64,000 nt of DNA from Candidatus Bathyarchaeia archaeon (GTDB taxonomy: Archaea; Thermoproteota; Bathyarchaeia; 40CM-2-53-6). The stretch spans positions 576,001 to 640,000 of the forward strand of contig JBEKFP010000002.1 of NCBI GenBank assembly GCA_050013255.1, in the 5' to 3' direction. The notes beneath the pieces are model-generated. The model did no database searches and was not told where the DNA came from. It saw nothing but the letters and a program-made list of their open reading frames with translations. The translations under genes were made by a program, and so were the position numbers. The first letter of the stretch is position 1. Every line of letters starts with the position of its first letter. Below, piece by piece: positions 1 to 64,000 of this stretch.

Positions 1-90
1 CAGAAGGCTCTGAGATTTCGGGTGGCCTGAAATACTATTAAGGCTGGTTGCGTTTGAAGGTTGAACTTCAAGGCCTAAGAGCTGGGTTTA

Positions 91-966
91 TTGCAGTCGT
101 ATGTTTCCTCTGGCCGTAAAATTGTCGGCCTAGTTTCTATGATGCGGCTGCCTAACTGTGTGATGATTGGTTTCGCAGTTATTGTCGGCGAGTTGATAGC
201 TTCAGCGACCGTCCCAGTGAGGTCAGCATTCTATGGCTACATGGCATTCTACGGCTTCATGGCGGGTTTTCTTCTCTTAGCAGCTTCAATGGTTTTGAAC
301 GACTACTTTGACCGGGAGATAGATGCAATCAACGAACCGAAGCGGCCAATACCGGCAGGAGTAATCAAGCCCACGGAAGCATTCTCATTCTCAATAATCC
401 TTGGCGCAATCGGCTTTTGGTTCGCCAACAATTCAGGGATTGCGACACTCATAATTGCTATCGTAAGCGTAATCATCATGGTCTTGTACAATTCGAGTAT
501 CAAGAGGACCGGGCTCTTGGGGAACGCTCTTGTCAGCACAAATGTAGCGATTCCTTTCGTTTACGGGGGTTTCGTCGTGGCAAGCCCCAGTTGGTCACTT
601 GTAATATTCTCTATCCTCGCTTTCCTCTCCAGCATGGGACGGGAAATTGTCAAAGGAATAGTTGACGTCTCCGGCGACACTGCTAAGGGAGTTAGGTCAG
701 TGGCTGCGACAAAGGGAACTGCCCAGGCAGCGAAGGATGGCGCAGCCTTATTCATCGCTGCAGTTGCCCTAAGCGCGCTACCCCTGCTCCTGACACTCGT
801 TTCGTACTATTACATCCCTTTGGTTGCTATATGTGACATTGGCTTTCTGCTAACCGCTTATTCCCTGCTCACAAACTCTAGCCCCAAGAATGCGAAGAGG
901 AACAAGAACTACGTGCTCGTCTGGATGACCTTCGGCATGCTAGCTTTCCTAATCGGTGTGATATGA
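91..966 (+). CDS. UbiA-family prenyltransferase, probably digeranylgeranylglyceryl phosphate synthase
   Basis: NDYFDREIDAINEPKRPIPAG and GREIVKGIVDVSGD Asp-rich motifs; multi-TM; next to mevalonate genes. Confidence 0.88.
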   Translation: MQSYVSSGRKIVGLVSMMRLPNCVMIGFAVIVGELIASATVPVRSAFYGYMAFYGFMAGFLLLAASMVLNDYFDREIDAINEPKRPIPAGVIKPTEAFSFSIILGAIGFWFANNSGIATLIIAIVSVIIMVLYNSSIKRTGLLGNALVSTNVAIPFVYGGFVVASPSWSLVIFSILAFLSSMGREIVKGIVDVSGDTAKGVRSVAATKGTAQAAKDGAALFIAAVALSALPLLLTLVSYYYIPLVAICDIGFLLTAYSLLTNSSPKNAKRNKNYVLVWMTFGMLAFLIGVI

Positions 967-1055
967 CGCAATCCACGGGTATTTGTGCGGGATAGCCTGA
1001 CTCAGAAAATATTTATAATATCAAAGTCGTATCCGTCTATTCAGAAGGCTTTGTT

Positions 1056-1406
1056 TTGAGAGTCAATGGGAGCAGAATGCGCGGCATTGATTCGCGCGGC
1101 AAACGAAAGCTTTCCAAGGAATCTCTGACGGCCTTTCCGAGGGAAATCGTTGGAACATTCGCTCACCTTCCCAAAGTTTTCAAGAAAGTTGATATCGACC
1201 GACTTCTGGGCGACAAGATTTCACGAAGTATGAAATGGCGATACATCAGAAGAATGGAACGGCTTGGAATCGTCAAGCACGCAACAAAGAAGTATTACAG
1301 AAAAGTGTACGATACGATCTCCGAGTGGATGGAGAAGGACGCAATACCAAAGATACGACGAATGGAAGCGCTCGTTGAAATAGAAACGCCAACAACTAGT
1401 GCTTAG
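1056..1406 (+). CDS. Small basic hypothetical protein, possibly winged-helix DNA-binding
   Basis: 116-aa ORF with TATA-like TTTATAA upstream; YIRRMERLGIV resembles a wHTH wing. Confidence 0.5.
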   Translation: MRVNGSRMRGIDSRGKRKLSKESLTAFPREIVGTFAHLPKVFKKVDIDRLLGDKISRSMKWRYIRRMERLGIVKHATKKYYRKVYDTISEWMEKDAIPKIRRMEALVEIETPTTSA

Positions 1407-2670
1407 AATATTTCTCCAGCAATTCCTTAGCCCGATCAACCCGAATCTTTCTTTCCGCAACCATTTGTTCGCTGACCTTATCGATAAGGCCCCCCGTCGC
1501 CCCTGCGTTAATTGCGATGTTGCGGGCATGCAAATTCATGTGGCCACGTTGAATGCCCTCAGCCGCTAGGGCCCTAAGCGCCGCTAGGTTCTGGGCTAGT
1601 CCGACTGAGACGATAACTTCAGCCAACTCTTTCGCTGTTCTAACGCCGAGAATCTTGACCCCTAGTTTTGCGACAGGGTTAGAGGCAGTTGCCCCTCCGA
1701 CTATCCCAACGGCCATGGGCATTTCGATGGTCCCAACCAAGTCGCCGTTGGCGTCCTTCTCCCAAGTCGACAGTGAAGTGTAGTGGCCCAAACGAGCGGC
1801 GTACGCGTGGGCGCCAGCTTCAATAGCTCTCGTGTCGTTGCCCGTGGCGAGTACGACGGCGGACACACCATTCATTATTCCCTTGTTATGGGTCGCGCAT
1901 CGGTACGGATCTGCAACAGCGAACGCGTACGCCTTTACGATCCCGTCAACAACATCCTCTCCGCCCAACGCCTCTTTGGTGAAGGTTGCTTTGGCACGGG
2001 CAAGGCGTTTCACGGCCAAATTGGAAATTATTCGCAAGTAAACTCGCCCACCTGAAATCTGCTCGACCATGGGAGCGACTGCTTCAACCATGGTGTTTAC
2101 AGCATTCGCACCCATCGCGTCTCGACAGTCAACGAGTAGCTCAGCGATTACCATCTTCCCTAGGAAGGTGTCGATAATGCGTACTTCTAAATCGCGGGCT
2201 CCGCCACCTAGGGATACGAGGACCGGGTCCTGTTCATTGGCGTGCTTCAAAATCTCCGCTTTGTGCGCGAGTATTTCAAACCGAGCCCTATGCACATCCT
2301 GAACGCCCACAATTTGTATCTGCCCTATCATAACAGGGTCCGTCGAGGTTGCATTGAAACCACCCTTCAGCCTGCTCATTTTGGCAGCATTGCTCGCGGC
2401 CGCGATAACTGATGGCTCTTCAATAGCCATCGGTACGACCATGTCCTTGCCGTTGATTAGAAAATTCATGGCCACTCCCAGTGGGACTGGCATAACGCCC
2501 ACTAGGTTTTCGACCATGCGGTTTGCAACGTCAAAACTGAGCGCACCAGGCTTCTGGAGCAGTGAGGCTTCCTCTTCGGTCAAGCCAGCGAACTCCTTCA
2601 GTAGTCGCACCCTATCCGCAACTGGCAGCTTGTAAAAGCCGGAAAGGTCAGAACGCCTAGACATATGCAA
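1396..2670 (-). CDS. hmgA: HMG-CoA reductase, class II
   Basis: ENLVG, EEPSVIAAAS, DAMGAN, THNKG and GHM motifs. Confidence 0.93.
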   Translation of the reverse strand: MHMSRRSDLSGFYKLPVADRVRLLKEFAGLTEEEASLLQKPGALSFDVANRMVENLVGVMPVPLGVAMNFLINGKDMVVPMAIEEPSVIAAASNAAKMSRLKGGFNATSTDPVMIGQIQIVGVQDVHRARFEILAHKAEILKHANEQDPVLVSLGGGARDLEVRIIDTFLGKMVIAELLVDCRDAMGANAVNTMVEAVAPMVEQISGGRVYLRIISNLAVKRLARAKATFTKEALGGEDVVDGIVKAYAFAVADPYRCATHNKGIMNGVSAVVLATGNDTRAIEAGAHAYAARLGHYTSLSTWEKDANGDLVGTIEMPMAVGIVGGATASNPVAKLGVKILGVRTAKELAEVIVSVGLAQNLAALRALAAEGIQRGHMNLHARNIAINAGATGGLIDKVSEQMVAERKIRVDRAKELLEKYSKH

Positions 2671-2721
2671 TCCCTCTATCGAAGGCGAATTATCATCTTT
2701 GAAGTTTGGGTATTTGGCAGT

Positions 2722-3711
2722 TCAGTCCTTCAGAAGTGAGGTTTGAACCCCATGCGGAACGAAATCGCTTGGCACGACCTGGCCACCGGCTTGCCGTATA
2801 GCGTTGGAAATCCGTGGGTGTGTTGCTTCGGCCGCGACCGCTATCATGCATCCTCCACCACCGCCTCCAGTAAGTTTCGCGCCAAGTGCCCCAGCCGACT
2901 TCGCTGCTGAGATTAGGCGCTCAAGGTCAGGTGATGAAACGCCTACCAGCTCGAGTAATCGCTGATTCTCATTCATCAGTTCGCCCAGGGATTCATGCTG
3001 TCCATTAATCAATGCGTTCATCGCAACTTCAGATATCTTCTGTGCCTTTGAAGCAATTTTGCCGTACTCTTGCGGTTTGGTTTCCCTAAGCCGTGTGACT
3101 CTTCCAACAAACTCGCCGGTAGACCTGCGTTTTCCCGTGTTACCGATGATCAGCAACGGGGGCCTAGTTGTTTGAAGCGTAGAGTTCACTTTGCCTTTCC
3201 TGTAGCTAATGAATCCCCCGTATGTGACGGTGGCTTGATCCACTCCTGACGGATGCCCGTGGACCATCTTCTCTAGTGAGTACGCGGCGTCGAAAACCTC
3301 CTCCTTAGAAAGGGGAAATCCCAACAATGTTGTGATTGCTGAAACCGTTCCAACAGCTGTCGCTGCTGATGAGCCTAACCCCATGCCGATGGGTACACGT
3401 GACTTTACGGCAACCTTCATTCCTCGTCCAGAGCGCCCTATCTTCTTAAGAATGAAGCTTGCAACTTCGAATATTGGGCGTAGCGTGGCCTCCGCATTGG
3501 CGCCTGAACACTGACCCAGTTGTCCGGCTGGGGAGAAAGAAGCTTCGAGCCCTAGATCTTCCGACCTGATTTCAATTTGGTCGCCCTCCAATGGTTCGGC
3601 CGTGACAACGGTTGGCAGGTCAATTGTCATCGATATTGCCGTGTTCCCACCTACAACGAAGTGTTCGCCGAATAGGATTACCTTTGCAGGCGAAACTGCG
3701 ATAGCTTTCAA
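2722..3711 (-). CDS. mvk: Mevalonate kinase
   Basis: PAKVILFGEH, PIGMGLGSSAA and KLTGGGGGG GHMP motifs. Confidence 0.93.
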   Translation of the reverse strand: MKAIAVSPAKVILFGEHFVVGGNTAISMTIDLPTVVTAEPLEGDQIEIRSEDLGLEASFSPAGQLGQCSGANAEATLRPIFEVASFILKKIGRSGRGMKVAVKSRVPIGMGLGSSAATAVGTVSAITTLLGFPLSKEEVFDAAYSLEKMVHGHPSGVDQATVTYGGFISYRKGKVNSTLQTTRPPLLIIGNTGKRRSTGEFVGRVTRLRETKPQEYGKIASKAQKISEVAMNALINGQHESLGELMNENQRLLELVGVSSPDLERLISAAKSAGALGAKLTGGGGGGCMIAVAAEATHPRISNAIRQAGGQVVPSDFVPHGVQTSLLKD

Positions 3712-3734
3712 AGCTCACCCTCACCTGGTTAGGG

Positions 3735-4586
3735 TTACTCTCGCGTGAAGAGAATTGAAGCGTACCCAACTACTGCGCTTCTGTCGCCAGTTATGTCCCC
3801 ACTGGTCTTGTATGTTAGGAACTCCGCCTTAATTCCGCCCAGCATTTTGGCGGCCGCAATGAGCGTAGTAATTGGGCCGTAACCACACATGGTTACTCGG
3901 TTCGTTTCTCCGAGTTCATTTAACGTGGCGTCATCGAGGTTTGTGATGGCTTCGATTGCCGTTTTGTCCTTCCTGCTTGCGCTCTCTTGCGTTTCGTAAT
4001 GTGTCATGTCACTTGATGCGATTATGGCGAAATTCTTGCCCTTGCACGCCTCAACGATGCTCTTGGCTATGTCCCGGCTAGTCTGAAGGTCTTGCATCAT
4101 CATTGAGATCGGGATGAACTTCGGGACATCCTTGTAGAGGAATTGGATGAAAGGTAACTGAACCTCAATAGAATGTTCAGCAGAATGGGAGCTTTCGTCG
4201 ACATCTAAAATGCCGCCAGCTTTCTGGATTTGTTTCGCTAAGGCACTATCAATTGAAGTGAGGCCGATCGGAGTTTCCCAGGCGCCTTCGGTTAGGATTG
4301 AGACACCGCTCCCGTAGCCGTTGTGGTTCGGGCCGAGGATTACGAAAACTTCCGGCACTCCGTCTGCGGCAAGGTGGCTGAAACCATTCGCCGCTACTGG
4401 TCCCGAGTACATGTACCCTGCATGCGGCGACACCAATCCAAGTATTCTCCTAGGGCCGTGCTCGACGACCTTCGGAACTTGTCCCGGCCCAAAAGGGTGG
4501 GTGAAGCAGCTCGTTATCTGATCCGTTAGTTCATTTTTCGTCCCGGCGTAGAAGGCGTTCGCCACATAGGGCTTCCGAATTTTCAA
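3735..4586 (-). CDS. MEMO1 family protein (AmmeMemoRadiSam protein B)
   Basis: PHAGYMYSG, EHSIEVQLPF, SSDMTHY and MCGYGP motifs; conserved rps2-MEMO-mvk context. Confidence 0.92.
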   Translation of the reverse strand: MKIRKPYVANAFYAGTKNELTDQITSCFTHPFGPGQVPKVVEHGPRRILGLVSPHAGYMYSGPVAANGFSHLAADGVPEVFVILGPNHNGYGSGVSILTEGAWETPIGLTSIDSALAKQIQKAGGILDVDESSHSAEHSIEVQLPFIQFLYKDVPKFIPISMMMQDLQTSRDIAKSIVEACKGKNFAIIASSDMTHYETQESASRKDKTAIEAITNLDDATLNELGETNRVTMCGYGPITTLIAAAKMLGGIKAEFLTYKTSGDITGDRSAVVGYASILFTRE

Positions 4587-5248
4587 AGCTCACCGCCCAC
4601 TCTCGGGGCGATAGCTGCCAACTTTGTCTCGAAATCATCCACCGTAACAGTGATTGCACCATCTTGGGCTAGTTCTCCTCTCTCGCGCAGTACCTGGCGT
4701 GCCAATAGATAGTAGATCATTGCCAACGCACGTCGCCCCTTGTTGTTTACAGGGATTGCAAGGTCGACTCCGCTGAAAACGTTGTCTGTGTCGCAAAGAG
4801 CTATGACGGGAACACCGGCGCTGGACGCTTCCTTGATAGCCTGCCAATCCGCTCTCGGGTCGGTTACCATCACAACCTGTGGGTCTGCATGGTATGGTTG
4901 TAGCGGGTTTGAGATAAGGCCTGGCATGAAACGGCCAATGATTGGAACGGTCTTCGTTATTCCACAGAACTTCTCAACGGGAGTTTTCCCATAGAGTCTA
5001 GAGGAAACGATCAGTACGCGGCCCTCCTCAAAGCGTGCGATAAATCGAGCCGCTAAACGAATCTTCTCATCAGTCTTCCCTATGTTTAGTATGAATAGGC
5101 CATCGGGCCTGACACGGTAAATGTAAGCTTCCATGTCTCCGGTCTTAATCCTCGTGCCTATGTGTAGCCCCGCGGCAAGTAGCTCTTCGAGCGGGAGGAG
5201 TAGATCCTCCGACTTCGGCATTCCCTCTTTTTCTTCAACCTCAGACAT
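4583..5248 (-). CDS. rps2: 30S ribosomal protein uS2
   Basis: LLAAGLHIG, GRFMPG, IPVNNKG. Confidence 0.96.
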   Translation of the reverse strand: MSEVEEKEGMPKSEDLLLPLEELLAAGLHIGTRIKTGDMEAYIYRVRPDGLFILNIGKTDEKIRLAARFIARFEEGRVLIVSSRLYGKTPVEKFCGITKTVPIIGRFMPGLISNPLQPYHADPQVVMVTDPRADWQAIKEASSAGVPVIALCDTDNVFSGVDLAIPVNNKGRRALAMIYYLLARQVLRERGELAQDGAITVTVDDFETKLAAIAPRVGGEL

Positions 5249-5265
5249 GTAGGCACTCTCTATGC

Positions 5266-5490
5266 TTATTCGAATTGGGCACGTCTCTTAGCGGTAACCT
5301 GCGAGTAACGCAATAGATCGTCCAGAACGTCTACTTGTGATATGAACATGCGGCGGCAGCAATACCTTGTCATACCCATTTCGTCCAAAACCGTCTTTGG
5401 CTTCTCTCCGGCCTTGACACGCCGTGAGAACTCTTCCCAGCGGTCTGCGACGAGTTTTCCGCATGTGAAGCATCTTACTGGTATGATCAA
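5266..5490 (-). CDS. rpoN: RNA polymerase subunit N (Rpo10)
   Basis: MIIPVRCFTCGK...RYCCRRM. Confidence 0.97.
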   Translation of the reverse strand: MIIPVRCFTCGKLVADRWEEFSRRVKAGEKPKTVLDEMGMTRYCCRRMFISQVDVLDDLLRYSQVTAKRRAQFE

Positions 5491-5498
5491 CTTTCATT

Positions 5499-5963
5499 CT
5501 ACCTGTATGATTTCTGCTCCCGGCGTCTGGCCCCTGGCCCACCGAACTTTTTAGGTTCCTTTCTTCGCGGGTCGCCCGCGAGCATTGTTCGATCGTAGTT
5601 AGTCATGGTCTTCCTGAGTTCGGAGCTACGCGACCATTGGACCAAACCCTTTGCCACAGCCATACGGGCTGCTTCAGCTTGACCCATGAATCCTCCGCCG
5701 CTAACCTTCACATTGATGTCCACTCCCTTCCCCCTCTCCCCCGACAGCACCAAGGGTTCGGTTATTTTCATCTTAGCAATCTCAGGAGTGAACATTGAAA
5801 GTGGGATACCGTTTACAATTACATTTCCAGAACCGGTCTTGATTACGGCTCTTGCGATAGCGGTTTTCCTTTTTCCCGTGACGAGTATGAGCCTCTTCTT
5901 CTCGGCTTTCTCGGGTTTCTCAGCCTTCTCTGGTTTCTCCAACGTTTCTAGTGTCTCACTCAT
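5499..5963 (-). CDS. rps9: 30S ribosomal protein uS9
   Basis: GKRKTAIARA, GGGFMGQA, KKFGGPGAR..QKSYR. Confidence 0.97.
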   Translation of the reverse strand: MSETLETLEKPEKAEKPEKAEKKRLILVTGKRKTAIARAVIKTGSGNVIVNGIPLSMFTPEIAKMKITEPLVLSGERGKGVDINVKVSGGGFMGQAEAARMAVAKGLVQWSRSSELRKTMTNYDRTMLAGDPRRKEPKKFGGPGARRREQKSYR

Positions 5964-5968
5964 TCAGA

Positions 5969-6409
5969 TTAACCTCCAATCTCCGTCGCGAGGTCCGCCA
6001 GGGTTATGTAAGGTGTACCGAGCTTTGAAGCATCTGCGCCGGCCACTTTCACAGCGGTCTTGCTTGAATACTCTTCCGGAACGCCCATGAACACGATGAC
6101 CCTGTGGAACGCGGCCCTTCCTTTAGCCTTCTTCCAAGGAAGCATACCACGGACTACCCGCCTAAAGTATAGGTCTGGCCGCCGTTGGTGTACTGGGGCA
6201 GTTGTCTGGTTTGCAAGTGTTCGCGTTCTGAGTCGCCGCTTTGCTTCTTCCACAATGTTCTTTCTCCTCCCAGAGATTACGGCCTTTTCAGCGTTGAGGA
6301 CGATGACGTCGTTGCCGCTTAAGGCGTGTTTAGCCGCGTAGCTGGCCAATCGCCCAAGGATCTGATTATTCGCATCTAGAAGCACAGGTTCTTTCGACAT
6401 GGCACTCAT
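5969..6409 (-). CDS. rpl13: 50S ribosomal protein uL13
   Basis: DANNQILGRLAS, RRVVRGMLP; start trimmed to the ATG overlapping the rpl18e stop. Confidence 0.95.
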   Translation of the reverse strand: MSAMSKEPVLLDANNQILGRLASYAAKHALSGNDVIVLNAEKAVISGRRKNIVEEAKRRLRTRTLANQTTAPVHQRRPDLYFRRVVRGMLPWKKAKGRAAFHRVIVFMGVPEEYSSKTAVKVAGADASKLGTPYITLADLATEIGG

Positions 6410-6765
6410 CTCAGAATTAGAACGTTTGATCCCTTTGGGTTCTTGCTGACGAAATCTTTGATTGCAACGCATTTTCCTCCAGCTAGCTCAATTTTCGCTT
6501 TTGCTGCTTGGGAGAACTGGAAGGCTCCAACAGTCACGGGGTGTTTAATGTAACCGGCTGACAGGACTTTGCCTGGGACAAGTACGAGTGCGTTACGTTT
6601 CGATGCCCGGGATATATGGTTCAGGTCTAGGACCGCCCTGTTTCGTCTAGGGCCAGAGAGGCATTCCGCTGTTACCGCCCAGATCTTGGCTTTGTTTTCC
6701 CTTGCCTGAACTTTAAGGAATCTGATTGTGTCGAGTAGTTCGGTGTTTGTGATTGCAGGGCGCAT
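6406..6765 (-). CDS. rpl18e: 50S ribosomal protein eL18
   Basis: VLVPGKVL, AFQFSQAAKAKIELAGG; operon position. Confidence 0.94.
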   Translation of the reverse strand: MRPAITNTELLDTIRFLKVQARENKAKIWAVTAECLSGPRRNRAVLDLNHISRASKRNALVLVPGKVLSAGYIKHPVTVGAFQFSQAAKAKIELAGGKCVAIKDFVSKNPKGSNVLILR

Positions 6766-6777
6766 AGAGCAATTCTC

Positions 6778-7605
6778 CTATTCGAAGCCCTTCTTCGCTA
6801 AGTCGGCGAGCGTATTTGCCTTTTTATCGAGAATCTTTGCCGCTTCTTCTGTGATTCTTTTCGGCGGTATGGCTCCGGTTGACTCTACATAAAACATGAA
6901 TGATCTGTCATCGCCTTCGATCTTAACTGGAAAAGTCTTCTTGGAATCTACTGGGACAGCCTTCTCGACGCAGTCCATGCACAGCGTGCAAGCAAGTTCA
7001 TCGCGAACGACAATCTTGTTTTCGGGGTCATGGGCGTAGACATCGGTTGGGCAAACTTGGATAACTTCGTCGGCGTTGGCTAGGTTGTCGGCGTTTAGCG
7101 TCACCTTTGGTAGGTACTTGTAGGCACACGCTGAAACAGGTTGCCATTTGGCGTGCTCCAACCCCCTCCCTAACCTGGCATAAACTTCAAGTTTCAACCT
7201 CTGCATGGGGCCGAGTTTGACGATTGGGATACTGCCACTTACAGGTGCTGTATCACTTTCTCCTTTCAAAGCCGATGAGTATACCATAACTGGTTCGTCA
7301 ACTGCTTCTGCTTCAAGTGTGAAAGATGCCCTGCATTTACTGCAGCCCAACTCGCTCTTGCAGTCACATTCCTCGGGCAATACGTAAGCGTCCAAGTCCG
7401 TTTTAATCGGTATGAGCCCAAGCCTATGGGCTATCACTTCATCGTAGAGAACGGAGGTGTTCTCGATTACGATAACGTCTTCAATAGCCATCACCGGAAC
7501 TTCCGCCATCATGGCGCGGCGAAGGGCATTAGCGTAGGCGTGTCCTGTTCCTTTCAACAAGAAACGGAGTGTGTTATCCTTCTCTTCCAGAATCTTTACG
7601 TCCAA
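6778..7605 (-). CDS. rpoD: RNA polymerase subunit D (Rpo3) with Fe-S domain
   Basis: ANALRRAMMAEVP, AHRLGLIP, HAKWQP, CTLCMDC. Confidence 0.96.
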   Translation of the reverse strand: MDVKILEEKDNTLRFLLKGTGHAYANALRRAMMAEVPVMAIEDVIVIENTSVLYDEVIAHRLGLIPIKTDLDAYVLPEECDCKSELGCSKCRASFTLEAEAVDEPVMVYSSALKGESDTAPVSGSIPIVKLGPMQRLKLEVYARLGRGLEHAKWQPVSACAYKYLPKVTLNADNLANADEVIQVCPTDVYAHDPENKIVVRDELACTLCMDCVEKAVPVDSKKTFPVKIEGDDRSFMFYVESTGAIPPKRITEEAAKILDKKANTLADLAKKGFE

Positions 7606-7611
7606 AACCTA

Positions 7612-7687
7612 CGGACCCCTCAGGAGGAACGGTACGTGTCGTGGGCCAGATTCCGCAGCACGACATGAATCTTGTCGTTGGGGTCCG
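7612..7687 (-). promoter_or_regulatory. Structured 5' leader of the rpoD operon
   Basis: CGGACCCC/GGGGUCCG closing stem with internal alternative stems; TATA-like TTTATAA near 7744-7750. Confidence 0.45.
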
Positions 7688-7843
7688 AAGTCCACGATAT
7701 TTTCACTTCTTGTGAAAGACTTTCGGAGGTAGCCTCTGCGGGGCTTATAAACTATTACGACTTTTCGAACGTTGAAAATCGCAAATGTTCTCGAACAGTT
7801 AAAGTTCACGAGGAACATCAATTCGTGTTAGGACTGTAAATCG

Positions 7844-8098
7844 TTGAACGAGATCTCCATCGCCACGATTGGATTCGGTCTTGTGTTCATCGGATTTGTC
7901 CTCGCATTAATCGCAGTAATCCTCCTTGCCACTAGGTCCGCCAACGCAGGGACAAAAACTCGCGGAGGGGGCATCCTGCTCATAGGCCCGATCCCAATAA
8001 TCTTCGGAACCGATCGCGAATCGGTGAAGATCCTCGTAATCTTATCCATAATTCTCATAGCCGTCGTCCTCATTGCATCAATATTCCTTGCCCGGTGA
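7844..8098 (+). CDS. DUF131 (TIGR00304) membrane protein
   Basis: GGGILLIGPIPIIFG signature. Confidence 0.85.
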   Translation: MNEISIATIGFGLVFIGFVLALIAVILLATRSANAGTKTRGGGILLIGPIPIIFGTDRESVKILVILSIILIAVVLIASIFLAR

Positions 8099-8514
8099 AC
8101 CACATGTCACCCCCGCTCTGCCCAATCTGTGAAATGCGGCCGGCAACTCATGTCTGTCAAGATTGCAGGCGCGTTGCCTGCAGCAACTGCATCGACCCAA
8201 TCCATTTAGTCTGTTCTGAATGCCAAGCCAAACTGAGGCCTCCCTCACCGCCGGCAAGTTCGGCTACTTCACGATTCCCATTGGCGACGTGGCTATTTTT
8301 CATAGCTTTCGCCGTAATTTTCATCGGCATGCTGCTGATAACTTTCGGTTCAGCTTCAAACTCTGGCCAGTTTAGCGGAGGGGCAATCATTTTGATTGGG
8401 CCGATTCCAATAATCCTCGGAAGCGGACCCTATTCCGTCGCTCTAATCGTATTGGCCGGAATCCTCACAATCGCAGGGCTGATGTTCTTGTTAGTTTTGA
8501 GGAGACTTTCCTAG
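8095..8514 (+). CDS. DUF131 membrane protein with N-terminal Cys-rich Zn-finger
   Basis: Four CxxC pairs followed by GGAIILIGPIPIILG. Confidence 0.8.
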   Translation: MNHMSPPLCPICEMRPATHVCQDCRRVACSNCIDPIHLVCSECQAKLRPPSPPASSATSRFPLATWLFFIAFAVIFIGMLLITFGSASNSGQFSGGAIILIGPIPIILGSGPYSVALIVLAGILTIAGLMFLLVLRRLS

Positions 8515-8527
8515 AGAGGTTTTGCGG

Positions 8528-9094
8528 CTAGGGAACCCTTTGGGATGGTTCGTTCACAGCTTGGCCGGCGGCCGTGGCTGCGATAACCTTCCTCATGGGA
8601 TGGTCGGCCTTCGACATTGGGCTATGAGAGAAGAACTTCAATTTCTCTTCCTCGTCGCGCCTGACCATGTAGCCAGGCACTGACACGATCTTTCCCGCCA
8701 CCGATATGTGCCCGTGCGAGACAAGTTGCCGTGCTTGGAAGGGTGTTTTCGCCAATCCTCTTCTGAAGACCATGGTTTGCAACCTACGTTCCAGCAAGTC
8801 TCGAATCTCCAAGTCCAGAACTTCATCGATGTTAGCGGATTCGGATAGAACTCCGATTCGGCTTAGCTTTGAAAGGTACTCGCGCTCTACTCGTTCGCGC
8901 TCTTCAGCGGTGGAACCTAGCAGTGACCTCGCTATGCCCCTGACCTGGGAAAGCATTGTTTTGTAGCGCCAGAGTTCTCGTTTGTTGCGGAGGCCGTATT
9001 CTCCCATTAGACGAAGTTCGAGCTCGAGCTGGTCCCTTCGCCATGGATGCCTCGGAGTCTCGTAGGTCTTTCGTTGTCTTTTCGGATCGCCCAT
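8528..9094 (-). CDS. rps4: 30S ribosomal protein uS4
   Basis: [34 protein letters not shown]. Confidence 0.97.
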
Positions 9095-9106
9095 TTGCTA
9101 TCAGCC

Positions 9107-9622
9107 TTACTTCTTTTCTTCCTTAGGTTCCTCGCCTTTCCTATCAGCAGCCATAGCTGCCCTAGCAGCTTCCATAACAACCTTCTTTGCCACACCGACC
9201 GCCCTACCCTTCCGGCCCGTTGTCCTGGTCCGTTGTCCGCGAACCTTCAGGCCCAAAGAGTGTCTAATGCCCTTCCAGCTTCGAATATCCGTCATGAAAT
9301 CGACATCAGTCTTAATACTCAACGCTAGATCCGCGCCGATCAAATGCACGTCGCGGCCGCTGTCAGGACCCTTTCTTCTATTGAAAAGCCGTGAAGGCAG
9401 CCCGTACTTCGCAGGGTCCTTCATTACATCCTCCAGTTTCTGGACATCACCCTCAGAAAGGTCGCCCAACCTCGACTCTGGCCGAAGCTCCGCAGCCCGA
9501 ACTATTGCAACGGCATAGCTTGGCCCTACGCCCTTGATGTGCAAGAGGCCGTAAGCCAACTTCTTCGTCCCGTCTACGTTAGAGCCTGCAACGCGGAGGA
9601 TTTGCCTGAATTCTCTAGACAT
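9107..9622 (-). CDS. rps13: 30S ribosomal protein uS13
   Basis: IKGVG, WKGIRHSLGLKVRGQRTRTTGR. Confidence 0.97.
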   Translation of the reverse strand: MSREFRQILRVAGSNVDGTKKLAYGLLHIKGVGPSYAVAIVRAAELRPESRLGDLSEGDVQKLEDVMKDPAKYGLPSRLFNRRKGPDSGRDVHLIGADLALSIKTDVDFMTDIRSWKGIRHSLGLKVRGQRTRTTGRKGRAVGVAKKVVMEAARAAMAADRKGEEPKEEKK

Positions 9623-9720
9623 CTGCTTTTTACACCGAATGAGAAGTAGCGAAAGGCTGAATTGTATTAAACCTTGCCGGAAACCGAGTCCAGAATAACC
9701 CTAGCTACGCCCTGGTCAAC

Positions 9721-11250
9721 TCATGGCCGTATGAGTTCCTCAGCCTTCTGCTGAACGACATCCCAAGCCGCTGAAACATCTTCCCAATTGGTCTTCAGAT
9801 TACCTATCGCCAATCGGATCCCGAATTTCCCCCTGAGTTTCGTGTGCGAGAGAAATACTCGGCCTGTTTCGTTCACTGCTTCCAACAGTTTCTCGTTGAG
9901 GTCGTTGATTTCCGAGTCTGACGGAGACCTACTCCTTGGCAGGTTCTTGGGGGAGAATCGGAAGACTAGAGTGCTGAAGGGAACCGGGGCCAACATCTGA
10001 AAGTCTGGATGGCACTCAATTAGCTCCGCGAGTCTTCGGGCGTAGGCAACGTGGTCTTTTATTGCGTTCGCGATGCCCTCGCATCCCAGGGAACGAATGA
10101 CCATCCATAGTTTGAGTGCGCGGAATCGCCGGCCTAAGCTTATGCCATAATCCATCAGATTCTTTTCTTCGCCAGTTCTTGTAGTGCGAAGGTATTCAGG
10201 TGTCAGACTGAAAGCCTGCTTGAGGCTGTCGGGGCGCTTGCAATAGAGGACGCTGCAATCGATTGGCGTGAACAGCCACTTGTGGGGATTAATGATTATG
10301 GAATCAGCATTCTCCCAGCCGGCAAATTGAGACCGCATCTCGGGTAAGATGGCTGCGGCGCCTCCATAAGCGGCGTCAACGTGAAGCCAGATCCCATATT
10401 TCCTGCAAACCTCGGCAATCTCCTTCACAGGGTCGACGCTCGTAGTTGAAGTGGTTCCAATCGTTGCAATAACACAGACTGGCCTTATGCCCGCATCGAG
10501 GTCTGACTGGACAGCCTTCTCTAAAGCATGAACGTCCATTCGAAATGCTTCGTCGGTCGAAATCTTCCGAATACCCTCCTGCCCGAAGCCTAGGACAATG
10601 GCGGCTTTCTCGATGGATGAATGGGCTTCCTCTGAGCTGTAGGCCCGCAGTTGAGGAAGTTCCCTTCTACCGGCCAGACCTTTCTCGCGGACTTGCAGGT
10701 TTATGGCCTCTCGCGCTGCGGCCATAGCGCACATGCTGCCAACCGAAGCGGTATCATTTATCACGCCCTCAAACTGCTGGGGAAGGCCAACCATCTGCCG
10801 TAACCAATCCAATACCACTTCCTCTAGTTCGGTGGCTGCTGGGGAGGTCTTCCATAACATGGCGTTCACGTTCAACGCACTTGACAAGAATTCGCCGATG
10901 ATTCCAGGATAGGACCCTGTGATTGAGAAGTAAGCGAAGAATCGAGGATGATTCCAATGAGTAATTCCGGGCAAAATGACTTTCTGAAAATCGCTTAGCA
11001 CATTCTCGAAGGGTTCCGGCTTTTCAGGTGGGGATTTTGGTAGTCTTGATTTGATTTCGTCTGGTTTTGCGCGGGACAATACCGGATAGTCGTTCATGTT
11101 CTCTAGATAGTTAGCGATCCAATCGGCTGTCTGGTGACTGTATTTTCTGAAGAGGTCTGGGGACAAATCTCGATGTTGAGAATCGATTTTTGAAATACCT
11201 TGTCGTGGAGTGGCCAATCGACTTCGCACGCCTATGGTACGCCCGTGCAA
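9721..11250 (-). CDS. Group II PLP-dependent decarboxylase, aromatic-L-amino-acid decarboxylase-like (true start probably downstream)
   Basis: GITHWNHPRFFAYF, LHVDAAYGG, NPHKW, GRRFRALKLW. Confidence 0.9.
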   Translation of the reverse strand: MHGRTIGVRSRLATPRQGISKIDSQHRDLSPDLFRKYSHQTADWIANYLENMNDYPVLSRAKPDEIKSRLPKSPPEKPEPFENVLSDFQKVILPGITHWNHPRFFAYFSITGSYPGIIGEFLSSALNVNAMLWKTSPAATELEEVVLDWLRQMVGLPQQFEGVINDTASVGSMCAMAAAREAINLQVREKGLAGRRELPQLRAYSSEEAHSSIEKAAIVLGFGQEGIRKISTDEAFRMDVHALEKAVQSDLDAGIRPVCVIATIGTTSTTSVDPVKEIAEVCRKYGIWLHVDAAYGGAAAILPEMRSQFAGWENADSIIINPHKWLFTPIDCSVLYCKRPDSLKQAFSLTPEYLRTTRTGEEKNLMDYGISLGRRFRALKLWMVIRSLGCEGIANAIKDHVAYARRLAELIECHPDFQMLAPVPFSTLVFRFSPKNLPRSRSPSDSEINDLNEKLLEAVNETGRVFLSHTKLRGKFGIRLAIGNLKTNWEDVSAAWDVVQQKAEELIRP

Positions 11251-11384
11251 TTTCTGCTTTCATGTTTACCGGTCGTTAACCATGGAATTGCTATGGAGAA
11301 AACGTATGACACCCAAATTGGGAGGTAATCGAAATAGCCTTCAGAATGGAGCAGCACGAAGTAACCACTCAGGTCCAACGTGAA

Positions 11385-11505
11385 ATTGTGTTCACTCAAT
11401 CACCAGAGAGTATCTGAAGCCAACTCAAACGCCTTGGGCTGAACGTGGAAGCTTGAAAGAGAAAACATACTCAGAATTTGCGATTGGTATTCGGCCACTG
11501 TAAAC
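11385..11505 (+). pseudogene. Decayed fragment of the KaiC/RAD55-like paralogue family
   Basis: Translates IVFTQSPESI*SQLKRLGLNVE, then frameshifts to LERENILRICDWYSATV; collinear with the central part of the four paralogues. Confidence 0.8.
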
Positions 11506-11545
11506 GGTAATATGTGTGCAAGTCGGATTACTGGGTTGATAGAGA

Positions 11546-12922
11546 ATGGAATCCACTGCAATAGACAAGTTTCGAACCAGTCTCCGTGGAGAGTTGATTC
11601 AACCGAAGGATGAAGGATACGACGCGGCCCGTAAGGTTTACAATGGTATGATCGACCGCAAGCCCCGATTTATCGTACGTTGTTCGGATGTGGCTGACAT
11701 AATCAGCTCCGTCAAGTTCGCGAAGGAGAACAAACTGCTTCTTGCAGTTCGTGGGGGCGGACACAACGGAGCAGGACTGGGAGTATGCGATGACGGGTTA
11801 GTCATAGATCTTTCCCGTAGACGGGGCATCCGCGTGAATCCTAAGAAACGCACAGTCCAAGTAGAGAGCGGCTGCACCTGGGGAGAAGTAGATCACGCCA
11901 CTCAAGCTTTTGGTCTTGCGGTACCAAGCGGAATCATTTCAACCACAGGGGTTGCTGGCCTCACGTTGGGAGGAGGACACGGTTACCTGACCAGAAAGTT
12001 CGGATTGACTATCGACAATTTGCTCGAAGCGGACCTAGTCTTGGCCGATGGGAGCTTCGTTACTGCCAACGCTGATGAAAACGAGGACCTGTATTGGGCA
12101 ATTCGCGGTGGTGGAGGAAACTTTGGTGTCGTGACATCTTTCACGTTCAAGGCGCATCCTGTTAGCACTGTCTACGCTGGCCCGATGTTGTGGCCTCTCG
12201 ATAAGGCTGTGGAGGTGATGCAGTGGTATCGTGACTTCAGTAAAAAAGCTCCCGAGGATTTGTATGGGTTCTTTGGGATCCTGAATGTGCCACCTGGCCC
12301 ACCGTTTCCAGAACAGCTCCATCGCAAAACCATGTGTGCTGTCGTCTGGTGCTACTGTGGACCGAGGGAGAAGGCTGAGGAAGTATTCCGTCCCATTCGT
12401 AAGGAAGGACCACCGGTGGTCGATTTTGTTGGGCCGGTTCCTTATTCTGGTCTGCAAGGGTTATTCGACCAACTCTTCCCTCCGGGCTTGCAGTGGTACT
12501 GGAAAGGCGATTTCGTCAACGAGTTAAGCGACGTAGCCATTAAACTGCATTTGAAATACGGCTCTGAACTTCCTTCGCTACTGTCAACCATGCACCTTTA
12601 CCCAATCGATGGCGCAGTGCACAGAGTCGGAAAGAGTGACACACCTTTCAGCTATCGTGACTCCACATGGTCCATGGTGATAGGCGGGATTGATTCGAAC
12701 CCAGCGAATAACGAACGTATCACAAAATGGGCGAAGACGTACTGGGAAGCGTTACATCCCTACTCTGCAGGAGGCGCATACGTCAATTTCATGATGGAAG
12801 AGGGACAAAGTCGAGTAGAGGCAACCTATGGTCAGAACTACAAGCGCCTATCTGAGATCAAGAGGAAATATGATCCAACGAACTTGTTCCGGGTAAACCA
12901 GAACATCCCGCCTGCTCAATGA
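11546..12922 (+). CDS. FAD-binding oxidoreductase (VAO/BBE family)
   Basis: RGGGHN FAD motif, GVAGLTLGGG, WAIRGGGGNFGVVT, C-terminal BBE motif YVNF..KYDPTNLF. Confidence 0.92.
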   Translation: MESTAIDKFRTSLRGELIQPKDEGYDAARKVYNGMIDRKPRFIVRCSDVADIISSVKFAKENKLLLAVRGGGHNGAGLGVCDDGLVIDLSRRRGIRVNPKKRTVQVESGCTWGEVDHATQAFGLAVPSGIISTTGVAGLTLGGGHGYLTRKFGLTIDNLLEADLVLADGSFVTANADENEDLYWAIRGGGGNFGVVTSFTFKAHPVSTVYAGPMLWPLDKAVEVMQWYRDFSKKAPEDLYGFFGILNVPPGPPFPEQLHRKTMCAVVWCYCGPREKAEEVFRPIRKEGPPVVDFVGPVPYSGLQGLFDQLFPPGLQWYWKGDFVNELSDVAIKLHLKYGSELPSLLSTMHLYPIDGAVHRVGKSDTPFSYRDSTWSMVIGGIDSNPANNERITKWAKTYWEALHPYSAGGAYVNFMMEEGQSRVEATYGQNYKRLSEIKRKYDPTNLFRVNQNIPPAQ

Positions 12923-12925
12923 GCG

Positions 12926-13630
12926 TCACTCTTCCAAAGTGACTTCGAAGTTCTCGTGGCTGATCCTTAGCCGATGCCATCGCGAATCGAAGCCCACATT
13001 ACGCATTGTCCTAATCCTAATCATGTTAACGACTTCTTCACTCTCCGTCTTAATTCTGAAATCGATTATTCCATCGCTCACGCTTTCAAGCCTCTTGTAG
13101 ACTAGACTGCTGTGCACGTCTCTGATGACGCCGCGCAGGCAAGTCATATTCCTGACCTTAAAAGCGGGGATAGATCTTGCGAGTTCGTATTCCACCCAGT
13201 TCTTCTCATCGTTGAATCTGTCCAGAACTGAAATGTCTTCCCCAATCGCCAATGTGTCTGTAGCAAGTGGTCCCTTCATCCGTACTTGAGAAACATGAAT
13301 ACTCAAGTCTGCGACCTTCAGCGAATCGGCTCCACGCTTTTCTTTTGACACTTGTCCCAACGTAGTGGTGTACCAGTCCCAGATTTCGAGGGCTCCATTA
13401 TTCTCAAGCTCCTCTGTATCTATCCCAAGTCGAACAAGTTGGTTGCGAACGCTTTCTGGTGAATGTGCGAAAGCGTAGTACTGGACCTTTCCACCAGTTT
13501 TCAACCATCCCGCGACGATGGTGGTCAATGCATTGTACCATTGCGACGCCGCGTCGAACTCCGCCAAGAGAACTGACCCAGCAGGAACGGGACCTGTACT
13601 CAAATCCTCGATTAACGGAATCCGTGGCAC
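12926..13630 (-). CDS. KaiC/RAD55-like RecA-fold protein with degenerate Walker A (paralogue 1)
   Basis: IPLIEDL..GPVPAGSVLL N-terminus and DGIIDF..IRIRTMRN C-terminus; P-loop replaced by EFDAASQW. Confidence 0.8.
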   Translation of the reverse strand: MPRIPLIEDLSTGPVPAGSVLLAEFDAASQWYNALTTIVAGWLKTGGKVQYYAFAHSPESVRNQLVRLGIDTEELENNGALEIWDWYTTTLGQVSKEKRGADSLKVADLSIHVSQVRMKGPLATDTLAIGEDISVLDRFNDEKNWVEYELARSIPAFKVRNMTCLRGVIRDVHSSLVYKRLESVSDGIIDFRIKTESEEVVNMIRIRTMRNVGFDSRWHRLRISHENFEVTLEE

Positions 13631-13699
13631 AGTTGGAACACACGAACATAGTCGGGCCAGCTGGAAGTTGTGGCTTTCGGTTCAGAAGGTGTGTCTGCT

Positions 13700-13764
13700 C
13701 ACCATTAGACCCACACGAAAATCTGCGGATTCTGAAAGTAAGATTCAGAATGGCGCCGGGAGAG
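13700..13764. repeat. Direct repeat of the tRNA-Ser 3' end plus ~50 nt of downstream flank (copy of 17676-17741)
   Basis: TGGCGCCGGGAGAG is identical at 13751 and 17728; GACCCACACGAAAATCTGCGGATT is shared. Confidence 0.88.
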
Positions 13765-13932
13765 AGCACTTAACTGAAGGTTCAACGCCTGTCTGGGGTC
13801 CCCCACCTGTATTCTCGTCGGAAACGAACTAGTTGTGCAAATCCCACCGGCTACACATTTTTCGTGGGTTCAATCACCACTGTGTGTCTAATGGTTGGCG
13901 CATATTCCCTAATAGCGGCTGCTCGCGTTTCG

Positions 13933-14646
13933 TTACTTTTCGAGTTTAACTTCGAAGTTCTCGGCGATTTTCAGTCGATGCCATCGAGAATCGAAGCCGA
14001 CGTTCCGCATGACCCTGATTCGGATGAAATTGACAACTTCACCAGCGCTCTCTTCGACCTTGAAATCTATTACGCCGTCAACTTCAGCTTCCAGACGCTT
14101 GTAGAGATAGTCGCTGTGAATCCCACCTATCACTCCGATCAGATTAGTCAGTTGATACTGCACCGTATAGGGGAAATCGCGTGTAAGCTCATATTCAACC
14201 AGGGCTTTTTCATCGTTGAATCTGCTAAGACTTGAAAGGTCGTCCATTACGATGAGGTGCGAGGGAGCCGGTCCGTAATCCTCGCTTTTCATTTCTTGAC
14301 TGGTGGAAATGCTGAGATCAGCAACCTTCAGGGAATCGAAAGTGAGTCTTTCAGTTGATTTCTTTCCGTGCGCTGCAGCGTGCCCGTCCAATATTCTCAG
14401 TCCCTCCCAGTCAAGTTTCTCAAGTTGCTCAACATCCAGTCCAAGACGTAGAAGTTTTGAGCGAATGCTGCTCGGTGATTGAGCCAAGGCGTTGTACGAG
14501 ACTGTCCCTCCTGACTTGATCCATTCCGCTACCATGGTTAGCGAGGTATTGTACCATTGGGAGGCAGCACCGTACTCCACTAGAAGATTGGATGGAGGAG
14601 GCAGCGGTTCGAACAGCAAATCTTGAATCAATGCGAGACGTGGCAG
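13933..14646 (-). CDS. KaiC/RAD55-like protein with degenerate Walker A (paralogue 2); probable CTG start
   Basis: Homologous to paralogues 1, 3 and 4; LPRLALIQD aligns with MPRLPLIED. Confidence 0.8.
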   Translation of the reverse strand: MPRLALIQDLLFEPLPPPSNLLVEYGAASQWYNTSLTMVAEWIKSGGTVSYNALAQSPSSIRSKLLRLGLDVEQLEKLDWEGLRILDGHAAAHGKKSTERLTFDSLKVADLSISTSQEMKSEDYGPAPSHLIVMDDLSSLSRFNDEKALVEYELTRDFPYTVQYQLTNLIGVIGGIHSDYLYKRLEAEVDGVIDFKVEESAGEVVNFIRIRVMRNVGFDSRWHRLKIAENFEVKLEK

Positions 14647-14768
14647 GGTCGGTTCACATGGTCAAGATGTGCGAGCGGGAAGTTGTGGATTTCGGTTTTG
14701 TATGTGTGGGTCATATGGTGCGCATACACAAAACTAGTTTGTGCCTTCAAATCCCTTCTTCATTAGGA

Positions 14769-15410
14769 TTAGGTGCCTGCGTAATCCGCGCTCAACGCCC
14801 TGGACCGTTTTTTGCGGGACACCTTTACTCCCAGATTCCTAGCCAGGCGCCTGACTTCCTCTTCATCCAGCCACGTTACCCTCAAGTAATCAACTATCTC
14901 CTCGTCAGCCATCCCAAGCCTGCGCGCTTCCTTTATCGTGTGCTTGTACGCTTCGAGCTCAGTGGGTCTATCAACATATTCAAACCTCTTACCCAAGCTC
15001 AATAATATCTCTCTGCCATCTCTGAACTGTTTTACATGAACAAGTTCGTGAATCAGATCCAGGTAGATTTCTCGCGTTTCTCCATCCCTCAGGTAATTTG
15101 CATTGGCGATCAAGTGTCCGTCTTCGTCGCTGACCCAGATGTAGTCAGATCGAGAACGGACAAACTCCACTCGAAGGCCCGCCAAAACCTCGTCAGTTTC
15201 TTGACCAAAGATCTCACGAACCGCGCCCACCGCCTGAAATCCTTTGAAATAGTCGTTAAAACTGTGTCTCGTCTTAGAACCGCGTTTCGACGTAGGAACT
15301 TGCCGTATAATCTGTACGTTTGTCAACCCCACCATCCGGCTTGTCGCTCGCTTCAAAGTCTGCCCACTCTTATCCACGATTCCAGCAAGGCACGTACACA
15401 GTAATTGCAA
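14769..15410 (-). CDS. Putative zincin-like metallopeptidase (start uncertain)
   Basis: LIHELVHVKQ HExxH motif with downstream ELEAY. Confidence 0.6.
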   Translation of the reverse strand: MQLLCTCLAGIVDKSGQTLKRATSRMVGLTNVQIIRQVPTSKRGSKTRHSFNDYFKGFQAVGAVREIFGQETDEVLAGLRVEFVRSRSDYIWVSDEDGHLIANANYLRDGETREIYLDLIHELVHVKQFRDGREILLSLGKRFEYVDRPTELEAYKHTIKEARRLGMADEEIVDYLRVTWLDEEEVRRLARNLGVKVSRKKRSRALSADYAGT

Positions 15411-15524
15411 GTATCATTGAAAGCTTTTCAATTAGCCGAGCATCCCTTCGAGGCTGCTAAAGTTGCTCTCGACACCCTTTTCTTTCTCTTTGTATCGACA
15501 GTAACCTAGAAGGATCCCGACCTT

Positions 15525-15968
15525 TTGTTAGAGAAGCATACTTACCACGTTTCAAAAGTCTTCAATGCTCCATTGAAATTTGTCTATGACTGGCTGACCG
15601 ATTACAAAGAGGACGATAACCAGATAACGGGCTCAAAGACGCAGTTTAAGATCTTGCAGAAAACCAAGCGTCGGGTAATCTACCTTCGGACATCTGAGCG
15701 GAACGGAAAGACTATGATCGGCGTGAAAATGGTCATGCTACGCCCGCCCAAAGCTTGGTACCTAGATCAAGTGGGAGAGGACGAGGACGCGATTGGCACC
15801 TACAAATTAACGCGAGTAGGACCAGAAAAAACGAGGCTCGATATGACGTTTACAGAAAAGTACAAGATAAGTGATGCCCCCACCAAAGAAGAAGACAGAA
15901 ACCACACCGACCAAATGTGGGATAAGTACGTGGCCGCTCTGGAGAAGGACTACGCTTCCGACCATTAA
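15525..15968 (+). CDS. SRPBCC/START-like fold hypothetical protein
   Basis: FNAPLKFVYDWLTD N-terminal pattern, beta-rich core, C-terminal helix. Confidence 0.55.
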   Translation: MLEKHTYHVSKVFNAPLKFVYDWLTDYKEDDNQITGSKTQFKILQKTKRRVIYLRTSERNGKTMIGVKMVMLRPPKAWYLDQVGEDEDAIGTYKLTRVGPEKTRLDMTFTEKYKISDAPTKEEDRNHTDQMWDKYVAALEKDYASDH

Positions 15969-16032
15969 CCACTTTAATGTATAGACGCTGAAATGGTAGA
16001 GATCGAGTGCACCGGTCTCTGGTGTGTGTAAC

Positions 16033-16746
16033 ATGCGTCTTGCGTTGATCGAGGATTTGCTAACTGAACCCTTGCCAGCTGGCTCTAATCTTTTGGTGGA
16101 GTATGACGCCGCGTCCCAATGGTACCGTGCGTCCGTGAACATCGCGAGAGAATGGCTGAGAGACGGAGGTGAGGTTGGTTATAATGTGGCGGCGCAGTTT
16201 CCAGACAGTCTACGATCTCAACTCAGGAAGCTAGGACTGAAAGTGGAAGAGTTCGAAACTGACGGGAAACTGGAGGTCTGGGACTGGTACTCCGCAACAC
16301 TTGGCCAAAAATCGAAGGAAAAGTTCGTCGGGGCCAGTAGTCTGAAAGCAGCAGACCTGAGCATAGCCATTTCGAAGGATGAATTGAAGCCTGCGATGGC
16401 TGGAGAAGCCTACCCTAGATATTTGAGAATCTGGGACAACTCATCCGTCCTGGCCAGATTCAACGACGACAGGGCCTGGGTTGAATTTCTAGTCACCCGA
16501 ATATTTCCATCGGCATTCTACACAAAGTCAACTCTGATAGTAGGAGTGATTCGGGGGGTCCACAGCGATGCGGTCTACAGACAATTGGAGGACGCAGCCG
16601 ATGGCGTGATCGACTTCAAAATTGAGGACATAGGCGAGAAGACTAGGGATGTCCTAAGGATTAGAAGCATGCGAAACGTTAGCTTTGACCGGGAGTGGCA
16701 CCGACTGAAAATTGGCGAGAACTTTGAAGTCAGCCTAGACAAGTAG
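16033..16746 (+). CDS. KaiC/RAD55-like protein with degenerate Walker A (paralogue 3)
   Basis: MRLALIEDLL..GSNLLVEYDAASQW; ADGVIDF; IRSMRN. Confidence 0.8.
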   Translation: MRLALIEDLLTEPLPAGSNLLVEYDAASQWYRASVNIAREWLRDGGEVGYNVAAQFPDSLRSQLRKLGLKVEEFETDGKLEVWDWYSATLGQKSKEKFVGASSLKAADLSIAISKDELKPAMAGEAYPRYLRIWDNSSVLARFNDDRAWVEFLVTRIFPSAFYTKSTLIVGVIRGVHSDAVYRQLEDAADGVIDFKIEDIGEKTRDVLRIRSMRNVSFDREWHRLKIGENFEVSLDK

Positions 16747-16869
16747 TAAGGTTGTGGCCAGTTTTTCGTGTGCGTGCGCGCACCACTAGACCAACATACA
16801 CTGGAAAACCAACCAAGAACCGAAATCTACAACTTAGAGTTCGCTTCATGCGGGTTATGTGAACGCATC

Positions 16870-17592
16870 GTGCCGCGTCTCCCCTTAATCGAGGATTTGA
16901 CCAACCGCCCAATAACCGCCGGCTCCTGGCTGATGGTCGAGTATACTGGCGCATCACGATGGTACAATGCTTGCCTCACGATCGCGGCGGGGTGGCTCAA
17001 AACTGGCGGTAGAGTTAGCTACAGTGCTTACGCTTGGCCGTCGGAGAATGTTCGTTCTCAACTGAACCTCCTCGGATTGAGGGCAGAAGAACTGGAGAAG
17101 GAAGACAGACTGCGCATTTGGGACTGGTATACGGCCACGCTGGGTCATAAATCCAAAGAGAAGCTATCCGTCGATTCGTTGAAGGTTGCTGATCTCAGCA
17201 TATTGTTCTCAAGAGAGGTAATGGCCGGTCATCCCGCCCTCGAACGACAGCCCTACGGCCCTGACTGGTTGAGAATTGCAGATAACGGCTCAACTCTGGC
17301 TAGGTTCAACGATGAGAAAGCTTGGGTGGAATTCAGACTCACTCGAGACATTCCAAGTGCGTCGTCCACGAAATCAACGGCAATCGTCGCTTTCATCAAA
17401 GGCCTACACAGCAGTTGGGCCTATGAGCAATTGGAGGCAGCGGTTGATGGTATCATAGATTTCAAGCTCGAGGAGGTGGGAGAGGAGACGATAAACCTGA
17501 TGAGGATAAGGAGTATGCGGAATGTCGGCTTTGACTCGCGATGGCATCGACTTAGGGTCAGCGAGAATTTCGAAGTCACTTTAGAAAATTAG
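16870..17592 (+). CDS. KaiC/RAD55-like protein with degenerate Walker A (paralogue 4)
   Basis: GTG start MPRLPLIED by homology; VDGIIDF; IRSMRNVGFDSRWH. Confidence 0.8.
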   Translation: MPRLPLIEDLTNRPITAGSWLMVEYTGASRWYNACLTIAAGWLKTGGRVSYSAYAWPSENVRSQLNLLGLRAEELEKEDRLRIWDWYTATLGHKSKEKLSVDSLKVADLSILFSREVMAGHPALERQPYGPDWLRIADNGSTLARFNDEKAWVEFRLTRDIPSASSTKSTAIVAFIKGLHSSWAYEQLEAAVDGIIDFKLEEVGEETINLMRIRSMRNVGFDSRWHRLRVSENFEVTLEN

Positions 17593-17727
17593 TCATTCAT
17601 CTTTCGTTCTTTGTGTGTGCGGTATCAACAGGGCGAGCACTGAAAATTGAACCGTATTTTTCCCGCGTGAGTGCGCACCACTGGACCCACACGAAAATCT
17701 GCGGATTCCGAAAGATAGGATTCAGAA

Positions 17728-17846
17728 TGGCGCCGGGAGAGGGATTTGAACCCTCGAGGCCCGTGAGGACCACAGGCTTTCAGTTCCTTTGATTCCAGGC
17801 TTAGGCTCAGGTGCATCTGCCCCGTACCAGGCTCGGGAACCCCGGC
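17728..17846 (-). tRNA. tRNA-Ser (probably GGA) with two introns: 29/30 (17801-17816) and 37/38 (17779-17792); CCA encoded
   Basis: Acceptor GCCGGGG/TCCCGGC-G-CCA, long variable arm, TTCAAAT loop; CAGGC/GCCTG stem restored after intron removal; BHB-like GGGC/GCCU helix at 29/30. Confidence 0.85.
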
Positions 17847-18060
17847 TCCAAGTGGTTTCACAATTCCAAGCTCAATTTAAGCCTGTCCAGGCGTCGAGCA
17901 AATAGGAAAGACAGTGTGCAGTGGCGACGCGTTAGCGCAGCAAAATGATGTCTAACATATGTTATACACTACGATCAGTCGGGAAGGAACAGCAAATGCA
18001 ATTCATAAGAAGACCTGTATCACAAGTCCATAACCCACAGTCTCACAAAGCGCGTGTCAG

Positions 18061-18231
18061 GAAAAGCGACAAAACCAGCCCCGTCTGACCCCAAAAAGTG
18101 TACCACCCCCATACCCCCCCTCATCAAGCGTGCGCGCGCGGCTTGAAAAAAGCCGCAAAATCAACGCCGTCTGACTCAGAAAACTGAGTCACCCCCCTGG
18201 GGGGTCCACTCAAGCGTGCGCGCACAGGCCG
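18061..18231. repeat. Degenerate 86-bp tandem repeat (2 copies) with palindromes
   Basis: CCGTCTGAC at 18081/18167 and TCAAGCGTGCGCGC at 18124/18210, both offset by 86. Confidence 0.75.
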
Positions 18232-18282
18232 CGTGGCATGCACAACATAGGCTAGACGTCCGCTCTCTCGTAGCCTGTGAAA

Positions 18283-19300
18283 TTAGTGCTTCCACGCGGC
18301 TGGGTAGGTTCCTCGCTCCATGATGACCCGCTCAGTCTTCACGGCAACTCCCTTCTCCTGGTCGAGCATTTCCCTAGACGTCATCAAGGAACGCCCCAGC
18401 GCAACCCCTTCGCCCTTCAACGTGAACAGCGCAACGAACTTATTGCGTTCAATCGCCGAATCCAACTTCACAATCCCTGGCAGAGCTAATTCGGCTCCGT
18501 GGCAAATGGCGCCCACCGCGGTATCACGAATTACAATGTGTGGGAGGGCGGTGAGTGCTATTTCCATTGGCCTGAGTATTTTTCGCAGGGGTGCTTCGTT
18601 GCCGGCCTCGAAATCGGATTGCGCGGCACTCAACTCATGCAAGCTCACAATTCCATCATTTTCGCTGAACGGCCCCGCTCGGGTCCTCCTGAGCTCTCGC
18701 ATGTGGGCACCGCAACCGAAGACCTCGCCAACATCCGAGCATAGCTTACGAATGTACGTCCCGGCCTGGCATGAGCACGTGAACAGGACTGTTCGCCCTT
18801 GAATCTCATGCACGTTGAGTTGGTAGATGAAACGTTTCCTAGGCTCTCGTTTCACAGACGCCCTAAGCGGTGGCTTCTGGTAGATCTCACCCTCGAATTG
18901 GCGTAACACATCACGAACAGTAGACTCCGGAATATCGGCGTGAATTTGCATCGCGCAAACGTATTCCTTGCCCGAGAAGAGAAAGCCCTGAACAACCTTC
19001 GTAGCTTCCTCTAGCGCTACGGGCAGGACGCCGGTCACCTTTGGATTACCCCGACGGTTAGGTCTCTAGGGTTCCACCGTGGCCAGCGTGGGACAATTTC
19101 ATCATGCGCTTAATCCAAGCCACCACTTCATGGCTCGAAGGCCCCGCAGGCTTATCCACATTGATAATGCCGTACTTGATTCGAAGTGTCATCGGCCTTT
19201 CTTCTGGCCTGAAACCATAACGCGGGTCGGTCACGTCGTCGGTTTTCGCAACCAATTCTCGAGTAACCGCCCAAGGCATGACGGTCTGCAAACGTTTCAC
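18283..19300 (-). CDS. cbf5: H/ACA pseudouridine synthase Cbf5, split by a 19-nt BHB intron (19047-19065); exons 19066-19300 and 18283-19046 give 332 aa
   Basis: [18 protein letters not shown]^D-PKVTG restored by splicing, [16 protein letters not shown]-terminal PUA domain. Confidence 0.93.
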
Positions 19301-19436
19301 CTCTTCGCCGTCTCATACTTCTTTGGTGCTATTAAGGAGGGTAAAACACCCAGATCAAACGAAGAACACCTGTCACCCGCCTACTTCGGCATCAGGCGGG
19401 GTATATTATCTGAACTGGAATTTCAGAGTGGGAGGG

Positions 19437-19733
19437 TCAGCTTGCTGCCGGCTTCATTGTAGGCAGAAGCTCTTCTTTCATGAATTTCGTTTTCTTACCC
19501 TTGGTTAACGCCTTCTCGACTTCATCGTCCGCCGCTCCCTTCTTTACCTCGACGGTTTCGGGCGTGGGCTCTAAATGGTCTACGTTGGTTCTCCTACGCC
19601 TGACGCCTGTGACGGACTTGGGGCCTGTGATTAGGACAAAGTTCTTGTCAACGACATCTACGACCACGCATTTTCTTCCGGTTTCACGGCCTACGAGTTT
19701 TACGCAGATTCGGCCGACTTCCATGCTTGGCAT
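19437..19733 (-). CDS. rpl14e: 50S ribosomal protein eL14
   Basis: EVGRICVKLVGRETGRKCVVVD, RRRTNVDHLEPT. Confidence 0.95.
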   Translation of the reverse strand: MPSMEVGRICVKLVGRETGRKCVVVDVVDKNFVLITGPKSVTGVRRRRTNVDHLEPTPETVEVKKGAADDEVEKALTKGKKTKFMKEELLPTMKPAAS

Positions 19734-19809
19734 TATGATTCACCGGGGTTTGTTCGCCGCTGTAGATTCGAGGGCAATAAATAAGGGTAGCCCATCGGCC
19801 GAGGTTTGT

Positions 19810-20358
19810 TCAAGTTGCTTTCTTGGCGAGAAGATTTCGCACTTCTTTGATAACAAGGGACTTGGTTTGTTCAACTGAGTACGGGCTGGTGTCTATCTTA
19901 AGATCGTAAATGCTTAGGTCGTCCACGTCGATTCCGTAGTATTTCTTGTAGCGCTGTTTCTGTATTTCTTCGCGAGCCATTGTTTCCTTCTTCGCAGACT
20001 CGAGCGGGGTACGGTCTCTTTCAGCTATTCTTTTGAATCGAACTTCATCGGGTGCGACCATCAGTACCTTGACATCCGCACTGTCCTTCAGCATCCAGGC
20101 GCCGAGCTGGGCATCGATTACGGTGCCCCCATTCTTGGCTTCGGTCTTGGTCCGTTCATCAATCAGCTTGTCTATTGCTGGATCTTTGGCGGCAAGGCTG
20201 CTGAAGGCTTCGAGGGAGAGGTTTCTTTCTTTCGCCAGTTCCCTAAACAATTCGCCTGCGCAGACGTAACGTAATCCCAAAGCTTCTGCGAGGGCTTTTG
20301 CGTAAGTCGACTTGCCTGTTCCATGGGGGCCGCTCACAGTGATTACTGGCCCCGGCAA
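19810..20358 (-). CDS. cmk: Cytidylate kinase (archaeal type)
   Basis: ITVSGPHGTGKST, AGELFRELA, RYKKYYGID. Confidence 0.92.
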   Translation of the reverse strand: MPGPVITVSGPHGTGKSTYAKALAEALGLRYVCAGELFRELAKERNLSLEAFSSLAAKDPAIDKLIDERTKTEAKNGGTVIDAQLGAWMLKDSADVKVLMVAPDEVRFKRIAERDRTPLESAKKETMAREEIQKQRYKKYYGIDVDDLSIYDLKIDTSPYSVEQTKSLVIKEVRNLLAKKAT

Positions 20359-20361
20359 GCG

Positions 20362-20622
20362 TTATCCGACTCGGGTTCCTTGACGAACCTTTTCCCGTAG
20401 GCAGGCGTGGCATAGGACTCCGGCGAACGGCCTCGACGGGCGCCTAGAGGATTTAGTAAGGCCTCGTGTTGAGCTTGCGGGGACCCCTCGAAGGGGAAGG
20501 CCGCATGACGAGCATCTGCCGCCAGAGTAGCGTTTTCTTCGGTAGTGGATTGTGGACCTGCCGCCTGGAACTTGCAGGGTTTTCCGTTTCACGTTTCGGT
20601 TTCGGAGGGCGCGTCTCGGCAA
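20362..20622 (-). CDS. rpl34e: 50S ribosomal protein eL34
   Basis: PGGR, CSSCG.PL.GV, RRPSRPFAGVLCHAC. Confidence 0.92.
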   Translation of the reverse strand: MPRRALRNRNVKRKTLQVPGGRSTIHYRRKRYSGGRCSSCGLPLRGVPASSTRGLTKSSRRPSRPFAGVLCHACLREKVRQGTRVG

Positions 20623-21129
20623 TTAGTTCTCACTCATTCCTATCCCGAAGAGTCTCATGATCGGGAAGTTTACTGCGAAGGAGCTTAGGAAATACCAGTA
20701 GAAGAAGGTCAACTGGGTGCCGATGATTGGTAGTGGGTAGGGTGCGATGGCTACGATGTGCCCTCCGAGGACATGGTTGATCAGGTACCATATGAGGAGG
20801 AATGGGACGAAGGTCACTGCGGTGACTTTCATTTGTTCCATGCTCGCTCTCGATTGAGCCTTCATCATTGGTTGGCTCTTCTTCATGAGTTTTGATAGGG
20901 TCTGCTCATCATGAGCTTTCTTTGCTTGATCCATCTCTTTCCTCCAGGCCGAAACTTCTTTCATGGTATTCCTGACCATATTGTAGTCCACGAGAAGTTT
21001 CGCTGCCGTCGATGATGTTAGGCCGAGCGCTAAGGCGATCCCGATCGTGAGTAGTGTGGACTGAGGGATTGCACTGTAGGGTTGGATTGCGGAAGCAACC
21101 CACGCGATTATATCATCTATGAAACTCAA
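20623..21129 (-). CDS. DUF106 / EMC3-TMCO1 (Oxa1 superfamily) membrane protein
   Basis: TM + coiled coil + WYFLSSF; conserved position after adk. Confidence 0.88.
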   Translation of the reverse strand: MSFIDDIIAWVASAIQPYSAIPQSTLLTIGIALALGLTSSTAAKLLVDYNMVRNTMKEVSAWRKEMDQAKKAHDEQTLSKLMKKSQPMMKAQSRASMEQMKVTAVTFVPFLLIWYLINHVLGGHIVAIAPYPLPIIGTQLTFFYWYFLSSFAVNFPIMRLFGIGMSEN

Positions 21130-21722
21130 ACTTTTGCCTCCATTATGCTCCGAATCGCTTGAAACAGCTCCTGAGCCGCTTGCTTGTGCTTACCCTCATC
21201 ATTTCTTATAACCTTAACAGGTGAACCCGTCGCGACCGCGGAAGCCGCAGCCGTCGCACGGGACCATTCAAGGTCGAACGAGATCTCCTCGTCCACAGCC
21301 TGCTCCCTCATCCTGCTCGCATCGCCCATGCGCCTAGCGGCAATATGTCGGGGGTCTGCCTCAATTAAGACGAGAAGTTGCGGTCCGAGTTTTTCTAGCA
21401 CATTCTGCGGAAGCCCCGCCCACATCCCAGCTCCCGTCCGAACGAACATGTGAGTATCTACCACGACAGTCCCCTTACCCGCGCGGTTAGCGATTTCGCT
21501 GGCTGCAAGTTCCTGAACCTTCTTCTGCGCGTCTATGCTCTGCTCCCTCATCTTATCGCGGTGAAGGTCTTTCCCAAGGTCACGCATGATTTCGTTCATT
21601 ATTGTTCCATAATTGAGGACGGTTAGGTTGAACTTGTTCTGTCTCGCGAGGTCCTGCAGTTCGCTTAGGACAGTAGTTTTTCCTACTCCGGGTATGCCGG
21701 TCACTACGACCGTTCGGGACAG
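21126..21722 (-). CDS. adkA: Adenylate kinase (archaeal); probable CTG start
   Basis: VVVTGIPGVGKTT, VVVDTH, AGLP; follows secY. Confidence 0.92.
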   Translation of the reverse strand: MSRTVVVTGIPGVGKTTVLSELQDLARQNKFNLTVLNYGTIMNEIMRDLGKDLHRDKMREQSIDAQKKVQELAASEIANRAGKGTVVVDTHMFVRTGAGMWAGLPQNVLEKLGPQLLVLIEADPRHIAARRMGDASRMREQAVDEEISFDLEWSRATAAASAVATGSPVKVIRNDEGKHKQAAQELFQAIRSIMEAKV

Positions 21723-21725
21723 TGC

Positions 21726-23144
21726 TTACTCACCTAGGAAGCCTCTGGCAGCAGGGTAGAGTTCCGTGATTCGTTCCTGCACGAATATCTGGTAATACTG
21801 TTCAATGATACCTACCGTAAGCAGAATGCCAGTACCAGATCCGAACGCCCCCAGGAAGTCTGCAGATGCGGCTATGGTTCCGATTAAAATTGCGCCGAGG
21901 ATCGTAACCGTCGGGATATAGCGGTCAAGCATCTGCCGTATGGGGACCTCAGATCGTCTGAAGCCTTCAATCTGCATACCTGAGTCGAGAAGTTGCCTTG
22001 CAACGGTTCTCGCATCCATTCCGCCTACCTCAACCCATGTTACTGCGAAGAAAACGCAGCCGATGACGAGGAGGACTGCGTAGATCACTGCTCGAAGCGG
22101 GTCCGCCATTGCCAAGGACAGGCTTCTGGGGGGGACGACGTAGTAAACCAACCCGCCTGAAGGCTGGTACTGAGTGCCTTGCGTGGTGAAGGTGCCGATC
22201 AAGTTGAACCAGAAATTGCTGTTAGTGCTGTTGTATCTTTGCCAAAGCAATTGCGAAATGAAATAGATGTTTCCGAAAAGGGCTGCTGCGAAGATGACGG
22301 GTATGTTTGAGACGTAGAAAAGTTTCAACGGGAATTTTCCGCGGAACCCCCTGTACCTTGCGTAGGACACTGGGATTTCAACGCGCATGCCGTTGAAGTA
22401 GATAATTATGGCGAAGACGCCGAGTGTTGTGATGAAGGCAACCATGTCTGGGAGGCCGCCTGTGCGAGAGAGGACGCCTCTAAGGTCTTGTCTGCCAAGT
22501 ACCCCTTGTGCGAATGCTACAATGGCCCCGAGGTATTTGCCATCAGCCATAGGTCCCATTGGCGCAACCGAGTCCCACCATATGGAGGAAGCGACGCCGG
22601 CGGCGATGAACAGGCTGATGCCGCTTCCCAACCCCCAGCCTTTCTGGAGGAGTTCGTCGAGGAGGAGGACGATGAGGCCTGCAGCAACCAGCTGCAACAT
22701 TATCACGATTTCACTCGTTATTGGTAACGCACCGTAGGTGCCCCCGATTATGTAGGCCGATGCCTCGAAGACGGTCATGACCACCGAGAGAATCTTGCTA
22801 GCGCTAGTGAACAGCGACCGGTCTTCTGGGTTGCTCATGTCAATGTTCACCATCTTCGACCCAGCCAACACTTGCAGAATCAAACCGGCTGTTACAATTG
22901 GGCCGATGCCGAGCTCCATGAGGGTCCCTCGGTTGGAGGCGAAGATTACTCTGAGGGAACCGAGTGGGTCATTGAGGCCAGCTGACCCTATCCCGTATAA
23001 TGGAACTTGGGACATTACGAAGTAGATTATGAGTGCGATGGCCGTCCAAAAGATCTTCTCGTTAAATGCGACTTTTCTCTCAGGGGGCTTAATGTCTGGG
23101 AAGAATCTGGCTATTGGTTTGAAGAGTTCGATGAATCGGACCAT
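21726..23144 (-). CDS. secY: Preprotein translocase SecY
   Basis: GTLMELGIGPIVTAG, KLFYVSNIPVI, GSGTGILL. Confidence 0.97.
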   Translation of the reverse strand: MVRFIELFKPIARFFPDIKPPERKVAFNEKIFWTAIALIIYFVMSQVPLYGIGSAGLNDPLGSLRVIFASNRGTLMELGIGPIVTAGLILQVLAGSKMVNIDMSNPEDRSLFTSASKILSVVMTVFEASAYIIGGTYGALPITSEIVIMLQLVAAGLIVLLLDELLQKGWGLGSGISLFIAAGVASSIWWDSVAPMGPMADGKYLGAIVAFAQGVLGRQDLRGVLSRTGGLPDMVAFITTLGVFAIIIYFNGMRVEIPVSYARYRGFRGKFPLKLFYVSNIPVIFAAALFGNIYFISQLLWQRYNSTNSNFWFNLIGTFTTQGTQYQPSGGLVYYVVPPRSLSLAMADPLRAVIYAVLLVIGCVFFAVTWVEVGGMDARTVARQLLDSGMQIEGFRRSEVPIRQMLDRYIPTVTILGAILIGTIAASADFLGAFGSGTGILLTVGIIEQYYQIFVQERITELYPAARGFLGE

Positions 23145-23150
23145 TCAACG

Positions 23151-23630
23151 TCACTTCTTGGGAGGGCTTGAGGTAGCTTGTGTTGCGAGAACGGCCTCTC
23201 CGCCAGCTTCCCTTATCTTCTTGAGGGCGCTTTCGGAACACTCGTCTACTTTCACCTGGACCGCCCGTGAAATTGAACCTGTGCCGAGCAGTTTCTTGAA
23301 GCCGAGCTCCTTCAAATCGAGAACAACTTTCTCGCCCGCTGGCTGCGCCTTCTTTCCAGCTACTAGCTTGTCAACCAGTTCCGATAGTTGCCAGAGGTTG
23401 AGCGTTTTTCCACGAGGCCTCATCTCAGCGATCGATGTGAAACCTTTCTTGCCGGCGTAATGCATGTTGGAATATTCGCCGGTTCTTATGAGGCGTGATC
23501 TCTTGTGACGATACCTACCGGCTATCCCTGAACCGCCACGCATCCCGCTTGCCCTGTGCTGGCCCGATGTGCCCCAGCCATGGGTTCTGGAGCCTCTTTG
23601 GTGTCTCACATGTCTTAATCTGGTTGCCAA
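23151..23630 (-). CDS. rpl15: 50S ribosomal protein uL15
   Basis: RGSRTHGWG, KKLLGTG, SESALKKIREAGG. Confidence 0.95.
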   Translation of the reverse strand: MATRLRHVRHQRGSRTHGWGTSGQHRASGMRGGSGIAGRYRHKRSRLIRTGEYSNMHYAGKKGFTSIAEMRPRGKTLNLWQLSELVDKLVAGKKAQPAGEKVVLDLKELGFKKLLGTGSISRAVQVKVDECSESALKKIREAGGEAVLATQATSSPPKK

Positions 23631-23724
23631 TTTGGGTGTGCCTTCGCCGGTTTTTCTGCTTTAAATGATAGCGCGAGGTTGTCAGGTTCCGGAGTGCTCA
23701 AGATAAACGTTTCCGGAACTTAAC

Positions 23725-24753
23725 TCAGGGTCTTAGGACTATCTTGCCGCAATTTCCTGACCCAACCAATTTCATCGCTTCATCAAGTTGGTTGAGGGCC
23801 ATACGGTGCGTTATCAGAGGCTTCAAGTTCAGTTTTCCAGACTTTAGGATAGCTTCGAGCTTATACCACGTGTTGAACATCTCGCGCCCGACTATCCCGC
23901 GTACGTGGGCTTCTTTGAATATGAAGTCGTCAGCTATGTTGAGTTGAACTTCTTTTGATGGGATCCCGAAGAGTATTACTGTCCCACCGTTGCGAACCGT
24001 TCGAAAGGCATCTTTGATTGCGTGCTCATTTCCAGACATCTCCAGAACGACGCCAGCGCCGCGGCCGCCTGTGTCTTTGTGAACTTCAGCTACAGGGTCA
24101 CCGTTTTTCGAGTTTATTGTTTTCGAAGCTCCCATTGCTGCCGCGAGTTTCAACCTGTAGTCATTGATGTCGATAGCTGTGACGGAAAGAGCCCCAGAAA
24201 TGCTTGTCAGGGCAACAGCCGAAAGGCCAACCGGACCGCAGCCATATATCGTAACGTCATTCCCGGCAATATCAGCTGCAAAAGCGGCGTGGACTGCGTT
24301 TCCGAGCGGTTCCAGTATCGAGGCAGTGTCTAGGGGGACTTCGCTTGGAATTGGCCAAGCGTTGTTTTCAGGGATCTTGACGTACTCCGCGAAGGAACCG
24401 TCAACATCGACGCCAAGAATCGCCACGCGCTCGCAAATGTGTGAGTTGCCGGTTCGGCACTGGTAGCATCTCCCGCATCCGATGTGGCTCTCAGCAACCA
24501 CCGTTTCCCCGACCCTGCACGCGGTGACATCAGGTGCGATCTCCACGACCTCTCCCGCGAACTCATGTCCGATGATGCGCGGGGGTTTGATTCGTGCTTG
24601 CGCCCACTCATCCCACTCGTAGATGTGATGGTCTGTTCCGCAGACGGAGGTGACTTTGACTTTGACCAGAACTTCATGCTGACCGATTCTTGGCCGTTCA
24701 GCCTCAATTTGCTCGATACCCGGTGCCGGCCGAATTTTCGCGAATGCTTTCAC
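23725..24753 (-). CDS. tdh: L-threonine 3-dehydrogenase
   Basis: CGTDHHIYEWDEWAQ, GHEFAG, EPLGNAVH, GREMFNTW; paired with kbl. Confidence 0.92.
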   Translation of the reverse strand: MKAFAKIRPAPGIEQIEAERPRIGQHEVLVKVKVTSVCGTDHHIYEWDEWAQARIKPPRIIGHEFAGEVVEIAPDVTACRVGETVVAESHIGCGRCYQCRTGNSHICERVAILGVDVDGSFAEYVKIPENNAWPIPSEVPLDTASILEPLGNAVHAAFAADIAGNDVTIYGCGPVGLSAVALTSISGALSVTAIDINDYRLKLAAAMGASKTINSKNGDPVAEVHKDTGGRGAGVVLEMSGNEHAIKDAFRTVRNGGTVILFGIPSKEVQLNIADDFIFKEAHVRGIVGREMFNTWYKLEAILKSGKLNLKPLITHRMALNQLDEAMKLVGSGNCGKIVLRP

Positions 24754-24863
24754 AATCGGTTCGCGCCGTGTATCAGGTGGTGAACCTTTATGTTTTGCTG
24801 GGCATTGCCACGGGCAAAACTATTATTCTGAAGAGGGCGGAATGAAGCGCAAGGGATAAGCCT

Positions 24864-26069
24864 TTGGTCGAAGCCACGCACTCGAAGCGAGACCCACGTT
24901 CGTTTCTTCGCGAAGAATACGAACGACTCGTCACACAGGATTTGGATTGGCGCATTCGCGTCCTCGGAAGCAATAGCGGGCCGTGGGGTGTAGTCTCTGG
25001 GAAGAAAGCCCTAATCTTATGCTCAAACAATTACCTGAACCTGACCAACCATCCTAAAGTCAAGAAAGCAGCGTTAGACGCGATCGAGAAATACGGTGCG
25101 GGCTCGGGCTCAGTCCGGCCAATTGCTGGAACCATGAATGCACATGTGGAACTTGAAGAGACGCTTGCTCGATACAAGCACACTGAAGCTTCGTTAGCAT
25201 ACGCGACGGGGTTTGCGGCCAATTCTGGCCTCATTCCACAACTCGCCACGGAAGGTGACCTGATAATTAGCGACGAGCTGAATCACGGCAGCATCATTGA
25301 TGGCGTTCGCTTGAGCAGAGCGGAGCGCACCGTATACAAGCACCGTGACATGGAAGACCTTAAGAAAGTTCTCAACGAAGCAGAGAATAAGAACTACAAG
25401 CACATCCTGGTTGTGTCTGATGGCGTTTTCAGCATGGATGGAGACATCGCCCCAGCGGACAGAGTAGTGGAACTCGCTGAGGAGCACGGAGCAATGACGT
25501 ACATTGACGATGCACATGGTGACGGCGTACTCGGAGAGTCCGGGCGGGGAATCACTTCACACTTCCACATTGAAGGCCGAGTTGATGTTGAGATGGGCAC
25601 ATTCTCCAAGGCCTTTGGCGTCGTTGGAGGATACATTGCCGGATCACGAGACCTAGTGAATTACGCCTTCAACAAGTCTAGAACTTGGCTTCTAAGCGGT
25701 TCGCATCCCGCCAGCGTTGTTGCATCATGTAAGGCGAGTCTAGAGGTTATCCAAGAAGAGCCTGAGCACCTACAGAGGTTATGGGAGAACACACGTTACT
25801 TCAAGGAAGGATTACGCAATTTGGGATTTGACATAGGTGCAAGCGAAACGCCGATTACGCCTGTAATTGTGGGCGAGAGCTCGACGGCCCGCAAAATGAG
25901 CGAGATGCTCTTCGGGGAGGGCATATTTGCACTTCCAATAGTCTACCCGATGGTTTCACGCGACAAAGCCAGGATTAGAACAATCATGAACGCTGGGCAC
26001 ACAAGGAAGGACTTGGATTTTGCGTTGCGGGCGTTTGAGAAGGTTGGGAAATCGCTCGGCAGTATCTGA
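24864..26069 (+). CDS. kbl: Glycine C-acetyltransferase (2-amino-3-ketobutyrate CoA ligase)
   Basis: CSNNYLNL, SDELNHGSIIDG, DGVFSMDG, GTFSKA, ARIR. Confidence 0.88.
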   Translation: MVEATHSKRDPRSFLREEYERLVTQDLDWRIRVLGSNSGPWGVVSGKKALILCSNNYLNLTNHPKVKKAALDAIEKYGAGSGSVRPIAGTMNAHVELEETLARYKHTEASLAYATGFAANSGLIPQLATEGDLIISDELNHGSIIDGVRLSRAERTVYKHRDMEDLKKVLNEAENKNYKHILVVSDGVFSMDGDIAPADRVVELAEEHGAMTYIDDAHGDGVLGESGRGITSHFHIEGRVDVEMGTFSKAFGVVGGYIAGSRDLVNYAFNKSRTWLLSGSHPASVVASCKASLEVIQEEPEHLQRLWENTRYFKEGLRNLGFDIGASETPITPVIVGESSTARKMSEMLFGEGIFALPIVYPMVSRDKARIRTIMNAGHTRKDLDFALRAFEKVGKSLGSI

Positions 26070-26087
26070 AAACGGGAAGGCCTCGAT

Positions 26088-26726
26088 CTAGGCAACCCAG
26101 TCTTGGGGTGTCACCATTCGGTACGTGCTCCGTAGGGCTTCGTATACCGCGTACGACATAGAGCCGAGTGTGCTCGTTGAACCGAAGCTTCTCGTCCAGC
26201 AGTCTTTGACCCCTGCCAATGTTAGAACGGTCTTTGGAGTTTCTCCCCCGACCAACCCGAGTCCTCTTGGGCCTGGGATGATTTCGATTGCGACACTGCC
26301 GCACTTTCCTCGAATTTTGAATGGAATTGAGTGTGGTTGGCCGCAACCGCATTCCCAACTGCCGCAACCACGGCGAATTGGAACAACGTCAAGTTTGGCG
26401 GTTATGGTGGCTTTGTCTATGGCGTTTCTCACCTGTTTTGCTTTGCCGCCTCCGACGCCTAGGAATCCGGTGCCGTTCCCCACGGCGACGATTGCTTTGA
26501 AGCGTGATTTCTCGCCGGCATCGGTTTGCTTTTGCACGAACCCTATACCGAGTACTTCCTGTCTGAGCCCGGGTAGGAGGACGTCGACTATTTCCGGTTC
26601 TTTGATTTTCAATCCTTGTGTGAAGATATCCTCAAGGGAGACTATCTGTCCGCTCTGAACCATCCTGCCTACTTTGGTTTTGGGAACCCAGCCTGTTTCG
26701 GCTCTTTGGGTTTGGGCTGTTTGCAT
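26088..26726 (-). CDS. rps5: 30S ribosomal protein uS5
   Basis: WVPKTKVGRMV, RRGCGSWEC. Confidence 0.96.
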   Translation of the reverse strand: MQTAQTQRAETGWVPKTKVGRMVQSGQIVSLEDIFTQGLKIKEPEIVDVLLPGLRQEVLGIGFVQKQTDAGEKSRFKAIVAVGNGTGFLGVGGGKAKQVRNAIDKATITAKLDVVPIRRGCGSWECGCGQPHSIPFKIRGKCGSVAIEIIPGPRGLGLVGGETPKTVLTLAGVKDCWTRSFGSTSTLGSMSYAVYEALRSTYRMVTPQDWVA

Positions 26727-26727
26727 T

Positions 26728-27171
26728 CTAGCGTCTCCGTGCAAGCTTGTGCGTGTCTACGTATTCATCTAAGTGTGAGGCGCTTCTGAAGGTTCCGCCT
26801 TTTGCCATCAGGGACAGTTTCCTGTAGACTTGCGTAGTGATGAAGCGTTTATCTCGTAAACTTCGCAGCCTTCGCCTGATTGACCTAATGCGGACAACCC
26901 ATCTTCTCTTGCTGTTATGTGCGCTACCCTTGGTGCTCCCTGGCCCTTTGTGTCGGCCGGCCAGTAGCTCTTGGTGTCTCACCCGTTTCCTACCCCTGCT
27001 TATGCCAACCACGTGGACTTTCCTGATGCTTCCTTCGTGGATTAACTTCCTAATCTCTTCGCGAGTGATGGCTGATGATACTCGGTCCGTGTCTTCAGGG
27101 TCGACCCATACCCTAGTTATTCCTACTTTGAGCAGATCTGCGGCTAGGCGTTTCTGGCTTACTACGCTCAT
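26728..27171 (-). CDS. rpl19e: 50S ribosomal protein eL19
   Basis: QKRLAADLLKVG..RVWVDP, AKGGTF. Confidence 0.95.
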   Translation of the reverse strand: MSVVSQKRLAADLLKVGITRVWVDPEDTDRVSSAITREEIRKLIHEGSIRKVHVVGISRGRKRVRHQELLAGRHKGPGSTKGSAHNSKRRWVVRIRSIRRRLRSLRDKRFITTQVYRKLSLMAKGGTFRSASHLDEYVDTHKLARRR

Positions 27172-27698
27172 TTCTTACTCTTCCTTTTTGTTGCGGTTTT
27201 TGGCTTGGTCTTTTTCTTTGGTTTCTGTTTGGCTGATTCTGTTTCCTTCAGTTTTGCTTCTGCGGTTCCTTCTTTCGTTTCAGGAGTCAGTTCAGAGGGG
27301 GTAGGTTCTCCAATCGTAGGTTCTGCGGGCACTTCAGGTAACGCTTCAGCCCGTTTCTTCAGCCCTGGGTTAAGAATCCGAATGTTTGCCTTCTTTGCTT
27401 CGTCGATAATTTGGACGCGTTTGTTTTCGCCAACTGTGTGTGCGATTCTTGCGACCTGGAGCTTTGGGTCTAAGCCTATCAGGTCCTTTGCCCGCCACAC
27501 CAAAACTTCCCTTAGGCCTGATGGGTGGAGGCCTCTGGTGGCTCGTGGTCTTGAGTAACCTATCTTCACTACTGCGGGCCAGCCTTTCTTGCTACGCCTG
27601 ACACGGCTCGTTTTTCCGTGTGGAGCGCGCCAGGGCTCTTTGACTCTCTTGTAGCGCCAACTTTCCTCCCTGACGAAACGAGGCCTGCGGTAGGACAT
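27168..27698 (-). CDS. rpl32e: 50S ribosomal protein eL32 with Pro/Glu/Lys-rich C-terminal extension
   Basis: RPRFVR, WRAPHG, GLHPSG, IRILNP. Confidence 0.93.
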   Translation of the reverse strand: MSYRRPRFVREESWRYKRVKEPWRAPHGKTSRVRRSKKGWPAVVKIGYSRPRATRGLHPSGLREVLVWRAKDLIGLDPKLQVARIAHTVGENKRVQIIDEAKKANIRILNPGLKKRAEALPEVPAEPTIGEPTPSELTPETKEGTAEAKLKETESAKQKPKKKTKPKTATKRKSKK

Positions 27699-27699
27699 G

Positions 27700-28251
27700 T
27701 TACATGCCTTCCTTCTTTTCGAAAATGTATATGCCGTCTAGGAATACGCGCTGGTCTTTCTCTCGAATTATGGTTGCGTATTGGATGTTGGCGGCCGTCT
27801 GGCTAACGTCGCCGAGGCTAGTTCCTTGAACGTGAATTTCGTCGCCAGCTATTTTGACTTTGACGCTTCCAATGATTTTTGCGTTTCGGGGCGTCTTCTC
27901 GCCCGTGAAGTTGTCGATTGTAAGCTTTTTCTCCTTCTCGTCGACTTTGACGGTTATCGGAAAGTGAGCGTAAACAAGCTTGAGCTTGTATGTGTATCCT
28001 GACGACACGCCGCGAATCATGTTGCGGACGTGGGCCAGGGCTGTACCGACGAGGGCCACTTCACGTTTCCGAGCCCACGGGCTGTAAACGCGAAGAGACT
28101 GGCCCTCCAAGGCAAATTGTACAGGCAGGTGGGAGAAATCCTCTTCGAGTGTTCCCTTCGGTCCGACAGCTTTGATTCTTCTTCCATCCACGTTAAGTTG
28201 AACGCCCTCAGGGATGGGTATTGATCTTTGCGCGAGTTCGACGAGTACCAT
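27700..28251 (-). CDS. rpl6: 50S ribosomal protein uL6
   Basis: IPEGV, YAHFPI, QTAANI, DQRVFLDGIYI. Confidence 0.96.
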   Translation of the reverse strand: MVLVELAQRSIPIPEGVQLNVDGRRIKAVGPKGTLEEDFSHLPVQFALEGQSLRVYSPWARKREVALVGTALAHVRNMIRGVSSGYTYKLKLVYAHFPITVKVDEKEKKLTIDNFTGEKTPRNAKIIGSVKVKIAGDEIHVQGTSLGDVSQTAANIQYATIIREKDQRVFLDGIYIFEKKEGM

Positions 28252-28262
28252 GATTTCCAATC

Positions 28263-28427
28263 CTACATGTACTTCTTGAACCCTAGGCTTGGGGCTAGTT
28301 CACGGAAGCATTGGCGGCATAGGTAGATGTCGTACTTGCGAATTACGGGGCCGTACTGGCCGCATCTTCTACAGGGCCTGCTACCCTTGCCGTATTTTCT
28401 GACTTTCTTCGGTTTCAGTTTAGCCAA
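28263..28427 (-). CDS. rps14: 30S ribosomal protein uS14 (54 aa; below the ORF-track cutoff)
   Basis: Manual translation [54 protein letters not shown]. Confidence 0.95.
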
Positions 28428-28433
28428 GTGTGC

Positions 28434-28973
28434 CTAGGCCTCCCGAATCTGAACAGCGAATTTTGCCGTCATGAAGTTAATAGCGTCATCTTTGGAAACT
28501 CGGTGCCATTTTCCGACAGGTGCCGGCCTTATTCTTTTTCTCTTGATTCTGAAACCAGGCCGTTCGAGTGTTCCTATAACGTCCATTCCGAATATGCCTA
28601 GTTCAGGAACATATTTGGTTCCAGGAATTTCAATGTGCTCTTTGATTCCGAAGGCGAAGTTACCATGTTCATCGAAACTCGACCTCTTCAAAGTATTTGA
28701 CACTGCATCGAGGCCTCGTTTTAGAAAGGTTACAGCCTTTTCTCCTCTGAGCGTTGTCATGCAAGCGATGGGTTCGCCTTCGCGGATTCCGAATTCTTTT
28801 ATAGTCATCTTGGCTTGTCTGGTGCAAGGCTTTTGTGCTGTGATTTCTTGAAGAACCTTCCTTGCTTTCTCAAGCATTTCGCCTGACTTACCAACGCCTA
28901 TGTGCACTACGACCTTCGCTAGTCTGACTTCCCGCATGGGGTTTTTGGGTAGTGTTTCGGTAACTGTTTGCAT
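28434..28973 (-). CDS. rpl5: 50S ribosomal protein uL5
   Basis: NPMREVRLAKVVVHIGVG, FDEHGNFAFGIKEH. Confidence 0.96.
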   Translation of the reverse strand: MQTVTETLPKNPMREVRLAKVVVHIGVGKSGEMLEKARKVLQEITAQKPCTRQAKMTIKEFGIREGEPIACMTTLRGEKAVTFLKRGLDAVSNTLKRSSFDEHGNFAFGIKEHIEIPGTKYVPELGIFGMDVIGTLERPGFRIKRKRIRPAPVGKWHRVSKDDAINFMTAKFAVQIREA

Positions 28974-28976
28974 TGT

Positions 28977-29717
28977 CTAGGCCTCCAGTTTTATCGCGGG
29001 TTTATCGGTGCCCACAACAAACGTGTAGTCTACCATCGTCTCAAACTTGTTGCCCGTGCTGTCTTCTAGGGTTACCATTGCCGGCCTCGTGGCGGTTCCG
29101 GCTTGTAGTTCCAAGATCTTTCCGCTTTTGCCTAGGTTTCTGCCTGCGATGACGATTGCGAAATTGCCTTTCTCAAATTTGATTTGGTTTAGGACGCGTT
29201 GGGTTGGAATGCTGACCTTCAATGTGTCATTCGTTGAGTAAGCGGCCGTTTGGCTTTCTGTTGGCGGGACGGCGAGGGTACGGCCATCGTGTGTTCCGTA
29301 ATGGACGCGGCCACCTGGTGCTACTCCCTTCCGGAGGACTTTGCAGAGTTTGAATTTTGTTTCCTCTTTCGGTATCTTGACGAGTGAGAGGCCTTTCCCC
29401 GCGATGGGAAGGACTCTAAAAGCAGTATTGGCGTCGGTGAATTCTATCACATCCATCAAGCCGGTCGGGTGATTCCTAGCGCGCCTGGGTCGCCCGTCCA
29501 CTCTCACCTTTCCGCCAGCCAAGATGCTGCCAACTTCCCTTCTGTTCCTACCTAGGGATAGTTCGTCTCGGATTACTATTTCTAAGGGCAGACAAATTGC
29601 AGAAGCGTGGGCTCCTGGGTCTGGTTTCGGGACCCATGTTGACTCCTTTCGGTGGACTGGCCAGAAGCTAGGGGAGGCTAGCCGTTTGAGGTGCTTAAGT
29701 CCACCCTTGTTTCCCAT
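28977..29717 (-). CDS. rps4e: 30S ribosomal protein eS4
   Basis: KHLKRLASP, GLMDVI, THDGRT. Confidence 0.95.
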   Translation of the reverse strand: MGNKGGLKHLKRLASPSFWPVHRKESTWVPKPDPGAHASAICLPLEIVIRDELSLGRNRREVGSILAGGKVRVDGRPRRARNHPTGLMDVIEFTDANTAFRVLPIAGKGLSLVKIPKEETKFKLCKVLRKGVAPGGRVHYGTHDGRTLAVPPTESQTAAYSTNDTLKVSIPTQRVLNQIKFEKGNFAIVIAGRNLGKSGKILELQAGTATRPAMVTLEDSTGNKFETMVDYTFVVGTDKPAIKLEA

Positions 29718-29719
29718 TC

Positions 29720-30124
29720 TTAGGCCCCTGCCTCTACGTTGGTAGTGGTCTTTGGCCGAGATACTTTGATGGACTCCGCTCGCCATTTGTCATCGAGGTT
29801 CAGCTTTGTGATCCGAACCTTCGAACAGTTAACAGAAACGTTCGCGGATGTTCCTGCGGTCTTTTCTCTTTGAACGCCTTCAACGAATAATCGTTGCCTG
29901 CGTGTGTCTATGTCAGTTATTTTTCCTTCAATTCCGGCAAAGTCGCCCCTTACGATCTTCACGGTGTCACCCTTCCTAACTGGGTAAGAGCGTCTTTCTT
30001 GAGTTGTCCGTAACTCACGGGAAAGAGGTGCAGTCAAGAACCTTCTAAGGCGATGTGCGGGTGCCTCGTAAATCATTTTTCGCTGTTTCGAGGGCTTCTT
30101 CGTTACGAGGCGCATTAATTTCAT
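29720..30124 (-). CDS. rpl24: 50S ribosomal protein uL24
   Basis: PSKQRK, PVRKGDTVKIVRG. Confidence 0.95.
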   Translation of the reverse strand: MKLMRLVTKKPSKQRKMIYEAPAHRLRRFLTAPLSRELRTTQERRSYPVRKGDTVKIVRGDFAGIEGKITDIDTRRQRLFVEGVQREKTAGTSANVSVNCSKVRITKLNLDDKWRAESIKVSRPKTTTNVEAGA

Positions 30125-30126
30125 CT

Positions 30127-30564
30127 TCAGATAATGATGCTCGCTAGGTTGGCTACTCTTGGCCAACGTTCGGCCGCTTCTCTTGCCACAGGCCCGCGAA
30201 TTTCCGTCCCTTTCAATTCGCCTTCGGGGGTCATGATGACGGCAGCGTTGTCGTGGAAGGAAAGTCTCGTTCCGTCTGGGCGTCTGAAAAGCCTGACCTG
30301 CCGAACGACTACGGCTGGAAACATCTGCCGTCTAAGGTCAGGGGTTCCTTTAGAAACGGAAACCATTACCATGTCGCCTACACAGGCTGATGGGACGCGT
30401 CTCAGGCGGCTGTGATAACCGAAAACCTGTATGATTTTGAGTTCTTTCGCCCCCGTGTTGTCAGCGCAGCTGACCCTGCAACCGTTAGGCAATCCTCGTG
30501 CAATTTTCGGCCGGTATTCTACCATGCCCTTCGCACTGACCGCACGAGTTTTAGGGGCTGGCAT
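30127..30564 (-). CDS. rpl14: 50S ribosomal protein uL14
   Basis: [27 protein letters not shown]. Confidence 0.97.
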
Positions 30565-30639
30565 TTTGCTTTCACGTAAGGCGCTGCAGAATGCGCCTGA
30601 AACAAATTAAGGTTATGTTGAGAAGAAGGGAACGCTACT

Positions 30640-30969
30640 TCATCTTAGCCCGGTCAGTTTCTCGACGACTACGAAGGCGACTTCCTTGCTAATTGGTCGG
30701 CATTCTGCGATCTTAACCCGGTCTCCTTCATGAACTTCTAAACAGGGAGGGCTATGCGCCATGATGCGGCTTCTGCGTTTCTCATAACGAGTGTATTTGC
30801 GGACGTAATTCAAGTAATCCCTCTCGACGGTTACTGTCTTCGTCATCTTAGTGCTCACGACTTTCCCATCCAAGAACTTCCGTCTAACGGACAATTGACC
30901 GTGGAAGGGGCAGTTACGGTCGTCGCAGGACTTCTTGGGGGCTTTTGCACCAATTCCTATGTCAGACAT
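30640..30969 (-). CDS. rps17: 30S ribosomal protein uS17
   Basis: [17 protein letters not shown]. Confidence 0.96.
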
Positions 30970-31253
30970 TACCAGCGCCTCACTTTAGTCTTCAACCTAT
31001 TCTCTGGTTTCGCTACTAACCGTTCGCCGTCCACGTCCACGCGGACGCCGCCTGGCAGGTCGAACCTGAACGTAGCAACATTCTTCGGAATCATGACTCT
31101 TCTTCTCTTAGCGTTTATCATTAGCATGTTCTTTGTTTCATCGACGACGACGCCGCGAATTCCCTCAATCATCGGGTTGTTTGCGTGCATGACCTTCACA
31201 GTCAGACCGATTAATTCGTGGCGAAGAATGTTCTGTGGTGTAATCTCGCTCAT
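30969..31253 (-). CDS. rnp1: Ribonuclease P protein subunit Rpp29/Pop4
   Basis: [21 protein letters not shown]; conserved position. Confidence 0.92.
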
Positions 31254-31468
31254 GCCTTAGGCGTCTCCGGTAGGACTTTTTCATGTGATATGGTGAGGAT
31301 GCGTGCGACGGTTCGTTTCAGTTCGCGAATTCTCCCCGCATTCTCGACGGTTCCTCCAGATTTCACGTTGGTGCGTAGTTTCGTGAGTTCCGTCCGCAGC
31401 TCCGCTAACTTCTTGTTTCGTTCTTCTGGAAGTAACTGCCTGATCTCACGCTTTCTTAGTATCGGCAA
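31250..31468 (-). CDS. rpl29: 50S ribosomal protein uL29
   Basis: EIRQL..LAELRTEL, IRELKRTVARILT. Confidence 0.92.
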   Translation of the reverse strand: MPILRKREIRQLLPEERNKKLAELRTELTKLRTNVKSGGTVENAGRIRELKRTVARILTISHEKVLPETPKA

Positions 31469-32141
31469 CCTCAGCCACCTCTTGAACTGTTCCCGCTTCT
31501 GCTGCAACTTCCTGTATTACAGGTTTGGGTAACGGTGGGGCTTCACCCCTCTCTTTGATAACTGGCCTGTCAGGAAGAACAACGTTCGGGGGCATGAGCC
31601 TGACGCTTATCCCAAAGAGCCCTTGCTTTAGTTGGGTATCAACAACTGCAGTTCGCAGTATCTTGGTGATTGCCTCCCCAACTGCGGGCAAGTATCCAGC
31701 TCGGTATTTCTCGTAGCGTGCTCTATCGGTTGTCAGTTTACCCCGAATCGCTATCTCTACTCCGAGTGCCCCAGCTTCGACTGTTCGTTGAAGTGCCCAG
31801 TAGGCTGCACGCCTGAAATGGATACCCCGTTGGAGTGCCATAGCAATCTGGGACGCTACCACCTTAGGGTCGAGTTCGGGCGCGTCTATCGTCGCAACTG
31901 AGACCTGTGGGTTTTCTATCCCAAAACGTTGCTCTAGGATCTGTGTTAGGTCTCGTATGCTTTGGCCGCGCCTGCCTATGACAAGGCCTGGTTTCGCCGC
32001 GTAAACGACAAGCCTTGTGCCGAGCGGGGTTTTGGTCATTTCAAGCCTGCTGTACCCAGCCCTTTTCAATTCCTGCGATAGGTACTCGTCAATCTCGGCC
32101 CTGCGGGCGTTTTCCTTCACGAAGTACTTGTGAATGGGCAA
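31446..32141 (-). CDS. rps3: 30S ribosomal protein uS3
   Basis: KPGLVIGRRG KH motif, GVEIAIRGKL. Confidence 0.96.
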   Translation of the reverse strand: MPIHKYFVKENARRAEIDEYLSQELKRAGYSRLEMTKTPLGTRLVVYAAKPGLVIGRRGQSIRDLTQILEQRFGIENPQVSVATIDAPELDPKVVASQIAMALQRGIHFRRAAYWALQRTVEAGALGVEIAIRGKLTTDRARYEKYRAGYLPAVGEAITKILRTAVVDTQLKQGLFGISVRLMPPNVVLPDRPVIKERGEAPPLPKPVIQEVAAEAGTVQEVAEVADTKKA

Positions 32142-32142
32142 T

Positions 32143-32610
32143 TCACTCGGCTACCTCGTAACCCATTAGTTCCACGTGGACGAGGGTGTTCAAGTAGGGT
32201 GTGGCCCTGCCCATGGCCCTCGTGATATAACGCTGAGTCTTCATGCCTCTCTGAGAGGCCGCGTGAACGATTCTTAGGCGGTCCACGTCGAGCCCCTTGT
32301 ATTCTGCGTTCGCCTCTAGTTCTTCTAAGAGAAATAGGAATGTCTTGGCGGCCTTGACCGGGTAGCGGCCCGCATACCAGCCTTCGTCGAGGCTTCTGTG
32401 GGGAACTTCCTTATGGTACCGCCTGTAAGCAATTGCGCGTTTCTTCTTCGTTACTGCCTCAAGTAGCTCCTTCGCCGAATCCAACCTCATCCCGCGAAGT
32501 TTCCGGCAGATTTCAACTGCCGCCTTTGGGGAAATCTTCAACTCTCTCCCAGCGCACCTGACGGCTCGGTCCGGGTCGAATTCCTTGACCGAGTATCCCC
32601 AATTTGGCAT
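32143..32610 (-). CDS. rpl22: 50S ribosomal protein uL22
   Basis: ISPKAAVEIC, GRYPVKAA, RAMGRA. Confidence 0.95.
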   Translation of the reverse strand: MPNWGYSVKEFDPDRAVRCAGRELKISPKAAVEICRKLRGMRLDSAKELLEAVTKKKRAIAYRRYHKEVPHRSLDEGWYAGRYPVKAAKTFLFLLEELEANAEYKGLDVDRLRIVHAASQRGMKTQRYITRAMGRATPYLNTLVHVELMGYEVAE

Positions 32611-32743
32611 TGATTTTGCACCGTGCGCCCCCGCATGTGCACAGTAACCCTAAAAAACGTTGTTTACTACTCAGCCGCCTCCGAAACTTGTTCGTCTGGT
32701 AAGTTCTATCTATCTCGCGTCGTCTTCTTGACTGTGAGTTGAC

Positions 32744-33190
32744 ATGGAACCGAACGACATCGATTCAACAATCGAAAGCGCGATTCACGGGACCACACTG
32801 AGAGTCTACTGGTACCTATTCAGGAACCCGAAACCCGTAGGAGTGCGCGAAACCCAGAGGGCGCTCTCAATGTCGAGCCCAAGCACGGCCCTGTACCACT
32901 TGGAGAAATTGCGGGAGCTCGGAGTAACTGAGAAGGACGCTATGGGACAATATTCCCTGAAAGAGCAGGTGCAGGTGGGAACGCTCAAAATGTTCCTCAA
33001 GGTCGGCCACCTCATCCTACCTCGGTATCTCTTCTACGCAATCTTCCTCTCAACTGCTCTCGCTGCTTACGCATTTGGAACGATTTTGCAGAATGGCGCG
33101 GTTGAGCCCGCAGGCGTGGTTTTCGGCGTCGCGGGAGCCGGAATTTCATGGTATGAATGCGCCAGAATGTGGAAGGAACGAGTTCTGTAA
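32744..33190 (+). CDS. Winged-HTH regulator with two C-terminal TM helices
   Basis: GVRETQRALSMSSPSTALYHLEKL HTH followed by hydrophobic segments. Confidence 0.75.
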   Translation: MEPNDIDSTIESAIHGTTLRVYWYLFRNPKPVGVRETQRALSMSSPSTALYHLEKLRELGVTEKDAMGQYSLKEQVQVGTLKMFLKVGHLILPRYLFYAIFLSTALAAYAFGTILQNGAVEPAGVVFGVAGAGISWYECARMWKERVL

Positions 33191-33246
33191 ATGAAACATG
33201 GCCTGTTCGAAAATGTAGACTTAACCAAATCTAGAATACAAAGGGG

Positions 33247-33504
33247 ATGGATGAAATGATACCCAGAGTTTGGCTGGCGGCTTTTCTTGGTGTTCTTCTA
33301 GGGGTGGGTATGGCATTCGCGACTTCTGTGCCAGTCGCCCCCGCTGCCAACAGGAACCTGCCTGCGCAAACGTTTGAGGTTACACGCCAGACTGGTGCAA
33401 CAGCTCAGCCCATTCAGTCGAGTTCTCAATTGGTTTTGCTTTCATTAGTAGCAGGAATCATCGTGGCTACGCCTGCTTTCCTAATCGCCAAAAGGCGCAA
33501 CTGA
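33247..33504 (+). CDS. Small 2-TM membrane protein
   Basis: Hydrophobic N- and C-termini, basic KRR tail. Confidence 0.6.
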   Translation: MDEMIPRVWLAAFLGVLLGVGMAFATSVPVAPAANRNLPAQTFEVTRQTGATAQPIQSSSQLVLLSLVAGIIVATPAFLIAKRRN

Positions 33505-33519
33505 AAATCTGCGCTGGCA

Positions 33520-33921
33520 CTACTTGAGTGGCACGTACATAGATGAACGGGAGGCTCCGATGCCTGGTGTCCCGTGTACGACTTTTTTGTTGGTTATGAT
33601 GAATTCGCCGATATAGTGGCCGATCATTTCTGGTTTGATATCGGTTGATACGAATTCTTTGCCACTGTGGACTAGGAGTGTTAGGCCGACCATCTCTGGT
33701 ATGATGACCATGTCCCTGCAATGCGTCTTGATTGGCTTAGCTTCCTTCCCTTTGCCTCTGCTGTAGTTGCGGATTAGTTCCATCAAAATTCTTTGGTCCG
33801 CTGTTAAGCCCCTTGTCAGTGACCGCCTTTGCCTCGAGGGCAGTATCCTGATGAATTCATCCATGGACATTTGCTGTAAATCGTTAATCGTGTGGCCTCT
33901 GTAGGAGAATTCACGGGGCAA
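33520..33921 (-). CDS. rps19: 30S ribosomal protein uS19
   Basis: KTHCRDMVIIPEMVG, EMIGHYIGEF, SSMYVPLK. Confidence 0.97.
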   Translation of the reverse strand: MPREFSYRGHTINDLQQMSMDEFIRILPSRQRRSLTRGLTADQRILMELIRNYSRGKGKEAKPIKTHCRDMVIIPEMVGLTLLVHSGKEFVSTDIKPEMIGHYIGEFIITNKKVVHGTPGIGASRSSMYVPLK

Positions 33922-34002
33922 ACTTTAGCACTCAACTGTTTCGTTCGGTAATGTTCTACTTAATGTTGCCGTTTGCAGGAAGAAGAATACCGCCGAATGC
34001 TC

Positions 34003-34278
34003 TCATAGTATTCCGAGGCGAACTGCGAGGTCGGAGGCCTTAAAGTCCAGTGTTAGCTTCACGAACGCCTTCTTCTCCCCTTCAGGTGTGATCAGGGTTC
34101 TGACATCCTGGACTCGTACTTCGTACAGCTCTTGAATGGCCCTCTTGATGTCGTGTTTATCGGATTTGATGTCAACGATGAAGGTGATCTTGTTTTCTGC
34201 TTCCAACAGAGTGACCGCATCCTCTGACAGTAGAGGGTATTTGACAACTTCATTGGTAGCGAGCTTGGCCATCTTCAA
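34003..34278 (-). CDS. rpl23: 50S ribosomal protein uL23
   Basis: ENKITFIVD, GEKKAFVKL. Confidence 0.95.
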   Translation of the reverse strand: MKMAKLATNEVVKYPLLSEDAVTLLEAENKITFIVDIKSDKHDIKRAIQELYEVRVQDVRTLITPEGEKKAFVKLTLDFKASDLAVRLGIL

Positions 34279-35063
34279 CTTCCTCCAAGCCGGCTATCAA
34301 GCCCTTTGAGCGCAGACTGAGTCCAAATCGTCAGCCGGCCTGCATGCGTGCCTGGCGCTAGGTCGCTAACGTTTAGGCTTAGAACATCAACAACTTTAAC
34401 GCCGGTAAAATTCCTGAAAGCTTTCTCGGCCCCTTGCCTCTTTGCAACCACAAGTAATGCGCTTACGGGGTGCTTGAAGGGACGACCGCGCATACTACCT
34501 TTGCCGCTGCGGGCCTTCCGTTTGGAGGCACGCTCAACGTCTTCCCACACCCCTAGGTTCTTGAGGATCTTCTCAGCGTCTGAACTCGTCGTTATCTTTT
34601 CTGTGTCGTCTGAAACAACGAGGGGTAAGTCGAAGTCTTCTGCGATTTTGTGTCCTCTTGCTTTTACAAGTTCTTTTGATGATGTTGCGGCCACCGCGGA
34701 ACGCATGGCGAGCTTAAGTTCCTTCTTGTTGATTTTCTTGGTACTCAGTTTCGCTGAGGTTGGCGGAAAAGTCAACCTGCCTTTCACGGTCCCAACCGAA
34801 AACCCCGCTTGGCCACCCCTCGGGTATCTTTCGCCTTTCACTCTGGGGACGCGGGACATACCATGGCCAACTCCCAAGGATTCCGCAGTCGTACGTTTTC
34901 CAGCCATTGGGTCACGGCCCTGAGGTTGAAAGCCACCGCTATGAAGGGCCACAACCGCTCGTCTAATCAGGTCGGTTCGAACGGGTGACTCAAAGAAGCC
35001 TGGGACTTCAACCTTGCCCACAGACTTTCCATCAGCGCCGTAAACACTCACCGTCTTTGCCAA
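34275..35063 (-). CDS. rpl4: 50S ribosomal protein uL4
   Basis: QPQGRDPMAG, SRVPR, LAPGTHAGRLTIWT. Confidence 0.96.
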   Translation of the reverse strand: MAKTVSVYGADGKSVGKVEVPGFFESPVRTDLIRRAVVALHSGGFQPQGRDPMAGKRTTAESLGVGHGMSRVPRVKGERYPRGGQAGFSVGTVKGRLTFPPTSAKLSTKKINKKELKLAMRSAVAATSSKELVKARGHKIAEDFDLPLVVSDDTEKITTSSDAEKILKNLGVWEDVERASKRKARSGKGSMRGRPFKHPVSALLVVAKRQGAEKAFRNFTGVKVVDVLSLNVSDLAPGTHAGRLTIWTQSALKGLDSRLGGS

Positions 35064-35070
35064 GTTCTCT

Positions 35071-35997
35071 TCACCCTAGCCTCATACAATTCAATAGCCC
35101 CAATGAAATGAGCACCGCTTCCTCGGTTCGAACAGTAGCCACGTTTTGGGCTGGAACGGTGTTGATGAGGAAACTGAAGACGCCTTCGGGACTCTTTCCC
35201 TCTTGGCTGAGAATCTCCGTGAGCCCCAACCGAGGTGATCCAAAAGCTACCAAAATCGACCCAACATTTTTCATTGAACTGCTGATCTTCGGCCAAATAT
35301 CTAGTACATTAGCTCCGTATCGAGACGTCCCGATTCTGAGATCGAATCTCTCCTTCTCAAGCAGTGCTGCTAACTTGAATTTCGATTGCTTAACCCGATA
35401 GCCCCAATATATGCTTATCTTGGTTGGATCGATGATTTCACCAACCAAATTTCTTTCCAAGTTTGTTAGCTGCACTGTAATTCTCGTTCCGACTTGAAGC
35501 GCTGCGCTACATTCCAGTGTCCGTTCTAGTCCGACATCAACATCCAAGCTCCCCCCGTGCCGAGCGACAACAACTCCTTCTCGAACATCTCCTTCCTTGC
35601 AGTCGCGAATGGATCGTGGGACATCGTGGGGGGGAATCTGCAGGGGTGGAAGAATTCCTGCATACTTGAGTGAGGGGCTAAGCCCGAAGAGCCTTTTCCG
35701 CAAGTATTGTGGCGTCTCGATGAAGCCCAATATCTGTTCACAAAGCTGCATGTCCTCTCCTCGTTCTTGTTGGGCACCGTCTGGGTAGAGAATTATCTCA
35801 TGGGTACCGAAAATTGCGCAGGCACGTGCAATTGTCCCCAATTTCGCTGTTTTCTCCCTCAAGTGTGGCGTATCAGTTACCAAAGATGCAGGAATTGCTA
35901 CGCACAGTTTGGTGTCGACGCTTCCAGAATACACTTTTTCTTCTCCGCTGAGGGATGGCACCGTGTGGAAGATGAATTTTATTGCGTTAAACAACAT
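35071..35997 (-). CDS. SPOUT-family RNA methyltransferase (DUF171); start uncertain
   Basis: ETPQYLRK, YAGILPPL, NVATVRTEEA; normally precedes rpl3. Confidence 0.88.
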   Translation of the reverse strand: MLFNAIKFIFHTVPSLSGEEKVYSGSVDTKLCVAIPASLVTDTPHLREKTAKLGTIARACAIFGTHEIILYPDGAQQERGEDMQLCEQILGFIETPQYLRKRLFGLSPSLKYAGILPPLQIPPHDVPRSIRDCKEGDVREGVVVARHGGSLDVDVGLERTLECSAALQVGTRITVQLTNLERNLVGEIIDPTKISIYWGYRVKQSKFKLAALLEKERFDLRIGTSRYGANVLDIWPKISSSMKNVGSILVAFGSPRLGLTEILSQEGKSPEGVFSFLINTVPAQNVATVRTEEAVLISLGLLNCMRLG

Positions 35998-36149
35998 TCT
36001 CTGAGAGTGATCGGCATGAACCTAGACGATATCTCGGCCATGAACAAAATTGGCCGCTCACGTATGCTCACAGTTATTGAAAGGACGCCCGGCGTGGATC
36101 CTTCTGAGTTAACGTTGATACCGAGATTTGGAGAAGCAATACACGGCAG

Positions 36150-36617
36150 CTAAAGATCTAGAATAAACCTGACAATTGCAGCATCATCACTGTGAACGAC
36201 TTCAATCTTATGAAGGGTCACGGCTTTCACTTCAACTTTAGCGCCATGCTTTCGCCTCTCGTAAGTTTCTCCGTAGACCTTTGCGATAGCTTGAATTCTG
36301 TTCGATAGCTCCCGGTCGAGTTTCACTTTGAACTTGGAAAAGACCTTGTGTTCGAGCTCAAACTTGAGTAACAAGGATTCCAGCCAGTTGTAGAGGAGGG
36401 TGACTTCATCGGGTGCGGTGACTTTCACGTTTTCAACGTGCTCGGTGGAAATGGATTTCAAATCGCACATGGTGTCAAAGAGTGCCATTCCGGCGAACTC
36501 AAGCGCCTCTTCTAGAGTTGAACCAGTCGCTTGAATGTATGCATCAGTCGTGTGGGGGAGAAGTGTGTAACCCGGGGCTGGCACTAGAAGACCTCTTCGA
36601 CGTTTCCGCGCCTGCAA
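36150..36617 (-). CDS. Archease
   Basis: HTTD, EVKAVTLH, C-terminal FILDL. Confidence 0.9.
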   Translation of the reverse strand: MQARKRRRGLLVPAPGYTLLPHTTDAYIQATGSTLEEALEFAGMALFDTMCDLKSISTEHVENVKVTAPDEVTLLYNWLESLLLKFELEHKVFSKFKVKLDRELSNRIQAIAKVYGETYERRKHGAKVEVKAVTLHKIEVVHSDDAAIVRFILDL

Positions 36618-36650
36618 GTTAAATAGGAATCGCCTTCAGGGATATCGCTA

Positions 36651-36775
36651 GCCGGGATGGCCGAGTGGATTAACAATGAGGACTTGGTCCAGAGGCGCAG
36701 GCCTTGAGTGAGAGATTCAACGCGAGCCTGTGGCCCTTACGGGCCTCGGGGGTTCGAATCCCTCTCCCGGCGCCA
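36651..36775 (+). tRNA. tRNA-Ser(TGA) with two introns: 21/22 (36673-36692) and 37/38 (36709-36724); CCA encoded
   Basis: GCCGGGA/TCCCGGC-G-CCA, CAGGC-CTTGAG..A-GCCTG, long variable arm; BHB GGAU/GUCC with UA^A and AG^A bulges. Confidence 0.9.
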
Positions 36776-36816
36776 ACCGACGCATTGATTTGGCAAGAGT
36801 GATGAGGAAGCTCGAA

Positions 36817-38265
36817 ATGAAAAAGACCCAAACGTTCGTAATCATTCTAGGTCTAATCATCCTTCTCTCCTTGTTGTCTTCCCCTGCCCATGCCGCGCCG
36901 AGCTTGCGGACCGACCAGCCACTCTACACAATTCGGGACAAACAAGTCACACTCGTGGGATCTGGACTCTCGCAGGGACAGGCATACGACGTCTGGCTAG
37001 AGGGGCCTAGCGATAACAAAACAGCATTCACCGGGACCAGTTTCACCGCCCTCGCCGGCGGCTTGATGCCACCTAGCGTTGTCCTACCCTTAACTGCGAA
37101 CTCCCCGCTTGGAACATATTTGGTCAGCCTATCAACTTCAACCAGCGTAGATAACTCGCAAGTAATCGCGCACTATGGAGTTTGGGGAACATTGCAGCCC
37201 CTCTACCAGAGAACTCAATCTGTCTCGATCGTTGGCGGAGGCCTATTCCCCGGAACGAGCGTTAAGTTGACGATTCGCGATCCAGCCGGGAATTACGTAC
37301 ACCAAACCACACTCGCCTCAACCACTATTGGCGATTTCAACTATACATGGAGAATACCCGAAGCCGCAATTACTGACGTATACACAATCTTCATTGACGG
37401 CACTGGAACCTACGACAACGCACAACAGGATTATGTTTCTCAATCAAAGTTCACTGTCACGCTGGCAGTGTTATCTGCGAAGATCACACAGCAACCGAAA
37501 GATGCTTACCAACGTACTGAACAGGCGACGGTTTCATTCGCTCTCCAATATCCTGATGGAAGCCCGGCCCTCAAATCAAACCCGACCGTGCATCCAGTTT
37601 TGCTCTTGCAAGACCAGGTTACAGTAGCCTTCGCTTCGCTTTCCCTAGCCGACCCGGTAAATGGTATTTGGGGTGCGAGCTCCAAGATCCTCGCGAACGC
37701 AACTCCAAGTGCAAAGTACAGATTCGAACTACCGGCCACCTCGTTTGATGACAGTTTTGGAAACAAAGGTGGCGCTGCCAATACGTATTCAAACTATTTC
37801 CAAGTGACAAATGCAAGTCTGATTATTGAAAGCCAAGTGAATGGGACACAAATCCAGATTCCGTTCGGTCAGGTCAGCATAATTTCGAAAGTTGCGTACC
37901 CAGACGGAACCCAACTGACAAACGGCACGGTTCGATTAGTTGTCTCCAGCGGATCCACAGTCGTAGAGTTGAATTCAGTGTACGACCCCACTATTCAGGC
38001 TTGGCGCGCCTCGTATTCGAGCACGTTCGCAGACATTTGGCGGGTAGGAACTTGGACACTTAAAGTAAATGCTGCCGACACTTTGGGCAACTCAGGGACA
38101 GCTACTTATCATGTTGCCGCGCAACCATACTTATTCATCGTCTTGTTGGCTGTTCTAGTGGCTGTACTGGCGTTCGGCCGGTGGACCGTTGGCCGTTACG
38201 GAAGAAAAGTCTACTTCCGCGCAAGAAAAATCATTCAGAGGTTCAGGCGAAGCGCGGTCGGATAA
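36817..38265 (+). CDS. Secreted cell-surface protein with beta-rich (Ig-like) domains and a C-terminal TM anchor
   Basis: Signal peptide ending AHA, Ser/Thr-rich body with N-x-S/T sequons, TM + basic tail. Confidence 0.75.
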   Translation: MKKTQTFVIILGLIILLSLLSSPAHAAPSLRTDQPLYTIRDKQVTLVGSGLSQGQAYDVWLEGPSDNKTAFTGTSFTALAGGLMPPSVVLPLTANSPLGTYLVSLSTSTSVDNSQVIAHYGVWGTLQPLYQRTQSVSIVGGGLFPGTSVKLTIRDPAGNYVHQTTLASTTIGDFNYTWRIPEAAITDVYTIFIDGTGTYDNAQQDYVSQSKFTVTLAVLSAKITQQPKDAYQRTEQATVSFALQYPDGSPALKSNPTVHPVLLLQDQVTVAFASLSLADPVNGIWGASSKILANATPSAKYRFELPATSFDDSFGNKGGAANTYSNYFQVTNASLIIESQVNGTQIQIPFGQVSIISKVAYPDGTQLTNGTVRLVVSSGSTVVELNSVYDPTIQAWRASYSSTFADIWRVGTWTLKVNAADTLGNSGTATYHVAAQPYLFIVLLAVLVAVLAFGRWTVGRYGRKVYFRARKIIQRFRRSAVG

Positions 38266-38268
38266 TTG

Positions 38269-39150
38269 CTACTGGAAAATTCCGCCAGTGTACCCGTGAA
38301 CTGTAAGTTCCTTTCTCTGCCCACGCCACTCATAGATGAATGAATAGACAGGCATCAAATATTCCGCCAGCTCCGTTATTTGGTAGCGATTGCTGAGAAT
38401 TTTCGAGAATGCACTTGGCGGTTTCACAACCATTGCGTGAAGTTTCCTGACCAAGTCTTCCTTCGTTATCGAACTCTTGCCTAATTCAGCGCCGGGTAAC
38501 TCCTTTGCCAGCTGATCCGCGCCTATTTTCTGAAGCGGCAAATTGCGGTCGAAGAAAGCTTCGGCCTCAAGGTTCTCCTTGCCCTCGGCGTCCACGAAGA
38601 TCGACCCTTCCCTGTACATGTAAGCCAATTCCGTTACGTCACCCAAGCGAATTGACTTTACCGCAGACCACTCTTTTCGACCAAGAAGCCGTTTGGCAAG
38701 ATTTGCCAAGCTCTGTGCATCAACGGATTCTTGCCCTAGAAGATCTCGTATCTTACCTTCGACCTCTACGGCCACCACATCTTCGGGCAGATCAATCTTG
38801 TATGAATTGCCCCTAAAGTAGAAGCATTCATGGTAACCTTTGATTCTCCAAAATGGCACAAGTTTGAGCCGCGGTTCCACTAAGGTTAGTACGTCTTGCT
38901 CTTTGGGTTTCACAAAGGAGAGAACCCTGTTCTTGAACAACGACCGTTTGTGTGCTTCCGCAATTTTGCTTAATTCCTCTAGCGGTTTCGGTTGGAGGTG
39001 GTAAATCTCCGGAGCTATTTTCTCAGGATTCCAGCCGTTTCCAACTCGTGAATCTTCGAAGCCGCCCGCTGATTCGAAAAGTGTTTGGAACTCGTTTATT
39101 GTTGAGTCGAGTAGCCGTTTTATCTCTTCGAAGCGGTCGTCTGCGCTCAA
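38269..39150 (-). CDS. Hypothetical protein
   Basis: 293-aa ORF; LVPFW...MPVY...VHGYTG pattern. Confidence 0.65.
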   Translation of the reverse strand: MSADDRFEEIKRLLDSTINEFQTLFESAGGFEDSRVGNGWNPEKIAPEIYHLQPKPLEELSKIAEAHKRSLFKNRVLSFVKPKEQDVLTLVEPRLKLVPFWRIKGYHECFYFRGNSYKIDLPEDVVAVEVEGKIRDLLGQESVDAQSLANLAKRLLGRKEWSAVKSIRLGDVTELAYMYREGSIFVDAEGKENLEAEAFFDRNLPLQKIGADQLAKELPGAELGKSSITKEDLVRKLHAMVVKPPSAFSKILSNRYQITELAEYLMPVYSFIYEWRGQRKELTVHGYTGGIFQ

Positions 39151-39191
39151 AATCCCGCCCCAACCGCAACGGAAGGGATGTTAAGGATCAG

Positions 39192-39482
39192 CTAGGGTTG
39201 TACAGTTAGCTTTCCATAGCGACCCACGCTAAGTTGTGTCTCGCCCCGAAAGCTATCGACGTAACCGTTCTCAATCGCAATGGAGTTGTTAACTTTCACT
39301 TGGTCGATTTGCTCGTTCCAGAGGTTTAGCTTGACGGTGCCAGAATCATCGCTGACTACTGCGGTAGCGACCCGTGACTGTTCGCCCCTGCGTGTCGTTA
39401 CTTCCCTTGCCTCGGAAATTTCAAGAATCTTAGCCGTGACATCAACACGTCTCATGCCAGGCTTCAGTTCGGATATCTTCAT
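39192..39482 (-). CDS. ssb: Single-OB-fold ssDNA-binding protein (crenarchaeal SSB type)
   Basis: KISELKPG, DDSGTVKLNLW, IENGY..FRG..QLSVG. Confidence 0.88.
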   Translation of the reverse strand: MKISELKPGMRRVDVTAKILEISEAREVTTRRGEQSRVATAVVSDDSGTVKLNLWNEQIDQVKVNNSIAIENGYVDSFRGETQLSVGRYGKLTVQP

Positions 39483-39563
39483 TGAAATCGAAACGCTAGA
39501 ACCACACTTGTGGTATTAAATCATTGGGCTTACTTCTGAGTACCCGAACAGTGAGGAGTTCAA

Positions 39564-41933
39564 TTAGGGTTTGGTAAGCAACGAATGCATTCTGATGAGG
39601 TCGTCCTTGAATGGGGTTAGGGCCTTCGGTACCTGAACTTCTACAGGATCACGGAGGGCCAAGGCCTTTTCTTTCTTGACCTTCCAAACCTCTCTGTTGA
39701 ACTCCAGGATCTTCTCGGTGTAGCGCCTGTGATCCCTGGACCAGGCTGGTTTGGGGAATTTCTGGGCGTGTATGCTTTTAGTGGCATAGAGTTGCCTCCA
39801 AATATGGTCCGTCATGAATGGTGCTATTGGTGCGATTAGGAGAAGGGTGTTCTTCAACACAATGTGCAGAGTAAACCATGCGGCCTTCTGTTCTGCCTTG
39901 GTGAAGCCTTGTCCGTACGCCCTGGGTTTCACCATTTCGGCATAATGTGACGCGAATGTTTCCCAAACGAAATCTCTGATCTCGGTGGCAGGAGTGAAGA
40001 AGTTGTAATCCCGATATCCCTTCATGCATTTCTCAGCTAAGACCGCAAGTTCGGATAATATCCATTTGTCGCTAGCATGGAGCTTAGCGCTCTTGACTTG
40101 CGGGAATGAAGATATGAAGCGAGAGAGGTTCCACAACTTTGTGAGGAACTTGTGAGCACCCGCAATTCGCGCTTCGGAGCAACGAAAGTCCGAGCCTAGC
40201 GTTGCTTCCGACGCATTCCAGAACCTGAAGGAGTCCGCTCCAAATTTCTCGAGAATCGGCTCGGGCTCAACAACGTTGCCTTTACTCTTATGCATAGCTT
40301 GGCCTTGCTCATCCATACCCATTCCCGTTATCCAAGCGTGCGCGAACGGAGCTTGCTGAGTCAATTGGAAACATCGCAGAATCGAATAATGCAACCAGGT
40401 TCGGACTATGTCCTTTCCCTGCGGCCTGATGCTAGACGGGTAGCAACGTTTGAAGACCTTCTGGTCTCGTTGATACTTGGAAATGACCAAAGCGGAAATG
40501 CTGGAGTCCATCCAGGTATCGAAGGTTCGAGTGTCGCCTTCGAATTCTGTGTGACCGCACTTTGGGCAGCTTTCGATAGGCGGCCGGTCCCTCCAAGGCC
40601 TGTAATAGGCTCCACCAGGCGGTATGAATGGGACGCCACATCTCTTACAGTACCAGGCAGGTATCTCTGTGGCATAGACTCTGCGCCGGGAAATTGGCCA
40701 GTCGATTGCTATCGAGTTCAGCCAGTCGAGCAGAATCTGCCTGTTGGCGTCGGGGTGGAAGATAATCTTCTTCGCGAGTTGTTTCAGTTTCGGAAGAAAG
40801 GCCAGTTGCTTAAGGTAGTATTCCTTCATAGGTATGATTTCGATGGGGGTATGACTTCGTGAGCATATCGGTGTGCGGTGTATGATACTCTCCGTCTTCA
40901 CGATTAGCCCCTTAGCCTGAAGGTCTTGCACGATTCTTGACCGGCCCTCCTCCATTCTCAACCCTTGGTAGGGTCCTGCTGCATCGGTCAACCGCCCATC
41001 CTGGCCGGCGGCCATGATTTCTGTCAGGCCCAGCTCCCTGAAAATTAGAACATCCGTATAATCGCCATAACTGCATATCATCACGGCCCCAGTTCCGAAC
41101 TCTGCTCGAGCACTTGGGTGCGGTCTAATCTCCACTAGCCGGCCGTAGATTGGGAGTTGAGCGTGTTTCCCATGAAGGCTAGTGTACCTTTCATCAGCCG
41201 GGTTAACGATTACCAGTTGGCATGAGCATATGAGTTCAGGCCTCGTCGTGGCGATTACTAGAGGCTCCCCCGATTCTTCAACCGTAAACTTCACGTGCGC
41301 TAGCCGAGTGGGCAACTCTTCGTATTCTACTTCAGCGTCCGCTATGGTTGTGCCGCAATCGTGACAGTAATTGTTGGGGCGTGTTGCTTCATAGATCAGC
41401 TCCCTATTCCAGAGTTCGATGAAGGTTGTCTGCGTCAGCTTTCTATACTCTTCACTATCTGTCCGATATTTGTTAGTGTAATCGCCACTAAGCCCAATAC
41501 TTTTCATGATGCCGAGCATGTTGTTCTCTAGGTCGTCGAGGGCTGTGGCACATAGTTCGATGAATTGCTCTCTGGGAGTGTCCCGCATCTTCACGTTGTA
41601 TAGGTTCTCCGTGTAAATTTCGACGGGTAGACCGTTTCGGTCAAAACCGATTGGAAACAGAACATGTTTGCCAGACATACGCTCGGCTCTGGCGATCATA
41701 TCAATCTGTGAGTATTGAGCAACGGCGCCGATATGCCATGTTCCGGATGGGTATGGTGGGGGAGTGTCAATTACAAATGGCTTACCCGCCTTTCTCAAAT
41801 TGAGAGTGTAGAGTCCTTCTTGCTGCCACCTATCGAAGATATCGTGCTCTATACCGTGGTCCCACCGCTTCTCGGCAATCGACGGAAGAAATTTCTTTAC
41901 AGCTTCAGCTTTCTCGCTGGTCATCCTAACCAA
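39564..41933 (-). CDS. valS: Valyl-tRNA synthetase
   Basis: IDTPPPY, HIGA, IATTRPE, DWPISRRR, DTWMDSS, AMHKSKGN. Confidence 0.93.
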   Translation of the reverse strand: MVRMTSEKAEAVKKFLPSIAEKRWDHGIEHDIFDRWQQEGLYTLNLRKAGKPFVIDTPPPYPSGTWHIGAVAQYSQIDMIARAERMSGKHVLFPIGFDRNGLPVEIYTENLYNVKMRDTPREQFIELCATALDDLENNMLGIMKSIGLSGDYTNKYRTDSEEYRKLTQTTFIELWNRELIYEATRPNNYCHDCGTTIADAEVEYEELPTRLAHVKFTVEESGEPLVIATTRPELICSCQLVIVNPADERYTSLHGKHAQLPIYGRLVEIRPHPSARAEFGTGAVMICSYGDYTDVLIFRELGLTEIMAAGQDGRLTDAAGPYQGLRMEEGRSRIVQDLQAKGLIVKTESIIHRTPICSRSHTPIEIIPMKEYYLKQLAFLPKLKQLAKKIIFHPDANRQILLDWLNSIAIDWPISRRRVYATEIPAWYCKRCGVPFIPPGGAYYRPWRDRPPIESCPKCGHTEFEGDTRTFDTWMDSSISALVISKYQRDQKVFKRCYPSSIRPQGKDIVRTWLHYSILRCFQLTQQAPFAHAWITGMGMDEQGQAMHKSKGNVVEPEPILEKFGADSFRFWNASEATLGSDFRCSEARIAGAHKFLTKLWNLSRFISSFPQVKSAKLHASDKWILSELAVLAEKCMKGYRDYNFFTPATEIRDFVWETFASHYAEMVKPRAYGQGFTKAEQKAAWFTLHIVLKNTLLLIAPIAPFMTDHIWRQLYATKSIHAQKFPKPAWSRDHRRYTEKILEFNREVWKVKKEKALALRDPVEVQVPKALTPFKDDLIRMHSLLTKP

Positions 41934-42078
41934 TCACCGAATCCGAAATTTGCTTTGCGTCGGTCATTTATGGAATTGGGTTGTCCTAGGCTTGCTGGAC
42001 TTGGCGGTGATACATTGCCCTTCAACCAATTTGACCTGAGAGCTGCCTCATCGTATAAGATTGTCGAATAGGGCTTTT

Positions 42079-43173
42079 TCAGGAACTGTTCGCGCTCATT
42101 CCTGTTGCTTTCAGTGTTAGCCAATTCGATATTCTCAGAGCGGTCCAGATGAGGAAAACAACGAGCACGACCAGACCGCCCGCCAGGGTCATGCCTTCAG
42201 TCAAATTCGAGAACATTGCCATGCCGGCTCCATATGTGGAACCCCCCATATCCAGTACCGTGAAATAGTAATCGAAGAACCAGTGGAGAAGAATACTTGC
42301 GTAGGCACCGTATGCAACATACGCTATGCCAAACACCAGTCCTGCTAGGAAAGCAGTTGTGACTTTGCCAATCTCCCAGCCACCTCCGAGTAAGAGGTGG
42401 GCTGAACCAAACGCAAAAGCAGTGACCAGAATCAGCACCCATTCAAGCGGGCTTATTCCATGTAGCAAACCATTCATGCTTACATTTCTATAGCCCAGCT
42501 TCTGTTTGGCAGCTTCAGGGCTAACCATTGTTAAGAGAACTAGTTTGAGCTTATTCACTGGGCCGGCAAGCTTAGGATCGGATCGAAAGAGGACGAAAGC
42601 AAGGACGATTCCAAGAGGAATGCCGATCGAAGTGATGCGGAAGCCGAACTCTTCACTTAGGGGTGCGAAAGCAAGGTTAAGCAAAATTACGTAAGGGCTT
42701 GTTGCTGGCGGGAAGCTCAGGTTGCCCGTTTGGACTCCTTGAGTCGCCTGAAACTCTTCGATGATGACTGTGGCGTAAAGCAGGCCAGTAGCTAGCATGG
42801 GCATGATGAAGAGAAAGTTGGTTCTCGCCATCGCAAACGGTTTCTTCAGCGCGTCCTTGACGGACTTAACAAAGCCACCACGGCTAAGCCAAGCAAGAAT
42901 GAAGCAGAGGACGAAAGCTCCCCAAATTGCAGCGAACAATGCGCCTAAACTGACGCCGAAAAGTGGGATCGGGATCTCGATCACAGTGAACACGTCAATT
43001 GGGAGGTGATGAATCGGCCTTGCCGCAACGGTCAAGCCGTCTGATGTGGAGAAGAATAAGATCGGGCCAAGAGCTAGTGAAACAATGTAGCTGATCGTGG
43101 ACAGGACCACGAGAACGAGGGCAAGCCCCTTTCCGAGATTACCAAACGCCTGAAGAAACCTGGTTAATGGCAT
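42079..43173 (-). CDS. CPBP (CAAX/Abi) intramembrane glutamic metalloprotease
   Basis: EEFGFR, FGSAH and LHWFFD motifs; multi-TM. Confidence 0.85.
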   Translation of the reverse strand: MPLTRFLQAFGNLGKGLALVLVVLSTISYIVSLALGPILFFSTSDGLTVAARPIHHLPIDVFTVIEIPIPLFGVSLGALFAAIWGAFVLCFILAWLSRGGFVKSVKDALKKPFAMARTNFLFIMPMLATGLLYATVIIEEFQATQGVQTGNLSFPPATSPYVILLNLAFAPLSEEFGFRITSIGIPLGIVLAFVLFRSDPKLAGPVNKLKLVLLTMVSPEAAKQKLGYRNVSMNGLLHGISPLEWVLILVTAFAFGSAHLLLGGGWEIGKVTTAFLAGLVFGIAYVAYGAYASILLHWFFDYYFTVLDMGGSTYGAGMAMFSNLTEGMTLAGGLVVLVVFLIWTALRISNWLTLKATGMSANSS

Positions 43174-43273
43174 ATCGGTCTTCTCGCCTCGTTCCGGCCT
43201 GAACGGCTAGCATTACCTAATCAACGTAATGGTGCAAGTCGAGCGGTCCATACACGCCATGATTACTATAAGT

Positions 43274-44452
43274 TCAGTGACCCATGCTGTCAGGGGGCCA
43301 TGCTTTCCTTCTGAGCTCGTCCACTTTGTCAGTCCTTTCCCAAGTAAATTCAGGATCGTCGCGGCCAAAGTGTCCATAGACAGCTGTCTTACGGTATATC
43401 GGCCGGCGCAATTTGAGGTGCTCAATGATTCCTTTAGGAGTCATGTCGAACACCGCTTTAACTGCCTCCGTAATTTCCTCGTCCGGCAATTTTCCTGTTC
43501 CATACGTGTTTACCATCACTGATACCGGTTTTGAGACACCTATGGCGTAAGCTATTTGCACATCACACTTATCAGCCAACCCCGCGGCGACGATGTTCTT
43601 CGCAATATACCTGGCCATGTAGCTTCCCGACCTGTCAACTTTGGTCGGGTCTTTTCCGGAATAGCATCCGCCCCCATGGCTACCGATACCGCCGTAAGTG
43701 TCCACGATTATCTTTCTACCCGTCAATCCGCTGTCCGCGAGCGTTCCTCCGATGGTAAACCGCCCTGTTTCGTTGATGAAGAATTTGGTATTGTCGTCGA
43801 GCATGCTTTTCGGTATGACCGCTTTGATTACTTTCTCAATAATCTCCTTCCTCATCTGCTCTCTGCTTACATCATCGTCATGCTGGGCTGCAATGACGAC
43901 TGCTTCCACCCTCTTCGGCTTGTCATTCTCATACTCAACTGTGACCTGTGACTTTCCGTCCGGCCGGAGGTAAGGCAGCAGCTTCTCTTTTCGCACAGCC
44001 GCGAGCCTTCTCACGAGCTTGTGGGCGAGCATGATGGGCAACGGCATGAGCTCCGGCGTCTCATTTGTCGCATGACCGAACATCATGCCTTGATCGCCGG
44101 CGCCGATATCTTCCTTGTCGACGCCCATTGCAATGTCGGGAGATTGTTCTTCAATGGAGACGAGGACTCCGCATGCTTCCCAGTCGAGGCCCACCTTGGC
44201 GTTGTCGAACCCAATATCCTTCAGGACGTTTCGAACAATTTGATTGATTGGCACGTATGCCTTGGTCGATATTTGGCCGGTTACGATAACCGTGCCCTTC
44301 ATTATTAGAGTCTCAATATCGACCCTAGCTTTCGGGTCTTTCTCAATGAGCGCATCAAGAATCGAGTCGGATATCTGGTCCGCGACCTTGTCGGGGTGAC
44401 CTTCAGTTACGCTTTCCGACGTAAACAGGAATGATCGAGGCCTTTTGCTCAT
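43274..44452 (-). CDS. metK: Methionine adenosyltransferase, bacterial/eukaryotic type
   Basis: [44 protein letters not shown]. Confidence 0.95.
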
Positions 44453-44873
44453 TGCAACAGCAACATTCGTAGACGGAGAACTAATTGCACTTCGAATTCT
44501 GCTCAATGTCGATTTACCGGCTAGTTATTGCCGGAAGTCCGATATTCCTATAATATAAATTTGCGATAAGAAAGTATTCTACTAGGAATTATAACGATTC
44601 TGTTGTTTTTCCGACCTTTAATCGGGGGAAAAGGTAGCAATTCGTCATATGGGCCCCCTCATCATTTTACCACCTGAACGCGAGCAGCAAAGCGAGGAGG
44701 ACTATGATGACTATTAGAAAAGGCAGAAGGATGGTCTGCAAGGATGCTATGCTGAGTGCAACGTAATCTCGCCAATTCACATGTTTTTCCTTGTTTCGAT
44801 CAGGATGATCCTCATCTTCTCTCGAAACTCATCACCTGAGCTAGCTCGTTAGATCTTTCATCTACGTTTTGTT

Positions 44874-45878
44874 TCAAGTTTTGAGTATCGGAATTGGTGA
44901 TGACAGTTTCAGATCGAAGTGACAGGATACAAGATGGCCAACTCTCCGAGATTCAAGGGGGGGGTCTTCTTGTGCGCAGAGGTCTTTCACGTATGGACAC
45001 CGTGTTCTGAAGCGACAGCCAGATGGGATGTTAACTGGGCTTGGAATGTCGCCACTGAGAACTACTCTCTCTCGAACCAAATCGGGATTAGGTATGGGAA
45101 GGGCTGATATTAGGGCGTGCGTGTAAGGGTGTTCAGGCCTACGGTATATAGTGTCTCTCGGTGCTGCTTCCATTAATTTTCCAAGGTACATGACGCCGAC
45201 TCGGTTACTCATATGTTCTATGACACTGAGATTATGCGAAATGAACAGGTACGTTAGGTCGAGTTCCTCTTGGAGGTCTGAGAGAAGGTTAAGAATCTGA
45301 GCTTGGACGGAGACGTCGAGGAAGGATGTGGGCTCGTCTAATATGATGATTTCAGGGTCTGTCGTCAGCGCGCGTGCGACGGCCACGCGTTGACGCTGGC
45401 CTCCACTGAACTCGTGTGGAAATCGGTAAAGGTGATCTTCGTTCAGACCAACTCTCTTTATCAGCTCTTCGGCTTTCTTGGCCGCTTGATCTTCGCTTTG
45501 AACGATCTTATGGTATTTCATTGGCTCGATCAATGCGCTCTTAATTGTCTGCCGAGGGTCGAGTGAGGCGTATGGGTCCTGAAAGACTATCCCGAACTTT
45601 CTTTGAATCTTCCGGAAAGCTTCGCCCTTCAATCTTGTGATATCTTGGTCTCGGTACATTATTTTTCCGTAACTGGGTTCGATCAGGCGCAGGATGCATC
45701 GTCCGAGAGTTGTCTTGCCTGACCCAGATTCACCGACGAGGCCGAAGGTTTCGCCTTCTTCAATTTCTAGGTCTACTCCATCCACTGCCTTGACATGCCC
45801 TTTAACCCTCCCAAGTAATCCGGCGGTTACTGGGAACCATTTCTTCAGGTCTTTGATTTCGAGAACGCTCCGAGTCAT
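44874..45878 (-). CDS. Oligo/dipeptide ABC transporter ATPase (OppF/DppF)
   Basis: [29 protein letters not shown]. Confidence 0.92.
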
Positions 45879-46936
45879 GATTTTCCTTCCTCGTATAGGT
45901 GGCATGCGACAGTATGGCCTTGCCCGACATTCAGAAGTTCAGGCTTTACCCGCTTGCATTTTTCGAACGCGAGTGGACACCGCGGATGAAACCGGCAGCC
46001 CGGCGGCGGATAAATGAGGTCTGGAACTGACCCTTGAATTGTCTCAAGTCTATCCTTTCTCTTGTCGAGCATTGGAACTGCTCTGATCAATCCCCGCGTG
46101 TAAGGGTGAAGCGGGTTTGCGAACAACTCCTTCACGTTGGCAAGTTCCACAATGTTCCCGGCATACATTACTGCGACGCGGTCGCATAGCTCCGCTACTA
46201 TTCCCAAATCATGCGTGATAAGTAACGTCGATCCTTGAAACTCCCTCTTCAACTCTCTAAGCAGCTCGAGAATTTGCGCTTGTATGGTGACGTCTAGCGC
46301 GGTGGTAATTTCGTCAGCGATGAAGAGGGCAGGGTTTCGGGCCAGAGCCATAGCGATCATGCACCTCTGGCGCATCCCTCCTGACAATTCGTGCGGATAT
46401 TCTTTCAGAACCCGTTCCTGGTCGGGCAGTCTCACCCGCTTCATCACATCGATACTTAGGAGTTTAGCAGTCTTTTTCTGCTGTGATTTCGATAGGCTTT
46501 TTATCGATTTCGCCTTATTGTCTGATCCTTCCTTTTTTTCGGATGCGACACTAGCGAGATGCTTAGGACTCAAAAGGAATACTTCTTCGAGTTGTTCGCC
46601 GATTGTCAGTACCGGATTCAAGAAGGTGGTTGGGTCTTGGAATACCATCGCAATCTCGGTGGCGCGGACCTTTCGCATCTCATCATGCTTGAGTGCTAGC
46701 AAGTTCTTGCCTGCAAGAAGGATCTCTCCTTCGGTGACGGTTGCGTTTTCAGGAAGCAACCCCACTATAGTCAGTGCGGTTACGGATTTTCCGCAACCTG
46801 ATTCGCCCACTAAGCCTAGCGCTTCCCCTTTCCTTACGGTGAACGAGACGCCGTCCAAGGCTTTCACTTGGCCTGCATACGTGTGAAAGTCGAGTTTTAG
46901 ATGATTGACTCTCAGTAGCGCGTCGTTTTCTGTCAA
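45875..46936 (-). CDS. Oligo/dipeptide ABC transporter ATPase (OppD/DppD)
   Basis: [25 protein letters not shown]. Confidence 0.92.
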
Positions 46937-46940
46937 TTGA

Positions 46941-47810
46941 TTATCTCCTCAGCCTGGGGTCTAGAACATCGCGAATCCCGTCACCCATCAGGTTGAAGGC
47001 GAGTGAGATTATGAGGATTGCGAGTCCGGGGAAGGCTGTTAACCACGGGGCCTGGAAAATGTAGGTCTGACCTGCCGTGATTAGTCTACCGAGTTCAGGC
47101 GTTAGCGCGCTTGTTCCGAAGCCTAAGAAGCTTAGGCCGGCGAAGGTTAAGATGACGCCGCCGAGGTCGAGGGTACATTGAACGATGACGGGATAAATCG
47201 TATTGGGAATGATGTGTCTAAGGATTATTCGGACTTTGCCAATACCAAGTGCGCGTAACGCATCTACGTACAAGCGTTGCTTTTCAGCGAGTACCTGTCC
47301 TCGGAGTATGCGAGTGTATCCAGGCCATTGGACGACGATTATCGCGAGTATGAGGTTGTTTAACCCTCGACCAAGGGCGGCGGCAATCGCTAATGCGAGG
47401 ATTAATCCAGGTATTGAGAAGAAGATGTCGGTAACTCTCATCAGTGCTTCGTCGATCTTCCCGCCAAGAAAGCCAGAAAAAGCCCCTAACGTCACTCCGA
47501 TCGCCACGCCGGCTCCGACTATTTCAAGCATCGCTGCTACGTCCAGTCTGGTTGATAGTACTATCATGCCAAAGAGGTCACGGCCATAATCGTCCGTTCC
47601 CAACCAATGAGTGACGCTGGGAGGCTGCAATCGATTAGGCAAATTTATCGCCGTGGCGATAGCCGGTGATATGACAAGCGTGCCGAAGATTGCGGTCATT
47701 AGTACTCCAACCGAGATTATTGTGCCCGTCAGTACTAGTTTGTTCTGAACTAGGAGATGCATAGCGAATTTCAGTTCGGAAATTGCAGGTGACCAGTTTG
47801 ATCTTTTCAA
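46941..47810 (-). CDS. Peptide ABC transporter permease (OppC/DppC)
   Basis: HWLGTDDYGRD, RHIIPN, FNLMGDGIRDVLDPR. Confidence 0.92.
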   Translation of the reverse strand: MKRSNWSPAISELKFAMHLLVQNKLVLTGTIISVGVLMTAIFGTLVISPAIATAINLPNRLQPPSVTHWLGTDDYGRDLFGMIVLSTRLDVAAMLEIVGAGVAIGVTLGAFSGFLGGKIDEALMRVTDIFFSIPGLILALAIAAALGRGLNNLILAIIVVQWPGYTRILRGQVLAEKQRLYVDALRALGIGKVRIILRHIIPNTIYPVIVQCTLDLGGVILTFAGLSFLGFGTSALTPELGRLITAGQTYIFQAPWLTAFPGLAILIISLAFNLMGDGIRDVLDPRLRR

Positions 47811-47822
47811 ACTCTCTCAAAC

Positions 47823-48854
47823 TCAATACTTGATGCGTGGGTCCAGGAACGCGTAGAGAATGTCCACTCCCAAGTTAGCGAGGACCAGCATCAACGCCGT
47901 TATGAGAGTGAATCCCATTATCAGTGGAGCGTCGTTTCTTCCAATCGCATCTACCGCCAACCTCCCCATTCCCGGCCATCCAAATACTGTCTCAGTTAGA
48001 GGGGCTCCGCCAAGTAATCCTGCAATTGCTAAGCCTGCCACGGTCACTGTCGGTATCATCGCATTCTTGAGCGCATGTCTGTAAATCACTACTCGTTCAG
48101 GCAATCCTTTCGAGCGAGCCAGGATTATGTAATCCTGTCGAAGAACCTCAAGCATGCTTGAGCGCATTATCCTCATCACTATTCCCAATGATATGAAACC
48201 CAAGGCGAAGGAGGGCAATACTACGTGTGCAAGTGAGTCTTCGAACATTACCCAATTACCGGTGAGTAAAGTGTCCAACACCGGGAGTCCAGTAATCGTT
48301 GTGATTGGGTGATTGAGCACTAAGGTTGTGTCGATTATTCCGTTTGAAGGCAAATGTGGGAGACCAAGTTGCGCGAAATAATAGAAGAATACTAGCTGAA
48401 GGATTAAGCCAAGCCAGAATACGGGCGTCGAAACGCCAGTTAACGCCACGAGTCTTGAAATGTGGTCCGGAGCCTTGTTATTCTTCAATGCTGAGATGAT
48501 TCCAGCAGGTATTCCAACAACCAGAGTCCAAAGGATGGCTGCTATTGTCAGCTCAATAGTTGCAGGAAATCTTTGTGAGAGCGCTTGCAAAACCGGCTCA
48601 GACAATGATCGCGAGAAACCCCAATCGCCCCTCAGAAGATTCCACACATAGACAGCGTACCGTATGGGCCAAGGGTCATTAAGATGATAATACGCGATGA
48701 TCATAGGAATCGATTCTATTCGGGTCTTGTCCGTGAGGTATAGAGCCAGTGGATCCATCAAGACCTGGGAAAGAAAGAATATGATGAGCGTTACACCAAT
48801 TAGCACGAAGACCAGAAGAAACAAGCGACGGAGGACGTATTCCCACAGCTTCAT
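47823..48854 (-). CDS. Peptide ABC transporter permease (OppB/DppB)
   Basis: RFPATIEL, ARSKGL, HALKNA, DILYAFLDPRI. Confidence 0.92.
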   Translation of the reverse strand: MKLWEYVLRRLFLLVFVLIGVTLIIFFLSQVLMDPLALYLTDKTRIESIPMIIAYYHLNDPWPIRYAVYVWNLLRGDWGFSRSLSEPVLQALSQRFPATIELTIAAILWTLVVGIPAGIISALKNNKAPDHISRLVALTGVSTPVFWLGLILQLVFFYYFAQLGLPHLPSNGIIDTTLVLNHPITTITGLPVLDTLLTGNWVMFEDSLAHVVLPSFALGFISLGIVMRIMRSSMLEVLRQDYIILARSKGLPERVVIYRHALKNAMIPTVTVAGLAIAGLLGGAPLTETVFGWPGMGRLAVDAIGRNDAPLIMGFTLITALMLVLANLGVDILYAFLDPRIKY

Positions 48855-49087
48855 GACACGCTCACCAGTCGACCGAGTTAGAGATTGGTGGTTCTTAATA
48901 ATGAAGTTAATAGATGCGAGGGGGGTAAGAAGTTAGGATCATAGAACTTCCTATCGCACTTAGTTTCGACGCTCTTAGCGCAGATAGAATTAGTCAGCCA
49001 AACGCTTAACGATCAGGCGGCTTGAGATCAGAGGCAGAAACTCTAAAAGGCGAACTCGAAGATGTGTTCTTCCGCATTTGGTGAACT

Positions 49088-49435
49088 ATGGCTTCCGTAA
49101 TTCTTGCAATCCTAAGGAAATCTATTCTGCTTGCGTGTGTGATCATGTTTGCCGACGCAGTCGGAGTTACGGTAGGGTCAATCATGCTAAAACTGAACTT
49201 GTTTCATTATTATACCCTCATAGTGTTGGGACAAGCTGGCCTCTTGTTCTTGGTTGGAGGAGGCTTGGACGTAGGGCGGTCTCTTGGGTTCGCGAGGATA
49301 GCTCATCGTGTAAACAGAACGAAGAGTTGGACCTTCAGTGAACATAAGCAGGCACAACAGAGAGCTGCTCCATACATTGTCACCGGGATTTTGCTCCTCG
49401 TGCTTAGCTTCATTCTTGCCTACCCACTAAACTGA
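49088..49435 (+). CDS. Small membrane protein
   Basis: Three hydrophobic segments. Confidence 0.55.
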   Translation: MASVILAILRKSILLACVIMFADAVGVTVGSIMLKLNLFHYYTLIVLGQAGLLFLVGGGLDVGRSLGFARIAHRVNRTKSWTFSEHKQAQQRAAPYIVTGILLLVLSFILAYPLN

Positions 49436-49475
49436 AAAGGTCGAAATTTCGGACACTCTGCCACTCTTCCCGATG

Positions 49476-49881
49476 TTAAGGTTCTTGACTAACATACTTG
49501 CGTTCCGCAGCATCGTGAAGAGCGACGATGCTTCCGCCATGCCTATTCACTATAATGGCGTACTTGATTTTCCAGTCCTCACCGTAGCCTTTGAGGACCT
49601 TAAACACGTAATCTAAGTACTCTTCTCGACAAATTCAGTGATACAGCGCGGTCCTTGAAGCGCCGAGTGTGTCTGTATGATATCGTAGGACCAACCAGGA
49701 CTCGATCCCCAGCGATTCTATAAACTTCTTCCGCCGTTCTCTCTGGTATAATCACGTCCGCGGCCACACTACAATGTGGGGCCATGAGTTTTAATTGTTC
49801 CAACAGAAGCAACGTATCGATCTTGCCGATGACTTGCAAAGTCTTGGTGTTATTCAATTCTTTAAGCGCATATGCCCTCAT
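49476..49881 (-). pseudogene. Frameshifted creatininase / creatinine amidohydrolase-family pseudogene
   Basis: Across frames: VGTIKTHGP/HCSVAADVIIPE, VLVGPTISY, YLDYVFKVLKG..IIVNRHGGS; truncated. Confidence 0.72.
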
Positions 49882-49987
49882 CGAGTGGGAGAGCGAAACA
49901 AGTCAATGGGATTTCGTTTTGTTTCTCTAACAGAATGTTACGTGTGAGAATCCTCGCGCAAATCTGTGCAGTCGTGGTAGTGCAAAG

Positions 49988-51178
49988 TTAGGTGGCTAAG
50001 CTGTGGAGCTTTCCTCTTCTAATCACACAGGTTATGTTCTTGGGAGAGATCGCTTCAATATCGTTCAATGGATTGCCTTTAACGACCACAAGGTCCGCAT
50101 CATATCCCTTCTCAATTCGTCCTGTCGTGGCTAGACCTAAACATTCAGCTGCGGCGGCTGTGGCAGCTATGAGTGCTTCCCTATTTCCAATCAGGCTGGC
50201 GAGGCCGACTATCTCTCGGTAGTTTTCTCCGTGCCGTAGCGTATCTCCCGTGTAGTCAGATCCGGAAACTATTTTGAGACCGAATTCTTTCGCGATTCTC
50301 ATGTCTTCTGTACAGTGCCGCTTAACGAGCGCGGCGCTTTCGGCGCTTCGGTTCGGGTTCGGTGTGAGATATATGCTGATTGTTGGCACGTAATAGATTC
50401 CGTTATCTTTGATCCCTTTAGCGATTTCAGGGGTTAGGCCTATTCCATGTTCGATGGAATCCACGCCGGCTTCAACCACGTTGCTCATGGCTTCTTCGCC
50501 ATAAGCATGGGCTGCAACTTTGAGTTCGGCTGAATGTGCTTCTTCAACGATTGCCTTGAGCTCTTCGACTGTGAACTGAGCTCTAACCTTTCGTCCCTGG
50601 GCGAAGCTACCGGAAGCGTATACCTTGACGACTTCCGCCCCGTCTCTCACGACTTTTCTAACCGCTTTCCGGCAGTCCCAAGGACCATCACAGTAATACG
50701 AGTAGGATAGTTGCTGGGCAACGTGGATGGGTAAGAGTGTTGGATCGTCATCTCCTCCAGTTTGGGCCAACGATTTTGAGGCTGAGATGATTCTCGGCCC
50801 TTGAATCAGTCCTTCTCTCTCAGCTAAACTCAAGTAAGAGCCGGCTTTGCTGCCCAAATCTCGTACAGCAGTGAAACCTGCTCGCAGCAGATGTTCCATG
50901 TCAGCTACGCCTCTAAGGGCAGTAAGAGTTTCTGGGACTACAACCCAATCTGTGAGGCTGTGCTTTTGGGATCCGAAAAAATGTAGGTGAGCGTCTATCA
51001 AGCCTGGAAGAATGGCCCCGTCTTTTACTGCAATCACCTGCGCTCCTCTTGGCTCGTCCACCTCTCCCGTCTGTCCAACGTTCGTGATCTTCCCGTTCAA
51101 CCTATCAAGAACTATAACTCCGTTATCGAGCAATTCGACTCCACTGAATACTGGCCCTTTCAAAACAAGACTTGACAT
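49988..51178 (-). CDS. Metal-dependent amidohydrolase (Xaa-Pro dipeptidase-like)
   Basis: PGLIDAHLH, VAAHA, SIEHG, GSD, ADLVVV. Confidence 0.88.
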   Translation of the reverse strand: MSSLVLKGPVFSGVELLDNGVIVLDRLNGKITNVGQTGEVDEPRGAQVIAVKDGAILPGLIDAHLHFFGSQKHSLTDWVVVPETLTALRGVADMEHLLRAGFTAVRDLGSKAGSYLSLAEREGLIQGPRIISASKSLAQTGGDDDPTLLPIHVAQQLSYSYYCDGPWDCRKAVRKVVRDGAEVVKVYASGSFAQGRKVRAQFTVEELKAIVEEAHSAELKVAAHAYGEEAMSNVVEAGVDSIEHGIGLTPEIAKGIKDNGIYYVPTISIYLTPNPNRSAESAALVKRHCTEDMRIAKEFGLKIVSGSDYTGDTLRHGENYREIVGLASLIGNREALIAATAAAAECLGLATTGRIEKGYDADLVVVKGNPLNDIEAISPKNITCVIRRGKLHSLAT

Positions 51179-51232
51179 GACCGATCTCTTCTTCGAAGTG
51201 AGGTAAAGAAAGTGAGGTGTTCCAGGTCCAGC

Positions 51233-53317
51233 CTAGAACGCCTTCTTTGAGGATAACACTATTGCAGGCAGCTCAATCAGATTTAGGAAGCGACTTAGAG
51301 CTAGGAACGATACTCGCGTTGCGCTTGAGGAAGGTGATATTTGGTCTCCTTTCTGAAGCTCAAATAGGAAGTAGCCGTACATCGCTGGGTTATTGTGTTC
51401 GATTCCCGAAGCGACGGAAGCGCCTGCACGTTCATGTACCCACGACCTGGAGAGCGAATATGCTGCTCCATAATTGAGCCACACGTAGGCGTAGTCTTCG
51501 TTCACCAGTTGTTGGATTTGGTTAATGAGTTGCAGTCGTTGTGCCGGGTCGATGGTCTTTGCCTGTTCGGTAATCAGCTGATCGACCTTGGGATTGTCGT
51601 AGCTCATTGTGGGTGGATAGTAACCTACGTTGCCCAATGCGAAGGGCACTAGAAAGTCATCGGGGTCGACGTAGTCAACGTACCATGCTAGGAAGAAGGC
51701 TTGAAGTCGATGTTGGTGCCGTAGGGCATGGAGCTGAGGACCTGCAATTCCAACAACTGTAGCGGAGAGCCCTGTGTCTGAGGACATGCTATTTATCGAG
51801 GTGGCGAGCAGTGTTGCTGCTGCCTCGTCAGCAGCGTAGCCTATGATGTATTCGAATTCCACGGATTTCTGATTCTGGGGGCTGAACGCATTACCTGGAG
51901 TGATTGGGTTTGCGCCCGCGTCGAGCAGCAGTTGCTTGGCTGTGTCGAGATTGTATGGGGTTGGTTGAATAGCTTGGTTATAGCCGAACATGCCTGGAGG
52001 GATCATCTGTGACGCTGGTACGCCAAAGTCCTGTAACACGTCGTGAAGGTGTGATGTCCTGTTGAAGGCTAGCGTGAAGGCTTTTCGTATTCTTACATCC
52101 GAGAAGGGCTGGAACGCTACAGGGTTTCCATCTGCCCCGCGAATCTTCTGGTTGAAGCCGATGACCATTGTGCTGAATTGTGGCCAGAGTCCATCTGCTG
52201 GAAACAGTTGATAGTCAGGGCTTAGCGAGACTAGTTTGTGTTGAGTGAACCACGCATTCTTGTCGGCAAATTGGAAGATAAGCCCGCCGGCCATGATTGA
52301 TGTGATGCTTACTGGAAGGCCGATAATGTCGGCTGTTCCGGTTTTGAAGTCAAGGATTCTTGTGTTCGGGTCATCAACACCCTTTACGATCACATTCTTT
52401 ATGGGTGCTATGCCTCTGTTGTAGGGGCCTCCCCAGTAATGTTCGTTCCGAACCATGACGACGGTCTGCGTTTCCTTATCCCATGATTGGAGCACGTATG
52501 GGCCTGAGCCCACCGCATTCGTGCTGGCCCAAGGATTCAACTGGTCGCTGTAGTCGCCGCCTGTGGCACCTTCAATGTAGCCTGTGCCATCAGTCGGGGC
52601 AGTCCAATGTGCCTTGTATGCTGTGGGACTGACGATGGCTGTGACCGTGAAAGCCATTACGAACGGCCAGCCCGCGTAAGGTCGTTCCAAGTGGAGAGCA
52701 ACCGTTTGAGAGTCTATAACTTCCACTGCTTTAGCGTTGACGAAGTCGTTCACTTCGGCTTGGGTGTATTTGTCACCGTAGCCGTTGGTAGCGCTGGGTC
52801 CAGCGTTATTGTATGATTTACTATAGTTTTGGCCGCCGCGCAGGACTTGTAGCATCGCCCAAGCCGGTCCGTTTGGGTCGTCAATGATCATGGCGCGCAT
52901 TAGGCTGAAGTACACTGCGTTCGCGTCGACTGGGGTTCCGTCACTGAAAGTGATCCCGCTACGTAGATGAAACGTGTAAGTCAACCCATCAGGGGTGGCA
53001 TCGTATGACTGCGCCAACCAAGGAACAACGTGACTAGCGTTATCCCCTGCGAAGAACAGCAACTGTTCGTACAGGTTCTGGATGACATTGGCACCGCGGA
53101 TTTCGTAGTCAATCGCTGGGTCAAGAGTGTCAGGTTGCCCAATTGTCTCAACAGTGAGAGTATCCGGATTAGGGACAGAAACGGCGCTTTGGGTGATTGG
53201 TCCAGTAATTCCGCTTTGTTTAGCGGTGATGTAAGCTCCGGCTGCAACTGCAACTATTACGATTACGATGACGATAGCTGCCTGAACTTTCGAGATCGCT
53301 CGATTTGATATTTTCAA
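51233..53317 (-). CDS. Peptide ABC transporter substrate-binding protein (family 5)
   Basis: TLDPA, YTFHLRSGITFSDG, VGSGPY, DVRIRKAF; N-terminal class III-like signal/TM. Confidence 0.9.
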   Translation of the reverse strand: MKISNRAISKVQAAIVIVIVIVAVAAGAYITAKQSGITGPITQSAVSVPNPDTLTVETIGQPDTLDPAIDYEIRGANVIQNLYEQLLFFAGDNASHVVPWLAQSYDATPDGLTYTFHLRSGITFSDGTPVDANAVYFSLMRAMIIDDPNGPAWAMLQVLRGGQNYSKSYNNAGPSATNGYGDKYTQAEVNDFVNAKAVEVIDSQTVALHLERPYAGWPFVMAFTVTAIVSPTAYKAHWTAPTDGTGYIEGATGGDYSDQLNPWASTNAVGSGPYVLQSWDKETQTVVMVRNEHYWGGPYNRGIAPIKNVIVKGVDDPNTRILDFKTGTADIIGLPVSITSIMAGGLIFQFADKNAWFTQHKLVSLSPDYQLFPADGLWPQFSTMVIGFNQKIRGADGNPVAFQPFSDVRIRKAFTLAFNRTSHLHDVLQDFGVPASQMIPPGMFGYNQAIQPTPYNLDTAKQLLLDAGANPITPGNAFSPQNQKSVEFEYIIGYAADEAAATLLATSINSMSSDTGLSATVVGIAGPQLHALRHQHRLQAFFLAWYVDYVDPDDFLVPFALGNVGYYPPTMSYDNPKVDQLITEQAKTIDPAQRLQLINQIQQLVNEDYAYVWLNYGAAYSLSRSWVHERAGASVASGIEHNNPAMYGYFLFELQKGDQISPSSSATRVSFLALSRFLNLIELPAIVLSSKKAF

Positions 53318-53536
53318 AAACCTCCTAAGCGCGTAAACGTTCTAGTTGAGTACAAAGAGTTTTCTAGCGGTCTTTAACGTTCCCAAAAACAGTTCGTACA
53401 GTAAATAGTGTAATTAGGATAATTAGTGTAATTGAAACGCGGCACACTGGTGAAGGCATCGAGGTACGCTAACGAATCAATGCGCCTTTATGAACTCGGA
53501 ACCACTAATTTCTATCACAACCAAGAGGCATGAAAC

Positions 53537-55048
53537 GTGTTTAGAATCGAATCGAAGCCATTTCATGAAATCAAGACTGAAGTACTCGTCGTTAACATAT
53601 TCCAGGATGAAAGCAAGCTCCCAGAGGATCTCATGAGGCTTGATGAGAAGTCTAACGGTATCATCAGCGGATCCTTTAGAGATGGGTCTTTGTCTGGAAA
53701 GTTATGTGAGGTAGCAAGCTTCCATCGACCCCCAGGCTTGTCAATCAATAGACTTCTGCTCGTTGGAGCCGGTACGAAACACGACTTCAACTTTGAGGTT
53801 GCATGTCAGCTAGCTGGTACCGCTGCGCGTCACGTCCACAAGACTGGAATTCGTGAGATTGCGTTCTTGATGCGAGGTGAGTTATTGGCGGAACGGCGAG
53901 GACAGGCGTGTGTTGAGGGAACACTTCTGGGAGTCTTTGAAATGGGGAAGTATAAGACTAGAGATTCTGCGAAACTAGCACTTCATTCAATTGTACTTCT
54001 TCCGAGCAGAGCGGGCGAGGAGAATGAGCTCAGGAAGGGGGCGGAGCGGGGGCGCATTTACGCAGAGGCTACGAATTACGCCAGGGATCTTGTGAACGAG
54101 CCGTCCAACATCCTTACTCCCACACGTCTTGCTGAAAAAGCCGTGGCTCTCGCGAAGGAGTTTGGCATGCAGGCCGATGTTCTCGGACCAGATCAGATGA
54201 GGGAGATTGGGCTGAACGCTCTCCTGAGCGTTGGAAAGGGTAGCCATGAGCCTCCACAGCTTTGCGTTGTAAGATACCAAGGAGGCGATGCGCAATCATC
54301 AGCCATTGCATTAGTCGGCAAAGGGTTAACATTCGATTCTGGTGGAATAAGCCTGAAAGATCCTGATGGAATGCAGTACATGAAATATGATATGGCGGGC
54401 GGTGCCGCAGTCTTAGGAGCGCTGAGAATAGTTGGAGAGCTCAAACCCAAGATCAATGTTCTCGGAATCGTTGCTGCTGCGGAGAATTTGCCTGGGGGAG
54501 GAGCACAGAAGCCTGGTGATGTTGTCAAGACTTTCAACGGGAAGACAATTGAGGTTGTCAATACTGATGCTGAAGGAAGACTCGTTTTAGCCGACGCAAT
54601 TTCCTACGCTCAGCATCTAGGCGCAACCCATATTGTTGACATCGCGACATTAACCGGATCGTGTGTCATTGCACTTGGCGACATCACTACGGGGGCTATG
54701 ACTAATGATGAAAAGTGGGCAGCGCAAGTTTTGAAAGCCGCGGCATATGCTGGCGAAAAAGTGTGGCTACTGCCAATGTTTCCAGAGTACCGAGAGTTAA
54801 TTGAGAGCGAAATTGCTGATGTGGCAAACATCGCCAATAGAAAAGTCGCTCACAGCGGAGTCAGCCCAGCGGGCGCAACAGTCGGCGCGATGTTCCTAAG
54901 GGAATTTGCTGAAGAGACAAGCTGGGTCCACCTGGACATAGCTGGAACCGCATGGAACTCTAGGAGGATACCCTACCTAGCAATTGGCCCAACGGGAGTC
55001 GGAGTGAGAACATTAGCTTCTCTAATTATCTCTAAAACGCAGGAATGA
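53537..55048 (+). CDS. pepA: Leucyl aminopeptidase (M17)
   Basis: VGKGLTFDSGG, MKYDMAG, NTDAEGRL, HLDIAG. Confidence 0.93.
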   Translation: MFRIESKPFHEIKTEVLVVNIFQDESKLPEDLMRLDEKSNGIISGSFRDGSLSGKLCEVASFHRPPGLSINRLLLVGAGTKHDFNFEVACQLAGTAARHVHKTGIREIAFLMRGELLAERRGQACVEGTLLGVFEMGKYKTRDSAKLALHSIVLLPSRAGEENELRKGAERGRIYAEATNYARDLVNEPSNILTPTRLAEKAVALAKEFGMQADVLGPDQMREIGLNALLSVGKGSHEPPQLCVVRYQGGDAQSSAIALVGKGLTFDSGGISLKDPDGMQYMKYDMAGGAAVLGALRIVGELKPKINVLGIVAAAENLPGGGAQKPGDVVKTFNGKTIEVVNTDAEGRLVLADAISYAQHLGATHIVDIATLTGSCVIALGDITTGAMTNDEKWAAQVLKAAAYAGEKVWLLPMFPEYRELIESEIADVANIANRKVAHSGVSPAGATVGAMFLREFAEETSWVHLDIAGTAWNSRRIPYLAIGPTGVGVRTLASLIISKTQE

Positions 55049-55156
55049 AAAATACGAGAAGGATACGGAACTCAGCGAACCTTTAGATGCTGAAACCGTT
55101 CTTGGGAGCAACCCTACCGCAAGCATGTCCTATGACGCGGCTATCGTTGAATCATA

Positions 55157-55315
55157 CAAATCATGGATGAGGCCTTCCCAAGTGTAAATGAGGAGACACC
55201 GCTGTCAATGGTTTCCACCCTCCTGCAGTACTCGCCCGCCGTCCTAGTCACGAAGCGGGGGCATGTTCAAGGCATAATTACTAAAGCCGACCTATTGAAA
55301 GTCATTGGCGCCTAG
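55157..55315 (+). pseudogene. Orphan C-terminal CBS-domain fragment (archaeal HTH-CBS regulator type)
   Basis: QIMDEAFPSVNEETPLSMVSTLLQYSPAVLVTKRGHVQGIITKADLLKV*; no upstream HTH or first CBS. Confidence 0.7.
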
Positions 55316-56595
55316 TTTGATTTTCCCTTCGCGGCCGCTACGATCGTGACGATGTCCCGGTCTTTCAACTTATAATCTGCAGGCAACCGAATCTTGGTTC
55401 GCGCGTCAACCGCGTAAAGCATAGTCTTCGCCAAATCGGTATGGACTTGGCCTGCCAGGTCGCCGACTGAAGCGTTGTAGGGAACGAGGAAGACGTCGGG
55501 GAGCACGTTGCCTTTCCTGTCAGCTAATCTTTCAATATCCTCGACTGGGTAGACAACGTTCATACTTAACAGCTTGAAGACGCAGGTGTTGAGTGCGAAC
55601 TGCACGCCTGTTCGAATCCATTTCGAGAAAACACGCTGCTCAACATAGGTCAAGGCCGCCCTCTGCTCAGCCGTCAACTTATCCTTGTCTTTGACCCTGA
55701 AAACTTCCTCGCCGGGAATGTACTCAACGTAACCTTTCTGCTCCGCGCGGCGTAAAGCTAATTCCGCGTCACTCGACGCGGGGAGTACGAATGCCTGGCC
55801 AAATTCCTTCACGAGGTTCACGTAATTCTTATCCGCGGGTGCGAGGTCCATCTTGTTCGCGATTATGTGGGTCGGCTTCGAGATTTGCCTAATACTCTTC
55901 GCGAAGCCCCAAACGTCTTCATGGCTCCACCGCCCGAGGTCTTTGTCTGCAAGGGCGTTCTCCTCCAAAGCCCTCGCAACATGTTCGCCGGTAATCTTCA
56001 GCCCAGCTAGGTCCTGCGTGAAGAGCCGGTCAACGGACGAACCTTTCTTGGCATGTTTTTTTAATTTCTTGATGGCCTTCTCAACTATTTTGGCGAACCA
56101 GCGAACCAACTCTTCTTCAATGTCGTAGACGTCAGCGACAGGGTTCCCCATCCCCGGCTTTGTGAGTTTTCCATCCGCGTCCACGCTACCCGACGCGTCC
56201 GCTATGTGGATGAGAGCATCCGCTTGTGATGCTACGCTCAGGAATTGCGTACCGAGGCCCTTTCCCTTCCATGAACCTTTGATTAGGCCGGGCAGGTCGA
56301 TGAGCTGGACGGGGATGAACCGAGCGCCTTCGATGCAAGATGAATTCCTAGGATTATCCTTGACACCCATCTCTCTGCACACGCAGATCGTCTTGACGTA
56401 CGCTTGGCCAACTTTTGGTTTCTTGGTCGTGAAGGGGTAGGTTGAGACGGGAGCGCTGAGTAGGGTTGCCGCGTTGAAGAAGGTGGTTTTCCCCGCGTTG
56501 GTTTTCCCGATGAGCCCAATCTTGAGCAAGGGCGATCGGCTAGAATTCTCGCTTTGCGGTATCACTACTTGACGGGCCTCACCGGAATCAGCCAA
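55312..56595 (-). CDS. Obg/YchF-related GTPase (archaeal Ygr210 type) with TGS domain
   Basis: GKTNAGKTT, YPFTT, DLPG, NKMD, C-terminal HTDL..LKDRDIV. Confidence 0.9.
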   Translation of the reverse strand: MADSGEARQVVIPQSENSSRSPLLKIGLIGKTNAGKTTFFNAATLLSAPVSTYPFTTKKPKVGQAYVKTICVCREMGVKDNPRNSSCIEGARFIPVQLIDLPGLIKGSWKGKGLGTQFLSVASQADALIHIADASGSVDADGKLTKPGMGNPVADVYDIEEELVRWFAKIVEKAIKKLKKHAKKGSSVDRLFTQDLAGLKITGEHVARALEENALADKDLGRWSHEDVWGFAKSIRQISKPTHIIANKMDLAPADKNYVNLVKEFGQAFVLPASSDAELALRRAEQKGYVEYIPGEEVFRVKDKDKLTAEQRAALTYVEQRVFSKWIRTGVQFALNTCVFKLLSMNVVYPVEDIERLADRKGNVLPDVFLVPYNASVGDLAGQVHTDLAKTMLYAVDARTKIRLPADYKLKDRDIVTIVAAAKGKSN

Positions 56596-56655
56596 AATCC
56601 ATATAGCAACTGGCTATGCGTGACTGGGATGGGGCCGCCTTGTCGGTTCCGATGT

Positions 56656-56884
56656 GGGGCCGTAGACACAGTGACCATTCGGGAGTGACGGGCTCTAGCC
56701 AGGGATGACGACAGGGACACGTTCCCGCCAAGGGCTCCAGAAGACCAAACCTTAACGGGTTTGCGGACCTGAACGGAATGACGAACTTCAGGAGCGAAGA
56801 AACCCGTAGACATGACGGCATGGCGGAAGTCGAGGGTTCAAAATGGTTCACCCCAGAACCATGAGAATCCCTTCGGCCCCACCA
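56656..56884 (+). tRNA. tRNA-Trp(CCA) with five introns (10/11, 28/29, 37/38, 45/46, 59/60)
   Basis: Exons 56656-65, 56694-712, 56732-40, 56802-09, 56829-42 and 56868-84 join to a 77-nt cloverleaf; each intron has BHB geometry. Confidence 0.88.
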
Positions 56885-56978
56885 CAATTTAGCACCGTTT
56901 ACTGTAAGTATGCAAAGTATTTTCTGTCAATCCTATACCAATAAACAGAGACCGCGGCATTTGCATCTCGTATGACCG

Positions 56979-57500
56979 TTGCCAAACCAGCCTTCGAACA
57001 GTTCCCAGCGCAGATTCAGTAGGCGAAACCTCCTGAAGGGGGCAGTCCTATTCGGGGCAGCGGCGCTACTACTCCCGCTGGAGAGACTTGGGCAGTTTCT
57101 ATTCGTTCCGCAAGAGACAGGGCCCCTAACCTACCCTAGGCTGCGAATAGCCAACACGAACGACGTTCCCACCAATGGAAGCCTACTCTTTGAATACCCT
57201 CACAAAGACCGACCGGCCGTCCTCATTCACTTGTCCGACGGTTTCGTGGCATTTGATTCAATTTGCACGCACCTCGGATGCCAAGTACACTACGACAAAA
57301 CGGTTGTAGCAGGATGGGAGAGCAAACCAAACCAGAACTTCTGTTCATGCCATGGCGGTGTCTTCGACCCTAAGACGGGAGAGGTGTTGGGCGGCCCGCC
57401 GCCGCGGTCTTTACCAAAGATCAAGCTCGAAATCGACAATCAAGGAGACATTTACGCGGACGGTTACGAAAGTGGCCTTCCCCTCTATGGTGAGGCTTGA
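56979..57500 (+). CDS. Rieske 2Fe-2S protein with Tat signal
   Basis: SRRNLLK, CTHLGC, CSCHGG. Confidence 0.92.
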   Translation: MPNQPSNSSQRRFSRRNLLKGAVLFGAAALLLPLERLGQFLFVPQETGPLTYPRLRIANTNDVPTNGSLLFEYPHKDRPAVLIHLSDGFVAFDSICTHLGCQVHYDKTVVAGWESKPNQNFCSCHGGVFDPKTGEVLGGPPPRSLPKIKLEIDNQGDIYADGYESGLPLYGEA

Positions 57501-57506
57501 AAGAAC

Positions 57507-58157
57507 ATGCGCCGTCGCTCATTCTCCAGGAGGATTTGGGATTGGTTTGTGGAACGAACCAGAATCGAACCAATCTTAGATACGAAGATCACGGAACGAG
57601 CTCTCAGCCCAATGTATTGCCTTGGCGGCTTAACATTCCTCTTCTTCGTTCTTCTAGCATTAACCGGCGTGATGCTCGCAACGTACTACAAGCCGACACC
57701 AGACAGCGCTTACGATAGCATCCAAACCATAACTATGAATGTGAAGTACGGCTGGCTCATACGCGGCATCCATTTCTATTCAGCTAACGGGATGATAATC
57801 ACATCAATTCTCCACATGCTTCGCGTATACTTCACCGGAGCTTACAAGAAACCGAGGGAACTCAACTGGATAGTTGGGGTCGGGCTCGGCGCCTTCACTC
57901 TGATGGCTGGCTTTACCGGGTATGTGCTCCGATGGGACCAAGAGGCGGTGGGTGCCGCCGGCGTAGGTTTAGGGCTAGCCAATTCAATCCCGCAAGTCGG
58001 GACCCTCTTAACCTACCTGTTTTGGGGGAACAACTACACAGACACCCTCGGCCGCTTCTTCGCCAGTCACATACTACTCATTCCTGGATTACTTGTGCTA
58101 ATGATGGCGTTCCACTTTTGGATGATTCGGAGGCATCGAATTGCAAGACCCCTCTGA
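57507..58157 (+). CDS. Cytochrome b6-like subunit (N-terminal cytochrome b)
   Basis: YCLGG, IRGIH, HMLRVY..PRELNW, FTGY; four heme His. Confidence 0.92.
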   Translation: MRRRSFSRRIWDWFVERTRIEPILDTKITERALSPMYCLGGLTFLFFVLLALTGVMLATYYKPTPDSAYDSIQTITMNVKYGWLIRGIHFYSANGMIITSILHMLRVYFTGAYKKPRELNWIVGVGLGAFTLMAGFTGYVLRWDQEAVGAAGVGLGLANSIPQVGTLLTYLFWGNNYTDTLGRFFASHILLIPGLLVLMMAFHFWMIRRHRIARPL

Positions 58158-58668
58158 GGAAGAGCCCGAGAACGTTCCGTTCTTCCCAAACGTACTATTA
58201 GCGGAGATGAGTCTCGCATTTGCCGCAATCGGACTGCTCACAATATTCGTAGCTCTCTTTCCTTTAACGCTCGGAGCAAAATTCGACCCCATTCATCCGC
58301 CGACGATTCTTGAACCTGAATGGTACTTCATGGGTGTCTACCAACTCCTAAAGACCCAAGGTGTCCAAGCCATCTACGCCGTCGTGCTACTGGCATGTCT
58401 CGGGATTTTCATGGTGGCCGTTCCCTTTATCGACCGTGGTTCGGAACGCCGCCCACTGAGAAGGCCCATGTTCCTCGCATTCGCCTTCTTCGTTGCCGCC
58501 GAATTCTTGGGCCTGACAATCTACGGCTATCTCTCGCCTGGCCAAGTAGGTTCCTTTGCTTCACCTGAGTTCACCGTGGCATTCCTCATGACCAACACAG
58601 TCGCAATCTTGCTGATATCCTTGGTTCTTTACGCCGACTGGAGAATTCGAAGGGGCGTTAGGAAATGA
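58141..58668 (+). CDS. Rieske/cytochrome b complex subunit IV
   Basis: PFFPN, PEWYF, VPFIDR. Confidence 0.88.
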   Translation: MQDPSEEEPENVPFFPNVLLAEMSLAFAAIGLLTIFVALFPLTLGAKFDPIHPPTILEPEWYFMGVYQLLKTQGVQAIYAVVLLACLGIFMVAVPFIDRGSERRPLRRPMFLAFAFFVAAEFLGLTIYGYLSPGQVGSFASPEFTVAFLMTNTVAILLISLVLYADWRIRRGVRK

Positions 58669-58925
58669 AAGTTGTTTCAAGGTTGAGGCAGGGCTTGCAT
58701 CTGGTTCTTCTTGCGGCCGCTTTTATCGTCAGCACTTACGCGGTTTCGAACTTGATGCCACTTCTCCTTCATGCGACTGGAAACGGCTTCAACGCCTCGG
58801 ACGCAGCCTCGATTGTCGGCGACTTGGTCGCTGGAATCGCATCTGTCACCTTTCTGGCGAGAGAGGTCTATAGGCTGGATAAGCGGGCAGGGCGGATACG
58901 CAACAGAGTGGGATGGTTCGAGTGA
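58665..58925 (+). CDS. Small 2-TM membrane protein
   Basis: ATGA-coupled to subunit IV; hydrophobic. Confidence 0.6.
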   Translation: MKVVSRLRQGLHLVLLAAAFIVSTYAVSNLMPLLLHATGNGFNASDAASIVGDLVAGIASVTFLAREVYRLDKRAGRIRNRVGWFE

Positions 58926-59135
58926 ATGGATAATCCAAGAAGCGATAATGTTTCCCGAAGTTGGGTTGCGTTGGCGGTTGTACTCATCGGCTTGGAATTC
59001 ATCTTTCTGTACGAAGCAATAATCGCTGACATGGGTGGGCACGAGAGATTCTTCGCGGCGTTTGCAGGCTTAGCGATACTCTGCTTCGCCGCTTTACTCT
59101 ATGCTGCTGCTGTGGTTCTCTATGGGTGGGATTGA
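58926..59135 (+). CDS. Small 2-TM membrane protein
   Basis: Abuts the previous stop; hydrophobic. Confidence 0.55.
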   Translation: MDNPRSDNVSRSWVALAVVLIGLEFIFLYEAIIADMGGHERFFAAFAGLAILCFAALLYAAAVVLYGWD

Positions 59136-59152
59136 GAAGAGGGTGAGCTGGT

Positions 59153-59575
59153 TTGGTTAAGTGGACTAGGAAACTGGTTGACAGAAGCAGTGACCTAAAT
59201 CCTCGCAACATGAGGCTCGGAATGTATGCATGGCTGATGCAACGCATCTCTGGACTTTACCTGGTCTTCTTCCTACTGACCCACGTGATGGCAATTGCCC
59301 AAGCGAACTTCAGCATCACTATTGGTTCTACGGCCGGGATGTTGGATGTGTTCAGAAACCCGTTCTGGGCCGGGAGTTCAATGTCAGCAACTTTCGATTT
59401 GGTTGCACTTGGCATTATTGCCTTTCACGGGTTGAACGGTATACGAATTGTATTGCTGGACTTGGGCTTTGGCGTTCGGAAACATAGGATTGGTTTCTGG
59501 GTTACGATGGTCATCGCGATCGTCACGGTGTCCCTCATCATCAATCTGGCCCTGCCAATGTTGCATTCATGGTGA
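59153..59575 (+). CDS. sdhC: Succinate dehydrogenase cytochrome b556 subunit
   Basis: QRISG, FHGLNGIR. Confidence 0.88.
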   Translation: MVKWTRKLVDRSSDLNPRNMRLGMYAWLMQRISGLYLVFFLLTHVMAIAQANFSITIGSTAGMLDVFRNPFWAGSSMSATFDLVALGIIAFHGLNGIRIVLLDLGFGVRKHRIGFWVTMVIAIVTVSLIINLALPMLHSW

Positions 59576-59904
59576 CACAGATGGCGAAGCAAAGTTTGTG
59601 GAAGAGTATAGGCCTCTGGATTCTGCAACGAATTACAGCAGTACTCTTAGTACTGTTTCTAGGATTGCACTTATGGGTATCGAACTTTACGACAGATTGG
59701 GCTACAGCTTCACGAGCGCTGATCGACCTCTCATTGCTCGGCCTAGCTCTATTTCACGGACTCAACGGGGTTAGGACCATCGTATTGGATTTCGGCCTTG
59801 GGTCACAGGGGCGGCGGTACTTGTCCGTAAGCCTAGTGATGTTGGGGTTCACGGCATTCCTCTTTGGAGTATACGGCTTCTTACCACTCGTCTTCACGAA
59901 ATGA
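59569..59904 (+). CDS. sdhD: Succinate dehydrogenase membrane anchor
   Basis: WILQRITA, FHGLNGVR. Confidence 0.85.
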   Translation: MVTQMAKQSLWKSIGLWILQRITAVLLVLFLGLHLWVSNFTTDWATASRALIDLSLLGLALFHGLNGVRTIVLDFGLGSQGRRYLSVSLVMLGFTAFLFGVYGFLPLVFTK

Positions 59905-61613
59905 GAGTGCAAAATATGATATCGCATGATGTGATCATCGTTGGCGGTGGCCTCGCAGGCCTACGCGCAGCGATCGAAGCATCTCAATACGCGGACACCG
60001 TCATCTTCAGTCGAGTCCACCCGCTAAGATCACACACCGGGGCCGCCCAAGGCGGGATAAATGCCGCGCTAGGGAACATCGATGCAAACCGCGATGACAG
60101 CTGGGAAAAACATGCATATGACACAATCAAGGGCAGCGACTTCCTAGCCGACCAAGACGCCGTCGAAGAAATGACCAAAAAAGCTCCGCCCCGAATAATT
60201 GAAATGGAACATTGGGGTTGCCCCTTCAGCCGCACCGATGACGGTAAAATTGCTCAGAGACCCTTTGGTGGTGCAGGCTACCCACGAACTTGCTTCGCCG
60301 CCGACAAGACTGGTCATTACCTTTTGGTTACAGCGTATGAGCAAGTCATTCGACGGAACGTGAAAGTGTACGAGGAATGGTTAGTCATCTCCCTTATCGT
60401 TGAGAGCAAGTCTGTCAGAGGCATCGTAGCCCTAGACATCCTGACCGGCAAGCTGGAGGTTTTCATGGCAAAGGCCGTCATCTTGGCCACCGGCGGGGCA
60501 GGTTGGATTTACGGAAAGTCAACCAACTCGATGATCAACACTGGCAGCGGGATGGCTATGGCGTATAGGGCCGGCGTCGCGTTGAAGGACATGGAATTTG
60601 TGCAATTCCACCCTACAGCCCTCTACCCGACATGTATTCTCATTACCGAAGGAGCCCGCGGCGAAGGCGGCTACCTCGTGAACTCACAAGGGGAACGTTT
60701 CATGCAACACTATGCCCCCAAAGCTATGGAGCTCGCCCCACGTGATATTGTCAGCCGTTCGATTCAGAAGGAAATTGAGGAGGGACGCGGAGTAAGCGGC
60801 CTCTACGTTCAGCTGGACATCCGCCACCTCGGAAAGAAGAAGATTCTCGACAACCTCCCAGGGATACGCACCATTGCGATAGACTTTGCAGGCATTGATC
60901 CAATCACGAAACCCATCCCCGTCCAGCCAGCCCAACACTATACAATGGGCGGAGCTGATTGCAATATGAAATGTGAAACCGAAATCAAGGGACTCTACGC
61001 GGCGGGAGAATGTGCCTGCGTCAGCGTCCACGGCGCCAACAGGTTGGGCGGGAACTCACTACTCGAAACCCTTGTCTTCGGAAAAATAGCCGGAGAGGAA
61101 GCTGGAAAATTCGCCAAGAGTACTCCTTTCAACCGGAAGGACGAAAGCGCGTACCAAGAGGCGCTTAGACGAGAACAAGAACACATCTCAACTCTCTTTA
61201 GGGGAAGCGGAAAAGAGGACCCGTCGACTATTCGCGAAGAAATGCGAAACCTGATGGTCGAAAAAGTATTCCTGTTTAGAAGCAAAGAGGGCCTAGAGGA
61301 GGCTACCTCAGCGATAAAGGGCCTGAAGGCGCGGCTGCGCAATCTAAGACCAATAGACGGACACAAGGTCTACAACCTCGACCTGATCCGTGCAATTGAA
61401 CTCGAAGACATGCTGGAGCTTAGTGAAGTAATTGTTGCATCAGCCTTGAACAGAAAAGAATCACGTGGCTCCCACGTGCGCCTCGACTTCCCGCAGCGTG
61501 ACGATATCAACTTCCTAAAGCATACGCTCGCCTACAAGACAAATGAGGGCATCAGAATTGAATTCTCACCCGTGAAGATAACTCGGTACACACCGGAGGA
61601 GAGAAAGTATTGA
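59901..61613 (+). CDS. sdhA: Succinate dehydrogenase/fumarate reductase flavoprotein
   Basis: GGGLAG, RSHTGAAQGG, QFHPT, HYTMGG, HGANRLGGNSL. Confidence 0.95.
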   Translation: MRVQNMISHDVIIVGGGLAGLRAAIEASQYADTVIFSRVHPLRSHTGAAQGGINAALGNIDANRDDSWEKHAYDTIKGSDFLADQDAVEEMTKKAPPRIIEMEHWGCPFSRTDDGKIAQRPFGGAGYPRTCFAADKTGHYLLVTAYEQVIRRNVKVYEEWLVISLIVESKSVRGIVALDILTGKLEVFMAKAVILATGGAGWIYGKSTNSMINTGSGMAMAYRAGVALKDMEFVQFHPTALYPTCILITEGARGEGGYLVNSQGERFMQHYAPKAMELAPRDIVSRSIQKEIEEGRGVSGLYVQLDIRHLGKKKILDNLPGIRTIAIDFAGIDPITKPIPVQPAQHYTMGGADCNMKCETEIKGLYAAGECACVSVHGANRLGGNSLLETLVFGKIAGEEAGKFAKSTPFNRKDESAYQEALRREQEHISTLFRGSGKEDPSTIREEMRNLMVEKVFLFRSKEGLEEATSAIKGLKARLRNLRPIDGHKVYNLDLIRAIELEDMLELSEVIVASALNRKESRGSHVRLDFPQRDDINFLKHTLAYKTNEGIRIEFSPVKITRYTPEERKY

Positions 61614-62320
61614 AGCATCAGGATGACACCATCCGCCTAAGAGTTCAACGCTACGATCCAACAAAGGAAGCGGAACCGCACTATGACACCTTCGAGATCC
61701 CAACAAAACCCGGCATGACCGTTCTGGATGCACTCTTCCATGTCCTAGAGAAAAAGGATGGGACACTTTCCTTTCGATATTCGTGTAGAAGCGCGGTGTG
61801 CGGAAGCTGCGCTACCTTCATAAACGGACGGCAGCGGCTTGCCTGCAATGCCCAAATCGCGACGCTAGGGAAACGGATCACAATCGGACCCTTGCCACAT
61901 CTACCGATAATCAACGATTTGGTAGTCGACCTCCACCCCTTCTTCCAAAAGATGGAGATGGTAAAACCGTACTTCGAAGGCCATGAACCGTACCCGGAAA
62001 GGGAATTCCTCCAGTCACCGAAACAAAGGGGAGCGATTGACATAGCCATTGACTGTATTGATTGCGCAGCCTGTTTCTCATCTTGCCCCATGACATGGAC
62101 TGACCCAAGGTATCCCGGCCCTGCAGCACTAGTGAAGGCTGCACGTTTCATTGCGGACAGCAGGGACACTACTAGACATGACCGCTTAAGGTTGGTCGGA
62201 TGCGAAGATGGTCTCTGGCGATGCCACACTGTTTTCAACTGCGCGGAAGCCTGCCCCAAGTCAATTGACCCCCCGCATTTCATCCAATACCTGAAAAGAA
62301 AAGCCTCTCTGCAGCATTAG
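61610..62320 (+). CDS. sdhB: Succinate dehydrogenase Fe-S subunit
   Basis: SCRSAVCGSC, CIDCAAC..CP, CHTVFNC..CP. Confidence 0.94.
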   Translation: MKHQDDTIRLRVQRYDPTKEAEPHYDTFEIPTKPGMTVLDALFHVLEKKDGTLSFRYSCRSAVCGSCATFINGRQRLACNAQIATLGKRITIGPLPHLPIINDLVVDLHPFFQKMEMVKPYFEGHEPYPEREFLQSPKQRGAIDIAIDCIDCAACFSSCPMTWTDPRYPGPAALVKAARFIADSRDTTRHDRLRLVGCEDGLWRCHTVFNCAEACPKSIDPPHFIQYLKRKASLQH

Positions 62321-62507
62321 GGGAAAGCACAATTGAGAAAACGTCGACATCTGATCGTGTGCACCTGCATCCTTCTGTAGTTCAAACCTTTGACAAACTG
62401 TTGTTGATTGATGCTTTAGTTTTTCATGTGCGCCAATGTACTTCCCGAGGATGGACGGCGGGCGAGCGACTTATTTTCTGGGTTCTACCGAAGCATTCTG
62501 ATTAGCT

Positions 62508-62840
62508 TTGTACAAGGTGAACGTGAACAGTGTTGCGGATGCTCCAGTTACGGAGGAAGGCTCCAAAGGAACGAGAATAAAATGGGTCATAGATGAGAAA
62601 CATGGAGCCCCTACCTTTCTCATGCGCCAGTTCACTCTCGAACCGGGAGGGTTCACACCCTACCACAAACACGATTGGGAACACGAGGTGTACATCCTTG
62701 AAGGGCAAGGCAAGGTTCGATACGAGAACCGTGAAGAGCCGATCAAGGCCGGGGACGCCATCCTTATCCCGCCTGATAAAACACATCAGTTCCAAGCTGG
62801 GACTGTCGGTCTAAAGTTTCTTTGCATGATACCCAAATGA
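62508..62840 (+). CDS. Cupin-domain protein
   Basis: HKHDWEHEVYILEG..H cupin motifs. Confidence 0.85.
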   Translation: MYKVNVNSVADAPVTEEGSKGTRIKWVIDEKHGAPTFLMRQFTLEPGGFTPYHKHDWEHEVYILEGQGKVRYENREEPIKAGDAILIPPDKTHQFQAGTVGLKFLCMIPK

Positions 62841-63200
62841 AAAGAGTGAGATCACCTCCACTAGGTCACTAAGTGCAACTTTGACCTCCTATTGTGAACC
62901 CGCAACCCTAGGTTATTTTGGATTCCTTGGTCTATTTTCGCACGTGCTTAGGAGTGGATGATGTATTTTCGTGGGGAGAACATGTTACTTCACGTTTGTG
63001 ATGACGCTTCCGGTAGCGGGTGGGGCTATTTGGGGACCCCCCCATAGGGGGGCACCCGCCCACCTTCTCAGTTTCGTGGTCTTGCGGTCTTCTTCTCTTA
63101 TGGCGTTCGAGTGGATGACACCCAATGATTGAATGTGTACGCTGGCCAATACATTCGGCAATTCCCAACGCCTTGAATTTCACATTGCCTATCCGGACCG

Positions 63201-64000
63201 CTATGGGTTGCTGGAGTCCTTTTGTTTTATTGCAAATACTAGCGCTGCGCTCAAGACCTGCGTTACTGCACTCGCTACAAAAATGTAGGTCGGACCAATG
63301 GCGCTCCACACTAACCCATAAACGAGCGGCCCCATGATTATGCCCAGGTCTTCGCATGAGCCATAGATTCCTACGACGGTGCCGTACATTCTCTTGGGAG
63401 TGACGTCGGGTACAATGGCGAGCAGCAGCGACGTTGCTGAAAGGCCCAGGCCGGCGGCAATGGAGACAAGGAAAATCTGGTAAGCCGTATTCGCGAGGAG
63501 GTAGAGCAAGAAAGAGCCGGAACACAGCAAGAACCCAACGATAATCATGGGCTTTCGGCCAAACCTGTCGGACAACCAACCGAGAAAGAGAATTGCAACC
63601 AATTGAGACGCAGCAACAGTTGAAATGAGCGTCCCAACCTCAACAGTTGACATTCCAAACCGCCCCGAAGCGTATAGGGGTAGAAACGCTCGAACAATGG
63701 AGAACCCCATGAAAGCGAAAATCGCTGAGAGAAAAAGGAATTGCGCCGAACGCCTCCGCAGGGTAGAATTGAGGCCATAAATCATGCTCTTCGACCTTCC
63801 GGCTAATTGGCGACTAGGTGGAAACGACCAAAACACAATGAAAATCAAAAGGACGCTCAGCGCAGATGAGGTGTAGAACGAATACTCGAACGACCAGCTT
63901 TGAGCAATGTACGTTCCGATCAAAGGCCCGATGATCCGGCCGATGGAGGAAAAAACCCACCAACCACTCGCGTAGAGCCCGGCAGATTTCAAGGAAGACT
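63201..64000 (-). CDS. MFS transporter (5' end runs off the window)
   Basis: GWLSDRFGRK motif A; multi-TM; frame open to the window edge. Confidence 0.85.
   Translation of the reverse strand, partial: SSLKSAGLYASGWWVFSSIGRIIGPLIGTYIAQSWSFEYSFYTSSALSVLLIFIVFWSFPPSRQLAGRSKSMIYGLNSTLRRRSAQFLFLSAIFAFMGFSIVRAFLPLYASGRFGMSTVEVGTLISTVAASQLVAILFLGWLSDRFGRKPMIIVGFLLCSGSFLLYLLANTAYQIFLVSIAAGLGLSATSLLLAIVPDVTPKRMYGTVVGIYGSCEDLGIIMGPLVYGLVWSAIGPTYIFVASAVTQVLSAALVFAIKQKDSSNP

Follow-up and report, generated by a model that had tools for sequence, protein, structure and literature searches.

A putative single-copy tRNA-Trp(CCA) gene of a Bathyarchaeia archaeon interrupted by five BHB introns

The window analyzed here (the whole stretch of 64,000 nucleotides) contains a 383-nt gap that separates a minus-strand gene for an Obg-like GTPase from the gene of a Rieske protein. 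Among named records, those closest to the GTPase were from Candidatus Bathyarchaeia MAGs of SPRUCE peat and Danish soils. The gap includes the plus-strand segment at 56656–56884, and the question is whether this segment is a working tRNA gene, as proposed in the initial annotation, where it was read as a tRNA-Trp(CCA) gene with five BHB introns. The coordinates and bases given there matched exactly on re-reading. Judged from the sequence, and with a probability of about 0.9, we consider this segment to be a functional, single-copy tRNA-Trp(CCA) gene of an uncultured peat or soil Bathyarchaeia archaeon whose five protein-spliced introns lie at tRNA positions 10/11, 28/29, 37/38, 45/46 and 59/60. 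This agreement with the initial annotation is based on the spliced cloverleaf, the conservation of the gene in orthologs, the precise presence or absence of individual introns, the statistics of the BHB motifs, compensatory changes, a pair of EndA proteins of the (alpha-beta)2 type, and the failure of ARAGORN and Rfam to report the unspliced locus. The tRNA gene is overlapped on the opposite (minus) strand by open frames of 82 aa and 99 aa (window positions 56565–56887); both are most likely spurious, and they could be mis-annotated as hypothetical proteins.

The proposed gene consists of six exons on the plus strand. Exon 1 (56656–56665) supplies tRNA positions 1–10, exon 2 (56694–56712) positions 11–28, which include the D arm, position 26 and positions 27–28, and exon 3 (56732–56740) positions 29–37 with the anticodon CCA at 56737–56739. 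Exon 4 (56802–56809) covers positions 38–45, exon 5 (56829–56842) positions 46–59, and exon 6 (56868–56884) positions 60–76, with an encoded CCA end at 56882–56884. Exon 3 was invariant in 42 sequences from across the class. When ARAGORN was run on the joined exons, the 77-nt product was reported as a tRNA-Trp(cca) cloverleaf, as the initial annotation had predicted. The spliced 77-mer has the canonical features U8, A14, G18G19, U33, the T loop GUUCAAAUC and A73-CCA, and its D loop contains one extra base in Sprinzl numbering. The cloverleaf has a calculated energy of −29.8 kcal/mol, and the minimum free energy structure given by RNAfold for the mature 77-mer is a different one.

The five introns were analyzed for the BHB motif at each junction. 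Central helices with the quoted bases, 3-nt bulges and cuts after the second base had been claimed earlier for all five, and each was recovered, with 4/4, 3/4, 3/4, 4/4 and 4/4 pairs for introns 1 to 5. Intron 1 (56666–56693, 28 nt, 10/11) has a relaxed BHB with the central helix CCGU/ACGG, an inner helix CAC/GUG and a weak outer helix. Intron 2 (56713–56731, 19 nt, 28/29) has the central helix GACG/CGCC and the inner helix GGGA/UUCC. Intron 3 (56741–56801, 61 nt), located at the canonical 37/38 site, has a BHB that is weak in this genus, made up of CUCC/GAAG with one C-A mismatch and 3 bp of the anticodon stem, and lacks an inner helix beside the bulge. Intron 4 (56810–56828, 19 nt, 45/46) has the central helix CCGU/GCGG, with one G-U pair, the inner helix CAUG/CAUG and no outer helix. 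Intron 5 (56843–56867, 25 nt, 59/60) is the only one with both flanking helices, a strict hBHBh' motif formed by 5 bp of the T stem, the central helix UUCA/UGAG with one G-U pair, and an inner helix of 6 bp. The outer helices of introns 1, 2 and 4 comprise 2, 1 and 0 bp, respectively. These three introns and intron 3 are relaxed BHB forms, which (alpha-beta)2 and epsilon2 enzymes are known to cut (PMC4033280).

The positions of the splice sites are constrained in two ways. For introns 1, 2 and 4, they are set by the exon sequence alone, while introns 3 and 5 could be placed in 2 and 3 registers, respectively, and a BHB forms only at 37/38 and 59/60. The motifs were then compared with chance by holding the junctions fixed and shuffling each intron 200,000 times, with the observed central plus inner helix as the target. 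The target was reached by 260, 67, 24880, 29 and 0 shuffles for introns 1 to 5, which corresponds to p values from 1e-3 to below 5e-6 for four of the introns and to p = 0.12 for intron 3, whose BHB is therefore weak on its own. RNAfold predictions for 229-nt and 256-nt precursors did not recover all five BHBs at once, which says little given that the bulges of these motifs are protein-stabilised.

Orthologs were collected by a DNA search of 61 related genomes. The locus was found in 53 of them, and 24 complete orthologs from the same order were compared. The comparison of orthologous loci proposed in the initial annotation showed the same five intron positions in 22 of these 24, and the BHB geometry at the five junctions was also kept. 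The exons differed at 0–2 of the 77 positions across the 24 orthologs, while the introns were 39–100% identical, varied in length, and occurred in 11–22 distinct versions each. The central helices stay paired across the distinct orthologs, and compensatory pair changes (for example AU/GC/UA and UA/CG) were seen in three of the inner helices, those of intron 1, intron 2 and intron 5. Alleles that lack an intron exactly at the proposed boundaries were found for intron 1 (L021 and L027), for intron 2 (L038, L039, L046, L053 and others), for intron 4 (L037, L040, L041 and L052), and for intron 5 (ten metagenome contigs with an identical T arm). A second layout with five introns was seen in L026 (family f6) and L030 (family f5), both from this order, in which the 10/11 intron is missing and a 34–35-nt intron in the D loop (about 17/18) accompanies those at 28/29, 37/38, 45/46 and 59/60. 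In other orders of the class, the number of introns per tRNA-Trp gene ranges from two up to four or five, the highest value being uncertain for one locus, L036. One relative, G013, has two full copies with five introns on different contigs (G013:C21:4857–5156 and G013:C19:73417–73715), perhaps through a duplication or because the bin is mixed.

The initial annotation had also claimed that standard annotators miss this gene, and ARAGORN and Rfam were indeed silent on the unspliced locus. In the unspliced window, ARAGORN reported no tRNA and Rfam no family at its gathering score; when E values up to 10 were admitted at the locus, the sole match was to a lncRNA and is meaningless. Across the genome, ARAGORN with introns allowed reported 30 genes and the Rfam tRNA model gave 19 matches, with none for Trp and none at 56656–56884 in either case. 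A further check proposed at that stage was a search for another tRNA-Trp in the genome, and none was found with ARAGORN, with Rfam, or when the mature sequence was used as a BLAST query, which matched other tRNAs only in their T arms. The anticodon loop had two 12-mer matches, which were considered as a second tRNA-Trp and were rejected because the flanking sequence was non-tRNA on inspection. A permissive scan of the genome for anticodon arms with CCA returned 450 candidates and was noisy. The spliced 38-mer that spans junctions 2–5 was absent from metagenome contigs, in which mature tRNAs are seldom assembled. When tRNA genes were sought through an acceptor stem, a T arm and CCA, about 38 candidates were obtained, of which one is 78 nt long and the rest are 93–229 nt, the tRNA-Trp gene being the longest. 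From these lengths it follows that nearly every tRNA gene of this genome is interrupted.

The region upstream of the gene contains two further elements on the plus strand. A TATA-like element, CCATATAGC, is located at 56599–56607 and is conserved in the genus according to an upstream alignment made by eye; its position suggests that it is the promoter. About 25–30 nt downstream of it, at 56630–56637, lies an 8-nt exact direct repeat, UGGGGCCG, that is 25 nt upstream of G1 and copies the base before G1 together with the 5′ strand of the acceptor stem. Given this spacing, the transcript probably starts at the copy, which could form 8 bp with the 3′ acceptor strand and the discriminator. RNAfold of the transcript with its leader paired the copy, and not the real 5′ strand, to the 3′ acceptor strand. 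Each of the 22 orthologs in which the 10/11 intron occurs has a GGGG[CU]C. segment at −12 to −31 that forms 6–7 of 7 pairs with the 3′ acceptor strand, and a full 7/7 match was found in none of 21 tRNA-Trp genes without this intron, a co-occurrence counted over related orthologs that are not independent samples. In the leader variant GGGGUCG, pairing is preserved through G-U.

These observations bear on two other readings of the locus. If the upstream GGGGCCG copy were the true first exon, a sixth intron would occupy 56638–56662, and the intron count and boundaries given above would be wrong. The exact 8-nt repeat would make the product of such splicing identical to the one proposed, and the distance from the TATA-like element to the copy resembles that from TATA to G1 in genes without a copy. 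However, none of the 9 possible registers gave a central helix of at least 3/4 pairs along with an inner helix of at least 3 bp, the copies in orthologs diverge from exon 1 after 6–7 nt (GGGGUCG, GGGGCCU and GGGGCCGAAGA), and the presence of RNase P RNA means that a leader is removable, so that we consider a sixth intron to be very improbable. We give even less credence to the idea that the segment is a decaying pseudogene or a chance decomposition, with the tRNA-Trp of this organism coming from elsewhere, such as an unassembled or split gene. Such a gene could have been missed, as the assembly is in three contigs with 8.55% estimated contamination. Against this, a search of the genome for other Trp candidates found none, and in 53 of the 61 relatives no strong match was obtained apart from this locus. 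Moreover, the exons are invariant across the order while the introns vary with compensatory substitutions, a pattern that indicates purifying selection on the spliced product.

For the leader copy, a different role may be tentatively proposed from its pairing. By holding the 3′ acceptor strand, the copy would act as a decoy that leaves the real 5′ strand of the tRNA-Trp free to form the BHB of intron 1. Seven tRNA genes of this genome (G000) with an insert at 8–11 were classified by reading by eye, and the coordinates given for their leader segments outside the window are approximate. Five genes besides tRNA-Trp have leaders that pair over 7–10 bp with their own 3′ ends: a Phe gene at G000:C1:1125765 (leader segment C1:1125752–1125761) and the genes at C1:66537 (C1:66517–66524), C1:26410 (C1:26577–26586, minus strand), C2:242772 (C2:242760–242766) and C1:524981 (C1:525191–525198, minus strand). 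No leader match was found for the remaining early-intron gene, at G000:C1:1244030, which counts against the decoy idea. Where the start of the D arm is intact, in about 30 tRNA genes, leader pairing reached at most 7 bp and was mostly 3–5 bp. A broader and still more tentative proposal is that tRNA genes of this lineage with a first intron at 8–11 carry a cis-acting decoy leader, which would be displaced after splicing and removed by RNase P as the last step. In the papers searched, no description of such a decoy leader was found. If it exists, it would be a previously undescribed RNA switch in which intron removal is coupled to the processing of the ends, and the persistence of introns at sites overlapping the acceptor stem would then have an explanation.

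The genome was also analyzed for the machinery that such a precursor would require. Two EndA paralogs are encoded (L031:1213–1782 and L032:1204–1764), each with N and C domains. The best match of the 190-aa EndA was the catalytic subunit of A. pernix (3p1z_B, 1.5e-38, full length), and the alignment runs ungapped through the Crenarchaea-specific loop region, which is linked to broad specificity, with the Y/H/K context kept. The 187-aa EndA had weak matches to endonuclease structures and apparently lacks the His, and it is probably the structural subunit. Based on these sequences, the two proteins are predicted to form a heterotetramer of broad specificity, in line with the earlier suggestion that a relaxed-specificity endonuclease is likely: a pair of the (alpha-beta)2 type is encoded, and its specificity is deduced from the sequence. 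Aeropyrum pernix, whose (alpha-beta)2 EndA is known (PDB 3P1Z and 3AJV), has the same combination of a catalytic subunit and a second, divergent paralog. RtcB, RNase P RNA, fibrillarin, Nop5 and proteins of the L7Ae family are also encoded in the genome. The RtcB match is split by about 1.4 kb into two parts (profile positions 1–60 and 49–426) within one frame of 1039 aa (G000:C1:110968–113778, minus strand), for which an intein in the RtcB gene would be the simplest explanation.

With these components, processing of the precursor can be pictured as follows. Transcription would start from the TATA-like box near 56600 and give a leader of about 25 nt, the heterotetrameric (alpha-beta)2 EndA would cut every intron in both of its 3-nt bulges, RtcB would ligate the exons, and RNase P, whose RNA is present, would take off the leader. 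For introns 3 and 5, the stems of the cloverleaf would serve as the outer helix. For introns 1, 2 and 4, the 3′ part of the intron would pair with four exon bases that become part of the acceptor, D or anticodon stem in the mature tRNA. On its exon side, the central helix includes acceptor positions 5–7 for intron 1, the 3′ strand of the D stem for intron 2, and CCGU(40–43) of the anticodon stem for intron 4. The initial annotation had concluded from the short exons that splicing must be ordered, and this part did not hold. The core of each BHB consists of 4 exon nucleotides, 2 bulge nucleotides, the intron, with a hairpin of its own and four bases that pair back to the exon, and 1 nucleotide of the next exon, and thus lies within one exon-intron unit, so that short exons alone force no order and all five cores could in principle form in the primary transcript. 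In the intron 3 BHB, the anticodon stem contributes three pairs, its remaining two being split off by intron 2. Some cores are mutually exclusive or compete with stems of the cloverleaf. The central helix of intron 4, for instance, excludes the anticodon stem that intron 3 needs, and the precursor would therefore have to refold between cuts. This is a weaker statement than an obligatory order and points in the same direction, with no fixed order implied.

Intron 3 differs from the others in the extent of its conservation. Every one of the 50 tRNA-Trp loci that were retrieved for the class contained it, and the 42 distinct sequences among them share an invariant core that reads GGGUUUGC.GAC, a variable loop, G.AUGA.GA and U.C.GGAGC. 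On the plus strand of this locus, the core comprises three elements. Antisense element 1, ACGGGUUUG, at 56755–56763, can pair with the last two intron bases and A38–U43, which places the fifth base upstream of a D'-like box opposite C39; in the alignment, its 8 pairs had 97% of cells paired, and 2 pairs were changed on both sides. It is followed at 56764–56784 by a K-turn with a D'-like CGGA (56764–67), a C-stem CC/GG (56768–69/56775–76) and a C'-like AUGACGA (56778–84). The K-turn motif (C.GA, CC-loop-GG and RAUGA.GA) is invariant in the 42 sequences, the loop itself being variable. Antisense element 2, the 12-nt ACUUCAGGAGCG, occupies 56785–56800 together with the AAGA that comes after it, and can pair with G31–G37 and the first intron bases. 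Its 9–10 pairs were 90% paired, and the fifth base upstream of the D-like box is opposite C34. This terminal D-like box is AAGA here, CUGA in L017, and GUGA, UUGA or GGGA in other lineages.

The guide-like fold of intron 3 had 93.9% of the alignment cells paired, compared with 24–52% in slid controls and 87.8% for the competing BHB fold, and five of its pairs were changed on both sides. In L051, for example, the guide is altered together with its target, which lies in the 3′ strand of the anticodon stem. Before its removal, intron 3 may thus act as a box C/D-like guide, with the K-turn bound by L7Ae along with Nop5 and fibrillarin. By analogy with Haloferax, it would guide 2′-O-methylation of C34 and C39, a proposal for which we regard the chances as roughly balanced. 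Among the features of a box C/D RNA, the K-turn, the antisense elements and the L7Ae, Nop5 and fibrillarin proteins are present and canonical terminal C and D (CUGA) boxes are not; a C box (RUGAUGA) was sought in the 5′ part of the intron across the alignment, and none was conserved. An alternative, which we consider possible though somewhat doubtful, is that the core is a folding or protein-binding element, such as a K-turn with bound L7Ae by which the precursor is organised for splicing or the excised circle is stabilised. The invariant K-turn beside an unrecognisable C box and a degenerate D box would suit such an element, the antisense segments could equally just hold an alternative fold of the precursor, and S. 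solfataricus's 65-nt tRNA-Trp intron, in which consensus boxes are absent, is reported to form a very stable circle all the same (PMC3326292). On the other hand, the fifth-nucleotide rule points to positions 34 and 39, both of which are methylated through the intron in Haloferax (PMC3326292), the spacing C'-12 nt-NNGA is retained in many lineages, and the box in L017 is a canonical CUGA.

Introns 1 and 4 resemble each other in their sites and ends. Both are preceded by CCGUAG, and both end with (G/A)CGG and two bases. In a related locus, L024 (G043:C5, gene at about L024:1461–1699), introns 1 and 4 are identical at 16 of 17 positions, and both again follow CCGUAG. These resemblances would fit an intron having been copied within one gene to another site, where it finds the same four exon bases with which to build its central helix. 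Transposition of this kind has been suggested for introns of Thermoproteales (Fujishima 2010, cited in PMC4033280), and the 6-nt target shared by introns 1 and 4 is a clue to how such introns spread.

In summary, an essential and apparently single-copy tRNA is, in this genome, encoded by a gene that is two-thirds intron and that neither ARAGORN nor the Rfam tRNA model detects. Because such genes escape the finders, the tRNA counts used for judging genome quality will be too low. The leader element that tracks an acceptor-proximal intron provides a testable handle. Extreme fragmentation of tRNA genes, in print for Thermoproteales and Asgard archaea, thus extends to Bathyarchaeia, a group that soil and peat contain in abundance. 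A literature search found no paper on tRNA introns of Bathyarchaeia.

The closest precedents are found in three groups of archaea. In Thermoproteales (Pyrobaculum, Thermofilum and Caldivirga; Sugahara 2007/2008, as summarized in PMC4033280), tRNA genes are likewise described with short introns at non-canonical sites that have BHB or relaxed motifs, with a broad-specificity (alpha-beta)2 EndA, and with similar introns at different sites that suggest transposition. These organisms are hyperthermophiles with at most three introns per gene, whereas the gene described here has five and belongs to peat and soil Bathyarchaeia. The initial annotation had taken three introns as the archaeal maximum; this agrees with the number given in the review (PMC4033280) and is superseded by an Asgard preprint of October 2026, according to which tRNA genes there contain up to five intervening sequences (10.64898/2026.10.13.758758). 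The five introns found here thus apparently tie the highest count reported for any tRNA gene and extend a known phenomenon. As the preprint describes them, most Asgard tRNA genes are interrupted, many of them by D-arm insertions that annotators missed; the present gene is from another phylum, and that census is computational, with a main text that does not include Bathyarchaeia (10.64898/2026.10.13.758758). For intron 3, the comparison is with the intron of the Haloferax volcanii pre-tRNA-Trp, which is reported to be a box C/D guide for Cm34 and Um39 (PMC3326292, where Clouet d'Orval 2001 and Singh 2004 are cited). The two introns share the tRNA, the 37/38 site and antisense elements directed at positions 34 and 39. 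They differ in that only the C'/D'-like K-turn is clear here, the D box is degenerate, and position 39 is C rather than U. With 61 nt, intron 3 is close in size to the 65-nt intron of S. solfataricus, and its guide-like core, found across the class, ties Bathyarchaeia to the tRNA-Trp introns of Haloferax and Sulfolobus.
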